A stretch of 64,000 bases of DNA from a virus (Duplodnaviria > Heunggongvirae > Uroviricota > Caudoviricetes), in IMG/VR virus record IMGVR_UViG_3300045988_158233; one strand, written 5' to 3'. Of the stretch, positions 1-64,000 are shown in pieces; position 1 is the stretch's first letter, and the number at the start of each line of letters is the position of its first letter. Under the pieces are notes generated by a model that made no database searches, was not told where the DNA came from, and saw nothing but the letters and a program-made list of their open reading frames with translations. Both the position numbers and the translations under genes were made by a program.

Positions 1-1
1 A

Positions 2-2902
2 GCCAGTTCGGCGGCGTCATCGGCATCATCTGCGTCTGCTTCAAAAGATGAGGCGACCAGACAGGCGTCAGCAGCGAAGGGCAGCGCCACGACGGCATCC
101 ACGAAAGCAACAGAGGCGGCAGGCAGTGCGACGGCAGCATCTCAGAGCAAAACTGCTGCTGAATCCGCTGCGACCCGTGCGGAAGCTGCTGCTGATCGTG
201 CTGAAGAGATTGCCGGTGCAGTTGCGATGGAAGACGCAAGCCTTACAACTAAAGGTGTTGTGAAACTTAGCAGTGCTGTCGATAGCACCAGTGAATCGCT
301 GGCCGCAACGCCAAAAGCAGTTAAGGCCGCATATGATAATGCTGAAAAAAGACTACAGAAGGATCAGAATGGTGCTGATATCCCAGACAAGGGCCGCTTC
401 CTGAGTAACATTAATGTTTACAGCAAAGGTGAAGTGGATAAGAAAAAGGGGATGCGAAAATACACTTTCTCTGCTCCTGCAAATGCAGTAAGCGGTAAGT
501 GGTATCCTGTAGTCTTTCGCCGAACTGGTGGTGGCACAGATGAATTAGCCTCACGAGTGGTTATCACCACTTATTCCTCAGCTGGCGGATACGCTATGAA
601 TAATTGTGAGTTTAATGGTTTTGTTATGCCGGGCGGTTGGTCTGATCGCGGTTCATATGCTGTTGGTTTTTTCTCAATATATTCAACCGTTGAACGATCT
701 ATACACTCGATTATCGCAAGCGTGAAAGATGATGATTTGTGTAGTGTATTTTACGTTGAGACAAGAGCATTCCCTATCCAGATTTTTGCTGAGGAAGGAT
801 TAAATGTGATTGTTCCAACGGCTGATTATGCAGTTGGTCAAACCACTTATAAGTGGGGGGCCACTGATCCTTTATCAGAAAGTACGAATGCACAGATAAT
901 TTTGGACTTTAAAAATGGACGAGGTTATTACTGTTCACATCCATTTATTTCAAGTCTTTCAGGAAATGCTGCTACAGCAACGAAATTACAGACGGCAAGA
1001 TCTATCGGTGGAGTTGGTTTCGACGGTTCTGCCAATATTAATCTTCCAGGTGTAAACACTACGGGTAATCAGAACACCACTGGTAATGCCGCAACTGCTA
1101 CAAAACTACAGACGGCAAGAACTATCGGCGGCGTGAGCTTTGATGGTACTGCAAATATTAATTTGCCAGGTGTTAATACGACTGGTAATCAGAATACAAC
1201 AGGTAATGCGGCTACTGCTACGAAGTTGCAGACTGCGCGTACTATTAATGGGGTGTCGTTTGACGGTTCGGCAAATATTTCCTTGTCACCAGCAAATATA
1301 GGTTGCCCAGCATCTCCTACTGGTTGGTTAACTACAGGAAGTAATGGCGGAGCAATAACAACAGCCCAGTTAGTGACGTTATTGCAAAATAATGGAGCCT
1401 TTAACACAAAGGCATGGATTGCTCGATGTGCGTGGGCCTATGCCAATAGCGCAACCATACCAAATAGTGAAACTGGTTGTGGCGTTATTCCATTGGCAGG
1501 AGCTGTTATAGAAGTATTTAATAACGGTAGTAGTTCAAATAATTATACGATCCGCATAACAACGGCCACAACGACAAGTGTTTCCGGTGCTCTCACTAAT
1601 GCGGAGTTTATCTATGTATTTAATGGCACAGATTATTCTCCAGGATGGCGAAGAGTATATAACACGAAAAACAAACCAACAGCCTCTGATGTCGGTGCAT
1701 TACCTCTTACCGGTGGTACATTATCTGGAGGTTTGACATCTTCTGGCGAGATCATTTCAAAATATGCAAATGGTTTCCGCATTGCTTACGGTAGCTTTGG
1801 GTTCTTTATCCGTAATGATGGATCGAACACATATTTCATGCTAACAGCATCAGGAGACACATTAGGTTCATGGAACGGTTTGCGACCTATTACAATTAAT
1901 AATACCAGCGGTGCTGTATCAATTGGTAATGGACTAAATGTGACTGGTGGCGTAAATGGTAGTTTGAACGGTAATGCTTCAACAGCTACGAAGTTGCAAA
2001 CAGCGAGAAACATCAATGGTGTTAAGTTTGATGGCTCAGGCGATATCAACATTAATACATTGGTATCTCGTGGCCGAGTTACGGCGTTAAGCGGTTCTAC
2101 TCAAGGTACTGCTGGCATTCAAATGTACGAGGCGTACAACAATAGCTACCCGACCACGTATGGCAACGTATTGCACATGAAAGGTGCGAGTGCTGCTGGT
2201 GAGGGCGAGTTGCTTATTGGCTGGAGTGGTACGAGCGGTGCACATGCGCCGGTTTTCATTCGCTCCAGAAGAGATACCACTGATGCGGCATGGTCAGCGT
2301 GGGCGCAGGTATATACCGCTAAGGATTCAATCCCTGGTGTGAATACAACCGGTAATCAGAATACTACTGGTAATGCCGCAACAGCCACAAAATTGCAGAC
2401 AGCAAGGAAAATTGCTGGTGTGGCGTTTGATGGCTCTGCCGATATAACTTTGACTGCGGCTAACCTTAATGCTTACACGAAAACAGAGGTAACAAACCTT
2501 CTAAGTTCCTATGTGAAGAGCAGTGCTCTTCCAAGCATGACTGTGCGAACTTCCTCTGTTTCAGGTGGGGATATGGGCATGAGCTTGTCCGCATTCATTA
2601 GCCACCTAAAATCAAATGGGGCGTTTAGCAAAAGTTATTGGATTGGCTTTGGCGATGCTATGGGATTCAATGCTGGCAGTATCAACAATATAACGGGATT
2701 TGGTGCTGTAGAATTAGCAGAATCTATAATCGAAGTTTTTAATCTACCTAACGGTGATTATACAATTCGTTTAACAACGTCACATAAAGCTGACTACGGT
2801 GGAGTTACAAACGCAATCCTCGTTTATCACTACCGTAGTAATAGAAGTCCGTCAGGTCAATGGCTGAAATTTGCAGGTACTGTTGGGGCAACAAGTAACT
2901 GA
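2..2902 (+). CDS. Tail fibre protein, 5'-partial (frame open from the window edge)
   Basis: Track ORF 227..2902 stays open in the same frame back to position 2 with an Ala/Ser/Thr-rich region; at least five copies of a ~30-aa repeat GNAATATKLQTAR-I-GV-FDG-ANINLPGVNTTGNQNTT typical of phage tail-fibre repeats; Gly/Ser/Thr/Asn-rich composition. Confidence 0.8.
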   Translation, partial: ASSAASSASSASASKDEATRQASAAKGSATTASTKATEAAGSATAASQSKTAAESAATRAEAAADRAEEIAGAVAMEDASLTTKGVVKLSSAVDSTSESLAATPKAVKAAYDNAEKRLQKDQNGADIPDKGRFLSNINVYSKGEVDKKKGMRKYTFSAPANAVSGKWYPVVFRRTGGGTDELASRVVITTYSSAGGYAMNNCEFNGFVMPGGWSDRGSYAVGFFSIYSTVERSIHSIIASVKDDDLCSVFYVETRAFPIQIFAEEGLNVIVPTADYAVGQTTYKWGATDPLSESTNAQIILDFKNGRGYYCSHPFISSLSGNAATATKLQTARSIGGVGFDGSANINLPGVNTTGNQNTTGNAATATKLQTARTIGGVSFDGTANINLPGVNTTGNQNTTGNAATATKLQTARTINGVSFDGSANISLSPANIGCPASPTGWLTTGSNGGAITTAQLVTLLQNNGAFNTKAWIARCAWAYANSATIPNSETGCGVIPLAGAVIEVFNNGSSSNNYTIRITTATTTSVSGALTNAEFIYVFNGTDYSPGWRRVYNTKNKPTASDVGALPLTGGTLSGGLTSSGEIISKYANGFRIAYGSFGFFIRNDGSNTYFMLTASGDTLGSWNGLRPITINNTSGAVSIGNGLNVTGGVNGSLNGNASTATKLQTARNINGVKFDGSGDININTLVSRGRVTALSGSTQGTAGIQMYEAYNNSYPTTYGNVLHMKGASAAGEGELLIGWSGTSGAHAPVFIRSRRDTTDAAWSAWAQVYTAKDSIPGVNTTGNQNTTGNAATATKLQTARKIAGVAFDGSADITLTAANLNAYTKTEVTNLLSSYVKSSALPSMTVRTSSVSGGDMGMSLSAFISHLKSNGAFSKSYWIGFGDAMGFNAGSINNITGFGAVELAESIIEVFNLPNGDYTIRLTTSHKADYGGVTNAILVYHYRSNRSPSGQWLKFAGTVGATSN

Positions 2903-3092
2903 TTTAGACATTATTTATATGGCTGTGAGGTTTAAAATGCGATCTCACAGCCGCAATCATAGGGATATATTAGTGAGTTACTAGATACGAATTTGAACAG
3001 CCGTTAAACGGCATATGCATAGATAGGTAAGTATATACCTATAATTGAAAGGAGAAGTGTGATATAAATCCGCCATCCCGATTTGACTTTTC

Positions 3093-3428
3093 ATGGAGGA
3101 AAATATGTCGAACGAGATGGCGGGCGTTACAACAGAGCAAGTTGAGCGTATTGCCGCGATCGTTGCTCGGGAGGTTGTTGGTAAATTAGGTAAAGAGCTA
3201 CGTGAAGAAATTGGCCAGGAGGTCAATGATCAGCTGAAAACCTACTTTGGTGATATGACCCCGGCGCAACATAGTATTCAACACTCCAATCTGGACAAAC
3301 TCCTTAACCGGTTAGATTCCATCTCCAGTGGGTTCTTTGGCGGCATTGTTTCTAAAATAACGTCGTTCATTATTACTGCACTGCTTTTGGGGTTAGCCGC
3401 GTATGGCGTAAAAAATGGACTGCAATAA
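3093..3428 (+). CDS. Small membrane protein with one C-terminal TM helix; possible holin (by position only)
   Basis: 111-aa ORF; C-terminal hydrophobic segment ITSFIITALLLGLAAYGV; directly precedes and overlaps the next gene ahead of the spanin pair. Confidence 0.3.
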   Translation: MEENMSNEMAGVTTEQVERIAAIVAREVVGKLGKELREEIGQEVNDQLKTYFGDMTPAQHSIQHSNLDKLLNRLDSISSGFFGGIVSKITSFIITALLLGLAAYGVKNGLQ

Positions 3429-4134
3429 CAGGAGATCAAGGATGAAGACTCCGAGAGGCATTCGTAATAATAACCCCGGTAATCTTGATAAAGGATCACC
3501 GTGGCAAGGTCTGGTTGCGAATCCAGACGAACCGCGCTTTTGCACGTTTAAAGACCCTGTTTGGGGGATTCGTGCGCTGGCGGTGACTCTAATTACCTAC
3601 CACGACAAACGTCGCGCAAAAGACGGCTCAAGTATCGATACCATTCGTGAAGTTATTGAACGTTGGGCACCGCCGAATGAAAACAATACTGACGCCTACA
3701 TTAATGAGGTGTCTAAAGCCGTTGGTGTAACCGCAGACATGATCATCGATCTGCATGATTACGACATCCTTCGACCTTTGGTTGAGGCAATCATTCGCCA
3801 TGAGAATGGGCGAGGTCCGCTAAAAACGCTGAACACCTGGTATGCGGCAGAAGTTATTGAGGAAGGTCTGCGTCGAGCTGGCGTCGTTAAGCCGGTGAAA
3901 ACCGTGAAGGCTGTTCCTGTAACTAAAGAAACCGCAGGCGCAACTGTCACAGCAGGTATTGGTCTGGCGCAGCTGGCCGATGTTATGCAGCAGGTTTCCG
4001 CTGCTATGGATAAAGCACAAGGTCATATCTCTAGCGGGGATACAGTACGCATCATCTTCGGTATTGCCACTATTGTTGTGGCAGGATTCATTGCCTGGTC
4101 GCAGGTAAGAAAACACCAGAAAGGGATGGTCTAA
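3415..4134 (+). CDS. Conserved phage protein in endolysin position (fold not recognised), C-terminal TM anchor
   Basis: 239-aa ORF with GIRNNNPGNL motif near the N-terminus and hydrophobic C-terminus IIFGIATIVVAGFIAWSQV; lies between the putative holin and the spanins. Confidence 0.35.
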   Translation: MDCNNRRSRMKTPRGIRNNNPGNLDKGSPWQGLVANPDEPRFCTFKDPVWGIRALAVTLITYHDKRRAKDGSSIDTIREVIERWAPPNENNTDAYINEVSKAVGVTADMIIDLHDYDILRPLVEAIIRHENGRGPLKTLNTWYAAEVIEEGLRRAGVVKPVKTVKAVPVTKETAGATVTAGIGLAQLADVMQQVSAAMDKAQGHISSGDTVRIIFGIATIVVAGFIAWSQVRKHQKGMV

Positions 4135-4135
4135 T

Positions 4136-4387
4136 ATGCTAGGCAGCCTGATGACAAAGCTAAAAGTTGCTTTGATTACGCTGGCTGCCGTTCTTTTCGT
4201 TCTTGTCGGCGCTTACACGATGGGCGGAAATGCGGCGCGACGAGCAATGGAAGAGAAGGCAAAACAGGAAGACAGAAAACGACTTCAAAGCACAGTGGAT
4301 GTCAAAAATGAAACGGTTAATGAAGTGCGGCAAAAAGATGCCTCTGGTGTTCATCGCGAGCTGTTTGATAAATGGGTGCGTGATTAA
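4136..4387 (+). CDS. Putative i-spanin (Rz-like)
   Basis: 83-aa ORF; N-terminal TM helix VALITLAAVLFVLVGAY followed by a charged, helical periplasmic region; the o-spanin candidate overlaps it in another frame. Confidence 0.5.
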   Translation: MLGSLMTKLKVALITLAAVLFVLVGAYTMGGNAARRAMEEKAKQEDRKRLQSTVDVKNETVNEVRQKDASGVHRELFDKWVRD

Positions 4388-4535
4388 GACGCAGGCTCCA
4401 GGCGTGCTATTCTGCGATGCTGCAAATCCTATCTATGTGAGTAGAGAGGATTTTATGACTGAGGAAACGGAGCGACAGTTGCTTATCCACAATACGATAG
4501 GTGAAAGGCTGTGTGAGTGGGGGCACCTGAACTGA
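4308..4535 (+). CDS. Putative o-spanin (Rz1-like outer-membrane lipoprotein), overlapping the i-spanin in a different frame
   Basis: Internal Met of track ORF 4203..4535 gives MKRLMKCGKKMPLVFIASC-LINGC: lipoprotein signal with lipobox-like IASC; starts inside the i-spanin ORF and extends past its stop. The exact start (4308, 4320 or 4338) is uncertain. Confidence 0.5.
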   Translation: MKRLMKCGKKMPLVFIASCLINGCVIKTQAPGVLFCDAANPIYVSREDFMTEETERQLLIHNTIGERLCEWGHLN

Positions 4536-4759
4536 GTCGATGATTGATGAGTGGTCTCAGTTTACCTTTTATCCTAAAGATGGCATCTTCACTCATATAC
4601 ACGCCTGTTCACTCAAGCTCATGTTGAATCATTTAGTAATTTGATGTAGATTTATTAGGCATCCACGTAAGTGGACACATACAGGCTACGCATCCTCGTA
4701 GCCTTCAACCCCGAGAGGGGTGCCGCAATGACACTTGTGTTAACGGCTAAGGTGGACAC

Positions 4760-5143
4760 ATGCTGAACGAGAAACGTTCTATACAAACTATTCGCGATTG
4801 CACGAGTATTATCGAGACTCATGTGCTGAATCAGCACAAGCTTGAAGTACGTAAGCTCAATAATGACGCTATTGAACCGGAAGACTCACGCTTCATCGTT
4901 ACCTTCAAAGACGATGTTGAGCGCGCTGGTGCAAGCGTGAAGCCATTAGCTGAAGCAATTTACCTGAATGGTCGTGTTCGTTTTGTAGTCAAGCCAGCTA
5001 AACAGTACCCTGAGCTGTCTCGTTTTATCGAGGCTTTTTCGGAGGTTATTGAACATTCTATTCGCCGCTTCTTACGCAATCATGGTAGCATTGTCAGCAC
5101 GGTTAAGGCTGATGATTCTGCTACAAAATGGCTCCTACACTAG
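4760..5143 (+). CDS. Hypothetical protein
   Basis: 127-aa ORF in the track, co-oriented with the backbone. Confidence 0.4.
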   Translation: MLNEKRSIQTIRDCTSIIETHVLNQHKLEVRKLNNDAIEPEDSRFIVTFKDDVERAGASVKPLAEAIYLNGRVRFVVKPAKQYPELSRFIEAFSEVIEHSIRRFLRNHGSIVSTVKADDSATKWLLH

Positions 5144-5880
5144 ATAGCGCATATTCAAAAGATCTAAGCGAGTTTCCTCATAAAGGGGAGACTCGTGTTG
5201 TTCGTTTTGGCTTTCTTATCAATGAAGCCTCCCTCTATAAAATCTCAGAAATTGAAATCATTGAACCAGAAGATGACATTTGCCTGTATGTCTCTATGGA
5301 ACGTGTAGGTGCGCGCGACCAAGGCGACCTGAGCGAATTCATCTTAGATCGAGCGGATGAAGATGCCCCTGAAGAAGAGATTATCAAAGAGGTGCTCCAG
5401 TCCGGGCTTCTGGACGAAAACAAAAATACGATCGCTGGTAGGATAGCTCTGCGTGAATATAGTTTTGTTGAAGACGGTAATGAGATCGAATGTTACCAGG
5501 TAGCCGGTGTCGAAACTGTCAGAGAGCGTCGTCAGCGAGGATTGTGTCACCGTACCTATCTCTTTCTTCTTCATTGGTATGAGCATTTAGTCTGCGACGA
5601 TACACAAACCATTCCTGGTGCTAAGATCTGGGCAGGGCCTCTCATGCGAACCGGCGATGTGCGTATATACAATGCCAAAACAGAAACGTTCGAGGATGTG
5701 TTAGGTGAGTACGGGATGGGGAAAGAAACCGGATTTTTGCCGTGGAACAGAGGATTGTTGCTTGATGCAGAGTTAAGCTCTTGGCTCCCAAACAAAGTGC
5801 AAGTTAACGTTCAGAAATTTATCGTACTTATCATCTCCCGCAAAACAAGAACTCCAGTAGGTTTATACCTAAAAGATTAA
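5128..5880 (+). CDS. Hypothetical protein
   Basis: 250-aa ORF, acidic; followed by a hairpin terminator. Confidence 0.4.
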   Translation: MAPTLDSAYSKDLSEFPHKGETRVVRFGFLINEASLYKISEIEIIEPEDDICLYVSMERVGARDQGDLSEFILDRADEDAPEEEIIKEVLQSGLLDENKNTIAGRIALREYSFVEDGNEIECYQVAGVETVRERRQRGLCHRTYLFLLHWYEHLVCDDTQTIPGAKIWAGPLMRTGDVRIYNAKTETFEDVLGEYGMGKETGFLPWNRGLLLDAELSSWLPNKVQVNVQKFIVLIISRKTRTPVGLYLKD

Positions 5881-5885
5881 AAATC

Positions 5886-5908
5886 AGGCGACTTTGGTCG
5901 CCTTTTTG
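5886..5908 (+). terminator. Rho-independent terminator
   Basis: aggcgac-tttg-gtcgcct hairpin followed by a T-run. Confidence 0.6.
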
Positions 5909-6055
5909 TTAACAGCCATTGATTCTCGCCTAAAAATTCTAAGGCAGCACCTACCATTTAACCTTTACACCACAGCCGTAGGCATTTAGGCTATATCACA
6001 TATAAGAAAACAAGTTGTTTCAGACGATAATTATATACGCAAAGGGAACTCTCCA

Positions 6056-6724
6056 ATGACCAAGATCTTTGTGGTTGGCGGCACAAAGGGCGGGCCTGGC
6101 AAATCCACCGTTGCCCAGCAAATTGCCGTTTGCCTGAAAGTCAAAAAGAAGAAGAAGGTTTATATCACCGATATAGATATTCAGCGCACGACAACGAGCT
6201 GGTGTGAAGACCGTCGACAGAACGAAGATCTTGAGCTGATTCCTTTTGCATACGTTCAAGATGACATCATTAAGCACCTAAAATCGCTTCAGGGTAGAGC
6301 TGAGTATGTAGTGGTAGATGCTGGTGGCTTTGACTCCGAAATTCAGCGACAAGCGATGCTGATGGCCGACGTTATCATTATCCCGCTGCGTCCTAAGCGT
6401 CGTGATTTGAAATCTTTACGTGACATCGATCCTATTATCGACAATGTTCGCAATGTAAACGACAAAGTGAAAGTCCGCGCGGTCATGAACCAATGCCCGG
6501 CTTTGCCATCACAAGTGTCTCGCATTCTAGCGGCTAAAGAGATTGTCGAGACGTTTGGCATCGAGTCTGCGCCAGTCAATCTATATAACCGCAACGTCTA
6601 TGATGATGCGGAAGAGTCTGGTCGTTCTATCTTTGAAATGACCGGTAGCGAGCGCGACAAAAAGGCGGAAGCCGAGTTTGAAGAATTTGTAGATTATCTG
6701 TTGAGTCTGGAGGAAGAAGAATAA
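6056..6724 (+). CDS. parA: ParA-family partition ATPase
   Basis: Deviant Walker A VVGGTKGGPGKST at the N-terminus; ~220 aa, the size of small ParA proteins; followed immediately by a small DNA-binding partner. Confidence 0.8.
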   Translation: MTKIFVVGGTKGGPGKSTVAQQIAVCLKVKKKKKVYITDIDIQRTTTSWCEDRRQNEDLELIPFAYVQDDIIKHLKSLQGRAEYVVVDAGGFDSEIQRQAMLMADVIIIPLRPKRRDLKSLRDIDPIIDNVRNVNDKVKVRAVMNQCPALPSQVSRILAAKEIVETFGIESAPVNLYNRNVYDDAEESGRSIFEMTGSERDKKAEAEFEEFVDYLLSLEEEE

Positions 6725-7083
6725 TGTCCATGAAAATGGGTGACCTAGCAAAGCGCAAAGAGCCTGATGCACCGGCTAAGAACACAACTCCTTTGCGCCA
6801 ACCAATCAGACCACAGGGACGCCCGACTCGTGGCAAAGAGAAAATTAAAAGCCGCACGATGTCACTGGAAGACGAATACTTCGAACTGCTGGAGATGATG
6901 AAGTTCATCCCTCGCTTCGAGAAGTTCACCCGTTCTGACGTGATTCGCGCAGCCATTTTCCATCTGGCAGAGAAGTCACCGCAGGAAATCGAGGACATCG
7001 TGAAACTTAACGAGGCGATCACTGCTGCCGATGTCACGATGCGTACCGATGAAATTAAACGCGAGTTAATGAAGAAAGGTTGA
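6724..7083 (+). CDS. Small partition partner protein (ParG/ParB-like, probable ribbon-helix-helix)
   Basis: 119-aa ORF start-overlapping the parA stop (ATGA); basic N-terminal tail then SLEDEYFELLEMM...RSDVIRAAIFHLAE, resembling RHH/CopG-type folds. Confidence 0.5.
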   Translation: MSMKMGDLAKRKEPDAPAKNTTPLRQPIRPQGRPTRGKEKIKSRTMSLEDEYFELLEMMKFIPRFEKFTRSDVIRAAIFHLAEKSPQEIEDIVKLNEAITAADVTMRTDEIKRELMKKG

Positions 7084-7093
7084 TATAAATCTC

Positions 7094-7122
7094 TAAGGCT
7101 GGTCTGCATTGGACAGCCTTAG
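7094..7122. terminator. Hairpin between convergent genes (probable bidirectional terminator)
   Basis: aaggctg...cagcctt inverted repeat between the + gene ending 7083 and the - gene ending 7144. Confidence 0.45.
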
Positions 7123-7143
7123 AAATATTTCGTTCTATGAAAG

Positions 7144-8217
7144 CTATTCGTAGTTAAGCTCACCGAACAGACTGAACATCAAGTCACCATCCAAAATTTC
7201 AAAGGGCAACTCGACATACTCATCCTTATGTCTCGGAATTGCGTTGCCGTCGTTAGGGGCATTCTTGGTATAACCTTTTACATGTTTACCGTTTTCTTTT
7301 GTATACGGCAGCACGACAATTCGACCGTGATTTTTTGAAATGATAGTTCCTTCTTTCCAGAGCGTATTGCCTCTTGAGGTGGTTTCGCTTTCGCTAGCAA
7401 CTTTAACACTCCAACCTACCTGATTTTTGTCCTCAAACCAGAAAACAAAGTTGCCAACAACCAGTACCTTTTGCCCATTCCTGAGAGCTTCATCCAGCAT
7501 TCTTTTTACGCTGGCGAGTTGCAGTAACCGGTTAGCACGCGGCAGAAGCATTGAGCGAATAGTCGCTTTTGTTTTTCCCCAATGTGCAGCGCCTGATAAA
7601 CCAAAACCTCTGGCTATGCGTTCTTGGTAGCAGATCTTCGCTGTCTTAGCTTTGTTGTTATATGAACATTCCCAAGTGTTAGGAGCAACGAGTTGAAGTG
7701 AAACTTGGAATTTGGGAAGAAAAACAAAATGTAAGTAAGGCATCTCGCTTAGCACGTCAAAAAGGGGTTGACGCAAAGTTTCGTAATCTGGGTTAATTAT
7801 TAACTCATTTAATGTCACTCGCGGATCGTTGGCGTGTGCCTTAATTGCTTCGTTGAGCATTATATGCTCTTCATCCATGAGACGTGATTTGGCTTTGAGT
7901 GCTTTGTCAACTTTCAAACGCAATGACTTCTTTTGAAACATAGATAGAGGAAGTTTTTCAATGTCAAAGCTCACGTTTTTATTCAGCTCTAATGCCGCTT
8001 TTCTTGCTTCAGGATAGTTATCGTAGTCGTCATCAAAAGCGTGGTTTGGCATACCACGATCAACATATCGCCGATACCAAGCAAGGGTTCCATCATTACG
8101 GAGTTTCAGACAGAACATCGACCATTTATTCCGTTCATATTTAGGCTGAGGCCAAAAAGCCAGTTCGGGAAGGCCATATCCTGGAAGTCTATTCATGCGC
8201 ATGGTGACAATATCCAC
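7144..8217 (-). CDS. Hypothetical protein (oppositely oriented moron-like gene)
   Basis: 357-aa ORF on the minus strand, convergent with the partition operon; no motif recognised. Confidence 0.5.
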   Translation of the reverse strand: MDIVTMRMNRLPGYGLPELAFWPQPKYERNKWSMFCLKLRNDGTLAWYRRYVDRGMPNHAFDDDYDNYPEARKAALELNKNVSFDIEKLPLSMFQKKSLRLKVDKALKAKSRLMDEEHIMLNEAIKAHANDPRVTLNELIINPDYETLRQPLFDVLSEMPYLHFVFLPKFQVSLQLVAPNTWECSYNNKAKTAKICYQERIARGFGLSGAAHWGKTKATIRSMLLPRANRLLQLASVKRMLDEALRNGQKVLVVGNFVFWFEDKNQVGWSVKVASESETTSRGNTLWKEGTIISKNHGRIVVLPYTKENGKHVKGYTKNAPNDGNAIPRHKDEYVELPFEILDGDLMFSLFGELNYE

Positions 8218-8320
8218 GAGGCTAAAACACTGATTCTAACATGATCTCCCTTGATAAATCTGTCAATGACATAGCATCTGGGGTTGGAGTCAAATTATGT
8301 TGTTCTTGGTATCCATTAGG

Positions 8321-8376
8321 AGCCTGTTTCTGTATATAAATAATAAGTAACTTATTAAATATATACGGAAGCAGGT
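8321..8376 (+). other. Long conserved hairpin (copy 1 of a family with 53698..53731 and 55461..55519)
   Basis: agcctgtttctgtatata ... tatacggaagcaggt: ~14-16-bp stem with two G-U pairs and an AT-rich loop, followed by T-run. Confidence 0.5.
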
Positions 8377-8482
8377 CTTTTAAAAGACACCACCAGACCA
8401 ACTCCCTTCCGTTTTCACTTCCAAAAACTGACACCAGTCGCTATCATCCGCTCATTGTGATAAGTAAGTAACTACCTACCAG

Positions 8483-9232
8483 GTGAGCCACATGAGCCAA
8501 ATCTTTTTCGATACCATCGACAACGACCAGTACGACTTCATGACAGAGTGGAATACCGCTGTTATGGACAAGTGGGTCGCTGAAAACATTGGTTTGTCGC
8601 GCTGTAAAGACGAGGCTGAACTCTTCGAGACGAAGTGGTTTGATTACCGCGACATGCATCCTCTGATGGCCACCTGTCTATTTACGGAGGCATACAAACG
8701 TCAGTACTCAAATATCATGCTGACGCACGGTCGCGAACACTTTGAAACAGCTCCGTTCACCACCGGGTTAAAACGCCTGCCTTATCAGGAGTTGTCGACT
8801 GCCAATAAAACGTCGCTATGGAAAGCACGCCAGTTTGCTGACCGCTATTGCTGCTCATACGACTACTTTATCTCCACCGTTCTTTCCGCAGCTGCACGAC
8901 GACTGTGGGACAAGCTGCCGCGTCCGCAGCATTTGTGGCAGCCAGAACTGATTGAGATATTTGAAGATAAATTAGCCAGACGCGCAACAACCCGTCTGGA
9001 TGACTCTCTGGTTAGCTTTAAGCATATGGGAGACATGCAGTTCAACCCGATTCAGGAAAGCTATTTTGAGTGGATTCTGGAGCGTTTACGCGCCATCCCC
9101 CGCAGCAAGCGCATACGCGCAATTTTCTCCGCTATCTGGCTAATGGAAATCGTTCCAGAGCGCCTTATTTCCGCCCACTTTCCAGAAGAACTGGAAGAAG
9201 CACGGCGGTTTATTGATCCCCTATCTAATTAA
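8483..9232 (+). CDS. Hypothetical protein (first gene of the replication block)
   Basis: 249-aa ORF immediately upstream of the helicase; no motif recognised. Confidence 0.4.
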   Translation: MSHMSQIFFDTIDNDQYDFMTEWNTAVMDKWVAENIGLSRCKDEAELFETKWFDYRDMHPLMATCLFTEAYKRQYSNIMLTHGREHFETAPFTTGLKRLPYQELSTANKTSLWKARQFADRYCCSYDYFISTVLSAAARRLWDKLPRPQHLWQPELIEIFEDKLARRATTRLDDSLVSFKHMGDMQFNPIQESYFEWILERLRAIPRSKRIRAIFSAIWLMEIVPERLISAHFPEELEEARRFIDPLSN

Positions 9233-9243
9233 CTAATACTAGA

Positions 9244-9256
9244 AAACAATTTGTTT
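9244..9256. promoter_or_regulatory. AAACAA-T-TTGTTT palindromic site (family member)
   Basis: Perfect 6-1-6 palindrome ~26 nt upstream of the helicase start; the same motif recurs upstream of at least five other genes. Confidence 0.5.
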
Positions 9257-9275
9257 AAAAAACAAAGGAAAGCAC

Positions 9276-10616
9276 ATGACCGAACTTTGCCATACAGGAC
9301 GCGGGCTGTCCGAAGAGTTTGATGAAGATTTCCAGAACAGACTGACGGCATATTTTTGTCGTGATCACGAGTTTCTTACTCGTGCGGGAGATCTGGTTGT
9401 GCCTAGCCAATTTGCCAATGCGGCCAATGCCATATTGGTTAATATGGTTTCGGGCTATTACCGTATGTACAAGAGCGCGCCCTCTTCATCTGCAATTCTG
9501 GATATGCTTAAGCGTGCGAAACGCGATAAGACTATCCGTGAGGAACTATTCGCCGATGTTGTTGCTGCGTTTAAGCGCATCCTTGCAGAAAAATTGTCCG
9601 ATACCTCGTACATGGTTGACCAGGTATCAACCTTCGCAAAAAGCGTAGCGTTTGATGATGCTCTGATTAAGGCTGCTGAACTGAAAGAGAAAGGCGACTT
9701 TCAGGGGGCGATGGCAATCATGGCCAAGGTTCAGCAGATTGGATCGAACGAAGCGACCGGAATCTATGACTACTACACCTCCGCAAGTGAGCGATTGAAA
9801 GCGCGTGAATATGAGGCTTCAGAGGAGTATGTGCCAAACAGCATTACAACTGGACTCCCTCTGCTCGATAGGTTGTTGTACCAAAAAGGCTGGGCGAAGC
9901 GTGAAATGGTGCTCTTCATGGGGTTCGCTAAATCCGGTAAATCGACCGCAATGGGTGAGTTTTCCATAAACGCAACGCTTGCTGGCTACAATGTTCTGTA
10001 TCTCTCGCTGGAGGTTCACACCACCATTTTATCCGACCGTTTTGATGCAAGATTGTCGGAGACAGAAATGTCCAAGCTAGTGGAACGGCGCGATGAGGTT
10101 CATCGTAAGTTGGCAGAGTTGGGAGCCACGAAGGGGATTGGTAGTTTGTGGGTGGTTGAGCGTCCGTCAGGAAGTATGTCACCGGCAGATCTGGACCGTA
10201 TGCTTAACAGCATGAAAGCCAACGGCATGGTGCCTGACATGGTTGTTGTCGACTACGCAGATTTGATGCGTGCCAGTTATGACCTTCGTGATGATCGCGC
10301 CAACATTCGTAGTATCTACACCGATTTACGTGCTCTTTATGACAAACATAACGTTGCTGGAATCACGGCATCGCAGACAAACCGTGAAGGTGGCGCGTCA
10401 GAAGTTGCCACAATGATGCACGCCGCCGACAACATCGAAAAAGTACGTATTGCTGACCTGGTAATAACGATCAACAAAACCGAAGAAGAAGAAGCGAAAG
10501 GAGAGGCTCGTCTCTACTTTGCTGGTTCACGTAACCAGCAGGGAGGGATCAGCATTCGCGTTAAACAAAACCTCGAACAAATGCGCTTCATTGAGCGAAT
10601 CTTAGACGTTACCTAA
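9276..10616 (+). CDS. DnaB-like replicative helicase (RecA-fold ATPase domain)
   Basis: 446 aa; Walker A GFAKSGKSTAMGEF in the C-terminal half, Walker B-like VVVDYADLM; conserved AAAGGAA-N-CACATG start context. Confidence 0.7.
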   Translation: MTELCHTGRGLSEEFDEDFQNRLTAYFCRDHEFLTRAGDLVVPSQFANAANAILVNMVSGYYRMYKSAPSSSAILDMLKRAKRDKTIREELFADVVAAFKRILAEKLSDTSYMVDQVSTFAKSVAFDDALIKAAELKEKGDFQGAMAIMAKVQQIGSNEATGIYDYYTSASERLKAREYEASEEYVPNSITTGLPLLDRLLYQKGWAKREMVLFMGFAKSGKSTAMGEFSINATLAGYNVLYLSLEVHTTILSDRFDARLSETEMSKLVERRDEVHRKLAELGATKGIGSLWVVERPSGSMSPADLDRMLNSMKANGMVPDMVVVDYADLMRASYDLRDDRANIRSIYTDLRALYDKHNVAGITASQTNREGGASEVATMMHAADNIEKVRIADLVITINKTEEEEAKGEARLYFAGSRNQQGGISIRVKQNLEQMRFIERILDVT

Positions 10617-10698
10617 AAAATAAGCGTGGAGAACACCTCCACGCTTGATTCATTGGTGAAACAACTTTTCTTTTGCCAAACCACAAAAGAAAAACACA

Positions 10699-11879
10699 TG
10701 AGCCTTTATGTTATATCAACATTTAGGTTGGTCACAATATTGCCTGTTAAAAGTGGAATTATCGTGAGCGAGCTGAAAGAGCTAATTACCGAATTAGATT
10801 TTGAACAATGGTTGGACACTGAAGGTATCGTTTATCGACGTGGAGGCGTGAGTGCTCGCGGTCGTGAAGTGAATATCAAGGAGTGTCCGGTATGCGGCAG
10901 CTCCAACTGGAAGGTATATTTCAATCTGACCAGTGGCGTCGGCAAATGCTTCGCTGGTGATCATCCCGAAGAGATTCAGTTCAATAAGCTGGTCTTCCTC
11001 AAGCACTACAGCGGTAAATCACGACGACAGTTCGAGGAATATGTGCAGAACGCTCTTCTTTCCCAGGGGTGGGCACCAAAGAAAGAAGAGATAGTGCTTA
11101 CAAGCACAGTCGAGTTAGAGGGACCACTTGCACTCCCTCGTCATTACGAACTTCCTATAGATGGCCGTCTTCCAGACTATCTGGTTGAACGAAACATATC
11201 GCCTGAAATGGCAAAGTATTTTGACCTACGATACTGCGTCGAAGGCAAGCACGCTTATGTAGATCCGTATACAGATCAGGTAAAAGGACAGATATTCGAT
11301 ATGCGAGTACTGATACCGGTTTACGATCTGGATGGGGTAATGAAGACATTTCAGGGACGAGACATTACCGGTACAGCAGACCGCCGCTACCTCTTTCCTA
11401 TGCAGCTTCCAGCTTCAGGTAAGTTTCTCTACAACGGCCATAATGCAGTTGGCAAACAGACTGTAGTTGTCTGTGAGGGGGCGTTCGATGTTATGGGAGT
11501 TAAACGAGCTATTTTTGACGAAGAAACATTACGTGATTACGTGGAACCAATAGGAACGTTCGGGATGCATCTATCTGGCAACACCACTCAGGATGCAGAA
11601 GATCAGCTGGGCGCGTTCCTGACGCTCAAGGCGCGTGGATTACGTAATGTGATCATGATGTGGGATAGTGAAAAGCAAGCTATACGCAACACTATGGCCG
11701 CAGCCAGGCGACTCACAAGTATTGGTCTTAATGTCAAAGTTGCGTGTTTGGGCGAGGAAGGACTCGACCCCGGCGATGCGACACCGGGGCAGATTATCAA
11801 AGCCTACTATTGCGCAAAACCTTATTCACGACAGCTTGAACTCTTAAGCAAGGTGAAAGGCATTGCAGCACTAGTTTGA
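10699..11879 (+). CDS. DNA primase (zinc-ribbon + TOPRIM)
   Basis: Zinc-finger CPVCGSSNWKVYFNLTSGVGKCFAG and TOPRIM-like VVCEGAFDVMGV. Start placed at the ATG preceded by AAAAGAAAAACACATG rather than the longer track ORF start 10626. Confidence 0.65.
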
Positions 11880-13016
11880 ACCAGTATTAGTCACATACAC
11901 ATTGACCGAAAATGATTTAACTTCTGTATTGAAGTTGTCAGTCATTACCGCGAGGTAGGCATTCTTGGTATCTCTGAATTGCTTCAGGATGATTTGAACG
12001 TTATCGGTGCAAACAAACGAGGTAGCCAGATTGCCTCCTTTCTCTGAAAAATCCTTCAGGAAGGTGCAGTCAACTTTGCCATCATTAGCGGTGAAGGTAG
12101 CATCATCACCCTGCCAGGTAAATGTAGCGTTAACGCCCTTATCAATGGATTTAGCAATAAGTCGCTGGGTGGCGGATTTTGTTTTGGCTTTGGAAGCCGG
12201 CGCTCGATATTTGCCGCTTTCTTTCAGTTCTGCAATGTAATCGCAGCCTCTTTTTTCTCCTTTATCGCAAGCAGTCTGATAAAGGTCGGCTGCTTTTTTA
12301 TAGTCCTTTTTTACACCTTCCCCATTCTCATACATAATGCCAAGATTGGTTATGGCGTCGGCGTTTCCAAGTTCCGCTGCCTTTTTATACCACTTAACTG
12401 CTTCTGCATCATTGCGTTTAACGCCTAACCCATCATCGTATAGTATTCCTAATCCTATCATAGCTTCTGAACTGCCTTGGTCTGCCGCCTTTTTGTAATA
12501 AGTAAAAGCCTTTTTATAATTCTTTTTAACGCCTTTACCATATTGGTAATACGCCCCAAGAACTGAAGTTGCTTTAACATACCCGGCATCAGAGGCTAGT
12601 TTGAAGTATTTAATGGCGAGTGCATGATCTACTTTACCAAGCATCCCCTTTTGATAAATAGCACCAAGATTGTTGTAGGCTCTACCTTCACGAGCATCCC
12701 CCGCAAGTTTGTAGTACTCAACAGCTTTATTTAGGTCTTTATCTACACCCTCGCCAAATGTGTACATAACTCCAAGTGCATAATATGCTACTTTATCTCC
12801 CTTTTCTGCAGCTAGATCAATCCACTTCTTGGCCTCAACTACATCCTTATCAAAACCATTGACACCATCAAAATAATTTGTACCTAACTCACTTTGTGCT
12901 GCGGTATCCCCTGCGGTAGCGGCTTCTATCAGCGTTTGTTTATTGTCTGCGTTAACGAATCCAGAGTTAAAAAGCAAAGTTAATGCCAGCAACGATGAAG
13001 ATTTTATGTATTTCAT
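11871..13016 (-). CDS. Secreted Sel1-repeat (TPR-like) protein
   Basis: Signal peptide MKYIKSSSLLALTLLFNSGFVNA, then about eight ~36-aa repeats of the form A-x-YY-LG-MY-x-GEGV-KD-x-KA-x-x-WYKKAA; C-terminal ~100 aa non-repetitive. Start trimmed to the Met at the signal peptide. Confidence 0.75.
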   Translation of the reverse strand: MKYIKSSSLLALTLLFNSGFVNADNKQTLIEAATAGDTAAQSELGTNYFDGVNGFDKDVVEAKKWIDLAAEKGDKVAYYALGVMYTFGEGVDKDLNKAVEYYKLAGDAREGRAYNNLGAIYQKGMLGKVDHALAIKYFKLASDAGYVKATSVLGAYYQYGKGVKKNYKKAFTYYKKAADQGSSEAMIGLGILYDDGLGVKRNDAEAVKWYKKAAELGNADAITNLGIMYENGEGVKKDYKKAADLYQTACDKGEKRGCDYIAELKESGKYRAPASKAKTKSATQRLIAKSIDKGVNATFTWQGDDATFTANDGKVDCTFLKDFSEKGGNLATSFVCTDNVQIILKQFRDTKNAYLAVMTDNFNTEVKSFSVNVYVTNTGSN

Positions 13017-13249
13017 GTTTTTTTTTCTGTTGATATAGGATGAACAGTTTAGACGCGGCAAGCGTCAAGTGTGCGAAAAAGGGTACTTAAATTTAGTTAA
13101 TATGTCAGCTTTGTTGATTTAGTTTATGGTCGGTAAAGTTACTGGGAAACTAATAACCATAAGAAATAGTACGCCATTTAATTATTGTGGCACTGCTCGT
13201 GTTTTGATTAACTAATACCTGCGATAAATATAAATAAAGGGAAGCCAAC

Positions 13250-13663
13250 ATGAGCAAAAATAAGCTGATTTTAACAGGAGCTTTATTGTCTTTGTTTGCT
13301 TTAGTGGGGTGTAAGCCTACAGACGAGAAGGCTATTGCTCTGGGCCAACAAGCAATTGCGGATGATATGAAAGATCCCACGTCGGTGATGTTTAGGAAAG
13401 ATAAGTTTGTCAGGACTGATCATGACGATGGGAGTGTGACAGGCTTTGTGTGCGGAGAATTGAACGCCAAAAATGGCTTTGGTGCATACGTGGGCTATCA
13501 CTCATATGTTGTTGAACTCGAAATGAAACCAAAGGGCATGTTTTCGAAAGGGGTGGTATACAAAATCCTATCGAAGTCGTTGGCACCTAATGATCCTCAT
13601 GACTTACAGCGTTATAAGCAGGTCTACAGAAAGATGTGCAACAGTGAGGCTGTAGCTCATTAA
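13250..13663 (+). CDS. Lipoprotein, function unknown
   Basis: MSKNKLILTGALLSLFALVGC: signal peptide with lipobox LVGC; 137 aa; divergent from the Sel1 gene. Confidence 0.6.
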   Translation: MSKNKLILTGALLSLFALVGCKPTDEKAIALGQQAIADDMKDPTSVMFRKDKFVRTDHDDGSVTGFVCGELNAKNGFGAYVGYHSYVVELEMKPKGMFSKGVVYKILSKSLAPNDPHDLQRYKQVYRKMCNSEAVAH

Positions 13664-13670
13664 TGGTGAA

Positions 13671-13696
13671 TGCCGGGCAGACTATAAGCCCGGCAT
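13671..13696 (+). terminator. Hairpin after the lipoprotein gene
   Basis: tgccgggc-agactataa-gcccggca inverted repeat. Confidence 0.45.
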
Positions 13697-13788
13697 CTTC
13701 GTATAGGGAACTATTGCGCCTAAAATGATAAGTAGATACATACTTAGTTTTTTGTAAGAATACTTTCATCTGTTAGCTAGGAGTTGGT

Positions 13789-14565
13789 ATGAAAGACGAA
13801 ATTCAGAAATTGGCCTGTGACATCATTGATAAAACAGGTTTAGAAATCAGCGAGGGCAGTCGACTAGACATCATTGGAAAGGCCGTCAATACAGCAATGA
13901 ATCATATCGCTGCTCGTATGGACGAGATCCCGCTACCAGGGTTGCCTTATCTGAAAGTTGAGTTACACGTATGGGGCGAACCTTCTTGTGCACGGCGTTC
14001 TGCATTAGTTGTTTTTATTAGCAAAGAAAACCCGCTCAGTCTTAAAGTGCAGGTTGGAGCATGGCTTGATGGCAGAGTGATCTACACAAATACCGTTTTT
14101 TGTCTTTCAAACGACGAAACTATTGAAGCGGCCATTCAAGAAGCAGTTCTAGCAATGCGCAGCAGCGGTTTGATGAAGAATAACTACGAAGAGTACTTGC
14201 GTTCGATAAGTGGTGAAAAGACATTATCTCTGAAAGCAGATTTCGTTACCCCGAAAAATCTGTTGGAAGTTTTGATTAATAAAGGGGCTAATAGTGCCGT
14301 AAATGTAATCAGAGAGAGTGAATACGCGTCTCTTTGGGATATGTGCAAAAGCCAGTTGGATCTTGTGCATATCGTTGTTGATGCGGGGAAGGCTTGTGAT
14401 GGCGTAATGGCGGAATTTGCTGGGAAGATGGTCAGGATTGCTAACGAATTACCGATGATTAAGCAAGAGGCTAAATCATACGCCACCAATCATGTCACAG
14501 AGCTTCTTGCCCCTTATCGCTTAGAAAGCGATCAGCGCAAGATGATTAGCTGGGGAAGTTGGTAA
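13789..14565 (+). CDS. Hypothetical protein
   Basis: 258-aa ORF. Confidence 0.45.
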   Translation: MKDEIQKLACDIIDKTGLEISEGSRLDIIGKAVNTAMNHIAARMDEIPLPGLPYLKVELHVWGEPSCARRSALVVFISKENPLSLKVQVGAWLDGRVIYTNTVFCLSNDETIEAAIQEAVLAMRSSGLMKNNYEEYLRSISGEKTLSLKADFVTPKNLLEVLINKGANSAVNVIRESEYASLWDMCKSQLDLVHIVVDAGKACDGVMAEFAGKMVRIANELPMIKQEAKSYATNHVTELLAPYRLESDQRKMISWGSW

Positions 14566-14632
14566 GCTCTCTGTGTGTCGTTTTTTACGCAAATAATGAT
14601 AGGTAAGCACAAGATTATTTCTGGCGGTAATT

Positions 14633-15103
14633 GTGAAAGCTGATTTGTCAAAAATCCCTTCTATTTCAGGAAATAACGGTTATTCACTTCGTTGTGAGGA
14701 AGTAAAGATAAACGGTGAGTCGGCATATTGCAGCTATTCCGTTTGCCAGCACACCATTCTTGCCTTCAAAGAAAACCGTCTTCCTCGAACTTCTTTCCAG
14801 TCGTGCGCAACCGCTATTAAAGCAGGCAAATGCAAGGCGTTAAAAATGATGGTTGAAGAGATTCGTAAAGGAGAATCTCTGTATTTCGAAGATATGACCG
14901 CACTCATTAAGGAGGTTGAAGAACGGAATAAACAAGCCAGAACTATAAAACGAAAACGTGACAGTGTAACGATTAGTAGCATGGTTAAGAAGAGCGCCAC
15001 ATCACAAACAGCGATCACTGACGTGTATGCGGCGTTGCTTGAAGAAACAACAAAAGAAACACATGAGCAAATCGATCAACATATGGAGGCAAAACAACAA
15101 TGA
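14633..15103 (+). CDS. Hypothetical protein
   Basis: 156-aa ORF; stop overlaps the ligase start. Confidence 0.4.
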   Translation: MKADLSKIPSISGNNGYSLRCEEVKINGESAYCSYSVCQHTILAFKENRLPRTSFQSCATAIKAGKCKALKMMVEEIRKGESLYFEDMTALIKEVEERNKQARTIKRKRDSVTISSMVKKSATSQTAITDVYAALLEETTKETHEQIDQHMEAKQQ

Positions 15104-16422
15104 AAAAGTTGATCGCACTTAAGCATAAGCTGGACGAAATGAAAGCTATGGGAACCAATGCAAAAAAAGAGGCATTGGCCAACATGGATGACTTTGAACA
15201 AAGCATGGTTTCATTGATGCTCAACCCTTTCATCCGTTTTGGGGTAAAGAAATACAAAGTGGCAGAGCCGCTTAGTGAGTCCGTCCCAAGTGACGAAAAA
15301 GCCATTGATGTACTGAATAAGCTGGCCTCTCGCGAGCTGACGGGGAACGCAGCAATAGCAGCTGTTGAGTCTATCGTGGCGTCAATGTGCGCCGATGGGC
15401 AGGACGTGTTCCGTCGTTTCCTCTTAAAAGACCCGAAAGCAGGTGTTGGGATTAGCCTATGCAACAAGGTTTTTGAAAATCCCATTCCGAAATTCGAGGT
15501 GCAGCTGGCGTCACCGTATAAAGAAAAAGGCGACAAATACCCCTTCAAGCCAAATCCTAAAGCAAAATGGCCGATGATTGGCAGTCTTAAGCTCGATGGT
15601 TTGCGAGTAATTTGCGAGGTTATTGTTGACGAGGAAGAGGTTAACTTCCTTTCTCGTACTGGTAATCCAATCACGTCTCTCGATCACCTAAAGCCAGCAA
15701 TGCTCGAATTAGGCAAACTTTCAGGCCACAAACACATCTTCTTCGATGGTGAAGGAACAGCCGGTTCATTTAACCAGTCTGTATCTGCATTGCGCAAAAA
15801 GAACGTGCAGGCAATTGGCGCTATTTATCATGTTTTCGACTTCTTCCTACCGGAATGGCGGGCACAGGCTAAATCCAAAGAGTATGCAAAGACAGGTATG
15901 AAGCTGAAAGAGCGCCTGGCTATGCTGGTGGCGTTGTTTAAAAACGATCGCAGTGAAGGCTACGCACAAGACATTCACCTGCATCCGTTCTATATCATCC
16001 ATAGCCACGAAGATTTCATCGAACGCTTCATGAAACGCCTAGACGATAACGAAGAAGGGGAGATGGGCAAAGATCCGAACTCTGTTTACGAGTTTAAACG
16101 TACCCGCAGCTGGTGGAAGTTAAAAGACGAAGATTCAGAAGATGGTGAAATTATCGACTTTGAGCCGGGCGACCCGGACTCTGGTTTTGCCAACACGCTT
16201 GGAAAAATTGTTATTCGCCTTGAAAACGGTGTGATTGTTCGTGCGAGCGGCATTAAGCATAAATATCTGGACGAGATCTGGAACAACAAAGAGAAGTACC
16301 GTGGTCGTATTGTCGAGGTTCATTGTCACGAGAAAACGCCGGATGGCAGCTTACGCCACCCACGACTGAAATGGCCGCGTTGCTTACGCGATACAGAAGA
16401 TCGAATCGGAGATAAAGAATGA
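15100..16422 (+). CDS. ATP-dependent DNA ligase
   Basis: 440 aa; adenylation motif I KxDG in IGSLKLDGLRV. Confidence 0.75.
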   Translation: MKKLIALKHKLDEMKAMGTNAKKEALANMDDFEQSMVSLMLNPFIRFGVKKYKVAEPLSESVPSDEKAIDVLNKLASRELTGNAAIAAVESIVASMCADGQDVFRRFLLKDPKAGVGISLCNKVFENPIPKFEVQLASPYKEKGDKYPFKPNPKAKWPMIGSLKLDGLRVICEVIVDEEEVNFLSRTGNPITSLDHLKPAMLELGKLSGHKHIFFDGEGTAGSFNQSVSALRKKNVQAIGAIYHVFDFFLPEWRAQAKSKEYAKTGMKLKERLAMLVALFKNDRSEGYAQDIHLHPFYIIHSHEDFIERFMKRLDDNEEGEMGKDPNSVYEFKRTRSWWKLKDEDSEDGEIIDFEPGDPDSGFANTLGKIVIRLENGVIVRASGIKHKYLDEIWNNKEKYRGRIVEVHCHEKTPDGSLRHPRLKWPRCLRDTEDRIGDKE

Positions 16423-16581
16423 TGCTCGGCTGGATGATTGCATTTTTAGCAGTTGGTTTTTTCATAGGTATTGTGGTGATGTCCAGTTGCATCAATGACT
16501 ACATTAAAAGCGGTGTTATAGAAAGACGCGGTCGTATTTATCGCATTGTAGAAATAACCAACACCCAGAAGGAGATTAAGG

Positions 16582-16797
16582 ATGATCGTATTAAGTAAAC
16601 GGGAGAAGGAAACGCTTCATGAAATCAGTAAGTGGCCGGAGTTCCCTGAGTACTGGAAGCCTAAAACGCGAGCTAAGTTAGAGCGTTTAGGGTTGGTTGC
16701 AAACGTTTCTGAAACGTGGTGTTCGGCCAACTACCAGTTAACTGATAAAGGGAAAGTATTGCTACAGCAATTAGTAGAATCAGGAGTGTTAAAATGA
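16582..16797 (+). CDS. Hypothetical small protein
   Basis: 71-aa ORF. Confidence 0.3.
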   Translation: MIVLSKREKETLHEISKWPEFPEYWKPKTRAKLERLGLVANVSETWCSANYQLTDKGKVLLQQLVESGVLK

Positions 16798-16942
16798 TTC
16801 CATACATCTCATTAGCTTTTATGGGTGGCTTCCTTATCGGCTTCGGCATCTGTCGTGATTTAATTAAGCAGGAACTTAAAACCAAAACACTGTGCATCGG
16901 AAAGCGTGTGTATCGGGTAGTTCATGAAACAAAGGTGAAAAA

Positions 16943-17233
16943 ATGAGCAATTTAACTTCTTGGGAATGGTGGTTGGCCACCTATTTCTTAGCGGCCGGAG
17001 TCGCATTCGCCTTTTACGTAGGTCAGTTAGTCGTAAAACTGTTGCTGATTAAATTTGCTAGTCATAAACGTATCGATGATGGTCTGTGGCGTCTTGGCAC
17101 CCTGGTGGAAACTCGCTACGGGCAACTTAAGGAGAACGAAACCATTACTATCCAGGCGAAACGATTCACTGCCACCATCACAAGAACACCTAGTCGTAGA
17201 GTGGCCTTGATCAAAAAAGTCACAACCGAATAA
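16943..17233 (+). CDS. Hypothetical small membrane protein
   Basis: 96-aa ORF with N-terminal hydrophobic segment WWLATYFLAAGVAFAFYVGQLVV. Confidence 0.3.
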   Translation: MSNLTSWEWWLATYFLAAGVAFAFYVGQLVVKLLLIKFASHKRIDDGLWRLGTLVETRYGQLKENETITIQAKRFTATITRTPSRRVALIKKVTTE

Positions 17234-18008
17234 AAACATCACGATAAGTATTTACTTACTTATCTTTTATGTATAAGATGACTTTGTTTTCGTTGAGACG
17301 CGACTGTTTGAACTTAAATACAAGTGCAAACGAAGAAGTCTATCTGGCAGTAGCCTAATAAGCCAAACACCAGCGAGGTCAGTTTCCAGCCTCGTTACCG
17401 AAATGGGACACACTGAGCGAGTGTGATTGCAGAACGCAGGAGGGAACATTCATGTTCCCTCCGATGAAGTAACAGAATGGGCGGTTGGTATATTTTCAAC
17501 TCCATATGACTCCCGGATTCTTAGCCACTGACCGCCCATCCTGTTACGTCATTTTGTTCAATTATGTCGTTTATACTGGGTTAAAAAGCGGCGACGTAGC
17601 CCGGCTGGTATGGTTAGCCAGCACACAACGTTGAGGCCATTACATTTTTATCAATTCTAAGGTTCTATTCACAGAGATACCGGCGAGCGTTGATATGTAA
17701 CATGTTGGGCAAACATTCAATCGGAGTAGTGGCCTCAACGTTGTGAAGACAGGATTGTTGTGTAGGTTTAACCACTGTTGCCATTGGTGCCTGTTTTCAC
17801 AACAAATGATTCCATACATCACATTGTATAAATTACAAAGTAGGTGCTGTCCTCAAAAACATCATCTACTTAAAGATTTTGCCTACTATTGAGCGAAGTC
17901 GAAAGCGTCTGGCACTAACGAAAAGTGCAAGTAGCGGTGCGTTTCCTGGCAGAAACTAAACCGTCGCGATTGGCACTGTTGAGTAATAAATACTGGCAGT
18001 GTCGAATT

Positions 18009-18083
18009 GATGGTGTAGCTCAGCGGTAGAGCAGTTGGCTGTTAACCAACTGGTCGGTGGTTCGAATCCACCCACCATCGCCA
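18009..18083 (+). tRNA. tRNA-Asn (anticodon GTT)
   Basis: Manual fold: acceptor gatggtg/caccatc, T-arm ggtgg-ttcgaat-ccacc, anticodon loop ctGTTaa, 3' CCA encoded. Confidence 0.75.
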
Positions 18084-18088
18084 ATTTA

Positions 18089-18175
18089 GGAGAGTTAGTC
18101 CGTAGAGGTAGCGGGGTAGACTGTAAATCTACTGTCATTGCGACTCGGGTGGTTCGACTCCATCACTCCCCACCA
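18089..18175 (+). tRNA. tRNA-Tyr (anticodon GTA), class II with long variable arm
   Basis: Manual fold: anticodon stem gtaga/tctac with loop ctGTAaa, long variable arm, T-loop ttcgact, 3' CCA; one A-C mismatch in the acceptor stem. Confidence 0.65.
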
Positions 18176-18179
18176 AATT

Positions 18180-18255
18180 GCCGGTTTAGCTCAGTTGGTA
18201 GAGCGCCTGCCTTGTAAGCAGGATGTCAGCGGTTCGAGTCCGTTAACCGGCACCA
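18180..18255 (+). tRNA. tRNA-Thr (anticodon TGT)
   Basis: Manual fold: acceptor gccggtt/aaccggc, anticodon stem cctgc/gcagg with loop ctTGTaa, T-loop ttcgagt, 3' CCA. Confidence 0.75.
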
Positions 18256-18479
18256 ATACAACGATAAGATCATTACGGTTAATCGTCGTTCATGTGCACA
18301 ATGACTGGTCGAAAGGTAGTGATCTTACCGTTGTGGTGGATTCGCAGACTGATGCGATAGCTTTCTTGGATGTTAGGGAAATGCGGCCGCAAATCTTCCC
18401 TTTCGCGAGCGGTGATCGTCCGTAGTCCTAATTGGCTGCACCGTATGCCGGAGATTCAGTACCGGCTATCACAACGGCC

Positions 18480-18566
18480 GGAGAGTAGGGAGCATGGTGC
18501 TCAAGCGGTCTTGAAAACCGTCCCATTGCGCAAGCGATGATGGTTCGATTCCATTACTCTCCGCCA
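18480..18566 (+). tRNA. tRNA-Ser (anticodon TGA), class II with long variable arm
   Basis: Manual fold: acceptor ggagagt/actctcc perfect, anticodon loop ctTGAaa, long variable arm, T-loop ttcgatt, 3' CCA. Confidence 0.7.
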
Positions 18567-18722
18567 GACACAGCGTTGAGCGGTTTGGCCTTTTAATCAA
18601 CTCGATTAAGACTCCGCTAACATAAACCAGACCGCTCAACGCTGTGATAGACAATTACGGCAGACGTTCTTAACCATAGCTTGCTAACATCCTAGCAACA
18701 CTTTTTTTTCAGCGCAAAATTC

Positions 18723-18744
18723 AAAGGGGCTTCGGCCCCTTTTT
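18723..18744. terminator. Bidirectional rho-independent terminator
   Basis: aaaggggc-ttcg-gcccctttt, flanked by A-run on one side and T-run on the other; separates the tRNA cluster from the convergent minus-strand gene. Confidence 0.7.
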
Positions 18745-18751
18745 GGCTGGG

Positions 18752-19972
18752 TTAATTAAAACCGAATGAATTAAGTTCTGCTTTGAATTTATCGACCATT
18801 TTTTCAACTTCGTTTACAATTGCGTGAATCTCTTCGTCTTTTCTCGGATTAGAATTGAGGTCAAAATATGCCTTATATAAGGCATATTTTGACAAGCTTC
18901 CTTCAATATTTTCAGAGAAAATATTGGTACGACCATCAGTTAATAAGATATCAGCAGATCGGGAATTTAAATTATATTTATAGTAAATCTTTATTAGTCT
19001 GCTTATCTCTTTTTCATTCTTGATTACCCTCTGTCTTTTACCAGCAATATTAAGACTCCAGCCTACATAACTAGTCAGATCGGAATTAAACTTACACACT
19101 TCCGCATCAGCTTTTTCCATATTTAGATTAATATTATTTCTCATGTGTAGCGGTAATTCGTTGAATTTTTGCTGTAAATGCTGTTTGCAGGGATTGTTGT
19201 AAGACCACAGAATTGCGAACGTAGCTCTTTGCATCCGGGTATTCAGATCGATGTTAAAGTTCTCACGATCACGAATCATTTCATCTACATAAAACTCTAC
19301 AGCTTTTCGGTATTCTTTGTTAAAGATCTCGGTAACATACATTTCTAAATAATGGACTTTCGAGATTGCCTCATCAAAAAAAAGCTCACTCTCAAAGAAG
19401 TTGTATTTATTTAAGAGATTAGAAAGTCTACTTAAGTCATAGGTTTTATTATTTTCAATATTAAGACCAAAAATGGCAATTAACAGACTTACTTTATGAT
19501 TAATACTGCTACGTAATTGAGCTATATAAATTCTCTTTTCATCTTCTGCTGATGACAGTAGATAAAACTCTTTATCTAAATAATTTAAAATTAGAATTAT
19601 GTGATTTACATATTTAATGTAAATAGGTTGTTTTGTTACATAATAATAAATGCTTTTGATGGAATTAATGCTCAATTTCGTATTAAACTCTTTGTCATTC
19701 AACAAAGTGTTATTTACGTCCTCAAGTAATTTATCATGTTGCTCTAGTAATATTCCGTACCATTCCTTAAAAGAGGCTTTTTTCATTTCAAGAAGTGAAT
19801 CTGCCGTTAATTGTGTTGCCTTCATTGCAGCTTTTGCACTATTTCTTGCCTCATAAGCAGCCCAAGCAGTAACAAAAGTAGCAAGTGAACCTATAGCCTC
19901 TTTGTATTCTTTAGCCACATCCCAAAAAATAATAGTTATTACACACAATATGAGAATTAATATTAAAGGCAT
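18752..19972 (-). CDS. Hypothetical membrane-anchored protein (AT-rich moron; candidate exclusion/abortive-infection-type function)
   Basis: 406-aa minus-strand ORF; N-terminal TM helix PLILILILCVITIIFW then a K/E/N/I/Y-rich helical domain; very AT-rich codon usage compared with neighbours (by eye). Confidence 0.6.
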   Translation of the reverse strand: MPLILILILCVITIIFWDVAKEYKEAIGSLATFVTAWAAYEARNSAKAAMKATQLTADSLLEMKKASFKEWYGILLEQHDKLLEDVNNTLLNDKEFNTKLSINSIKSIYYYVTKQPIYIKYVNHIILILNYLDKEFYLLSSAEDEKRIYIAQLRSSINHKVSLLIAIFGLNIENNKTYDLSRLSNLLNKYNFFESELFFDEAISKVHYLEMYVTEIFNKEYRKAVEFYVDEMIRDRENFNIDLNTRMQRATFAILWSYNNPCKQHLQQKFNELPLHMRNNINLNMEKADAEVCKFNSDLTSYVGWSLNIAGKRQRVIKNEKEISRLIKIYYKYNLNSRSADILLTDGRTNIFSENIEGSLSKYALYKAYFDLNSNPRKDEEIHAIVNEVEKMVDKFKAELNSFGFN

Positions 19973-20178
19973 GTTATCTATATCGTTAGTTAATTTTGAA
20001 CATAAATGATACTTAGTCCACCGCTAAATTTCATCAAATTTGATAATTTTCTTGACGATCATGTCTCAAAATTATTTATACTTGGCATATTTGAGATATA
20101 TAATAATAGGTAATAACACACCTATCACATTTAAGCATCAACAAGATAAATTACGGACCCAGACCAGAAAGGAAACTA

Positions 20179-20427
20179 ATGAGAAATATACTTATCTACG
20201 GACGAGATAACTGCTCATACTGCAAACGTGCGGTCGAGCTGGCGAAGAAACTAAAGGGACATGGCTACGGTGATTATGAGTACATCGACATCACCACTGC
20301 CGGTATCGATAAGGAAAAACTTAGCGAAATTGTTGGTAAACCGGTAGAGACTATCCCCCAGGTGCTGATCGATGGCCAGCCGATTGGCGGATACACAGAA
20401 CTGGCTGCATACGTCAGCACCCTCTGA
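20179..20427 (+). CDS. Glutaredoxin / NrdH-like thioredoxin-fold protein
   Basis: 82 aa; CxxC active site in RDNCSYCKRAVEL near the N-terminus. Confidence 0.7.
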   Translation: MRNILIYGRDNCSYCKRAVELAKKLKGHGYGDYEYIDITTAGIDKEKLSEIVGKPVETIPQVLIDGQPIGGYTELAAYVSTL

Positions 20428-20432
20428 TTTTA

Positions 20433-20455
20433 ACGGCTCACAGGAGCCGTTTTTT
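20433..20455 (+). terminator. Rho-independent terminator
   Basis: acggctc-acag-gagccgt hairpin followed by tttttt. Confidence 0.65.
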
Positions 20456-20638
20456 ATTCCCACCAAACTCACACCTGTTTCCATTAAAATTCAAAAAACA
20501 ACGCCTGAATGATTCCATACCTACTATGTATGGAATCATTGCTGAAAATGAGTTACTTTTACTCTTGATCCTATAAGAATCTATGCCTAATATACTGTTT
20601 ACTTATACAGTGCATCGGCGTAACTCGGTGATTGTCAT

Positions 20639-21742
20639 ATGAAAAATAGCTTTGACAGAGCACGCGCTGCGGAGAACACCTCAAAAGAGGCGATAGAGTA
20701 TCTCGAAAGAGCATCTCAAATGCAGGCCGTTATGATCTCCCAGGTCAGCAATGACATGAGATTCTCGGACGCATTCATGTTATTCACTCGCTTATCTCTG
20801 CTGATAACCAGACGTCGGCCAGAGATCGCTGTTCATTGTATTTTGATACATGTTTTGCCGCACATTGCCGATGTAAAAGTAAGTGACATTAATAGGTTCA
20901 TGGTGAACCAACTGGTCAACCCACTAATACTGGATGGCAAAATTGTTATGGGCCGCCGCGTTTTCTCTCTGATGAAGCAGTTCCTTAGCTGGTGCGCCTT
21001 CCAGGGGATGATAGACGTGTCACCGTTAAACGATATGTCACTTAACAAAGTTGCCGGTGGCGCAAAGCCCACACCTCGCGAGCGGAAGCTGACCGACGCA
21101 GAGGTATGGGTGTTCTGGAATATATGGGACTACTTCAATGTGTGTGCTGGTACAAAATGGGCGGCCAGGCTGTGTCTTGTATCAGCAAGACGACCTGACG
21201 AAGTACTGCGGGCTAAAAAAAGTGAGTTCAATCTTAAGCGTGGGGTTTGGAATCAAGGCAAGAGGAACAAATCTGCCCGTGAGCATTCTCTGCCTTTAAG
21301 CTCATTAATGCGCACTTGTATTGAAGAGTTGTTCGAATATGGTAAAGACAGCCAGTGGCTCGTGCCTTCGAATAAAAAAATCGGGAAAGACCTTCCTATG
21401 TCTAAAGTGGCAATAGCCCAGGCATTACGTCGTATTCTGGAACGACCAGAACTGATGGAGCTTGAGCCATTTACACCCCGAGATTTGCGCCGTACTGCGC
21501 GTAGTTACTTCCCAGCATTAGGCATAAGCCAGGAGGTATCACGTAAAATCATGAACCACAGTCTTGAGGGGATAGATCGGGTCTACGACCGGCACGATTA
21601 TATGGACGAGATGCGAGACGCCTTAGAAAGTTTCTCGACGTACATCGCATCAATCGTAGAGCAACCGGATTTAGACGAAATTGACCACAAATTTAAGGGA
21701 GATCGTCTATCAACAGAGCTTATTCGTGTAAATTTTTCATAG
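20639..21742 (+). CDS. int: Tyrosine recombinase / phage integrase
   Basis: 367 aa; catalytic-domain residues in order: R in ARRPDEVLR, H-x-x-R in HSL...RRTARSY, and Y in RVYDRH. Confidence 0.75.
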   Translation: MKNSFDRARAAENTSKEAIEYLERASQMQAVMISQVSNDMRFSDAFMLFTRLSLLITRRRPEIAVHCILIHVLPHIADVKVSDINRFMVNQLVNPLILDGKIVMGRRVFSLMKQFLSWCAFQGMIDVSPLNDMSLNKVAGGAKPTPRERKLTDAEVWVFWNIWDYFNVCAGTKWAARLCLVSARRPDEVLRAKKSEFNLKRGVWNQGKRNKSAREHSLPLSSLMRTCIEELFEYGKDSQWLVPSNKKIGKDLPMSKVAIAQALRRILERPELMELEPFTPRDLRRTARSYFPALGISQEVSRKIMNHSLEGIDRVYDRHDYMDEMRDALESFSTYIASIVEQPDLDEIDHKFKGDRLSTELIRVNFS

Positions 21743-22123
21743 AGACTTTATGGCCTCAACAACCTTTTGTGATGCGCCTTTCTCTTTACCGAATCGCTCG
21801 TTATATGCAGCAAGAACCTGTTTTTCGTCCTCGTTAAGAGGAGCAGTGCCTTCTTTGTATAAAAATGCTGCGAGTTCGGGTTGGCGTTCTTCCAGCACCA
21901 TCATCATAAGACGACTTGGCTCAATACCCAGTGCCAGCGCCAGCGGACGAACCTTATCGATAGGCAAAGGAATTTTGCCGCTTTTAATTAAAGAAAGGTT
22001 GTTGGCGTTTTTATACCCAATTGTTTTGGCTATCTGGGCCTGGCTCATAGGTGAGGATTCAATCAACCCTGCGATAAAAGCAGCGTAGCGACTTTCTATA
22101 AATTCAATCTTGTTATCAGACAT
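21737..22123 (-). CDS. HTH (XRE-family) transcriptional regulator, repressor-like
   Basis: 128-aa minus-strand ORF with helix-turn-helix signature MSQAQIAKTIGYKNANNLSLIKSGK; divergent from a small + strand ORF across an AT-rich intergenic region. Confidence 0.6.
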   Translation of the reverse strand: MSDNKIEFIESRYAAFIAGLIESSPMSQAQIAKTIGYKNANNLSLIKSGKIPLPIDKVRPLALALGIEPSRLMMMVLEERQPELAAFLYKEGTAPLNEDEKQVLAAYNERFGKEKGASQKVVEAIKSL

Positions 22124-22374
22124 GGTTACAACCTTTGCGCGTTCAATTCTCTCTGGTAAGTGCTTACCGATATTACATCAAAGGTTAGGGTTGTAAAGCT
22201 ATTATCATTTTTTTCGATAGGCACTTAAAAGACCGGTTAAAGGCCATTGCACGGAGAAAAATTAGCCCAAAACAGGTAAGAAAATCAACTTGCATATGAT
22301 ATGTATGTATTCAGTATTGATACAAATTTTAGTAGTATTCCTTACCATAGTATAAGTTAGAATGGATTGATTGA

Positions 22375-22587
22375 ATGAACACCACTATTTCCAGCCTAAT
22401 CGCTCTTGAGATCGGACACGTACAGAAATTAGCTGATGAGTGTGTAGCTGACATCCTCACCGATCTACCGAATGAGCAGATTCAGGTTGGTGTGAATGAC
22501 ACAACTGGATTTATATTCGAACTTAACAACAAACGCTTCACGCTTCTCAATACCGGCTCCGGGTCTTTAGCCGTCAGAATCTGTTAA
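22375..22587 (+). CDS. Hypothetical small protein, divergent from the repressor (Cro-like position)
   Basis: 70-aa ORF. Confidence 0.3.
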   Translation: MNTTISSLIALEIGHVQKLADECVADILTDLPNEQIQVGVNDTTGFIFELNNKRFTLLNTGSGSLAVRIC

Positions 22588-22685
22588 CCCCTCTTCTCCC
22601 TGCGCGAATGGCTTAGTTCCCTGTTCGCGCAGTGCTACATTAAACACACTAGTAAATAATTTGTTTTCATAACAAAGGATTAGCC

Positions 22686-24794
22686 ATGTCTAAAAAACGT
22701 TCCATCAAAGAGGTTCAGGACTTCCGTGACAGTGTAAAACGAGTAGTCGCTCTCCTTTCAGGTAAAAACATCCCTGTTGCAGAACGAGGGGACGACGCTT
22801 ATGTACGCTATAACGATGATGGAGAGCCAATTCTCGTAAACATCCCATCAATCCCGGATAACGCAACACCGGCATTGATGAATGCTGTGCGCGGATTTCT
22901 CGATCATGAGGTTGCTCACATTTTGTTTACCGATATTCGTGTGTCCAACAAAATGAGAGAAAAAGGACGCGTTCCTTCCTGGTCGCTATGGAATGCCTTA
23001 GAAGACGTGTTCATCGAGCGAAAAATGGGTCAGGTCTTTAACGGAACAAGACGTAATCTGATGGCAACTCAGCGCCTTATAATCGAAAAAGTCTTTAAAC
23101 CAAAGGCTTCAGAGGCTATTGCTTATTGTGGCAAAGATCAGCGCGCGCTTTTTCTAAACTTCTTTCTCTGTCCGGTTGTAAGAGCCTGGGATGGCCAAGC
23201 ACCGTTCGTAGATTTCATGGATGAATATTGGCCTGTCATTGAGAAACCAATTTCATTATTAAAAGAACATGGTATCGATGTGGCCGTGCGTAACATGTCT
23301 TGCACCGAGGATTGTGTAAAGGTGGCTGCGACCATAGCTAAGATCCTCAAAGACACTGAAAGTGAAAGCAAAGGTAAGGAGTCAGCTCCGGGAAAAACTT
23401 CCGATCCTTCAGACGCTGACCAGACGGATGCCTCTGGAGAAAACAATGAAGACAACGAAGATCATGAGACACCCTCAGCGTTAGATAACCACAAATCTAT
23501 CAAATCAGAATCACAGAGTAAGCACAAACATGATAATAACGACAGTGATGATTCAGATAATTCTGAATCATCAGAAACAATATTCGATGATACAGAAAAT
23601 GATAAAGAGGTATCAGATTCTGATGCTTCTGATAACGCGGTGTCAGAATCATTTACCGCTGACCACGAAAAAAGAAAAACGACAGAAGACGGCTCTTCAG
23701 ATATTCCAACTCCGTCAAAAATGAGTCTGGAAGAGGCTTTAGAGGAGCTGGATAGCATAGAAGATGAAGTCGGAGGCATGACAGAAGATGCTCTATCCGA
23801 AACGATTAAAAGCGAGTTAACAGAAAGCTCGAAAAGCGAATACAGGCCATACAATCGCTCATACGACTTCATCGGCTCGATTGATCAGGCAGAAGCCCAT
23901 ATCAAACGGCTTATTAAAACATTCTCCGATATTGATTTAGGAGGATATCCAATCAGCCGCTATCGCATCGTTCCTGAAGGCAACCAGCTCTTCGACAAAT
24001 ATATTGAAAAGCATCTTTCGTCAGGTGTTTCGTCGACGCTGGCAAAAGACCTGGAGCGAGCAATAGCAAGCAGAAACAGAGTTCAGTTTATACCGGGCCA
24101 GCGTCGGGGGCGCATTCATGGTTCTAGTATCTACAGATTAGCAATGAATGATGATCGCGTGTTTCGTAAAAAAGAAGAATCTAAAGCCGTTAACGCCTGT
24201 GTTCAACAAGTGATTGATTTATCAGGTTCAATGAGTGGTATAACGATACAATTGGCTCTTGCAAGTGCATATACCATCGCCGATGCCCTTGATCGAATAA
24301 ATGTTCCCAACATTATCACCGGCTTCACTACATTTGGTAGTCATATGGCGGCAGGAGAACTTAAGGCTGTCAAGTATGAGTTCTCTCGCTTTGAATCTTT
24401 AATGCTACCTATCATCAAAAATTGGAATGAAAAGGTAAATTCTCGCGAAGTTCGCTCACGTATGGGGTGCGTAGGCTACACATTCCCACTTCTTAATAAC
24501 GTGGATGGTGAAAGCATAGCCAGCCTTGCATCGTTATTTTCCGGTCGCATGGAGGACAGGAAGATCATGCTTGTTCTGAGTGATGGCGCGCCGTGGGCTG
24601 TTGGGAGAGGTTTTGACGCTCATTTGCGTTCGGTTGCGAAGCAAATTGAAACGCAGACTGACATTGATTTGATGGCAATTGGCATCATGACTGACGCACC
24701 GGAGAGATTTTACTCAAATCATGCCCTGGTAACGAGCGTTGATAGTCTTGGTTCATCTGTAGTTACTGAACTATCTCGTATCATTTTAAAGTGA
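22686..24794 (+). CDS. CobT-like protein with C-terminal vWA domain and long acidic Ser/Asp/Glu-rich linker
   Basis: 702 aa; MIDAS motif VIDLSGSMSG in the C-terminal domain; ~120-aa low-complexity acidic region mid-protein. Confidence 0.65.
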   Translation: MSKKRSIKEVQDFRDSVKRVVALLSGKNIPVAERGDDAYVRYNDDGEPILVNIPSIPDNATPALMNAVRGFLDHEVAHILFTDIRVSNKMREKGRVPSWSLWNALEDVFIERKMGQVFNGTRRNLMATQRLIIEKVFKPKASEAIAYCGKDQRALFLNFFLCPVVRAWDGQAPFVDFMDEYWPVIEKPISLLKEHGIDVAVRNMSCTEDCVKVAATIAKILKDTESESKGKESAPGKTSDPSDADQTDASGENNEDNEDHETPSALDNHKSIKSESQSKHKHDNNDSDDSDNSESSETIFDDTENDKEVSDSDASDNAVSESFTADHEKRKTTEDGSSDIPTPSKMSLEEALEELDSIEDEVGGMTEDALSETIKSELTESSKSEYRPYNRSYDFIGSIDQAEAHIKRLIKTFSDIDLGGYPISRYRIVPEGNQLFDKYIEKHLSSGVSSTLAKDLERAIASRNRVQFIPGQRRGRIHGSSIYRLAMNDDRVFRKKEESKAVNACVQQVIDLSGSMSGITIQLALASAYTIADALDRINVPNIITGFTTFGSHMAAGELKAVKYEFSRFESLMLPIIKNWNEKVNSREVRSRMGCVGYTFPLLNNVDGESIASLASLFSGRMEDRKIMLVLSDGAPWAVGRGFDAHLRSVAKQIETQTDIDLMAIGIMTDAPERFYSNHALVTSVDSLGSSVVTELSRIILK

Positions 24795-24889
24795 ACAAAA
24801 CAGCCTTAACGATAAGTAACCACTTACGATAGATAATGATATATTTATATAAGAAGTTGAACGCTCATTAGAAAACAAAGGAAAAACGC

Positions 24890-26125
24890 ATGACTACTAC
24901 TGCACTGCAAAATGAAAAAAATCCTTCTGATTACCTTGTTTGCAAGTGGTGCGGAAAATCATTTCACTATTTTAAGTCCCATGTAGCCAATGGTAATTGC
25001 GAGGGCATTCCTGAGTCAGTAAAAGATGCCGATCCTGACACCGTACTGAAAATGTACACAACACAGTTTCCAGATGAGCCAACGCTATCGAAAAAGGCAC
25101 TTGATGCAATTCAAGCTAAACGTGCCGAGCAAAAAAGCGAAATGGCCAAATCATCTGGCGTGACCAGTAGCCCAGGCTACACAGGCACAGTTGAGTACAA
25201 GACAGATCTGGTCGCAGCTCACGAACTGCTAAATGTAACGGTGAAAGAACTCGGAACAAAACGTGGGACGCCGCTCATGGTTAGCGTCAACGTCAATACG
25301 CCGTTTCCAGAGTTCGTTCCAGAAGTGAAGAAGGGATACGTATATGGCGACTTCGAACTGATCAAAGACATTTTCATGATGCTTGAACTTGGCATACCTG
25401 GCTATTTGTGGGGTCATGCAGGAACAGGCAAATCTTCATTGCCTACACAACTATGTGCTTTGCTCAATCGTCCGTTAATCCGTGCCCAACATACAGCATC
25501 AATGGAAGAGGCTCATGTTACGGGACAAATTCTGGCGCGTGATGGCTCTACGTATTTCGAGCCTGGCTTGCTTGCGCTCGCAATGAAGCATGGCTGGGTT
25601 TACCTCGCGGATGAATACGACTTTGCGTTTCCACAGATTCTTGGCGTGTATCAGCCAGTGCTGGAAGGTGAAGCGTTGGTCATCAAAGAGGCGACTCCAG
25701 AATGGCGTCGCATTACTCCGCATGAACGGTTTGCTTTCATTGGCACTGGCAACACGAACGGATCTGGTGATGAAACCGGCTTGTACCAGGGTACAAACAT
25801 CCAGAACGCCGCGAACTTTTCGCGTTTTGGCATCGTTTCGAATGTGAAATACATGAGCAAAGAGGCAGAGATCAACATGTTGATAAATGCCGGTATCGTG
25901 GATGAATACGCAGAAAAGATGGTTAAGTTTGCCGGTATCGTTCGCGATGGATACGAAGAACACCTTATCAGTCAGCCAATTGGCCCTCGTGAACTTTTGT
26001 TGTCGGCCAAGATTGGAATGATGCGAGGCGACTTTGTGACAGGTATTGAGCGTTCTTTCATTAACAAACTCCCTTCAGCTTCTGCACAAGCGGCTCGTGA
26101 AGTTGTTCAAAAAATATTTGGTTGA
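24890..26125 (+). CDS. CobS/MoxR-like AAA+ ATPase
   Basis: 411 aa; Walker A GHAGTGKSSLPTQL, Walker B-like VYLADEYDF; paired with the vWA protein as in MoxR-vWA couples. Confidence 0.65.
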   Translation: MTTTALQNEKNPSDYLVCKWCGKSFHYFKSHVANGNCEGIPESVKDADPDTVLKMYTTQFPDEPTLSKKALDAIQAKRAEQKSEMAKSSGVTSSPGYTGTVEYKTDLVAAHELLNVTVKELGTKRGTPLMVSVNVNTPFPEFVPEVKKGYVYGDFELIKDIFMMLELGIPGYLWGHAGTGKSSLPTQLCALLNRPLIRAQHTASMEEAHVTGQILARDGSTYFEPGLLALAMKHGWVYLADEYDFAFPQILGVYQPVLEGEALVIKEATPEWRRITPHERFAFIGTGNTNGSGDETGLYQGTNIQNAANFSRFGIVSNVKYMSKEAEINMLINAGIVDEYAEKMVKFAGIVRDGYEEHLISQPIGPRELLLSAKIGMMRGDFVTGIERSFINKLPSASAQAAREVVQKIFG

Positions 26126-26331
26126 TCGTGCGTAAAGGATGTTTCGGCTCTCTTATCGCTGCTTCTGAAACTGGTAAGGCTTGTCTGGTGTGTCCAGACA
26201 AGCCCGATTGTCACCAATCAGCAAAAGAAGTTGCGATTTCGATGCATGGGAAGTTCGTAGGCTTCCCCAATGACAAAATCAAAAAAACCAGAAAGGTAAA
26301 AACACATGAAGGCACTGATGGTTCGAACTGA
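26122..26331 (+). CDS. Hypothetical small Cys-rich protein
   Basis: 69-aa ORF with CLVCPDKPDCH; overlaps both neighbours, so it may not be real. Confidence 0.2.
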   Translation: MIVRKGCFGSLIAASETGKACLVCPDKPDCHQSAKEVAISMHGKFVGFPNDKIKKTRKVKTHEGTDGSN

Positions 26332-29300
26332 CTTCTCACTTGGGGAGTCGGCTCTAAAAGCAGAAAACGCGGTGAAGATTGCCAGAGAAGCTGGCTACAC
26401 CGCTGTAATTTCAGCAGATAGCATGAATATTGCGAGCGTTATTCCACTACAACGTGCCGCTGGTGACGACATGGCGGTTATTTGTGGTGTGAAACTAAAC
26501 ATTGTTGATGATCCCACATACGAGCACCGGGCTAAACTTGCTAAAGAATCTATGAGATGTATGGAATCATTAGAGCGGGGACGTAACTACTCGTTTACCG
26601 CTCTAATTAAAAATGAGCAAGGATATCGCGACATCTGCGAACTAATGACGGTGGCCAACACACGAGAACAGTTCTACTTTGTACCGCGTCTCTCGCTCGA
26701 ACAGTTGGTTTCTACATATGCCAAAGGCAACATCATCCTGCTCACTTCCGACATCGGTAGCGTGTTCCAACGCAACGATTTTGCAAAAATCATAAGCTCA
26801 CTGATTACAGCGGGCGGGAAAGACAACTTCTATAGCGTGGTTTATCCGCACCCTACCCCATTCTACGACCAGATTAACGTCCGAGCGATGAAAGTAGCCA
26901 GCGCACTGAAAATAGAGCCAGTAGCGTTCTATCCCGCTTATTACGAATCGATCGACGATGCAGACATTAAAGACATTGCGCACATGGTTACGAACAACAT
27001 AAAAATCGACCAGCCGCATCGTCTGCGTATCCCCCACCAGCGAGATAACGCCGTCAATGGTCGCCGCCATCTCCTTGAGGCGCTTAAAGCCTTCTCCGTT
27101 CGCATGGATGTGCCGGTAACAGCTGCAATGGCCTCAACAACGCAGGACTCCATTATCGAAGCCTGTACATGGCGCTGGCATGAATTGCCACCAGCACTGC
27201 CCAAGATGGCAGACGACGAGCCTGCAACGCTGATGAAACTGGCTGTTGCAGGGCTGCGCAAACGTCTTACCACAAAAGAGTTTGGCTACACACCACCGGC
27301 TTCTGAGAACAGGGTTTATGTTGAGCGACTTAAGTACGAAATGGACACGCTTACTCGCCTGGGATTTTGTGGTTACTTCCTGATGGTACGCGATCTGATG
27401 AATCACAGCCGTGAAACTGGCATTCCTGTCGGGCCTGGTCGTGGTTCCTCCGCTGGCTCTTTGGTGGCATGGTGCATAGGCATAACCAACGTCGACCCTA
27501 TCCGTCACGGTCTTCTGTTTGAACGTTTCATCAACCCTGAGCGTCTCGACTTGCCAGATGCGGATTTGGACTTCAGCCAGGCACGTCGCCATGAGGTGAT
27601 CGAGTATCTGAATGAACGATACGGCGAAGATTACGTTGCGGGTATTCCGAACTTCACATATCTGGGCGCAGCCTCTGCACTACGTGACACCGCTCGTATT
27701 TATGGTGTGGAGTCCGCAGATATGGCGGTATCAAAAGAACTGAAGAACGTCGAGGATGATAGCCTTCCATTGGAAGAGCTGCGCGAACAACTGGCAAGTC
27801 TCGACAAATACGCGACAAAATATCCTGATGCATTCAATGCAGCCTGCAAGTTACAAAGCCTTATGCGTGGCTTTGGTAGACATGCGGCAGGGATGATCGT
27901 AGCAGGTGTTCCTCTGACAGAACGTACACCGGTTGAGCGCCGTGGTGACGCGCGTTGTATCGCATTTGACAAGCGTTACTGCGAGGCTATGGGCCTAATT
28001 AAGCTGGACGTACTTGGCCTAGCAACTCTCGATTTGCTTGATAGTGCAAAACGCTACATTAAAGAGAACACAGGTGAAGATATCAATCTTGATGCCATTT
28101 CTCTTGAAGATCGCAAGGTGCTGGATGGTTTTGCTGCTGGGTACACTCAAGGTGTTTTCCAGCTTGAATCAGGCCCAATGCGCAAGCTGCTTAAAGATTT
28201 AGGTGGTGGAATTGAGCCAATGAGCTTTAAAACGGTCGTCGCTACGACTGCGCTCTTCCGGCCGGGGCCAATTCAGTCAGGCATGTTGGATGACTATGTT
28301 TCTGTCGCCAAAGGCTTTATGACGCCGGAATCATTACACCCCGTTCTTGATGAACTTACCGCGGAAACAAATGGCGTGATTCTCTATCAGGAACAGACGA
28401 TGAACGCGACTCGATTGCTTGCCGGCTTCACAATGGCTGAAGCTGACGCTGTGCGTTCCGCAATCGGTAAGAAGAACATGGAAAAAATGAAGAGCATGGG
28501 CGAGAAGTTCATCGTTCAGGCTCAAGCTGGCTGGATAGACGTTGAGCTGGAAGATGGCACTACACAGCGCATTCACCGTGCGGAACATTTTAAATGCGAA
28601 GACGGAACTCTGAAAACTGTCGAAGAGGCACTTGAGCACGGCGCAAAACTACCTATAAACGCAGTACGCGTTACAGCGTCACATCCAGGGCTATCAGAGA
28701 TGAAAGCGAAGGAGATCTGGACCGCATTCGAAAAAAATGGTGCCTACCAGTTCAACAAATCACACTCTGTTGCTTACTCCTTGATCAGTTATCAATCTAT
28801 GTGGTTGAAAACTCATTATCCCGCAGAGTTTTTCGCTGCTGCTCTCACTATTCTTGGCGAAGATAAACACCAGGGGCTGGTTAAAGATGCGCTGACCTAT
28901 GGTATTCGCGTATTGCCACCAGACGTTAACGTGTCATCCAACCGAATCGAGATCCGCACGCTTGAAGATGGCAGCCAGGTGCTGTATGCGCCCTTCTCTG
29001 CTGTGAAGGGGTGTTCTGAGAATGGCTGCCAAGCCATCATGAGAGCGCGAGAAAAAGTTGGCGGCAAATTCGAGTCACTGGCGCAATTCGAAGAAGCTGT
29101 CGAGAAACGTGCCTGTAATAGTCGAGTGCGCGAATCGCTGCAAAAAGTAGGGGCGTTTGCATCCATCGAGCCAGGTAGTCTGCCAGCAACTGATCCAGAG
29201 CGCCTACGCGACCAGGCTGAATTGATGGGAAACCTTGTCATAGACGCAGTTAAAGCCTCACGTCCGTTTGAGATGAACTCCAAACGTTCGGCTGAGATTA

Positions 29301-29824
29301 ACGTGCTCATGACACGGATGGCGGCTGAAATGGGCTTAGGTGATGAACTAATCCGCCCCAGCATTGGTATTAAGCCGAAAATCATGATCATTCTGGACAA
29401 TGCGAACGGCAATGATGCTCGAACCGGTTACTTTATGGAGAACGGATACGACGATTTTAAGGCCAAGCTATTGACGGCTGGAGATTTACGCATGGGCGAT
29501 CTGTATGTCACAGGCGTTTGCAAAAAGGTGAAAGACAAAGAAAAGGACTACACCAAAGACGAGATCGGCCAGTTCACCGACTTTATGCGTGAAGAGATCA
29601 ATCTGGTACGTCCGACCTATGTGCTGACGTGTGGCAGCCGGGCGACGTCGCTCTTCAACAACAAGATCAAACCATCCGACCTGGTTGGACGCAAAGAGTA
29701 TCTGCCGGAGCTAGATGTGACTGTTTTCTACGGATTTAACCCGAATATTTTGTACTTTCGCCCAGAGGAAGGCGAAAAGCTGGAAGCAATTCTTGCAGAG
29801 GTAGCGGAGACTATTAGCAAATGA
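26306..29824 (+). CDS. dnaE: DNA polymerase III alpha-subunit-like (DnaE family) replicative polymerase
   Basis: 1172 aa; PHP-like N-terminus; conserved Pol III alpha core [52 protein letters not shown]; C-terminal ~150 aa of different character. Confidence 0.85.
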   Translation: [1172 protein letters not shown]

Positions 29825-29972
29825 ACAAAGAGAACACCATGAAGGTGGCCAGAGAGAAAAGAGTTTATGGAAGTAAACAAGATTGGCGATGTAAGACAGT
29901 ACAGGCTGAAGTGCCAAACCAGAGTCTCGCTATCCAACATTCTTGGTAAGAAGGTCGCTTAATATAATAAAC

Positions 29973-29997
29973 AGGCCCGTTATATAACGGGCCTTTT
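29973..29997. terminator. Bidirectional terminator between convergent genes
   Basis: aggcccgtta-tata-acgggcct hairpin with T-run. Confidence 0.65.
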
Positions 29998-29999
29998 AG

Positions 30000-30980
30000 T
30001 TAACAAATTCTATTATTAACTAGTATAGTATGGAGTTTATTATTTATAGGGGAATACGGATCGAAATCACTCATCATGACACTATTTGATTCGCACGCCT
30101 GTTCAAAGGCATACATAATTATAGGCATATAGCGCTCATGACATTTTTTAAGTGATTTAACTTCCTCTGATAGATACTCTAGTCGATTGTTACCTCTAAT
30201 AGCCAATTCCACCTCATCATATGAGTACAACAAATCGTTTAAATCACAGAAAAAATTAAAATTTGGTAGTCCATGTTTTAAATCCCCGTCCACAATTGTT
30301 TCTTCAAAGAATTCCCCTAATGCAGTAATGTTTCTCTCAATACCTTCGCATCGTTCAATGATCTTCAGATCTTCACTAGATAGCCATAATCTAAGCCATT
30401 TCTCTCTATCCCTTGGAGATTTCAGATATTGGTCTTCGTTAAATGTTACTGATGTACTTCCTGAGTTATTGTAATCCGCTGTACTTGATAACGATGCGAT
30501 GGTTTGTTTGTCTAAATGCCGCCAGTAAATATCTGGCTCTTCATGCTTATTATCTTCGTTTAGACAAATTAAAACGATCACTATAGGGAAATCGCATTCC
30601 CCCCAATACTTTAAATTTTTATAGGGGATCTGTACTCCTAGACTACTACTCATTGTGCGTGAGGTGGTTTTTACCTGAACGCCAATAAACATACCGGTAG
30701 AAAGTTCATTTTCATAGATTTCAACCTGTGCATCCAACCCCATATCAATATCCAGCAGTCGACAAGGCCATTTGAAATAACGGGAAATCCAATAAGCAAA
30801 TAAGTACTCACCAGCGTGTCCTTCTGCACTGGTCTTCGGATATGTCATGCCTTCAGTTTTATTTTTTTCTGCTGCTGACCTCGCAGACTTAACTTTTGGG
30901 GGTGGGGACAGTTCTTTAGTCGGCACAGGCTTTTCTGCTTTTGCTTGATTGTTAGCTTTATTCATTGATTTTATTCTCAC
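30000..30980 (-). CDS. Hypothetical protein with N-terminal PD-(D/E)xK-like nuclease motif (AT-rich moron)
   Basis: 326-aa minus-strand ORF; GEYLFAYWISRYFKWPCRLLDIDMGLDAQVEIYEN...GMFIGVQVKTT has acidic residues followed by a strand ending QVK, as in restriction-endonuclease-fold nucleases; Lys-rich N-terminal tail; AT-rich by eye. Confidence 0.55.
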   Translation of the reverse strand: MRIKSMNKANNQAKAEKPVPTKELSPPPKVKSARSAAEKNKTEGMTYPKTSAEGHAGEYLFAYWISRYFKWPCRLLDIDMGLDAQVEIYENELSTGMFIGVQVKTTSRTMSSSLGVQIPYKNLKYWGECDFPIVIVLICLNEDNKHEEPDIYWRHLDKQTIASLSSTADYNNSGSTSVTFNEDQYLKSPRDREKWLRLWLSSEDLKIIERCEGIERNITALGEFFEETIVDGDLKHGLPNFNFFCDLNDLLYSYDEVELAIRGNNRLEYLSEEVKSLKKCHERYMPIIMYAFEQACESNSVMMSDFDPYSPINNKLHTILVNNRIC

Positions 30981-31093
30981 TTTGTTCTGTTCGCTTTATG
31001 CCCTGATTCTGCCCTTTAGCTCCCATACTGTCTACCGCTAATCATAGCAGTAAAGCTCTTTTTATTTGATATAATCAAATACACAAAATTAAG

Positions 31094-31540
31094 TTGGAAC
31101 CTATCAAAATGAGTGCAGATATCTACGAAAAAATAATGTCCGATCTTGAATTCGACCGCGACAATCTGGAGGAAGTCTGGCGTCAGCAACCGCGCTTGTT
31201 GATGGAGTATGGCTCAAAACTCGCTCATGCAGAAAGAAGTGTCGCAGAGGCAAAACTTAACCTTGAAGCTGTTGAAGCAAAGCTATACGACACAGAGCGT
31301 AAGAACTTGAGTATGAACGGCATTAAGTTCAACGAGTCTGTACTGGACGCTAAGGTTAAAACAAACCCACAGTATCTATCTAAACGTCAGAAGTTGGATG
31401 ACGCACGGCACATAGCAGACATATACAAACATGCTGTCGCCGCCTTTTCGCATCGCCGAGACATGATCGTTCAGGCGTCAAAGATGGCCATCGTTGAATT
31501 AGAGCGATTAGGCTCTGAACGCTTTATTACTCCCCGTTAA
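31094..31540 (+). CDS. Hypothetical protein
   Basis: 148-aa ORF, helical/charged. Confidence 0.4.
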   Translation: MEPIKMSADIYEKIMSDLEFDRDNLEEVWRQQPRLLMEYGSKLAHAERSVAEAKLNLEAVEAKLYDTERKNLSMNGIKFNESVLDAKVKTNPQYLSKRQKLDDARHIADIYKHAVAAFSHRRDMIVQASKMAIVELERLGSERFITPR

Positions 31541-31657
31541 TTTTTGATAGATAATAAGTAAGTACTGATCTATCATTTAACAGCTCGAAAGAGCCACGAA
31601 TGAACGAAAGCCCAACGCGCATAGCGCCATCGGCCAAATCACAACAAGGAGAAACAC

Positions 31658-32686
31658 ATGTCTAAGACATTACTTGATTTGCTTAACAAAACTCGTGAAG
31701 ACATTGCCGCCAAACGTGGTAACAACGTTGATCTGACTCGCTTAAAAGACGGCGTTAACTATATCCGCATCTTCCCGAATAAAGACGACCCAAACGGTAA
31801 GTTCTTCCAGACTTTCGGTATGCACTACGTTAAGTATCAGAACGAGGAAGGTAAAGAAGCAACCAACGCTTATATTTGTGAGCAACATACTCACGGTCGC
31901 GCTTGTCAGCTATGCGAAATGGTGATGGAAGGTCGCGCTCGTCACAAGGGTAACAAAGCAATGGAAGAACGCATCGGTCAAATGCGTGCCACTCCTCGCT
32001 ACCTGGTCAACGGCATTCTTTCTGCTCGTGAGGATTTCGCAGATGCTGAGAAATGCCAGTTAATCGAGCTGCCGTCTACTGTATTCGATGATATCTGCAA
32101 AGCAATCACCGAAGACATCGCTGATGATATCGGCAATCCACTGAGCAAAGAGGAAGGCTACGCATTCCTGATTAAACGTACTGGCTCTGGTCGCGATACC
32201 AAATATGACGTCTCGCCTAAGCGTAAAGTCTACAAAGGCGATATCGAAGATAAATTCTGGAACACCCAGCATGATCTGATCGCATACGCAAATCAGGCTG
32301 ATGAAACTCGTCTTCTGTCGACAGTTCGCACTATGGGTCGTCTGATTGGCATCGCTGCACCAACTGCCGCAGCATCTGCACCAGCAATTTCCTCAACCGC
32401 GAAAACATCGGCTGCGGCACTACCTGGATTTGGCTCTGTCACTGGTCATACAGAAGGAGCGACGGCTGTAGCAACCGCGCACACACCGGCTTCTGAACCA
32501 ACCAGTCTGGTTGATGAAGAAATCCTCCGTGCCGTTGAAACTGAATTTAAACCAGAGGCAAGTTCCGCTGCCGTTGCCGTATCAGTCAAAGAGTCTGAAG
32601 CAGTCGCAGCGACATCTGTAGCAACCGCATCTGCGACGGAAGATGAAGGTCTGGATGACCTACTGAGAGAGCTGGACTCTCTGTAA
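31658..32686 (+). CDS. Putative single-stranded DNA-binding protein (T4 gp32-like architecture)
   Basis: 342 aa; His/Cys cluster CEQHTHGRACQLC, Ala/Ser/Thr-rich flexible linker, acidic C-terminal tail EDEGLDDLLRELDSL; sits in the replication/recombination block. Confidence 0.4.
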   Translation: MSKTLLDLLNKTREDIAAKRGNNVDLTRLKDGVNYIRIFPNKDDPNGKFFQTFGMHYVKYQNEEGKEATNAYICEQHTHGRACQLCEMVMEGRARHKGNKAMEERIGQMRATPRYLVNGILSAREDFADAEKCQLIELPSTVFDDICKAITEDIADDIGNPLSKEEGYAFLIKRTGSGRDTKYDVSPKRKVYKGDIEDKFWNTQHDLIAYANQADETRLLSTVRTMGRLIGIAAPTAAASAPAISSTAKTSAAALPGFGSVTGHTEGATAVATAHTPASEPTSLVDEEILRAVETEFKPEASSAAVAVSVKESEAVAATSVATASATEDEGLDDLLRELDSL

Positions 32687-32702
32687 TCCCATTACGTGAC
32701 CA

Positions 32703-32731
32703 GTAAGGCGTCTACGGACGCCTTACTTTTT
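32703..32731 (+). terminator. Rho-independent terminator
   Basis: gtaaggcgtc-tacg-gacgccttac hairpin then ttttt. Confidence 0.65.
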
Positions 32732-32746
32732 GGAAGGAATGTACCG

Positions 32747-33691
32747 GTGAATTATCTCTTCGTAGATGGCAATAGCCTGGGTTATTACCACCAACAATCT
32801 GACAAATTGCACAACGGCGAAATGGAAGTACAGGCTGCTTTCGGCTTTGTTAAGAACGTCCGTCGTTATGCCTCCATCCTCCATGCCCGACCTATGATTC
32901 TTTGGGATGGATTTAGTGACAAGCGTCGCGACTTTTACCCGGACTACAAAGCAAATCGCGACGACGATCCTGATATGAAAAAGATGAAGGAAGGCTTTGC
33001 TATCCAGAAGCCATACATCCTCAAAATGATGACCGCGCTTGGAGTTACCCAACTCATTGCAAAAGATGCAGAAGCGGATGATCTGGCCGGGCTGCTGGTA
33101 TCCCGCATGGCACCGCAGCCAACCGTTGAACACATCTATCTGTTAACAGGCGATAGCGACTGGCTTCAGTTAGTTCGTGAAAACGTAAGCTGGGTAAGCC
33201 TGCGTGAAGACGCCAAAAACAAGCAGGTTAATTTTGAGCAATTTGCGGAGCTGACAGGATTCGCCACGCCTCGCGCATTTTTGGAAGCAAAAGCATTACA
33301 AGGCGATAACTCGGACAACATTAGCGGTGTTGGTGGCATTGGTGCTGGCGGTGCGAAAGAGCTGCTGCATGAATGGGGAAGTGTCGCAACGATGGTACGC
33401 GGCATCAACGACGGCTCAATCGTGGTTAATAAAGGGCGTCATAAGACCGCCTTCAACAAACTAGCGAAGAATGCCTTCAACGAGAAAACAGGCTGTCGAA
33501 TGCTCGAAGCGTTCAAGAGAAACATCACGCTAATGAACCTGATTGAGACGAAGTTTCCGCCTACCGAAATCGAAACAATCAAAGGCAATCGTGACGTGAA
33601 AGCATTCGAGCAACTGTGCTACGAGCTGAATTTCCGTTCGTTCCTTGAAGACCTTGAAGTGTTTGTTCTTCCATTCGAAAGGTATTGCTAA
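32747..33691 (+). CDS. 5'-3' exonuclease / flap endonuclease
   Basis: N-terminal VNYLFVDGNSLGYY and acidic metal-binding cluster LIAKDAEADDLAG, typical of FEN/5'-exonuclease family; start placed at GTG after the terminator (track ORF starts 32696). Confidence 0.65.
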   Translation: MNYLFVDGNSLGYYHQQSDKLHNGEMEVQAAFGFVKNVRRYASILHARPMILWDGFSDKRRDFYPDYKANRDDDPDMKKMKEGFAIQKPYILKMMTALGVTQLIAKDAEADDLAGLLVSRMAPQPTVEHIYLLTGDSDWLQLVRENVSWVSLREDAKNKQVNFEQFAELTGFATPRAFLEAKALQGDNSDNISGVGGIGAGGAKELLHEWGSVATMVRGINDGSIVVNKGRHKTAFNKLAKNAFNEKTGCRMLEAFKRNITLMNLIETKFPPTEIETIKGNRDVKAFEQLCYELNFRSFLEDLEVFVLPFERYC

Positions 33692-33957
33692 TGCTTAAAT
33701 CGATTATCAATGGCGCTACAACCACCCCTGCCCAACTGGCAAAAGAGATTGTCTTTTATCACGGTGAGTACGCTGTCATCGCACTGCCGTCAATTCTAGG
33801 CGCTGCCGGAATGAAAGCGACAGATCGCGAGTTTGGATTAGTCAGCGAGCAGGTCGTAAAAATCCTCGCTCGTGTATCCAGACTCCTTAACCACGATGCG
33901 ATTGTATTCGATGAATCCGCCGCTTTAAAACGAATCAACGAAACAAAAGGAGCCTGA
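33685..33957 (+). CDS. Hypothetical small protein
   Basis: 90-aa ORF. Confidence 0.35.
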   Translation: MLMLKSIINGATTTPAQLAKEIVFYHGEYAVIALPSILGAAGMKATDREFGLVSEQVVKILARVSRLLNHDAIVFDESAALKRINETKGA

Positions 33958-33959
33958 TC

Positions 33960-35033
33960 ATGGCAAAAGGAAAATCCGCACTGGCACTTGCTCTGAAAAA
34001 GAAAATCGGTAGCAACGACGAAATTCAGAAAGTAACTCATTGGATTGATACAGGCTTTCCACCGTTAAACAAAGCTATTTCTGGTCGTTACGATGGCGGC
34101 TTCCCATGTGGTCGTATCGTCGAAGTATTCGGTCCTCCAAGTGCAGGGAAAACGTTCCTTGCAACAGCAGCGATGATCTCCGCTCAAAAACAAGATGGTC
34201 TGGCGGTATTCCTCGATCATGAAAACAGTTTTGACGTTGGCCTGGCTGTAGCCAATGGCCTGAACGCAGATGAGGATGACGGTCAGTGGGTATACAAGCA
34301 GCCAGATACCTTCGAAGACTCTGTAGAGTTGATCGGCACAATACTTAAATTGGTTCGTGATGAAGAGCTTATCCCCGAATCAGCACCTATCTGTATCGTG
34401 GCTGACTCTCTTGCGTCTATGGTTCCGAACTCCAAAGCTGAGAAGTTCGAAAAGATGGCTGAAGGCACTGCCAAAGACAAAGATCAGCTAAACATGAACG
34501 ACAATACGGCACTGGCTCGTGCGACGAGTGCGAACTTCCCTACTCTGGCTTTGTGGGCACGCAAATACAACGCCTGCATCATCTTCTTGAATCAGGTTCG
34601 CACAAAAATCGGTGTAATGTTTGGCGACCCTACTACGTCGCCAGGTGGAGATTCACCGAAGTTCTACGCTTCTGTACGTATCCGTCTTGGTGCATCGGTG
34701 ATGAAGGATGGTAAAGAGAAGATCGGCCAGGACGTAGGCGCAGAATGCATCAAAAACAAAGTTGCACCACCGTATGGCAAATGCACCTGGAAATTCTACT
34801 TCGATCCTACTCGTGGCCTCGACGTTATCGAATCGCTCGTCGAGTACATGCTGGAAGAAGGATACCTGCCAAAGAACGCCAGCGGGCGAGTTGAAATTGG
34901 TGACAAGAAATACACCAAATCGCAGATCGTCGAGATGTATCGGGAGAAGCCACTGGCTGAAATCATTGCGGCTTTGCAGGCAATCGACGACCGAAGAGCA
35001 AAAGACAACCCCACCGAGTCAGTAGAAGAGTAA
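33960..35033 (+). CDS. RecA-family recombinase (UvsX/Sak4-like)
   Basis: 357 aa; GRIVEVFGPPSAGKTFLATA matches the RecA Walker A context. Confidence 0.7.
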   Translation: MAKGKSALALALKKKIGSNDEIQKVTHWIDTGFPPLNKAISGRYDGGFPCGRIVEVFGPPSAGKTFLATAAMISAQKQDGLAVFLDHENSFDVGLAVANGLNADEDDGQWVYKQPDTFEDSVELIGTILKLVRDEELIPESAPICIVADSLASMVPNSKAEKFEKMAEGTAKDKDQLNMNDNTALARATSANFPTLALWARKYNACIIFLNQVRTKIGVMFGDPTTSPGGDSPKFYASVRIRLGASVMKDGKEKIGQDVGAECIKNKVAPPYGKCTWKFYFDPTRGLDVIESLVEYMLEEGYLPKNASGRVEIGDKKYTKSQIVEMYREKPLAEIIAALQAIDDRRAKDNPTESVEE

Positions 35034-35037
35034 ACAC

Positions 35038-35063
35038 AAGGCGTCCACAGGACGCCTTTTTTA
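35038..35063 (+). terminator. Rho-independent terminator
   Basis: aaggcgtcc-acag-gacgcctt hairpin then tttttt. Confidence 0.65.
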
Positions 35064-35125
35064 TCTCTTGAAAATATATAAGTACTTACTTATTATTTTC
35101 GCATAACAACCACATAGGAAAACAC

Positions 35126-35326
35126 ATGATCAAAATCTATCTATTGGCAGTAGCCACAGGCCTTTCAGTGGCTCTCATCTACGGTTTACTGGTTCCGTCG
35201 CTGATTTCTACCAAGAGTGATTTAGCCGTCATGTTTGGAGTTATCGTTGGTTTTGGTGCTCCTGTAATCGGTCTTATTGCTGGTCGTAAGTTTATCAACT
35301 CATTAATCAAAGCAAAGGGGAAATAA
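35126..35326 (+). CDS. Small two-TM membrane protein (NfeD-like partner position)
   Basis: 66 aa, two hydrophobic segments; immediately upstream of the SPFH gene. Confidence 0.4.
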   Translation: MIKIYLLAVATGLSVALIYGLLVPSLISTKSDLAVMFGVIVGFGAPVIGLIAGRKFINSLIKAKGK

Positions 35327-35329
35327 GTA

Positions 35330-36160
35330 ATGAAGAAAGGTTTACTTGCAGTTGCTCTGGCGGCTATTTGCACAATGGGTCTTACTGGCTGCGATCGCGT
35401 GGAGCCTGGATACGTTGGCATCAAAGTAAACAAATTAGGTGAAGACAAAGGGATTGGTGAAGTGGTTGGCGTTGGTCGCCAATGGACAGGTCTTAACACC
35501 GAACTTTACGTATTCCCGACCTTCAAACAAATGAAGACCTACGACGAGCCGTTCACATTCCAGATGAGTGACGGTACTGCTATTGGTCACAAAATTGGCG
35601 TTGCGTATCTGGTTAATCGTGACAAGGTAACGACGGTGTTCCAGACCTATCGCAAAGGCGTAGACGATATCACCGAATCAGATCTGCGTCAGAAAATTGC
35701 CGACTCTCTAAACCGTTTGGCCAGCCGTATGACCACTGACTCATTTATCGACGGTGGTAAGGCACAATTGCTGGACAACGCACTGAAAGATATTCAGAAA
35801 GAGATGTCTCCGGTTGGTATTGAGGTACTGAGCCTGTCATGGGTTGGAAAGCCTGATTACCCAAAAACTGTCATTGAATCTATTAACGCCAAAGTAACGG
35901 CTAACCAGCGTACTCTGCAACGTCAGCAGGAAGTTGAACAACGTAAAGCTGAGGCGAATATGCTACGTGAACAGGCTAATGGTGAAGCTGATGCTATCCG
36001 TGCTCGTGCGCAAGCAGAAGCAGACGCCATTCGTCTGCGCGGTGAAGCTCTGCGTCAAAACCCGAACGTTATGGAACTGGAAGCCATCAATAAATGGAAT
36101 GGCCAGTTACCGCAGTACATGACTCAAGGGGCTAACACTCCTTTCATTACAGTGAAATAA
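35330..36160 (+). CDS. SPFH/band-7 (stomatin/prohibitin-like) lipoprotein
   Basis: Lipoprotein signal MKKGLLAVALAAICTMGLTGC; SPFH-like core starting VEPGYVGIKV; C-terminal charged coiled-coil with repeated EADAIR. Confidence 0.55.
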   Translation: MKKGLLAVALAAICTMGLTGCDRVEPGYVGIKVNKLGEDKGIGEVVGVGRQWTGLNTELYVFPTFKQMKTYDEPFTFQMSDGTAIGHKIGVAYLVNRDKVTTVFQTYRKGVDDITESDLRQKIADSLNRLASRMTTDSFIDGGKAQLLDNALKDIQKEMSPVGIEVLSLSWVGKPDYPKTVIESINAKVTANQRTLQRQQEVEQRKAEANMLREQANGEADAIRARAQAEADAIRLRGEALRQNPNVMELEAINKWNGQLPQYMTQGANTPFITVK

Positions 36161-36176
36161 CTCCCCTAAAAAGTTC

Positions 36177-36203
36177 AGGCGTCCAGTTGGACGCCTTTTT
36201 TAT
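36177..36203 (+). terminator. Rho-independent terminator
   Basis: aggcgtcc-agttg-gacgcct hairpin then tttttt. Confidence 0.65.
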
Positions 36204-36222
36204 CGCAATTATCTTATTAAGA

Positions 36223-36235
36223 AAACAATTTGTTT
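36223..36235. promoter_or_regulatory. AAACAA-T-TTGTTT palindromic site (family member)
   Basis: Perfect 6-1-6 palindrome 23 nt upstream of the ATG at 36252. Confidence 0.5.
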
Positions 36236-36251
36236 AAAAGGATAAGAAAAC

Positions 36252-36677
36252 ATGGCAGCTATTAAGAAACTCTACGATGCCGCAAACGTGGCTCTGGATG
36301 TTATTGATGATGAAGTAGCAAAAGGCTTTCCTGAACCTGATTGGGCGCATCAGCTACGAAACGCTATCGCAGAAATGACCCCACCAGATCCAACCCCCGA
36401 CGAGACAGACTGGCAGCGATTCATCCGTATGTACGCTCAGGAAATAGGTCCAACGCCAACGGCAGAGCAGGCAATGCTGCTGAAATACTTCAAAGAGGCG
36501 GGAGAGGATTTACCAATTGATGACTCAGCATATTGGTTCCACTGCGCATGGCGTAAGTATGACGTGATATTCACACAAGGCATGGGAAGCAAAGATATGG
36601 TTGTGTGGCATCTACTCCATATAGACACAGCCGTTGACAGAGTTATTGAACAGTTTTTCCCTAAACAAGAAGATTGA
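36252..36677 (+). CDS. Hypothetical protein
   Basis: 141-aa ORF. Confidence 0.4.
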   Translation: MAAIKKLYDAANVALDVIDDEVAKGFPEPDWAHQLRNAIAEMTPPDPTPDETDWQRFIRMYAQEIGPTPTAEQAMLLKYFKEAGEDLPIDDSAYWFHCAWRKYDVIFTQGMGSKDMVVWHLLHIDTAVDRVIEQFFPKQED

Positions 36678-36732
36678 TCGCCTATTCATAACTAACAAAA
36701 TAAGTAAACACTAACCACAAAAGGAAAAACAC

Positions 36733-37008
36733 ATGAGAGTTTTAGTTCGAATCGTTACCAGCACTGTCTATGACGTGTTTCCGCTTTTTATGGTCAAAGC
36801 CGATGGCCTTAACGACGAAGAAACTGACGCGCTGATCCAGCGTATTCTCGTTGAATATACAGGTCATGACGCTGATTCAGTGATGGTTGATGATGATGGT
36901 GTTTGTTGGCATAACGGCAACTGTTGGTACGTAGAAGAGACTCAACAAATCAGTGATGAAGATGCCGCACATCTTGAGCGTATTTTAAGCATCAGCACTT
37001 TTGAGTGA
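36733..37008 (+). CDS. Hypothetical protein
   Basis: 91-aa acidic ORF with the conserved AAAAGGAAAAACACATG start context. Confidence 0.4.
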   Translation: MRVLVRIVTSTVYDVFPLFMVKADGLNDEETDALIQRILVEYTGHDADSVMVDDDGVCWHNGNCWYVEETQQISDEDAAHLERILSISTFE

Positions 37009-37223
37009 GTTTACAGTAAAATTTATATAAGTTAGTATCTACCTATCATGAAGATTTTTATTGAATACTTGTTACTCATCGTTTCAATAGCTTTTGCCAT
37101 CGACTGCATTTTCACCGGTGTCATTCGTAAAGTCTTTTCCCCGGTGAACGACGTAGTCATAAACGCTTTGGCTATCGTGCTCGTATTTAATTCAGCATTT
37201 GATGTAATCAAAGAGGTGGCAGC

Positions 37224-37559
37224 ATGAAGGCCATCCCATTCGCGCTGTTGTTCCTTTCTTCGATCGTTGTGGCCGACACCACTGTTTATCAGTGTGAAAT
37301 GTCTGTAGCCGACGTTAAGAATGGCGCTCTTACCGACGTCATAAAAGCACCATATGGCGCGATGGTCGTAGACAGCGGCGACCAGTTCTATGTTGTGCGA
37401 GACGATCGAGTATTGTCATCCCCATATCTCACAAACCGTAATGGCAAATTAACCGGCGTCGGAGAAGACCACTTCGTATACAACAAATACAAGGGCTTCT
37501 ATGGCGTTCACGCTTCTCAGCAAAGCTACCTTTTCGATGACTGCAAGGAGGTTGGATAA
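37224..37559 (+). CDS. Secreted protein, function unknown
   Basis: Signal peptide MKAIPFALLFLSSIVVA; 111 aa. Confidence 0.45.
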   Translation: MKAIPFALLFLSSIVVADTTVYQCEMSVADVKNGALTDVIKAPYGAMVVDSGDQFYVVRDDRVLSSPYLTNRNGKLTGVGEDHFVYNKYKGFYGVHASQQSYLFDDCKEVG

Positions 37560-37771
37560 TGGCATTAACACTGGCAGGTCTGGAAATCGAGAAAACAAGC
37601 GGATACTGGCGTGCTAAGGGTTTCAAGCAGCCTGGCATTCTTGAGCGTCTGGAACGTGAAGATGGGTATATCGTCCACCAGCGGCGTGAATGGCGTATGT
37701 ACGATCCAGAAACAGGAAAACTGACTACAAAAGCCGGAACACTTTGGGGTCTGTTGAAGAAAATACACTAA
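37559..37771 (+). CDS. Hypothetical small protein
   Basis: 70-aa ORF, start-overlapping the previous stop. Confidence 0.35.
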   Translation: MALTLAGLEIEKTSGYWRAKGFKQPGILERLEREDGYIVHQRREWRMYDPETGKLTTKAGTLWGLLKKIH

Positions 37772-37817
37772 ATGCAAACTGACTGCGGCACGTTCCGCAG
37801 TCATATTTCATAGTCGT

Positions 37818-38351
37818 CACCGCTGACAGCATACACAATCAACTGCCGCTGATAGCATATCGAGAGTCTATCTCACCGCTCACAGCATACTTTACTCGAT
37901 TTTTTACCGCTGACAGCATACTTAAGACATTGCATGAATAATGTGTACCGGTATGGGTATAACCAGAACAAAATTACCGCTGGCAGCATACGAAGGTCTG
38001 ATATATGCCATTAATTACCGCTGATAGCATATCCAAACAAAAATTCCTCAATAAAACACCGCTGACAGCATACGTTCTATCAGGGAGCAGCAGGCAATAA
38101 ATACCTTTCACTACAAGTAATCAGCGCAATGGGAATAGAATGTTAGTGAGCGCAAACCTATATGGAATGCACTCTTCGAGGTTAGTAACCACTGGGGAGG
38201 TATAAAAGAGCATTGAGTGGTGATAGATGATTTACCGCTCACAGCATACGTTTATCTCACTATACCGCTGGTAGCATATCTTTAACCGTTCACAGCATAC
38301 TTTTCAGAAAAATAGCCGCTGATAGCATACATTTCACCGCTGACAGCATAT
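37818..38351. repeat. Iteron array downstream of repA (about 12 copies of a 17-bp repeat, consensus yACCGCTGAyAGCATAy)
   Basis: Copies at about 37818, 37844, 37874, 37905, 37975, 38026, 38057, 38233, 38263, 38284, 38314, 38335; irregular spacing; all in the same orientation. Confidence 0.8.
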
Positions 38352-39445
38352 CAAAGCAGTTTGAGACTATTGGAAAGGATCTCAATCATCTTGATATTTT
38401 CAGGCGTCAAATTCTGCGAAAGTTCAGTTATCTTGTTGATAATGTTCTGTTTAGCATCAATTTCCCCGGCTTTCTCATCTGGTTTTTTGGGTTCGATGTC
38501 TTCAGGTTTTGGCGGTGCGACTTTAAGTTTTGGATTGCGGCTGTGAATCTGGATATAGATCGACCGCCCTCGCTTAATCTCGCTGTATTCGAGATAGCCC
38601 AAATCTTGGAGAGCTTTTAAGCCGTTACGTATAGTCTGATTCTGCGAGCTTACATTCCTGCTACTCAAATTGAGTCGCGCACGCAATCGAGCAAGCGATA
38701 CCGGCGCAGGCTTGGTTGGAAGACTTTCGATGAAGGTGTACAGAGCCTGTGCTGTTTCTTTGCGTGGTAGCTTATTGATAACCTTTAACTGCAAAAGAAC
38801 CTTATGGTCAAAGCGATATAGTTCGGCCAGCTTCGGTTCTGCATAGAACACCACCGTATCTTTCTGCTCGTTGTAGTCCACGCTATTGATGAGGTGCACC
38901 ATCAGAAGCGAGATCTTGTTAGAGCCGTCGACGTTCTTTTCTTCATACGTTCTCTGGAAAGACAGAGTTGTACGCATGATCTTCAAAAGACTGTTTGTAA
39001 GCCGGTCGCGGAGTGTTTTGCGGATCTGTGACGATGGATAGCCACAAAACTTCGCAAATTTCGTGATGCTTAACTCGACACGACCGTTAGGTTCGCCGTA
39101 TTCTGCCAGCGAACGCACAACGCCCACCCACGTTTTGAAATCATGATCCATGTCGAGACGAGGACCGGTTATCTTGATATCGGAATAGCCTTCAGAACGG
39201 GCTACTTCGAGCTGAACAAGCTCCTTTGAAGCATCGATCTCATTTGGCTTGTTACGCTTGCTGTATTTTGTCCCCTTGAGCGTGGGCACGAACAATCCCA
39301 GCCGCATCAACGCAATTGGTTGGACTGTATTGTTGCTATTAGGGACAAGTTCCCCTGTGTACAATTCAAGGGAACCTTCTTCAAAGTTGTCGAGATTATC
39401 TTCTACTTCTTTGTTATTTTTACCTTTTTTATTTTTTGTGGACAT
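38351..39445 (-). CDS. repA: Iteron-type plasmid replication initiator (RepA-like)
   Basis: Minus-strand ORF flanked on both sides by iteron arrays; start trimmed to the Met (MSTKNKKGK...) that does not overlap the upstream iterons; basic N-terminus, ~365 aa. Confidence 0.65.
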   Translation of the reverse strand: MSTKNKKGKNNKEVEDNLDNFEEGSLELYTGELVPNSNNTVQPIALMRLGLFVPTLKGTKYSKRNKPNEIDASKELVQLEVARSEGYSDIKITGPRLDMDHDFKTWVGVVRSLAEYGEPNGRVELSITKFAKFCGYPSSQIRKTLRDRLTNSLLKIMRTTLSFQRTYEEKNVDGSNKISLLMVHLINSVDYNEQKDTVVFYAEPKLAELYRFDHKVLLQLKVINKLPRKETAQALYTFIESLPTKPAPVSLARLRARLNLSSRNVSSQNQTIRNGLKALQDLGYLEYSEIKRGRSIYIQIHSRNPKLKVAPPKPEDIEPKKPDEKAGEIDAKQNIINKITELSQNLTPENIKMIEILSNSLKLL

Positions 39446-39464
39446 GTGGACACCTTTGTCATTC

Positions 39465-39567
39465 AACCGCTGACAGCATACTTGATTTGCCGCTGACAGA
39501 ATACCAAAAACAGTTGGCAGCATACGGTGAACCGCTGACAGACTATCAATTACCGCTGACAGCATAC
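39465..39567. repeat. Iteron array upstream of repA (about 5 copies; probable origin/autoregulatory region)
   Basis: Copies of the same repeat at about 39465, 39488, 39515 (partial), 39529, 39551. Confidence 0.75.
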
Positions 39568-39766
39568 ATGAACATGGCTTCAGACCAGTCGTGGCGCGGC
39601 TTACAGCGATCGGGGATCTTATTTGATCTATACAAGGATCTATCTATGGATCTCTTTATTGGGATCTATCCTGTGGATATGTGAATAATTAAAACAGGCA
39701 TTTACTACCTTCGGCGCACCTGGTGGGTTATCGTTGCCTCGGCTAACAATCACAGAAAAATGACAT

Positions 39767-40411
39767 ATGGATCTAAAACGCACGCGCTGGGTTCGTCGTC
39801 TTGAAGACGGCTCCTACACTATCGAATCAAATTCCAACCTGAATAAGCAGAAGTTGCTTTGTGACATCTGCGGTATAGCGGCGAAGTGCCCGATCTACGA
39901 AACCAGAATTAAACTTGATAAGGCTGGTGTGAATTTTCATTTAAACAGTTGCATCAGGTACGTTCCATTACTCGCATTTCGTAAACCGATCATCGGATTG
40001 GATGCTCCCTACTTCAACACACTCCGTTCAGGTGTGACGTGGCGAGATCGTTTATCACCAGACAAGCTGATTTGCCTCGTATCCGCAGACACAGGGAAAA
40101 TCATCCGTTTTGGGAAAGTAGACAAGGTTTACTCAGGCCCAGTAGACGAAATGTTGCGGAAACACAGCCGGTTTAATCATCTCTGTATGGGTGGTGAGAA
40201 AATCGAGAAGGTAGAAGAAGTGATCCGCAAATCCTACGGACACTTTCTGACCAAAGATAGCCTGCTCACCGCAATCTACATCAGACATGTAAAACGTGAG
40301 TTCGACCTCGAATACCACAGCGAAGAAGAGCTTAACCTTGTTGACCCACGTCCAAAAGCTGGCGTCATAAGCATAAACGCAGCGCGTAAAAAGCCCACTG
40401 ACGCGCTGTAA
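39767..40411 (+). CDS. Hypothetical protein
   Basis: 214-aa ORF. Confidence 0.45.
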   Translation: MDLKRTRWVRRLEDGSYTIESNSNLNKQKLLCDICGIAAKCPIYETRIKLDKAGVNFHLNSCIRYVPLLAFRKPIIGLDAPYFNTLRSGVTWRDRLSPDKLICLVSADTGKIIRFGKVDKVYSGPVDEMLRKHSRFNHLCMGGEKIEKVEEVIRKSYGHFLTKDSLLTAIYIRHVKREFDLEYHSEEELNLVDPRPKAGVISINAARKKPTDAL

Positions 40412-40665
40412 CCCTCCAGATCGTATATTGGCGTAGATAGAATCTACGCCCCCTCAAAATAGCTCTCATAGCGTTCTACAGTGATCCTGTCTTATTTTTA
40501 GTCATACAGACAAGCAAAGTTGCGCCACGATAAATAGGTATATACTTACTTATAAATTTTGTATATTAAGGCGCTCGTTTCATTCCTAACATACCGTTAT
40601 GCATAGTTGTTTACCTCCTCATTGCTCTTAGAATTTGTATCAAAATAACCACAAAGGAAAAATAC

Positions 40666-41751
40666 ATGACTTTGCCATACGGCGTCATTTCTGACTGCCA
40701 CTACCACAAATGGGATGCGTTCTCCACGACGAACGCTGAGGGGCTTAACTCCAGACTTGAAATACAGTTGGAAGCAACGAAAGAAGCAGCCATCGCCATG
40801 AAGAAGGCCGGTTGTAAGTACATGTTGGTTGCCGGTGATACATTTCACGTCCGAGGAACTGTGTCCCCTTCTGTTTTGCATTACGTAACTGAAACGTACA
40901 AGTGGATTATCAACGAGCTTGATCTGACAGTAGTAATGCTGGCCGGTAATCACGATCTTGAAACCAACGATTCAGTATATAGCGCCAACGCAGCAGCATC
41001 GCTGAGTTCTATCGGCGTGGTAATCGTATGTGGCAAGCGCCCACACTCAATAAAAATTGGTGATGTGACTGTCCACCTGATTAGCTGGCGTAACAATCAT
41101 GCGGAACTTATCAGCGATCTGAAAGCATTACGTAAGAGCGTAGAAGGTGATAATCATGACGTTGTTATCCATACATCCATTAACAAAGCCATTCCAACAA
41201 TGCCTGACGTCGGTATCGATGCGCAGGAGTTAAAGGATATCGGCTTTCGTCTCGTGCTTAGTGGGCATTACCACAACCACAAAGAGGTCATTCCTGGAGT
41301 TATCAGTGTCGGTGCACTGACTCATCAAAATTGGGGAGATGTTGGATCTCTGGCTGGCTACATGATCGTAAACCCGGACGGCAGTTTCAGTCACTACGAA
41401 ACCAGTGCGCCTAAATTCATTAACCTGGAAGATGATGTTGCTGATGACCAAATTCGCGGCAACTACGTGCGTTTCCGCGCCGTAATTGAGAACGATGAAG
41501 AAGGCATTAAGTACCAGAACATCCTCAAAACAATGGGTGCAAAAGGTGTCGTGTGCAACTTCATCCGTAAGTCATCAATGATGGAAGGGACAGCCAGCAC
41601 AACTGAAACCAGCAAAATCGATAGCCTAGGAGAGTCGGTATCTGCTTATTGCAAGATTGTCCACGATACTGACGGCGGATTTGATCTGAGCAAATTGGAT
41701 ATTTTGTGTCAGGAAATCCTCACCGAAGCGGAGAGTTCGGAGGCTGTGTGA
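40666..41751 (+). CDS. sbcD: SbcD/Mre11-family nuclease
   Basis: Calcineurin-like phosphoesterase motifs: GVISDCHYH, LVAGDTFH, AGNHD, GHYH; directly upstream of a Rad50/SbcC-like ATPase. Confidence 0.75.
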   Translation: MTLPYGVISDCHYHKWDAFSTTNAEGLNSRLEIQLEATKEAAIAMKKAGCKYMLVAGDTFHVRGTVSPSVLHYVTETYKWIINELDLTVVMLAGNHDLETNDSVYSANAAASLSSIGVVIVCGKRPHSIKIGDVTVHLISWRNNHAELISDLKALRKSVEGDNHDVVIHTSINKAIPTMPDVGIDAQELKDIGFRLVLSGHYHNHKEVIPGVISVGALTHQNWGDVGSLAGYMIVNPDGSFSHYETSAPKFINLEDDVADDQIRGNYVRFRAVIENDEEGIKYQNILKTMGAKGVVCNFIRKSSMMEGTASTTETSKIDSLGESVSAYCKIVHDTDGGFDLSKLDILCQEILTEAESSEAV

Positions 41752-41980
41752 AGCAAAGTCGTTATGGGAGCTTTCGAGACTTTGCCATCACGATGAAAAG
41801 ACTTGAACGAGGCCAGACGGTGATGTTTCACAAGCCCTACCCGCCACAAGGAAATCCCGTAGCGTTTTATCTTGGAAGGTTAACAAGAAAAGGCGTATTG
41901 AGGCGCAGATCCTTCCCGGCGCATACGGAGTTCAGATTGAAAGAAGGCCAAAAGCTAACACACGGTATCAGAGGTGTTAT

Positions 41981-43897
41981 ATGAAGTTTTTAAAGCTCCA
42001 GGTTGAGAATTTTATGGCTATCGCCAGCGCGGAGGTCGAGTTAGATCAGCGTGGTTTAGTGCTCATTCAGGGTGTTAATAGTGATGATAGTTCCGCATCA
42101 AGTAATGGCTCTGGAAAGTCAACTCTAATGAATAGCCTGATGTGGTGTCTTTATGGCGAAACAGCTCATGGTGTGAAGGGTGACGATGTGTTGTCTACCG
42201 ACCATGAAAAGAACTGTCGTGTTGCAGTAACCATCGAGGATGAAGGCAAGAGATACGCAATCATTCGTCACCGTAAACACAAAGAGTTCAAAAATCGTCT
42301 TATCGTTCGTGGTGAAGATGGCGATATGACGAAAGGCAAAGATGCGCTGACGCAGGAGTTCGTCGAGCGTCTGATCGGTGCATCTAAAGAGGTTTTCATG
42401 GCTTCCATCTATGCGAGCCAAGAAGCTATGCCAGATTTACCTGGAATGTCCGACAAAAACCTCAAAACCATCGTAGAAGAAGCCGCTGGCGTTGACAGAC
42501 TGACACGCGCCTACGCTATTGCTCGTGAGCGAGCTAATGCAGCTGCCGCACGTATGGATGTGGTTAAAACCAAATTGGAGTCGACAATCTCGACCATTGA
42601 GGCAACACAGTCAGAAATTGAGTCAGCGAAAGCCTCCTCTGAATCATGGGAGCAAGAGCGTTCTAAACGTTATGACGATGCCCTGGCTGGGCTGGCCAGT
42701 GCCGAAGTTGAGTTAACGGAAGTTGAACTTGAGATCCGCACTCTTCCCGAACAGATACGTGATACCGAGAAGGCAATCGAAAGTGAGCGCAAAAAGTTAG
42801 CCTCAAAAGAAGAACATGACGCCAAGTTGCTCAAAGTTCGTGGTGCGATAACTGATATTCGGGCAAGCATCAAAGCTACAGAAAATAGTCAGGCTGATGC
42901 AATGAACCGCGCGCGTAATTTTAAGACCAAAGCAGAAGAGGTTGGTACTAAAGTGGGATCACCATGCCCTACTTGTGGCAAAGCCTACTGCGAAGAAGAT
43001 CTATCAACGGTGAAGGAGAATTTCATTGAACAAGCACGTCAGGAAATTGGTCAGGCGAAGACACTTGCAGAGGCAATGGCTAAACACAAAACGAATCTTG
43101 AGAAAGCGTTAAGCATTGAGTCTGCCCTTGTTAAAACGACACCTGATGTAACGGCTATCATTGCCCGGATTGAAGAGCTTACGAAACAACTCTCATCTTT
43201 GCGTCATCGTGAGAAGGAGGTTGTTGCTATTGAGTCTCTTGTGACTCGTGCTCGTACTGAGGTCGATCGTATATCAAAAGAGATTAATCCGTTTATTGCT
43301 CTTATCGCCAGACACGAAGATAACTTGGTATCCAGTAAGTCTACCTTCAAGTCCTTAAAAGATGAGTTGAAGGCTATTCAGGAACAAACGTTGCTATTGG
43401 AAAAAGCTCGTCAGGTCTACTCTCCTGCCGGGGTGCGTTCTCATATTTTGACGTCTGTTACGCCTTTCCTGAATACACGCACTGCCGAGTATCTCAATAC
43501 GTTGTCTGACGGGAATATTACTGCTGAGTGGTCGACGATGGATGTCACTAAAAAAGGTGAGTATCGCGACAAATTCAACATTAGTGTGCAGAAGAAAGGT
43601 TCAAGTAAGTCGTTCCAGACCCTCTCTGGTGGTGAGAAGCGGAAGGTTCGCATTGCGTGTTCTTTGGCATTGCAGGATCTGGTTAGTAACCGGGCGAGTA
43701 AAAACATCGATTTGTTTATCGGCGACGAAATTGACGATGCACTCGATACAGCCGGTCTTGAACGCCTCATGGGTATTCTGGAGTCCAAAGCTCGCGAGCG
43801 AGGTACTGTGCTGATTATCTCCCATAAAGAGATGAAGTCATGGTTCCGGGAAACTATTACGCTGGAAGTTAAAGAGGGGCGCAGCTATGTCGTTTAA
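41981..43897 (+). CDS. sbcC: SbcC/Rad50-family ATPase
   Basis: Walker A GSGKSTLMNSL at the N-terminus, long central coiled coil with CPTCGK zinc-hook-like motif, ABC signature LSGGEKRK and Walker B FIGDEIDDALD at the C-terminus. Confidence 0.8.
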   Translation: MKFLKLQVENFMAIASAEVELDQRGLVLIQGVNSDDSSASSNGSGKSTLMNSLMWCLYGETAHGVKGDDVLSTDHEKNCRVAVTIEDEGKRYAIIRHRKHKEFKNRLIVRGEDGDMTKGKDALTQEFVERLIGASKEVFMASIYASQEAMPDLPGMSDKNLKTIVEEAAGVDRLTRAYAIARERANAAAARMDVVKTKLESTISTIEATQSEIESAKASSESWEQERSKRYDDALAGLASAEVELTEVELEIRTLPEQIRDTEKAIESERKKLASKEEHDAKLLKVRGAITDIRASIKATENSQADAMNRARNFKTKAEEVGTKVGSPCPTCGKAYCEEDLSTVKENFIEQARQEIGQAKTLAEAMAKHKTNLEKALSIESALVKTTPDVTAIIARIEELTKQLSSLRHREKEVVAIESLVTRARTEVDRISKEINPFIALIARHEDNLVSSKSTFKSLKDELKAIQEQTLLLEKARQVYSPAGVRSHILTSVTPFLNTRTAEYLNTLSDGNITAEWSTMDVTKKGEYRDKFNISVQKKGSSKSFQTLSGGEKRKVRIACSLALQDLVSNRASKNIDLFIGDEIDDALDTAGLERLMGILESKARERGTVLIISHKEMKSWFRETITLEVKEGRSYVV

Positions 43898-44630
43898 ATT
43901 AAGCCGCTCGCAGTTTTTGCAGGTATTTGCAGTGATGCAGTCGATAAAACTGATCAATGGGCATACTTCCAATGGTGCGGCTCCACGTATTCTGTGGGGC
44001 AGCAACAATATTGACGGAGTACAATTCGCCGCGTTGCTTGGTCTAATATCCGAGACGCCATTGATGCAAAGTTTGAAATCACTACCACCTGGATGTATTG
44101 CGCCGATCCTGATTAATCCTTTTGTTGAGGGGGGATATCTTCCCAACGTCGGGCCTGGGTTTATTGCATCCCATGAAACTGAAGATCTTAACATTAATAG
44201 CGAAGGGTTCTTTGGGGGAATGGGTGCGCATCACTGTATGGCTTTCACGAACCTTATTCGACTTGCCAATAAGCGGGTGGATAGTTTGGCATCGCCAGGT
44301 GATGCTTTTACTGGTTTCCTTATCCAAAGGAGGGATAAAAAGTACAGTGCGGACAAACTACAGTTTGTTGGTAAGTATGGAGAAATGGTAGAAATCGAAC
44401 TTCAGCTCCCTCATGTTTTAGCAAACGATAGTGCAGACAGTCGGAGGCTGTTGGGCATCATGCGTCATTTCATAGCAAGTGGTGTTAAACATGCCGCAGA
44501 TAAACGTGTCACGCAGGAAAATGAGTATTCAGACTTTGCAAACTATCCCCAACCAACGTTGCAAACGGCAATAGTAGCCAATTCGTTGGAGGCGAGATTA
44601 TTGGAAAACCCTATATGGGGAACATGGTAA
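43887..44630 (+). CDS. Hypothetical protein
   Basis: 247-aa ORF. Confidence 0.45.
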   Translation: MSFKLSRSQFLQVFAVMQSIKLINGHTSNGAAPRILWGSNNIDGVQFAALLGLISETPLMQSLKSLPPGCIAPILINPFVEGGYLPNVGPGFIASHETEDLNINSEGFFGGMGAHHCMAFTNLIRLANKRVDSLASPGDAFTGFLIQRRDKKYSADKLQFVGKYGEMVEIELQLPHVLANDSADSRRLLGIMRHFIASGVKHAADKRVTQENEYSDFANYPQPTLQTAIVANSLEARLLENPIWGTW

Positions 44631-44639
44631 GGAGACTAT

Positions 44640-45209
44640 ATGAGTAAAAAAATCAGCGTAGTTGGTGTTGATCCCTCAATGAGCAACTTTGGGCTTGCTG
44701 TGGGCACTTTAGACCTTGAGACGGACGAACTTGAGATTCACGGCCTTACTCTTGTTGAGACTAAAGCGGGGAGTAACAAAAAGACCGTTCGTGTGAACAG
44801 TGACGATCTGCGCCGAGCCAGTGAAATATGGCGTGTTGCGAAGCCAATCATTGATAAGGCAAATATGGTTTTTTGTGAGCTACCGGTTGGGAGCCAAAAC
44901 TCTCGTTCGCAGACGTCTTACGGTATTTGTATCGGTGTACTTGCGTGTGTGGATAAGCCATTGATCCAGGTTACTCCAAACGAAATCAAGCATTTTGTCG
45001 GCAATAAACTTACTACATCGAAAGAAGAGATTATCCAGTGGGCTACGAAAAAACACCCTAAAGCACCGTGGCTGCGTCGTAAGCAATCTGGACAGGATGT
45101 TCTCGTGAACAAAAACGAACATTTGGCTGATGCGGTGGCTGCCATCCATACCGGTATGCAAACAGATCAGTTCCGCCAGGTGCGCGATGTTCTTAAGTCT
45201 CTCATTTGA
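44640..45209 (+). CDS. Putative RuvC-like Holliday-junction resolvase
   Basis: 189 aa; N-terminal VVGVDPSMSNFGLAV resembles the first catalytic-Asp strand of RuvC/RNase H-fold resolvases; lies after SbcCD. Confidence 0.4.
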   Translation: MSKKISVVGVDPSMSNFGLAVGTLDLETDELEIHGLTLVETKAGSNKKTVRVNSDDLRRASEIWRVAKPIIDKANMVFCELPVGSQNSRSQTSYGICIGVLACVDKPLIQVTPNEIKHFVGNKLTTSKEEIIQWATKKHPKAPWLRRKQSGQDVLVNKNEHLADAVAAIHTGMQTDQFRQVRDVLKSLI

Positions 45210-45282
45210 TTTCATTGATAGGTAAGTGCTTATCTATTAACATGAGCCACTATATTTAGTGGCCCTCTTTATTTGGTGATAC

Positions 45283-47642
45283 ATGATAAGCATCGTAAAA
45301 CGTAACGGCCAAACAGAGCCGTTATCCGAAGAAAAATACAACCGCGTCGTAATGTATGGCGTAGAAGGCATTCGTGGTGTAAGCGCATCCGCTGTAGCAA
45401 TGGGAGCTGCGGCCAGCATTTTTGATGGGATTACCACCAGCCAGTTGCATGAGGCTTTGGTTAAATCTGCCGCTGATTTGATCTCACCAGAAGCACCAAA
45501 TTACTCACAGGTGGCTGCCCGCCTGAACATTTTTAAAATCCGCAAAGATGCCTTCGGTCGTTACGACTATCCGAACTTCTACCAACACATTGTCAAGAAC
45601 GTTAACAAGGGCGTTTATGACAAGGATTTGCTGACACATTATTCGTTTGAAGAGATCGAAGAACTCGGCAATTACATTAAGCCGAAACGTGACGATCTTT
45701 TTGGCTATGCAGCTACGGTGCAGTTGCAAAGCAAATACCTCGTTCAAAACCGTGTTACTGGTGAGATTCATGAGGGGCCGCAACATATCTATATGCTGGT
45801 AGGCATGTGTCTGTTCCAGAATTGGGAAGACGACTGCGCTGGCAAAACACGTATGGAGATGGTCAAAGGTTTCTATGACGTTACAAGTACGTTCAAACTG
45901 TCTCTGCCCACACCAATCATGGCCGGCGTCCGTACTCCAACCCGTCAGTTCTCCAGTTGTGTGCTGATTGAGTCTGGCGATAGTCTGAAAGGGATTAGTG
46001 CAGCTTCAGCCGCAATTATCGACTACGTTTCACGTCGTGCTGGAATTGGTATTGGTTTTGGCCGTATCCGTGCGCTGGGCAGCGAGATCCGCAATGGTGA
46101 AGCCACCCATACTGGAGTTATTCCATTCCTGAAGCATTTCCAGACGGCTGTTAAATCTTGTTCGCAAGGTGGTGTTCGTGGTGGCGCAGCAACAGCGTTT
46201 TACCCGATCTGGCATCTTGAAGTTGAAAGTCTGCTGGTGGTGAAAAATAACCGTGGTATTGATGAAAACCGCGTTCGCCATCTTGATTACGGCGTCATGA
46301 GTAACCGTCTAATGTACCGTCGACTCGTCAGAAGCGAGAACATCACTCTGTTCAGCCCGCATGATGTGCCTGATATGTACGAAGCCTTCTTCACAGACCA
46401 GGAGCTGTTTGAAAAGCTGTACCATAAATACGAAGCCGATGATTCAATTCGCAAGAAGTCAGTACCTGCCATTGAGCTGTTCTCATCTCTGATGCAGGAA
46501 CGAGCGTCCACGGGCCGAATTTATATTGCGAACGTCGATCATATTAATGAGCATGGCGCTTTCATTCCTGCTCTTGCACCTGTTCGCCAGTCAAACCTGT
46601 GTATGGAGATCACCCTACCCACCCGTCCACTGGCATTTACCGACGACCCGAACGGTGAGATCGCGCTATGCACTTTATCCGCTTTTAACCTCGGAGCCAT
46701 CCGTTCACTGGAGTCTCTTAAAGAGGTGGCGTTCTATGCCGTTGCTGCACTGGATTCGTTACTGGATTATCAAGACTATCCGATGGAGGCAGGCCGAGTT
46801 GCCCGCCACTCAAAGTTGCTTATCCGATGGAGGCAGCCGAAGTGCCTGCCAAAGCTCGTCGTAGCTTGGGAATTGGTGTAACCAACTTTGCTTATTACCT
46901 GGCAAAGAATGGCGTTCGTTATTCTGATACCGCTGGCAATAAACTGGTGCATGAAACGTTCGAAGCTATCCAGTATTACCTTCTTGATGCCAGCTGCCGA
47001 CTTGCTGAAGCAAAAGGTGAGTGTGACTGGTTTGAGCAGACCAAATACGCAATTGGTCAGTTGCCGATCGACCATTACCGTTCTTCATTAGACGAAAGTG
47101 GCGAAACCAACTTTGAGTTAAAGATGCCGTGGGAAGAACTGCGTGAACGTATTGCAAAATACGGCCTTCGCAACTCCACTCTGACGGCACAAATGCCATG
47201 CGAGACTTCCAGCCAGATCACTAATTCCACCAACGGCATCGAACCGCCTCGTGGCCCGGTGTCAGTGAAATCTTCTAAGGACGGCATCGTCAAGATGGTC
47301 GTGCCTGAGTTTGAAAAACTGAAGGAACAGTATGAATACCTGTGGGATATGCCGGACAACCGCGGCTATCTGACAAAGGTGGCGATCATCCAGAAGTTCT
47401 TTGACCAGGCTATTTCGGCCAATACCAACTATGACCCTTCTCGCTTTGAAGGCGATAAAGTCCCAATGATGACGCTACTGTCAGATTTGCTTCTCGCCTA
47501 CAAGATGGGAGTTAAAACGCTTTACTACCACAACACCAGAGATGGTGCAGGAAAGCGTGATGACGACGAACCGCAGAATCCACTGGCGCAAGCTGTAGCC
47601 GTCGAGCCAGAAGATGAGTGCGACGGAGCCTGCAAAATCTGA
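45283..47642 (+). pseudogene. nrdA: Ribonucleotide reductase class Ia large subunit (nrdA), interrupted by a 44-bp imperfect tandem duplication causing a frameshift
   Basis: Track ORFs 45283..46881 and 46827..47642 together match NrdA end to end (ATP-cone N-terminus, PTRQFSSCVLIE, C-terminal CDGACKI). The frame break falls exactly at a duplicated 44-bp unit (copy A 46777..46820, copy B 46821..46864); reading only copy B gives the expected DYQDYPMEAAEVPAKARRSLGIGV. Confidence 0.8.
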
Positions 47643-47704
47643 CATATGGTGGGGGATATCCCCACCTTCTCTTTGATTTGTAAGCCTTGTTTAAACACAT
47701 AAGA

Positions 47705-47717
47705 TAACAACTTGTTT
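47705..47717. promoter_or_regulatory. AACAA-C-TTGTTT palindromic site (family member, left arm imperfect)
   Basis: Upstream of nrdB. Confidence 0.4.
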
Positions 47718-47748
47718 AAACGCACCAAAAAAGAAAAAGGAAAAACAC

Positions 47749-48891
47749 ATGTCATATTCAACGTTCCGTTTGGGTGCTAATGATGCAACCAAAGAGCCTA
47801 TGTTCCTCGGACAATCTGTCAACGTGGCACGTTACGATCAGCAAAAATACCGTGATTTTGAAAAGTTGATTGAACGTCAATTGTCTTTCTTCTGGCGGCC
47901 GGAAGAAGTTGATATTTCGAGCGATCGTATCGACTTCAACACGAAGCTGCGGGACCACGAACGTCACATTTTTCTGAGCAATCTCCGTTATCAAACGTTA
48001 CTCGATTCAGTTCAGGGACGTAGTCCAAATGCAACGCTGCTGCCGCTTATCTCTATTCCTGAACTGGAAACGTGGGTTGAAACGTGGTCTTTCTCTGAGA
48101 CTATCCATAGCCGCAGCTACACCCACATTATTCGTGGCATGGTGGACGATCCGAGCATTGTTTTTGACGGTATTGTTACGGATGAAGAAATCATCAACCG
48201 AGCGATCAGTATCTCTGCTGAATATGACAGGCTTTATGGGATGACCTGCGAGCGCCAGTCGTTAGGTGAGAAGGAGTTTGAACGTCTGTACGTAAATGAA
48301 TATGGCTGGGAGCCATACCCTTTGCACCGTCAGCTTTTCCGCACGTTGGTGTCCATTAATGCGCTTGAGGCGATCCGTTTCTATGTAAGTTTTGCATGTA
48401 CGTTTGCCTTTGGCGAACGGAAGTTGCTTGAGGGTAACACCAAAATTATGCGCTTTATTGCCCGTGATGAAGCTCTGCATTGCGAAGGAACTGAACGCAT
48501 GATCCGCTTCATGCGTACCGGTCGCGAAGGTTTATTGTGGAAAGAGATTGCTGCTGATGAAGAAAACGTCATTTACGACACCATGAAATCAGTCGCCGAA
48601 CAAGAAATGAACTGGGCAGACTATCTCTTCAAAGACGGTTCGATGATTGGTTTAAACGCGGATATTCTCAAAACCTATGTAAAATACCGCACCAATCTGG
48701 CTATGAATCGTCTTGGCCTGAAGGCTTTATTTCCAGAGGTTACCACCGATCCGCTGGTCTGGATGAACAAGTGGTTGTTAACCGACACACTGCAAATTGC
48801 ACCACAAGAGGCAGAGCAAAGCACATATCTGGTAGGTCAGATCGATTCTACCGTGGATAAGGCTTCTCTAAGCCAGTTTGCTGACCTGTAA
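47749..48891 (+). CDS. nrdB: Ribonucleotide reductase class Ia small subunit
   Basis: 380 aa, alignable by eye to enterobacterial NrdB along its length ([18 protein letters not shown]..., [35 protein letters not shown]). Confidence 0.9.
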
Positions 48892-48968
48892 ACCGATACA
48901 AAGCATTATGTGGCCTGGCAACGCTGGGCCACAATGGATCACAAGAATTAAGAAGGAACAAAACTAGC

Positions 48969-49838
48969 ATGAACTTTACCAAACTGACTGACCACCTGAA
49001 ACTTGCCACCGATCGACTCATTGGATTTAAGCCAGAACCATATGAGTTGCATGAAGGTCATGGTGTAGCTACTGAAAGTATTTACAAGATGGTCGATCAG
49101 TTTCATGAACTCTTCCAGCATCCGAGACGCGTTATGCCGACACCAGAGCTGCTTCGTCTCCGTGCAAGCCTGATTCATGAAGAAGCTGTAGTGGAAGGTA
49201 TTCCAGCCGCAATGAATGGGGATATTGAGCAACTGCTGGATGCAATGGCCGACTTTTTATACGTTGGTGTTGGTACGATGGTCGCCATCAAAGGTGGTAT
49301 TTCTACCGGCATGACCTATTACACGCAGGAACAGAGCATTGATCGCTTTATGCAGACAATTTTTGTGCCCGGTAACACTGTTTTCGATGATATGGCAATG
49401 CCATTTCAGGAAGCTCGTGAGGCGTCATGTATGCTCGAAGAGCTGGCAGATAAACTTGAGAACAAGACTGTTAAGGATTCTGAGCTGATTCAGGAACTGC
49501 GCCGTGTCATGAACAAAATCTATGTGGCGTGCATGATGACCTATCGACTGGCTGATTTCCTCGGTATCAATGTAGTCGAGCTGGTTGGCGAAATTCATCG
49601 GTCTAACATGACAAAATTATGGCCTGCTGATGTCGAGGAACGTCGCCAGGCTGTGGCCAACTGCAAATACGACTCTTCAGACCTGGGATTTCGCCATGCT
49701 GATGGTACCGATAAGATGATCGGTTTTCGAATTTCCGATGGAAAGATTCTGAAGTCTCCAACCTATAGTGATGTCGATTTATCCTCCTTTGTTGAGCAAG
49801 CTAAAGCCTCAGCAATGTACGGAATGATCAAAAAATAA
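48969..49838 (+). CDS. Hypothetical protein within the nucleotide-metabolism block
   Basis: 289-aa ORF; followed by hairpin terminator 49907..49931. Confidence 0.45.
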   Translation: MNFTKLTDHLKLATDRLIGFKPEPYELHEGHGVATESIYKMVDQFHELFQHPRRVMPTPELLRLRASLIHEEAVVEGIPAAMNGDIEQLLDAMADFLYVGVGTMVAIKGGISTGMTYYTQEQSIDRFMQTIFVPGNTVFDDMAMPFQEAREASCMLEELADKLENKTVKDSELIQELRRVMNKIYVACMMTYRLADFLGINVVELVGEIHRSNMTKLWPADVEERRQAVANCKYDSSDLGFRHADGTDKMIGFRISDGKILKSPTYSDVDLSSFVEQAKASAMYGMIKK

Positions 49839-49906
49839 TTGTAGGTAGTTATCTATCTATGTATATTGTGTTAGCGCGTTAAATTCCTGAAACAACTATT
49901 CGTTTT

Positions 49907-49931
49907 GGTGGCCTATGGCCACCATTTTTTT
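49907..49931 (+). terminator. Rho-independent terminator
   Basis: ggtggcc-tat-ggccacc hairpin followed by a T-run. Confidence 0.6.
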
Positions 49932-49981
49932 ATCTATCTGGCCTTGTTCCCTCAATAAATGTAAACTCACGTAATGAATAA

Positions 49982-51112
49982 GTGGTTACTTATCTTTGTG
50001 AGGTTTTTGTGTCACTCCTTTTGAATCGTGAGCATACGAACGGTCAGGTAACAAACGCATCGTATGCAAAAGTTATTGAGACGGTGCTTAAAAGCGGCGT
50101 GCAGGCTGATGATCGCACAGGCACTGGTACTTTAAGCACCTGCTACGTTCCCTCTTACTACATGCTTACTGGTGGGACTGTGCCGCTTATTTCTGGAAAG
50201 GCGGTAAATCTTAAGCCACTGCTTGTCGAACTTGAGTGGTATCTGAAAGGCACGGGCAACATCCAATTTCTCAAGGATAACGGCGTTAAGATTTGGGATG
50301 CATGGGCCGATGAGAATGGCGATTTGGGGCCAGTTTACGGTAAGCAGTGGCGTCGATGGGAAGATACCCGCATCGTGAGCCATAGTGAATATCTGAGCAA
50401 GATCGCTACTTTCCGTGAACGCGGGTACAAAGTCGAGGGATACCTAGGTATCAGTGAAGATCGCGTAGTGCTGTCCCGTGAAATCGATCAGCTACAGCGT
50501 ATTGTCGATACACTGCGCACGAACCCTACCGATCGTCGCATCATGCTTAACGCATGGAACGTAGGCGAGCTTGAGGATATGAAACTGCCACCTTGCCACT
50601 TTGTCTTCTCTTTGTGGAGTCGTGAGCTTGATTTTGAAACCCGTTTAACGATGGCAACTGACATTGGTCTTCAACACAGTCGCCTCGGTTACGAGTCTAT
50701 CTACACCAAGATGCTATACGATCTGGAGATGGACGGCAGTGTTACTGAAGCTGAACTGGATGAACTTGGAATCCCCAAACGCATCCTCAACTCCTGCCTC
50801 GTACAGCGTAGCGTAGACACTTTTGTTGGTATGCCATTCAATATTGCTGGCTATGGCATTCTCACTCATTTTCTCGCGAAGATTACGGGTCACATGGCCG
50901 GTGCATTTGTGCATTTTGGCTTTGACGTGCATTTGTACAATAACCACATGGAAAGTGTGCGTGAGCTAATGCAACGACAGGCTCCAGAGCATTCAGATCC
51001 GGTCGTTATATTCCCTAATGAATGGTCTGAGCTGGATGATTTCAAATGGGACGAGATTCTTATTCTTGGCTATGCCCCTCTACCGTGGATCAAGGTTCCA
51101 GTGGCGGTGTGA
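49982..51112 (+). CDS. thyA: Thymidylate synthase (ThyA family) with an internal ~50-aa insertion
   Basis: DRTGTGTLS, WADENGDLGPVYGKQWR, active-site LPPCH, and C-terminal HLYNNH; GTG/alternative start, exact start uncertain. Confidence 0.85.
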   Translation: MVTYLCEVFVSLLLNREHTNGQVTNASYAKVIETVLKSGVQADDRTGTGTLSTCYVPSYYMLTGGTVPLISGKAVNLKPLLVELEWYLKGTGNIQFLKDNGVKIWDAWADENGDLGPVYGKQWRRWEDTRIVSHSEYLSKIATFRERGYKVEGYLGISEDRVVLSREIDQLQRIVDTLRTNPTDRRIMLNAWNVGELEDMKLPPCHFVFSLWSRELDFETRLTMATDIGLQHSRLGYESIYTKMLYDLEMDGSVTEAELDELGIPKRILNSCLVQRSVDTFVGMPFNIAGYGILTHFLAKITGHMAGAFVHFGFDVHLYNNHMESVRELMQRQAPEHSDPVVIFPNEWSELDDFKWDEILILGYAPLPWIKVPVAV

Positions 51113-51114
51113 TA

Positions 51115-51527
51115 TGGCAAGAGGTATGTATGTCTTATGCGAAATTGAAGGTGTGCTGGCAAATACCAGCCATCGTAAATCTGTATCTGACTCGGATGCA
51201 GGCCAATTCATTGCCGGTGATGAACTCATTTTCCCCACCAGCCGTATGTTGCGTGGTTTTGCTCGCTCAGGGGCTGAAGTGGTGCTTATCAGTAGCCGCT
51301 CTGAAACTCTTGAAGCGCCCACTAAACGATGGCTGAAAGATTTTGGTGTTGATTACGACTGGCTTCATCTCGTACCGAATAGCACTAGTTATGAGAAGCA
51401 TATTAAGCGCACATTAGCGGAGCATAAAGGCGATCTGCTTATCGCTGCGCTGGTGCACGATCCTCGACTCCGTGCCGCTTTAGCTGACTCTCATCATAGA
51501 CCGGTCATCTATGAGGTGAGCAAATGA
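51115..51527 (+). CDS. Hypothetical protein
   Basis: Internal ATG of track ORF 51018..51527, chosen because it begins just after the thyA stop; no motif recognised. Confidence 0.3.
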
Positions 51528-52000
51528 AGATGATAGCTGCTGTTGGCCGTAACTATGAGATCGGCATAGCGAACGAACTGCCCTGGCGTTGTTCTACCGA
51601 TCTGAAGCTATTTAAGAGACTCACCAAAAACGCCACTGTCGTTATGGGGCGTAAAACGATGGAAAGTCTCAAACGCCCTCTTCCAGAGCGTCATAACCTC
51701 GTTTTGACGCGCTCTCATGGCTTTGTACCAAATGGATTCTACCCTGCTGGTGTGGATGATGTGTTGCGATTACCAGAGCCTGTGTGGGTGATTGGCGGGA
51801 AACAAATTTACTCGCTATTCATGCCGCATGTTGAAGAGATTTGGCTCTCCCACATCGACGTTGATGTGCCAAACGCCGATGCATTCTTCCCGGCAAGCAT
51901 GATGCGTAATTTAGGCTTTGTGCCTGTTGAAACAGCTTATACCCAACGAGCCAGCGAGGAAGAGCCTGGCTTTTCGCAGATCGTATACAGAAGGTCGTAA
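51524..52000 (+). CDS. folA: Dihydrofolate reductase
   Basis: 158 aa; N-terminal MIAAVGRNYEIGIANELPW and VVMGRKTMESLKRPLPERHNLVLTRS match the DHFR fold signature. Confidence 0.8.
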   Translation: MKMIAAVGRNYEIGIANELPWRCSTDLKLFKRLTKNATVVMGRKTMESLKRPLPERHNLVLTRSHGFVPNGFYPAGVDDVLRLPEPVWVIGGKQIYSLFMPHVEEIWLSHIDVDVPNADAFFPASMMRNLGFVPVETAYTQRASEEEPGFSQIVYRRS

Positions 52001-52644
52001 TGGATTACCGGATTGGGATCACTGGTGCTCAGGGCAGTGGGAAAACAACCCTGGCTAAATATATCGACAAACATTACGGAATCCCTTACGTGGATGCTGG
52101 TGTCGGAAGTTTGATGAGCCGCCTCGGTGTTCGAGTAGGTGAGTCTATGCCTCTATATGAGCGGCTTCAGATTCAAATGGAAATAGCAAAGCATATAGAG
52201 CTACTTACACGTGGTGTTGAAGGCTTTGTTATCGATCGCACACCTGCTGATGTTATGGCCTACACGTTGGATTTGGTCGGCCATACAAATGAAGATCGGT
52301 GTATTGAGTTAGCCCTCGATATCGAAAAGTTTTGCCACAAAACTGCTATTTCAAACTTTAACGCCATTGCTGGCCTACGCCCGGGGGTCTCTCTCTCAGA
52401 GCGAGATTACTTGCGGTCACAACGAGCATCATTAGACCGTCTGTATGTCGCTCGTATTGATGCGTTGATGTGCGGGGAACTGACAAAAATTCACCTGCAT
52501 CCGCAAAGGGGAGATCTGCAAACCTTCGTCGTTTCCAACCGGTATCGCACAGTTGAAGCAAGAGCCAGATCAGTAATGAGAATGCTCGATAACGCGGTAG
52601 AAAAGATAGAAAACCGCTTCTGTGGCCGAGTTACCGTTCATTAG
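52000..52644 (+). CDS. P-loop nucleotide/nucleoside kinase-like protein
   Basis: Walker A IGITGAQGSGKTTLAKY at the N-terminus; 214 aa; location in the nucleotide-metabolism block. Confidence 0.5.
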   Translation: MDYRIGITGAQGSGKTTLAKYIDKHYGIPYVDAGVGSLMSRLGVRVGESMPLYERLQIQMEIAKHIELLTRGVEGFVIDRTPADVMAYTLDLVGHTNEDRCIELALDIEKFCHKTAISNFNAIAGLRPGVSLSERDYLRSQRASLDRLYVARIDALMCGELTKIHLHPQRGDLQTFVVSNRYRTVEARARSVMRMLDNAVEKIENRFCGRVTVH

Positions 52645-52705
52645 AAATTGTTCGCCTCTTCGACATTGCGACAATAAAACTCTCAAAATGGGTTAAGGAT
52701 AAAAA

Positions 52706-53125
52706 ATGTTTAGTGAACTGTTGCTTGAAGATGAACTGGATCGGAAAACAACAGAGGCTTTGATTCGTGTAGCGGACGAACATTCCCGGTCGCTTATGAG
52801 CGATCGAGAGGCTCGTCTGGCTATTCGTGCCATATTCGAAACTGTGCAGGGGCTTGTTGGCGCACAAGTAGGTGAAGCCATTAACATCGCCATGTCTCAG
52901 TTCAGTGAAGGCAGTATAAAGCCTCTGTTTCCTATGCATTTGATGCTGGCTGGTGGCACGGTGCTTTACGTCTCTGTTTGTCTGGATAGCAACCAAATCA
53001 ACATTCTCAACACGGCGTCAGGTAAGTGGAAAGATCCGGTTGTCTGTGAAACCAGTGAAGAAACTTTGAAAAAAGCGGCTCAATTTGTACGTAGCGCACT
53101 ACTTAAGGGCGCTAAGAAGTTGTAA
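52706..53125 (+). CDS. Hypothetical protein
   Basis: 139-aa ORF. Confidence 0.4.
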   Translation: MFSELLLEDELDRKTTEALIRVADEHSRSLMSDREARLAIRAIFETVQGLVGAQVGEAINIAMSQFSEGSIKPLFPMHLMLAGGTVLYVSVCLDSNQINILNTASGKWKDPVVCETSEETLKKAAQFVRSALLKGAKKL

Positions 53126-53131
53126 GGAGTT

Positions 53132-53692
53132 TTGATGACAACGATTGTTGCAGGCATCGATATCGAGTCTACGGGGCTGGATTTCCTTTCTGGTCATAAA
53201 ATTATTGAAATCGCAATTACCCGCTATGAACTGGAGACACAGAGACATATTGATAGTCTGGAGATGCGTTTTAACCCTCGCAGGAACATAGATCCGAAAG
53301 CTCAAGCCGTTCATGGCATTTCATTAGAACAGCTGGCAGCTGAACCTTTGTTGTCAAATCATGCCAGCGAAATTGGCGCTTATATGGAGGCATGTAGTGC
53401 GTGGGTTGCTCATAACGGCGAAGCGTTTGATATACCATTTATTAGACACGAGTTTTCAGGGTATGGAGTAAGACTGCCAGACGTTCCCGTTATAGATACT
53501 ATGTTATCGGGATTGTGGGCCACAGAAGACGGCAAACGTCCTCGCCTTGAAGAATTGGCCTTCTCTCTTGGCTTTATATACGATCATACCAAAGCACATA
53601 GTGCCTTATATGACACAAACTTAATGATGCAATGCTTCTTTAAGGCACGTAATAAATACGGATTTTTTAAATTACCCTCTGAAATTGTGTAA
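53132..53692 (+). CDS. DnaQ-like 3'-5' exonuclease (DEDDh)
   Basis: Exo I AGIDIESTGLD, Exo II HNGEAFDIPFI, Exo III HSALYDTN. Confidence 0.7.
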   Translation: MMTTIVAGIDIESTGLDFLSGHKIIEIAITRYELETQRHIDSLEMRFNPRRNIDPKAQAVHGISLEQLAAEPLLSNHASEIGAYMEACSAWVAHNGEAFDIPFIRHEFSGYGVRLPDVPVIDTMLSGLWATEDGKRPRLEELAFSLGFIYDHTKAHSALYDTNLMMQCFFKARNKYGFFKLPSEIV

Positions 53693-53697
53693 AACAA

Positions 53698-53736
53698 AAG
53701 CCTGCTTTAAAGATAGTTTGAAGCAGGCTTTCTTTT
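53698..53736 (+). terminator. Rho-independent terminator (member of the agcctgctt...aagcaggct hairpin family)
   Basis: aaagcctgcttt-aaagatagttt-gaagcaggcttt followed by T-rich run. Confidence 0.6.
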
Positions 53737-53852
53737 AAAGAACAGTCGCCTTTCAATCATTTCCTGCCTGTATTTAATACTTTTCCGCCTGATAGGTTTA
53801 GTCAAAATGTAGCCATCGAAACGCAAATGCAACTAAACAGAAGGAGACTTAC

Positions 53853-54662
53853 ATGAGTTCGGTTGAAAATGTAATGACAAATGATGATCTGGATGAGCTG
53901 ACAGCCATGTTGCAATCACTTGATGAACCAGTAAAAAAAGCTGCACAGGTTGAAAATACTGATGATATTGACGATCTGCTTCTCGGCCTCGATGCTGGCG
54001 TAGCCATGAGTTCTGATGATGTTGCCGAAGAACTGTTCAATGAAGAAAAAGTAGGTGATTTCAGCTCCGCTTTAAATGAGTTGGAATTAGCTCATGAGCC
54101 TATAAACGTAATTAACGCTGAAAGTGTTGAAGCTGCCGTAAACGAGCCAGAACAATTGGGATTTATTGAGGTTGAAGAGTGTGTTGAGGTTAATGAAGAA
54201 TTAAAAGTTCAACAGTCAAATGATAGCAATACAAATAAAAAAGCTCGTACTGCAAGAGGTCCTCGTTTTACTTTAAGTGATAAAGATGATTCGTTTTTCA
54301 ATAAAGCAGGCTTAGAAAAAGATATTTTCTTAGACGCTTACGATAACGCGCCTGTCAAAGCAAAGGATAAGATATTAAACCTTCTTAATTGGTTTAGCGG
54401 AGGTCCAGATATTAGTGTTTACACGGTAATTTCCATGAGACACCTTCTCACAGAAAAGAAGGCTACAAGTAATAGTATTAAGATTGCTTTAATGAGCAAT
54501 CCAGAAAAACCGTATCCGCTTAACACTGCGTCAACTCAGGCTGGGCAAATGATGGCTGTATTTCCAGCTACAGGAATTGCCGTTAGAGACGGTGGAAATC
54601 TAACATTGAACGAAGAATCACCGATCGTTAAGAAGTTTGTCGCGGAGTACACTATTGGATGA
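53853..54662 (+). CDS. Hypothetical acidic protein
   Basis: 269-aa ORF, strongly acidic N-terminal half. Confidence 0.4.
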   Translation: MSSVENVMTNDDLDELTAMLQSLDEPVKKAAQVENTDDIDDLLLGLDAGVAMSSDDVAEELFNEEKVGDFSSALNELELAHEPINVINAESVEAAVNEPEQLGFIEVEECVEVNEELKVQQSNDSNTNKKARTARGPRFTLSDKDDSFFNKAGLEKDIFLDAYDNAPVKAKDKILNLLNWFSGGPDISVYTVISMRHLLTEKKATSNSIKIALMSNPEKPYPLNTASTQAGQMMAVFPATGIAVRDGGNLTLNEESPIVKKFVAEYTIG

Positions 54663-54833
54663 CGTTCCCCTACTGAAAATAAAGCCCATAGAGAGCTTTA
54701 TAGTGCTGGGTAAGCCAATCACATACCCAGCACCACAAAAACGCGCCAGAGAGCTTCTCGTTTGCATTTCTGGCGCGTTTTATTTGATTGCCATACATAA
54801 AATCAAATGCAAAAATAGGTAATCACTTACCTA

Positions 54834-55439
54834 TTGAGAAAGAAGATGATTGCAGCCGAAAAAATCAAAAAGCGAAAGCGCGACAACTCTCTTCGTGACC
54901 TCTGGAGAACACCTGACTGGCTGTTTAATGCCATTCAACGTTATCTGGGAGTGACATTTGATGTTGACGTTGCCTGCAATAAGGACAATGCAAAGCTGCC
55001 TATTTTCATAGGCGTTGAGCGCGATGCTTTGAAATCTGAATGGGGGCAGCCAGGTACAATTGCCTTCCTCAATCCACCCTACTCCAAAATCTCCCCCTGG
55101 ATTGATGCGGCTATACGTGAGCAGGCTCGCGGAGTTACAACAGTGATGCTAATTCCTCAATCCCTCGATACAAAGTGGTATGAGCGTGCAACAGAGTGTG
55201 CGAATGAGACGATTATTCTGTCTGGTGGCCGCGTAGCGTTTGTCGAGCCTGACGTCAATCTGGGTCAGGTAGAAGTAAACATCAACCCCGGTGGCAGTAT
55301 GCTCGTTGTTTTTCGCGGATTCTGTCAGGACGCTGGGCACTCTATAAGCAAGATCCCTTTGGACGTCATGAAAAGTCTGGGAGGGTATGATCCTGCGAAT
55401 GTGATCAGGAAAAAAAGACCATCAAAGAAGGCTGCTTAG
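54834..55439 (+). CDS. Phage-type DNA N6-adenine methyltransferase (Dam-like)
   Basis: 201 aa; catalytic NPPY in IAFLNPPYSKISPW; overall size and layout of small phage Dam enzymes. Confidence 0.6.
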   Translation: MRKKMIAAEKIKKRKRDNSLRDLWRTPDWLFNAIQRYLGVTFDVDVACNKDNAKLPIFIGVERDALKSEWGQPGTIAFLNPPYSKISPWIDAAIREQARGVTTVMLIPQSLDTKWYERATECANETIILSGGRVAFVEPDVNLGQVEVNINPGGSMLVVFRGFCQDAGHSISKIPLDVMKSLGGYDPANVIRKKRPSKKAA

Positions 55440-55460
55440 TTTGCTCTGGCGTCTGTAATT

Positions 55461-55519
55461 AGCCTGCTTCTGTATATATAAATAACTACATATTAATTAT
55501 TAATATACGGAAGCAGGCT
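55461..55519 (+). other. Long conserved hairpin (copy 2 of the family seen at 8321..8376)
   Basis: agcctgcttctgtatata ... atatacggaagcaggct: 16-bp stem with one G-U pair, ~27-nt AT-rich loop, followed by gtttt. Confidence 0.55.
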
Positions 55520-55601
55520 GTTTTGTATCAGAGACTCCCAGACCTGAACATCACTACAGAATCCACTAGAACCCCTTCCCAGACGCTTTAAAATCGATTT
55601 T

Positions 55602-55856
55602 ATGAACCACTTTAAGGAAACCAACATGTCATACCCGACTAATGTCGTTGCGCTCGTAGAGAGCGATTTTCTGGCCCAGGCTCGTGAAATGATGAAAGAT
55701 CGTGAGCAGGCCTTCAACTTGTACGAATGGGCAATTAAGTGCTTGCATCTTGGCGAGCATCGCGAACTTGTTGAACAGCTTTTAGGTGAGTTGATCAATG
55801 AGGTGTTTGCCTTGAATGTTCAACTACATGGTAGAGAAAATAATCAATCACAATGA
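55602..55856 (+). CDS. Hypothetical small protein
   Basis: 84-aa ORF. Confidence 0.35.
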   Translation: MNHFKETNMSYPTNVVALVESDFLAQAREMMKDREQAFNLYEWAIKCLHLGEHRELVEQLLGELINEVFALNVQLHGRENNQSQ

Positions 55857-56438
55857 TAGATAAGTACAAACTATTCATAAAGTGAATTGTAAGTGCTAAG
55901 ATCTGATAGTTTCCAGTCGTAGACTGGAGGCTCGATCTGATGGGTGGGGGTAAGCGTCACTGGCGTCAGGTTTAAAAAAGCTCACTACCAGCGTAGAACC
56001 GGTGCCGTTTAGGTGTCGGGGAAGGGGGAACCAAAGTGAGCAGAGACAAGGGTCACTTTATGATTGTCGAGTCTGGGGTGTTTCGAGAGGTTGAATCCAG
56101 TACTCCCCTTCATAAAGTGTGGGAAGATCTCGGTTCTGGGGTGCTGTCATCCATAACTTCCCAAGTCTAAGCTGGCAGTAGACTTAGACCATAGCTTTTC
56201 AGGTTATGAAACGACCAGGTTGGTGAGGAATTTTATACTCACCTCCCTGGGAGAGTATTACCTGAAAAGACAACCTCTCACTTCGTTCGAGGTGAACTTC
56301 ACTCACTTCGTTCGTTCAGTTCAGGTTTATAAAAACCTGTTCTGGGAAGTAATTTGTTTATTTTAATAATTATTAACACGCACGCGTGTGCGCACGCGCG
56401 AGGAAAAAATCGGCGCGGCGCTTGATTCAGGAGTTTAT

Positions 56439-57032
56439 ATGACGACGAAGACACCAGCCCGATCGCAAGCAAAAACTCGCAAAAAAGACAAAAACAAAAA
56501 TTCTCCCCGCACCAATCCCACAACGCCTGTCGTAGAGTTCAACCCCCAGCTTAAAACCGTGAAAATCTTTAGTGATGGCTCTTGCCTCAAAAATCCGGGT
56601 GGCCCGGGCGGTTACGGTATCGTTCTCCAGTATCGTGGTGAGGAACGCGAGTTCTCAGATGGTTTTCATAGCACCACCAATAACCGCATGGAGATGATGG
56701 GGGCACTTATCGGGCTGGAGCGTTTGAAATATCCATGCAACGTTATTTTGTACTCTGATAGCCAGTATCTGAAAAACGGCATGACACAGTGGATGAAATG
56801 GTGGAAACGTAATGGATGGATGACTTCTGATAAAAAACCGGTAAAGAATGTTGATCTGTGGAAACGTCTGGATGAGGCCGCAAGTCGACATAATGTTCGC
56901 TGGAAGTGGGTTAAAGGTCACGCCGGGCATCGTGAAAATGAAATATGTGATCGACTCGCGAAGATCGCAGCTTTTTCCGCAGCCGATACGCCTCACAAGA
57001 AAGACATTGGTTTTATTTACAACAAGTGGTAA
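56439..57032 (+). CDS. Ribonuclease H (RNase HI family)
   Basis: [65 protein letters not shown]; start placed at ATG with RBS caggag (track ORF begins 56388). Confidence 0.8.
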
Positions 57033-57177
57033 GTAAGTGTTTACCTATCATATTAAATCATGTATCTTATCGGCGTCAGGATGACAATGTGTCGGTAAGA
57101 CACAGTTCCAGGATGGAACGAGAAAGGCGGCTGGCGATCGCCAGCCGCAACTCTTTCTGACACTGGATGGAGTCCAC

Positions 57178-57672
57178 ATGGCACGTCAAACCTATTTCAC
57201 TTCTGCAACTAAACGTCCTCGTTCACTACGTCAAATTTTGGCCGAATTATTTAGCGGTCGTGTTCTGTCACGTCTTGATGAACTGGAGACTACCGTTCGG
57301 TTGCTGAATGAACGTTTAGATAAGCAAGCGTCAGTTGTTGCGAACGTGGGGGCGATTGTTACCTCTGGTTCTTCACACCAAGCGAAAAATGCACGGCCTT
57401 TAGTGAAGGAGAAAAACAACAAGGACAGTTCGAATGGAAAATTTTCAAAGAAAGAGGCTGAAACCAATGGCCTACGTTCTCATTATAGTTTCACTGGCGA
57501 CGGTAGCCGTTCCAGCCGGTCAGAGCCTTTTGATGCCGGATTCATCCATCACCACACCTCCGTCGACGACAATTACCACCACTCCAGTAGAGCGTCCTGT
57601 CACTCTGGATGGGATGACGGTGGATGCGATACCTCAAGTTCATCCAGTTACTCAGGATCATGTTGTGACTAA
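57178..57672 (+). CDS. Hypothetical Ser-rich protein
   Basis: 164-aa ORF, low-complexity C-terminal half. Confidence 0.3.
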   Translation: MARQTYFTSATKRPRSLRQILAELFSGRVLSRLDELETTVRLLNERLDKQASVVANVGAIVTSGSSHQAKNARPLVKEKNNKDSSNGKFSKKEAETNGLRSHYSFTGDGSRSSRSEPFDAGFIHHHTSVDDNYHHSSRASCHSGWDDGGCDTSSSSSYSGSCCD

Positions 57673-57681
57673 GGTGGTTGT

Positions 57682-57870
57682 ATGAACTGGCTTTCAAATC
57701 ACTTTGGGAAAATTTGGCTGGCAATTCTGGCTCTCATGGCCGCCGGTTGGGTATCCAACATTATAAAACTCGTTTGCTCAGGTGATCTCCAGTTTCAGGC
57801 TGGCATGACCTTGGCTCGTGTAGTTGGGATTTTTATTTTTCCAGTCGGTTCGGTACTTGGTTATTTCTGA
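57682..57870 (+). CDS. Hypothetical small membrane protein
   Basis: 62 aa with two hydrophobic segments. Confidence 0.3.
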   Translation: MNWLSNHFGKIWLAILALMAAGWVSNIIKLVCSGDLQFQAGMTLARVVGIFIFPVGSVLGYF

Positions 57871-57926
57871 CGGTTGTTAGTGCATATGCATTGACCGTCT
57901 TTGCGTAAGCAATTTATGTAACCAGA

Positions 57927-57939
57927 AAACAATTTGTTT
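57927..57939. promoter_or_regulatory. AAACAA-T-TTGTTT palindromic site (family member)
   Basis: Perfect 6-1-6 palindrome upstream of the ATG at 57964. Confidence 0.5.
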
Positions 57940-57963
57940 TGACAAATAGCAAAAGGAAAACAC

Positions 57964-58389
57964 ATGTTAGGTTTCTTCAAAAAGAAAACTCGTAAAGCTG
58001 TTATCGAAGTCAAAAAAATGGAGAACCGTGATGCGGTTGAAGCCACCGTGTGGGGCGGGTACATGATCTCCTATGCCAACGGTACATGCGATGCAAAAGA
58101 AATTTCCATTCTTGAGAAAACAATTGCAGCTCTGCCTGCATTTTCTCCTTTTGCTGGTGAGATTGCCCAGATGAGCGCCAATATCCGCGCTCAATACGAA
58201 GCCTCACCGCGCCGTGCTAATGCCCAGGCTTTACGTGAGCTGGCGGATGTGGCCGGGACTGATGATGCAGTAGATGTACTGTGTCTGTGCCTTGATATTG
58301 CCGACCAGGACGGCATTGATGAACCAGAAGAGCAGGCGCTGAAAAAGATCGCCCAGGCGCTTCAGTTGTCACTGGATGCTTATCTCTAA
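57964..58389 (+). CDS. Hypothetical protein, possibly TerB-like
   Basis: 141 aa; helical, with acidic motif LCLCLDIADQDGIDEPEEQALKKIAQAL reminiscent of TerB-type domains (weak, from memory). Confidence 0.35.
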   Translation: MLGFFKKKTRKAVIEVKKMENRDAVEATVWGGYMISYANGTCDAKEISILEKTIAALPAFSPFAGEIAQMSANIRAQYEASPRRANAQALRELADVAGTDDAVDVLCLCLDIADQDGIDEPEEQALKKIAQALQLSLDAYL

Positions 58390-58655
58390 TGCTTGAGAGA
58401 TTCCGGCTTGTGACCGTCATTGCTCTTCTGGTGATGGCGGTGTTGGTGGATTTTACGGGAAAGATGATGTCTGTCATTTCTGATGGCGTCCTCATTGGTC
58501 TGGCGATCTACTTCGCTTATCCGCTAGTCCGTAAAGCAACGTGTTAATGACAAGGGCCAAATGGCCCTTGTGTTTCGTTGACCGAAATAGAGAGTTTGCA
58601 CCTTTACGTTTAGCTTGCTCCCCTTTTATGCCACATCACAATAAAGCCAATAAGA

Positions 58656-58668
58656 AAACAACTTGTTT
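58656..58668. promoter_or_regulatory. AAACAA-C-TTGTTT palindromic site (family member)
   Basis: Upstream of the ATG at 58687. Confidence 0.45.
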
Positions 58669-58686
58669 AAGCATTAGGAAAAACAC

Positions 58687-59256
58687 ATGTGCAAGAAATG
58701 CAAAGCGATAGCTGATGAACAAAACGCCTTATTCGAAGAAATGGATGCTAATGAACTGGTCAAAATGTTAGCCATTCTTCGAGGAATAGAAGACGTTTCC
58801 ATATTTGAGAGAGTGGTTACAGCACTTAATTTTGAGTCCACCTTTGAAGAGCCAACTCAGGTTGTAGCTTTAGCACATCATTTCGGTGTTCATTATCTTG
58901 CTGAAAAAGAGCGCGCTGATAAGTTGCAGGCGACTTTGGATATGGTGAGCGAGACTCAACGAACTGATGACACTAACAAGAGTGAGGCGATTATTGCCAG
59001 CAAAGATCGTGAAATTGCTGGGCTTAAATCCTCTCTAACGATGTTGATGTCTGCGTTCAATCTTATGTCTTCTCAGGCGGGTTATAAAATGCCATCACTA
59101 AACAGCGATGATCCGATGGCCGTTCGTCAGCTTTTGGGAGCAATGGCCGACCAACTCGACGACACAAAGAGTCGCCTTGAAGACATGATGCGTGAGTTAA
59201 GCCATCGACATAACCTCGCAACACAACCACACAAAGTCTTTCAAAGCTCTAATTGA
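58687..59256 (+). CDS. Hypothetical protein
   Basis: 189-aa ORF, helical. Confidence 0.4.
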   Translation: MCKKCKAIADEQNALFEEMDANELVKMLAILRGIEDVSIFERVVTALNFESTFEEPTQVVALAHHFGVHYLAEKERADKLQATLDMVSETQRTDDTNKSEAIIASKDREIAGLKSSLTMLMSAFNLMSSQAGYKMPSLNSDDPMAVRQLLGAMADQLDDTKSRLEDMMRELSHRHNLATQPHKVFQSSN

Positions 59257-59310
59257 TCTGATATGGCCGCATGATCGGCCATATTGTGTTGATAAAAACA
59301 AGGGTGAAAA

Positions 59311-59592
59311 ATGGCATACGGTACAGGGATTTACAACAATAAAGGAATTAACGTTACTGGCTTCCTTACACCTATTTTTTTTCTTGATCGATTTACGGCG
59401 TCATCAGGCTCTAAGACGTACTCTAATCCGCCACCGGGTAAATCACTACATGCCGTGTGGTCATTAATGCCTCTTAACAACGACAACTACATCAATTTAC
59501 CTGTTCCAAATGTTACTATTAATGGAAATACGGTTAGTTGGTCAAATTTATATACGGGGCTTGGTTCTTACATATACACATACTGGGGATAA
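59311..59592 (+). CDS. Hypothetical protein (AT-rich pair, gene 1)
   Basis: 93-aa ORF; Asn/Gly/Thr/Tyr-rich. Confidence 0.35.
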   Translation: MAYGTGIYNNKGINVTGFLTPIFFLDRFTASSGSKTYSNPPPGKSLHAVWSLMPLNNDNYINLPVPNVTINGNTVSWSNLYTGLGSYIYTYWG

Positions 59593-59594
59593 TT

Positions 59595-60209
59595 ATGTTC
59601 GGGATGTCAATTACTCAATCAGATGGAAGTTTGTGGATGAGTCCAGAATTTACTCCGCAAAATCTGATTAATAAAGGGACAATGTCTACATCTAAAGGTT
59701 CTGTTTTTCAAACATCAATCCCATCAAACAAATCATGTTTTTTTTTCATAAAAAGCAGTAATAAGGCGAACATGATGTTTATTCATGAGCATAGTAACGG
59801 ATACAATGCTCTCAGATTGCATCAGGTAAATGGTAGCCCCGGAACAATAACAGTTTATGCTTTTTCTGATATGGTGTTACCACATTCTGGCTATGGCATT
59901 GCCATGTATAACAGCGCAGGCGCAATGGTGTATCACGGTGAGATGATGCCCCTTGATGCGAAACTTATCACTATTTCTGACCCTCAATTTACAATAGATA
60001 TGGGGTATCCATGTGCGGTAATGCCTGCTATGGTTGGAGTATATAACTATAGACGAACCGATTACGACAGACCTGTCTATGTAACAATGACAGGTGCAAC
60101 TGGAAACCAAGTATATAACGGTCAATGGTATTCCGGTAATGTCACATGGGATATTAAGAAGATTTATACAAACAAAATTCTGGTGATAAATACCTCCAAG
60201 TATGATTAG
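59595..60209 (+). CDS. Hypothetical protein (AT-rich pair, gene 2)
   Basis: Internal ATG of track ORF 59538..60209, 2 nt after the previous stop; Tyr/Asn/Gly-rich beta-type composition. Confidence 0.35.
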   Translation: MFGMSITQSDGSLWMSPEFTPQNLINKGTMSTSKGSVFQTSIPSNKSCFFFIKSSNKANMMFIHEHSNGYNALRLHQVNGSPGTITVYAFSDMVLPHSGYGIAMYNSAGAMVYHGEMMPLDAKLITISDPQFTIDMGYPCAVMPAMVGVYNYRRTDYDRPVYVTMTGATGNQVYNGQWYSGNVTWDIKKIYTNKILVINTSKYD

Positions 60210-60312
60210 CCAATGCCTTTATTTGAAGGATTGCCTGTTTATTTCTATTTAGTACCTTTTCATTTTTGAAATAATTGCACCATTAAACAAATCACTTCTT
60301 AATGGTGCAATT

Positions 60313-61998
60313 ATGAATACAGCCCTTTCCATCATCGACGATGCCAACTCAAACACTGCTATCGACTATCGGCAGGAAATGAACGTCATCCACGAAATTG
60401 TGGCCGAGTGCGAGAAAGAGATCGCCTTCATGTATCAGGTTCACGACTTCGTTTATGGCGACGAACGCCACAACATGATTAATCGCCTGCTGAGACTAAA
60501 CCATCGACCAGATGAAGATCGCTCGCGTTTAAATCGAGGTTGGTTGGATAAAGTCGATCTGGAATGGGTGAAACAGAATATTTGGGCCGAGTACTGGAGG
60601 AAGGTCACGGACATGACTAACGTTTTGCTGATCATGCCAGCTTCCCGTCGAGATGAGTGGCGCGAGCAGTTTATAGAGGGCAAACAGGAAGTCATCAAAA
60701 CTGACAGAACCGGCTACCAGATGAAGGTTAAAGAGTTCGTTGGTGTACCGGAGTTCAAAGCAGAAACGGTCATACCCACGATGCTTAATTTGCTGAATGA
60801 CAGGCACAAATATCTCTCTGAGCGCGTGTATGGCTTGTTTAAGGCGCTGAGTCCTGCGCACAAGACAAATAAGACAAACGGTTTCAGCGAGCGTCTGATA
60901 ATCGCTGACTGCATTTCTGATTTCTGGCGGGACAGCGTTAGCGTGAACTATCGCAAAGAGGACTACATCGACGATCTGCGTGTCTTGCTTCATTTCTTCG
61001 CGCACAAAGAATTTATTACCATCAACCGCACTGCTGAGGTGCTATCAGCTGCGTATCGGGCAAACGACTGCCAGACCGGTGACTGGATGAACGTCGATGG
61101 AAATCTGATGCGCGTGAAGATGTTCAAGAACGGCAACGTTCACTTTGAAATACATCCTGACGTGGCCTGGAAGTTGAATGAGGTGCTGGCTTACAGTATG
61201 CCTGCTGCAATTCCCGCGCCATGCCGAACTGCGCCAAAAACACGGGCACCAAAGCAGTTCGGGTTAATCCAGAAGACGATCTCCGTGCCGGTTCGCACTG
61301 CGCTTCGTGACGGGCGATTTAGCAAAGACAAAGGCGTATGGTACTTCTCTGATTCAGCTCTCCAGAAGTCGCAGGTGGAAGAGCTTGAGCGCACACTGAG
61401 CTTCATTGGCGGCGTGCAGGAGAAAAAGCACTGGCAGTTCCCGTATGAGATCGGCCATACGCTAAATACGATTGTGGCTACCGGTTTAATACCGGATACA
61501 AAATCACACCAGTTCTACCCTACCCCACGCTTGATTGCTGAGTACGTTGCCAGAGCCACTGAATTGAAGCCTGGTGAGAAGTTGTTGGAGCCTCAAGCCG
61601 GACGTGGGGATCTTCTGGCCTATATTAACGCCGATCTGGAAGATGTTACCTGCATAGAAATCGCACCTCTCTTCGCTGATATCCTGCGTGGAAAAGGGTA
61701 TACGAACACGATTTGCTGCGACTTCATAAAGTGGTCTGAGGACAACGCAGGTTATCAGTTCGACAAAATCGTTATGAACCCGCCGTACTCGCTTGGTCGT
61801 CATAGAGAGCACACGCTGGCTGCGCTGGGGCATCTGAAAGTCGGCGGGCGTCTTGTAGCAGTATTGCCGGGCACTGCGCCAATACTGGACTGGATGACGA
61901 TGGATAATTACGTTTATGCCAGAGGGAAGTCGTTTACCAACGAGTTTGAAGACACAGGGATCACAGTCAGCGTATACGTTTTCAAACGCGTTAAATGA
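60313..61998 (+). CDS. Two-domain protein: unknown N-terminal domain (~370 aa) fused to a C-terminal N6-adenine DNA methyltransferase domain
   Basis: C-terminal AdoMet-binding motif LLEPQAGRGDL followed ~70 aa later by catalytic NPPY (VMNPPYSLG); N-terminal two-thirds unrecognised. Confidence 0.55.
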   Translation: MNTALSIIDDANSNTAIDYRQEMNVIHEIVAECEKEIAFMYQVHDFVYGDERHNMINRLLRLNHRPDEDRSRLNRGWLDKVDLEWVKQNIWAEYWRKVTDMTNVLLIMPASRRDEWREQFIEGKQEVIKTDRTGYQMKVKEFVGVPEFKAETVIPTMLNLLNDRHKYLSERVYGLFKALSPAHKTNKTNGFSERLIIADCISDFWRDSVSVNYRKEDYIDDLRVLLHFFAHKEFITINRTAEVLSAAYRANDCQTGDWMNVDGNLMRVKMFKNGNVHFEIHPDVAWKLNEVLAYSMPAAIPAPCRTAPKTRAPKQFGLIQKTISVPVRTALRDGRFSKDKGVWYFSDSALQKSQVEELERTLSFIGGVQEKKHWQFPYEIGHTLNTIVATGLIPDTKSHQFYPTPRLIAEYVARATELKPGEKLLEPQAGRGDLLAYINADLEDVTCIEIAPLFADILRGKGYTNTICCDFIKWSEDNAGYQFDKIVMNPPYSLGRHREHTLAALGHLKVGGRLVAVLPGTAPILDWMTMDNYVYARGKSFTNEFEDTGITVSVYVFKRVK

Positions 61999-62059
61999 TA
62001 GGTAAATACTTACTTAATTTGTGTAAGAATGTAATAACTAAACGATAAGAGAAAAACAC

Positions 62060-62764
62060 ATGAACAACCTCCAGTTAGAGCATTTTAACGTCACAGGCCA
62101 TTCTGATTTTCCTTTCAAGTTTACATTGAAAGGTTATGCAGAGGATGCGGTAGGCCAGATCATTATTGATAAAGGCATCGTTAAGTTTGAGGGGGATTTT
62201 GATGAATCCGCGAAAACATTCATAGACTTCGTTGCCAAACGTTGGAGCGAGCAATGGAAAGACCTGGAAAAGCGCGCTAATGAGTTTGATCGGTTCATGG
62301 ATGCAATGGATACAGCAAAAGAGGCTCTTGCTGCCGGGACTCCGTTAGATCTGGAGTCACTTTTCAACGGCGAAGTGGCCTCTGCGATGTTCGCCACCAT
62401 GTTCGCGGGTGAGTTCGTCCGCAGCGGTGCCAAAAACTACCTTGAGCTGGATTACAACGTCCCTGCAATTGGCGATTTCGTCGTTACCATCCAACGCAAA
62501 GAAGGTAAGACGCCAGGTGAACGCGTCGCAGAGCTTGAGGCCGTTGTGGATCAGCGTAACGGAGAGTGTGACCGTTTGATCAACGAGCTTCATGCACTTC
62601 GGGAAGAAAGAATATGCGCGGGTAGTAATACACGTAATGCAGCGGATATCTACTTCCAGTTAGTTGAGGAATGCCAGATTCCACCAGGTGGCTCTCTTGT
62701 CGATTACGTCAGACATTTAATGGCGGAAGTTAACTCCAGCCATAAAGATGGTGAGGTGCGCTGA
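62060..62764 (+). CDS. Hypothetical protein
   Basis: 234-aa ORF with conserved AGAAAAACACATG start context. Confidence 0.4.
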   Translation: MNNLQLEHFNVTGHSDFPFKFTLKGYAEDAVGQIIIDKGIVKFEGDFDESAKTFIDFVAKRWSEQWKDLEKRANEFDRFMDAMDTAKEALAAGTPLDLESLFNGEVASAMFATMFAGEFVRSGAKNYLELDYNVPAIGDFVVTIQRKEGKTPGERVAELEAVVDQRNGECDRLINELHALREERICAGSNTRNAADIYFQLVEECQIPPGGSLVDYVRHLMAEVNSSHKDGEVR

Positions 62765-63144
62765 TGTTTGGCATTGATGCACAGCGTATAGCCGCTTTTG
62801 CAAAAAGTCCTCTTGATAATCCCTTGTCTCGTAGTGAGCAAATGGCGCTGGCAAGGCTTTTTCTTCACATTCAAAAACAGGCAGACGTTTTCAATAACAT
62901 GCCTGATCAACCTATTCTGGATGGTCACATCCAGATGGTCATTAACAGTCATGAGAAAGGCTGGGCTGCAATCGTCCCCTGCACAATTACATACAAGTTG
63001 GCGAAAGAGGTTCAAGAGTTTCGAAAAGCCAGTGTCGAATCGGAGTCTACCAAAGCCGCAATAAACACTCTTATTCGCATGGGGTTCACATGGACCGGTG
63101 GAGCCTACTGGCAAGCACCTCAACCCATTTTATCCGGCAATTAG
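62764..63144 (+). CDS. Hypothetical protein
   Basis: 126-aa ORF, start overlapping previous stop. Confidence 0.35.
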   Translation: MFGIDAQRIAAFAKSPLDNPLSRSEQMALARLFLHIQKQADVFNNMPDQPILDGHIQMVINSHEKGWAAIVPCTITYKLAKEVQEFRKASVESESTKAAINTLIRMGFTWTGGAYWQAPQPILSGN

Positions 63145-63282
63145 GCGCTACAAATCCTTCTGCATGAATAAATAAAGGCCATAACTTATGTCCTTAAATA
63201 AATTGTTTTCTACCTTTTCTTATTTGTGAAAATAAACCAGCACTTGGTAGTGCTTATGTAACAGCAAAGAAGAGAAAAACAC

Positions 63283-63738
63283 ATGAGTAACAAAATCGAA
63301 AATCCCGTAGTTCTCATTCACAAGCGCGAGAACCACGACTCCTATGCGGTGGCGATCACCAATGGGAGTCACGATTTTTACGATGGCCTGCTAATGGCCT
63401 CAGTGTCGCCTGATGAGGCAGACAACTCTTTTGCCGTCTTCGCTATGGTTGGTTACTACATGGCTGCCGAAATTGAGAAGTTGCGGGCGCAGAGAGACGC
63501 ATTAGCGGCGGAGAATGCAGCCCTGAAAGAATCTGAGCGAGCATTCGATGCGATGTGTGCCGAGGAACACGGAGATAATTGGGTTAGCGAATTAACGGAG
63601 ACTCCAGCAACCGATGCTTTTCTGGCTGAAGTACGTGCGCAGGGCGTGGAGATGTTTGCTGAGTGCGCATACACACTTGAACATCATGATCACGCAGTAG
63701 CTTTTGCCGCTGAGCTTCGTACAGGAGCTAAACAGTGA
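63283..63738 (+). CDS. Hypothetical protein
   Basis: 151-aa ORF with conserved AGAAAAACACATG start context. Confidence 0.4.
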   Translation: MSNKIENPVVLIHKRENHDSYAVAITNGSHDFYDGLLMASVSPDEADNSFAVFAMVGYYMAAEIEKLRAQRDALAAENAALKESERAFDAMCAEEHGDNWVSELTETPATDAFLAEVRAQGVEMFAECAYTLEHHDHAVAFAAELRTGAKQ

Positions 63739-64000
63739 ATGAGATTTACTACCTGACGTTACGTGAACGTTATTCACCAAAACCAGCGCCTAAATGCTCT
63801 GTTTGTGGCGAGGAAATGTCAATACAGCGCATATCTGGAGCACATGTTGTTTATGCCTGTTCCGGTGAGGGTGATGACGGATATTTTAAGATAGGGCGTA
63901 CTTTTGCAGACGAACATTATGAAAAATCACGCGTAACAGTAGTTGATGATAGTGATCCCGATGTGATTGCACTGCTGGACGAACTGGATAAAAGACAGCA

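Follow-up and report, generated by a model that had tools for sequence, protein, structure and literature searches.

The intergenic gap at positions 55857-56438 of a 64,000-nucleotide stretch of viral DNA (the window, whose numbering is used throughout) very probably holds the gene for an expressed, independently transcribed and structured non-coding RNA. Its predicted ends would place this RNA at ~55909 to 56365 on the + strand, giving it a length of ~450 nt. On the sequence records that we surveyed, the RNA is a core component of the SSU5/pHCM2-type phage-plasmids of Enterobacteriaceae, and it represents a new family, in a new genomic context, within the known large orphan structured RNAs of mobile elements. 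An earlier note on this DNA had named a structured non-coding RNA, a replication origin and a packaging site as candidates for the gap; the first of these finds strong support in conservation, covariation, strand asymmetry, an anatomy resembling a promoter and a terminator at the two ends, and published expression.

Genomic setting and the conserved block

The 1.8 kb around the gap are 98% identical to the Escherichia phages Cyrano (pLF82), CMS-2020a and PhiR41_1, and ~78-82% identical to Salmonella phage SSU5 and Klebsiella phage-plasmids. The locus runs from a Dam methyltransferase gene through the gene for a small hypothetical protein (phrog_5343) and the gap to the gene for RNase HI and more + strand genes. 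These matches, together with the gene order, identify the window, at the level of sequence, as an SSU5/pHCM2-type phage-plasmid of E. coli. The phrog_5343 gene (55626-55856, + strand) specifies a protein of 76 aa with three predicted helices and matches its PHROG with an E-value of 7e-53. The RNase HI gene, rnhA (56439-57032, + strand), matches Pfam RNase_H with an E-value of 1e-45 and specifies a basic N-terminal extension of ~38 aa; a search for relatives of this RNase H in bacterial genome contigs recovered chromosomal rnhA genes only. The gap between these two genes measures 582 nt, as against 162 and 145 nt for gaps nearby, and its only ORFs are of 30-48 aa, none of them conserved. Both its unusual length and its lack of a credible ORF had been recognized in the earlier note.

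With the gap alone as query, blastn recovered 687 plasmid and 12 phage records at 88-100% identity over query positions ~74-565, the plasmid hosts being Klebsiella, Escherichia, Enterobacter, Salmonella (including pHCM2), Citrobacter, Cronobacter and others. A sliding comparison with ten relatives showed 92-98% identity across 56000-56300, in relatives that span Salmonella, Klebsiella, Enterobacter and Citrobacter, and 65-83% for the Dam gene, the small gene, rnhA and the genes beyond. Identity is 45-80% over 56300-56500, the least conserved stretch of the gap, which includes a palindromic tract that had been presented as its main feature. In the alignments the conserved block has sharp edges at ~55929 and ~56353 (~425 nt). 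It is this ultra-conserved block, which the earlier note had not singled out, that is the notable object of the locus. Among the E. coli RefSeq records listed, 232 of the 234 places at which the block occurs are on plasmids, indicating that it is not borrowed host sequence, and none of these records has a feature annotated over the RNA.

As the 59 non-redundant copies that we aligned are nearly alike, diverged members were sought through the upstream small protein. This approach located more diverged versions of the RNA on the contigs L179-L181, L183, L184 and L186-L188, with nhmmer scores ranging from 485 down to 10 bits, and an IMG/VR pattern scan for very diverged members gave two chance matches, both in coding sequence. 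Elsewhere in the window, short same-sense matches near 19300-19500 and a weak nhmmer match at 21390-21450 lie inside ORFs and were rejected as chance.

Structure and covariation of the RNA

RNAalifold analysis of the 59 non-redundant copies predicted a conserved multi-helix core at 55932-56353 (+ strand), comprising 128 pairs with almost no broken cells: 99.7% of the cells in this alignment pair, and double changes are seen in 63 cells, as against 15.8 in shuffles. An alignment of 22 sequences that includes the diverged members shows the same structure, with 96.2% of cells paired and double changes in 28 of the 128 pairs, as against 11.4±2.3 in shuffles (0/500). When the partner is slid by 1-3 columns in the 22-sequence alignment, pairing falls to 36-48% of cells, and over all covariation tests the slid controls pair in 21-55% of cells. 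Support for the fold is strongest in a three-helix sub-domain of 75 nt at 56117-56191 (+ strand), which serves as the family's signature and has an identical length in every member. Here 97.6% of cells pair and 14 of the 19 pairs display compensatory changes, with 7/7 in the last helix, a level that no shuffle of 500 reaches. A covariance model of this sub-domain (R1) recovers every member of the family (henceforth family 1) with 64-97 bits, and nothing else.

The fold works on the + strand only, as is evident from the 327 G·U cells against 35 A·C cells; correspondingly, 96.2% of cells pair when the alignment is read as + strand and 85.7% would pair if the - strand were the RNA. To judge from this pattern of substitution, selection for the G·U pairs acts on the + strand RNA and not on the DNA. 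Both generic marks of a structured RNA, compensatory change beyond shuffled and slid controls and strand asymmetry, are present. Several core helices are invariant among the close relatives, and their support comes from a few diverged sequences that are imperfectly aligned; the multiloop-closing helices and the long hairpin at 56199-56274 pair more poorly in the L179 clade. The unpaired segments ACCAGCG, UUGUCGA, GAUCUCGGUUCUGGG and CUGGGAAG stay invariant into the most diverged members. The G-rich tracts and the direct repeat that had been described in the gap are present and all fall within the RNA core, the former being GGGTGGGGG at 55942-55950 and GGGGAAGGGGG at 56018-56028, and the latter CTCACTTCGTTCG at 56277-56289 and 56302-56314. 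The second copy of the repeat is absent from diverged relatives, which have a shorter GNRA hairpin instead, and a two-hairpin switch built on the repeat was hence dropped as a conserved feature.

At the gathering threshold Rfam 15, whose families include ROOL, GOLLD, OLE, HEARO, raiA, RNAI, c4, 6S, tmRNA, RNase P and introns, detected only the tRNAs at 18009-18252 of the window. A cmscan of 55300-56700 with E-values up to 10 yielded only chance matches of the miRNA/snoRNA type, and the diverged members had no match with E-values up to 1. The features of an RNA antitoxin of a type III toxin-antitoxin system are lacking, in that there is no constant downstream toxin gene and Tandem Repeats Finder detected no tandem repeats in 55500-56700. 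A search for antisense targets found no complementarity of at least 12 nt to + strand transcripts in the window, and four matches of 11 nt. No description of a non-coding RNA of SSU5 or pHCM2 was found in the literature searched.

Predicted ends of the transcript

Upstream of the core, an imperfect copy of the palindrome TAAGTA-N-TACTTA (55861-55873) abuts the -35 position of a predicted sigma-70 promoter (55874-55902, + strand), which consists of a -35-like TTCATA at 55874-55879, a 17-nt spacer and the extended -10 element TGcTAAGAT at 55894-55902. In most lineages a TGnTAnnAT element (TGATAAAAT, TGATACAAT, TGTTAGAAT and TGCTAAAAT) is found at a constant distance from the 5' hairpin, the exceptions being the Klebsiella clade (TGTAGAAT), which is without the spacer base, and L179/L183, which have a C in the hexamer. 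A generic promoter scan did not flag 55874-55902. The TAAGTA-N-TACTTA palindrome recurs in intergenic regions (GTAAGTA is found 13 times as against 4.9 expected), and the motif precedes both the present RNA and a second RNA family, described below, in all lineages. The copy at this locus may accordingly be listed as a candidate operator or phage-specific promoter element; the late promoters of P1 presumably carry an inverted repeat resembling TAAGTA..TACTTA.

Transcription is predicted to start at ~55909-55911. The 5' stem-loop at 55909-55931 (+ strand) is variable in sequence with its pairing always kept: all 38 of the 38 distinct upstream variants form the hairpin, using at least 10 different stem sequences. 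At the other end lies a compound stem followed by a U-rich tail (56315-56365, + strand; hairpin at 56317-56344, closed by ...CTGG GAAGT), which is probably the 3' end of the RNA or a terminator. The fold of this 3' domain has a z of -4.4 and its terminal hairpin covaries (UA vs GC). The U-rich tail is AAGUUUUUCUUUU in SSU5 and AAUUUGUUUAUUUU in this window, the latter being a weak terminator signal.

Expression in the plasmid-prophage state

In the study of Misson et al. (PMC9928086), in which RNA-seq of E. coli LF82 (GEO GSE154648) was re-analysed, CYRAN_81, annotated in Cyrano as a hypothetical protein 'moron', is among the lysogen-transcribed genes, at 12-fold above the Cyrano background. 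The normalised values in S1 Table of that paper are 117 for CYRAN_81, 9.5 for the upstream small gene and 8.4 for rnhA, and the log2 fpkm of CYRAN_81 is 6.8-10.35 in 10/10 samples, with the peak in macrophages at 6 h (PMC9928086). CYRAN_81 corresponds to an ORF of 44 aa with a GTG start at 56036-56170, and its reads were counted over this annotated ORF of 135 nt only, which lies wholly inside the RNA. By the published Cyrano counts the RNA segment is ~12-14-fold above both neighbours, rnhA reads being ~14-fold lower. Since CYRAN_81 lies wholly inside the RNA and its reads exceed those of the neighbours, the region appears to be transcribed as its own unit in the plasmid-prophage state. The strand of the RNA is assigned from covariation and the G·U asymmetry, and not from the RNA-seq counts.

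Constant and variable neighbours

All lineages examined, whichever of the two RNA families they carry, have a phrog_5343 homologue ahead of the RNA, and its gene (74-78 aa), immediately upstream, is the only constant neighbour of the RNA; the Dam gene further upstream is missing in L186-L188. The phrog_5343 protein is predicted to adopt a three-helix fold (AlphaFold2 pLDDT 80), for which Foldseek searches of the PDB and BFVD gave no match with E < 3 (best E 4.9), a short helical protein being a weak query. For want of a match in either database, a Rop-like or RNA-binding fold was not retained for it.

The RNase HI gene is the usual, not the obligatory, downstream neighbour. Following the RNA in most lineages, rnhA is replaced or absent in L087, L088, L176-178, L179, L184 and L187. 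A Salmonella Senftenberg plasmid has an opposite-strand gene after the RNA, pEH4236 has betT, and L162-164 have two inserted ORFs (~2 kb) between the RNA and rnhA. In L179 and L187 the RNA is followed by a DUF7557-like gene and then by a Tad2-like anti-Thoeris gene, and in a Buttiauxella plasmid by an opposite-strand pair encoding OLD-TOPRIM and UvrD-helicase proteins, typical of Gabija; some of the other replacements are reverse-strand hypothetical genes. The breakpoints with foreign downstream genes fall just after a conserved GAGGAAAAAATCG at 56400-56412 (+ strand), up to which L087, L088 and L184 match before they diverge. The RNA is thus shown to be independent of which gene follows it and constantly linked to phrog_5343 upstream, and the connection with RNase H that the earlier note had implied does not hold, as lineages in which rnhA is missing, replaced or moved away still have the RNA. 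Immediately downstream of it, defence and anti-defence cargo is concentrated in a hotspot, and this locus is a useful landmark for phage-plasmid annotation.

This variability bears directly on whether the RNA is a cis-acting leader, that is, an attenuator or riboswitch-like control of rnhA and the downstream operon, with a sensor fold above a 3' expression platform in which the duplicated CTCACTTCGTTCG would pair alternately with CGAGGTGA. Such an arrangement would fit the fact that in most members rnhA follows the RNA directly and in the same orientation, the terminator-like 3' stem that precedes rnhA, the two mutually exclusive hairpins that the repeat permits, and the ~14-fold lower reads of rnhA. 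It is nevertheless very unlikely: in place of the constant same-strand downstream gene of a riboswitch or leader there are at least 6 downstream contexts, several of them on the opposite strand, and the RNA is kept with an opposite-strand gene in L184, L087 and L176-178, with unrelated genes (betT, DUF7557-like, Tad2-like), and at ~2 kb from rnhA in L162-164. Moreover, the switch is not conserved, a short GNRA hairpin taking the place of the second repeat copy in diverged members, and the fold is far bigger than that of any known leader.

A second RNA family in the same slot

The order Dam, phrog_5343, long gap and RNase H is also seen in pCAV1099-111- and pRHBSTW-00636_4-type phage-plasmids of Klebsiella, with 49% identity in phrog_5343 and 37-51% in RNase H. 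Their gap holds a conserved element of ~480 nt (family 2), present in 30 plasmids, in which 13 pairs show double changes as against 6.9±1.6 in shuffles (0/500). Neither the family-1 nhmmer profile nor the covariance model R1 matched these Klebsiella pCAV-type loci, and family 2 is hence not a detectable homologue of family 1; it also had no match in Rfam. In other RNase H-bearing viral contigs the family-1 profile had no nhmmer match. In three family-2 plasmids RNase H is swapped for a reverse-strand gene and the RNA is retained. In L186, which has a family-1 RNA, the small protein resembles the family-2 proteins (62-66%) more than it does that of the window (53%), and the RNA thus seems to have undergone non-homologous displacement at a conserved phrog_5343 locus. 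Given that an unrelated structured RNA occupies the same slot, the phrog_5343-adjacent slot appears to require some such RNA.

Primer, DNA site or small protein

Another class of explanation invokes replication. The RNA resembles RNA II of ColE1 in its ~450-nt length and elaborate fold: both are plasmid-borne, constitutively expressed and folded transcripts (~500 nt in ColE1), a dependence on RNase H would be plausible, and the gene for a small helical protein is close by. Hence it could be conceived as a replication pre-primer, of the ColE1 RNA II or T4-type R-loop kind, in which a G-rich hybrid near the AT-rich spacer (56366-56376) would be processed by RNase H. In line with this, the RNA is expressed in the plasmid state, and the copy number of Cyrano is 5.5 (PMC9928086). 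Further, G tracts are present, the AT-rich stretch comes directly after the RNA, and most members have an RNase HI gene beside the RNA. The 5.5 copies of Cyrano exceed the copy number of P1-type plasmid prophages. We consider a pre-primer very unlikely even so, as a generic scan found no minus-strand promoter-like site inside the RNA and Rfam no RNAI match, leaving no counterpart of the ColE1 RNA I antisense gene, and as the linkage to rnhA is dispensable and not conserved. The plasmids already carry a separate, typed RepA replicon (IncFIB), there are neither iterons nor a skew inflection, the putative priming site in the spacer is variable in the alignments and poorly conserved, and an unrelated RNA fills the slot in relatives with other replicon types. 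Nor did the phrog_5343 protein have a significant fold match, to Rop or otherwise, its best E being 4.9 for a weak, short helical query.

The tract immediately after the spacer was the centrepiece of the earlier note, which described it as a GC-only alternating purine/pyrimidine palindrome. The alternation is real and unique in the 64 kb, whereas the composition is GC-rich and not GC-only. An alternating (CA/CG)n purine/pyrimidine tract occupies 56376-56401 and includes cacgcacgcgtgtgcgcacgcgcg at 56377-56400, the only alternating run of at least 20 nt in the window (3 overlapping matches vs 0.08 expected; 0/100 shuffles). Most lineages have a (CA/CG)n run of 11-27 nt separating the RNA from the gene that follows, but its length, sequence and palindromic symmetry differ between them, pHCM2 has lost part of it and L179 has a shortened version, and as RNA the tract folds no better than shuffles in 3/4 lineages. 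It lies outside the conserved RNA and its palindromic character is not conserved, and so it cannot be regarded as the main feature of the region. A DNA-level site (lytic origin, pac or recombination) that works through a cruciform or Z-DNA at this tract would account for its statistical uniqueness, for the retention of an alternating GC-rich tract of variable length in most lineages and for the clustering of foreign-gene recombination breakpoints just downstream of it. Yet such a site would leave the 425-nt block unexplained, in which variation follows RNA pairing rules including G·U, and the non-conservation of the tract's sequence, length and symmetry speaks against it as well. Nor did we detect the hallmarks of the replication origin or packaging site that had been proposed: there are no DnaA boxes, iterons, tandem repeats, repeated sites of the origin or pac type or changes of GC skew, and the selection of G·U pairs appears to act on RNA. 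A DNA site is therefore highly improbable. The tract may instead lie within the promoter or 5' leader that serves the downstream gene, or may favour recombination at the edge of the variable region. The RNA is most likely neither a leader of rnhA nor a DNA site.

Conservation of the block as code for a small protein, for example the 44-aa CYRAN_81 ORF that is annotated in phage Cyrano and listed as a transcribed 'moron', deserves next to no credence, given that this ORF has a GTG start and is not kept in frame across relatives, being broken in at least 6 lineages (frameshifts from 1-2 nt indels in the Klebsiella clade, L122, L156/157 and L184; stops and no start codon in L183; no start codon in L179), that conservation is even over 425 nt without codon periodicity, and that substitutions in the helices are compensatory.

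Relationship to known RNAs and a possible mode of action

For the independently transcribed structured RNA that we favour, the following course of events can be envisaged. Transcription would be driven by a host sigma-70 promoter that has an extended -10 and lies 6-8 nt ahead of a protective 5' stem-loop, and would stop at the 3' compound stem and U-rich tail; with this start and stop anatomy the RNA would accumulate in the plasmid-prophage state. It would then most likely act in trans through its tertiary fold, as a protein-binding scaffold or decoy (RNP), possibly together with the phrog_5343 protein, and would probably serve in plasmid-prophage maintenance or host interaction. The many invariant unpaired nucleotides suggest a protein-binding scaffold or decoy and, in conjunction with expression in the lysogen and the fixed small-gene neighbour, they point to an RNA that would owe its function to its shape in three dimensions, the simplest case being an RNP scaffold or decoy.

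Few bacterial RNAs longer than ~400 nt have complex conserved folds; those of known function are mostly ribozymes or central components of RNPs, and the rest form orphan classes. ROOL and GOLLD are orphans among the large structured RNAs, occur frequently in prophages and phages, and form multimers. The present RNA is like them in being non-coding, multi-helical and several hundred nt long, with many conserved unpaired nucleotides and a mobile or viral location, but it shows no match to their Rfam 15 models in cmscan and is found in Enterobacteriaceae phage-plasmids with phrog_5343 as a fixed syntenic partner. With c4 of P1/P7 and CI of P4 it shares expression in the lysogenic state of a phage-plasmid. 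RNAs of the c4/P4 CI type are antisense regulators of the adjacent operon with a length of ~70-80 nt, whereas the present RNA is about six times larger, has no stretch of at least 12 nt complementary to + strand transcripts of the window and matches no Rfam family, c4 included insofar as Rfam holds it. The pRNA of phi29, ~170 nt long and from lytic phi29-like phages, is likewise a phage-encoded structured RNA with a structural role; the present RNA differs in being expressed in the lysogen and located in a replication/early region, and has no match to it. OLE RNA provides a further parallel as a large structured RNA genetically linked to the gene of a small partner protein, and this resemblance makes an RNP the natural working model. 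The two differ in that we found no homology between them and the putative partnership with phrog_5343 is drawn from synteny; further, OLE belongs to Bacillota chromosomes and has membrane proteins as partners (PMC12054373).

It is possible, and we advance it tentatively, that the small protein gene and the large RNA gene together form a new functional RNA-protein module of SSU5-type phage-plasmids. The RNA occurs in ~690 sequenced plasmids of clinically important Enterobacteriaceae, and yet it is absent from Rfam and one published annotation took its region for a hypothetical-protein "moron". Tractable hosts are at hand in E. coli K-12 lysogens of PhiR41_1 or Cyrano and in Salmonella LT2 with SSU5, and with these, the partner gene and the unrelated RNA of the same slot, the function of the RNA is directly testable. 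If the module is real, it would define a new class of functional RNA with a complex fold, be it an RNP scaffold, a decoy for a host factor of defence or RNA processing, or a ribozyme, and would be present in pHCM2 of Salmonella Typhi as well as in widespread plasmids of Klebsiella, Enterobacter and E. coli. Its RNA would be expressed from the plasmid-prophage and rise inside macrophages, and the two non-homologous RNAs in a single slot would imply a modular RNA-based function of a kind undescribed for phages and plasmids.

Structured RNAs, RNase HI and cargo genes in the slot downstream of phrog_5343

In Klebsiella phage-plasmids of the pCAV1099-111 and pRHBSTW-00636_4 types, the slot between the gene for the small protein phrog_5343 and RNase H harbors a second structured RNA of ~480 nt, unrelated to that of the window (L171, 3375-3875; L172, 3465-3965; L185, 2259-2758). 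This second family was found in 30 plasmid records, displays 13 covarying pairs and had no match in Rfam. The RNase HI of the phage-plasmids possesses an N-terminal extension of ~38 aa, rich in lysine and arginine (window 56439-56555), which is absent from chromosomal rnhA; a similar basic extension is seen in the plasmids with the second RNA family.

Immediately 3' of the RNA lies a hotspot for cargo, which stands either in place of rnhA or beside it: 1) a Gabija-like pair of OLD-TOPRIM and UvrD-helicase genes on the minus strand of the Buttiauxella plasmid L184 (3395-5231); 2) Tad2-like anti-Thoeris genes in L179 (4105-4416) and L187 (3098-3412), which carry diverged versions of the window's RNA; and 3) betT in the related locus L088 (2266-3436). 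Three IMG/VR contigs (L162-L164) show an insert of ~2 kb (about 450-2500), with ORFs of 222 and 315 aa, separating the RNA from a truncated RNase H match.

Within the 145-nt gap 3' of rnhA (window 57033-57177) are the TAAGTA/TACTTA palindrome motif and, at 57127-57148, the GC-rich hairpin GCGGCTGGCGATCGCCAGCCGC, which scored as terminator-like in both orientations. L186 and L187, two carriers of the RNA that both lack rnhA, have a homologous stretch.

Other elements of the window

The Dam gene is followed by a long hairpin whose loop is AT-rich (55456-55524; GCCTGCTTCTGTATATAT...ATATACGGAAGCAGGC, then TGTTTTGT) and which probably acts as a strong terminator. A hairpin resembling it is present near 8340-8400. 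Four clustered tRNA genes (18009-18566; Asn-GTT, Tyr-GTA, Thr-TGT and Ser-TGA) were recovered by ARAGORN, and three by Rfam at gathering score.

The palindrome TAAGTA-N2-4-TACTTA is repeated across intergenic regions of the window (3028, 8461, 13729, 17245, 22156, 24813, 35079, 37028, 49979, 55861 and 57030), usually shortly past a stop codon and immediately ahead of a -10-like hexamer (e.g. TATAAT or TATCAT); 13 copies of GTAAGTA are present, where 4.9 would be expected. In both RNA families one copy of the palindrome precedes the RNA promoter. The palindrome resembles a dispersed operator or a promoter element specific to the phage.
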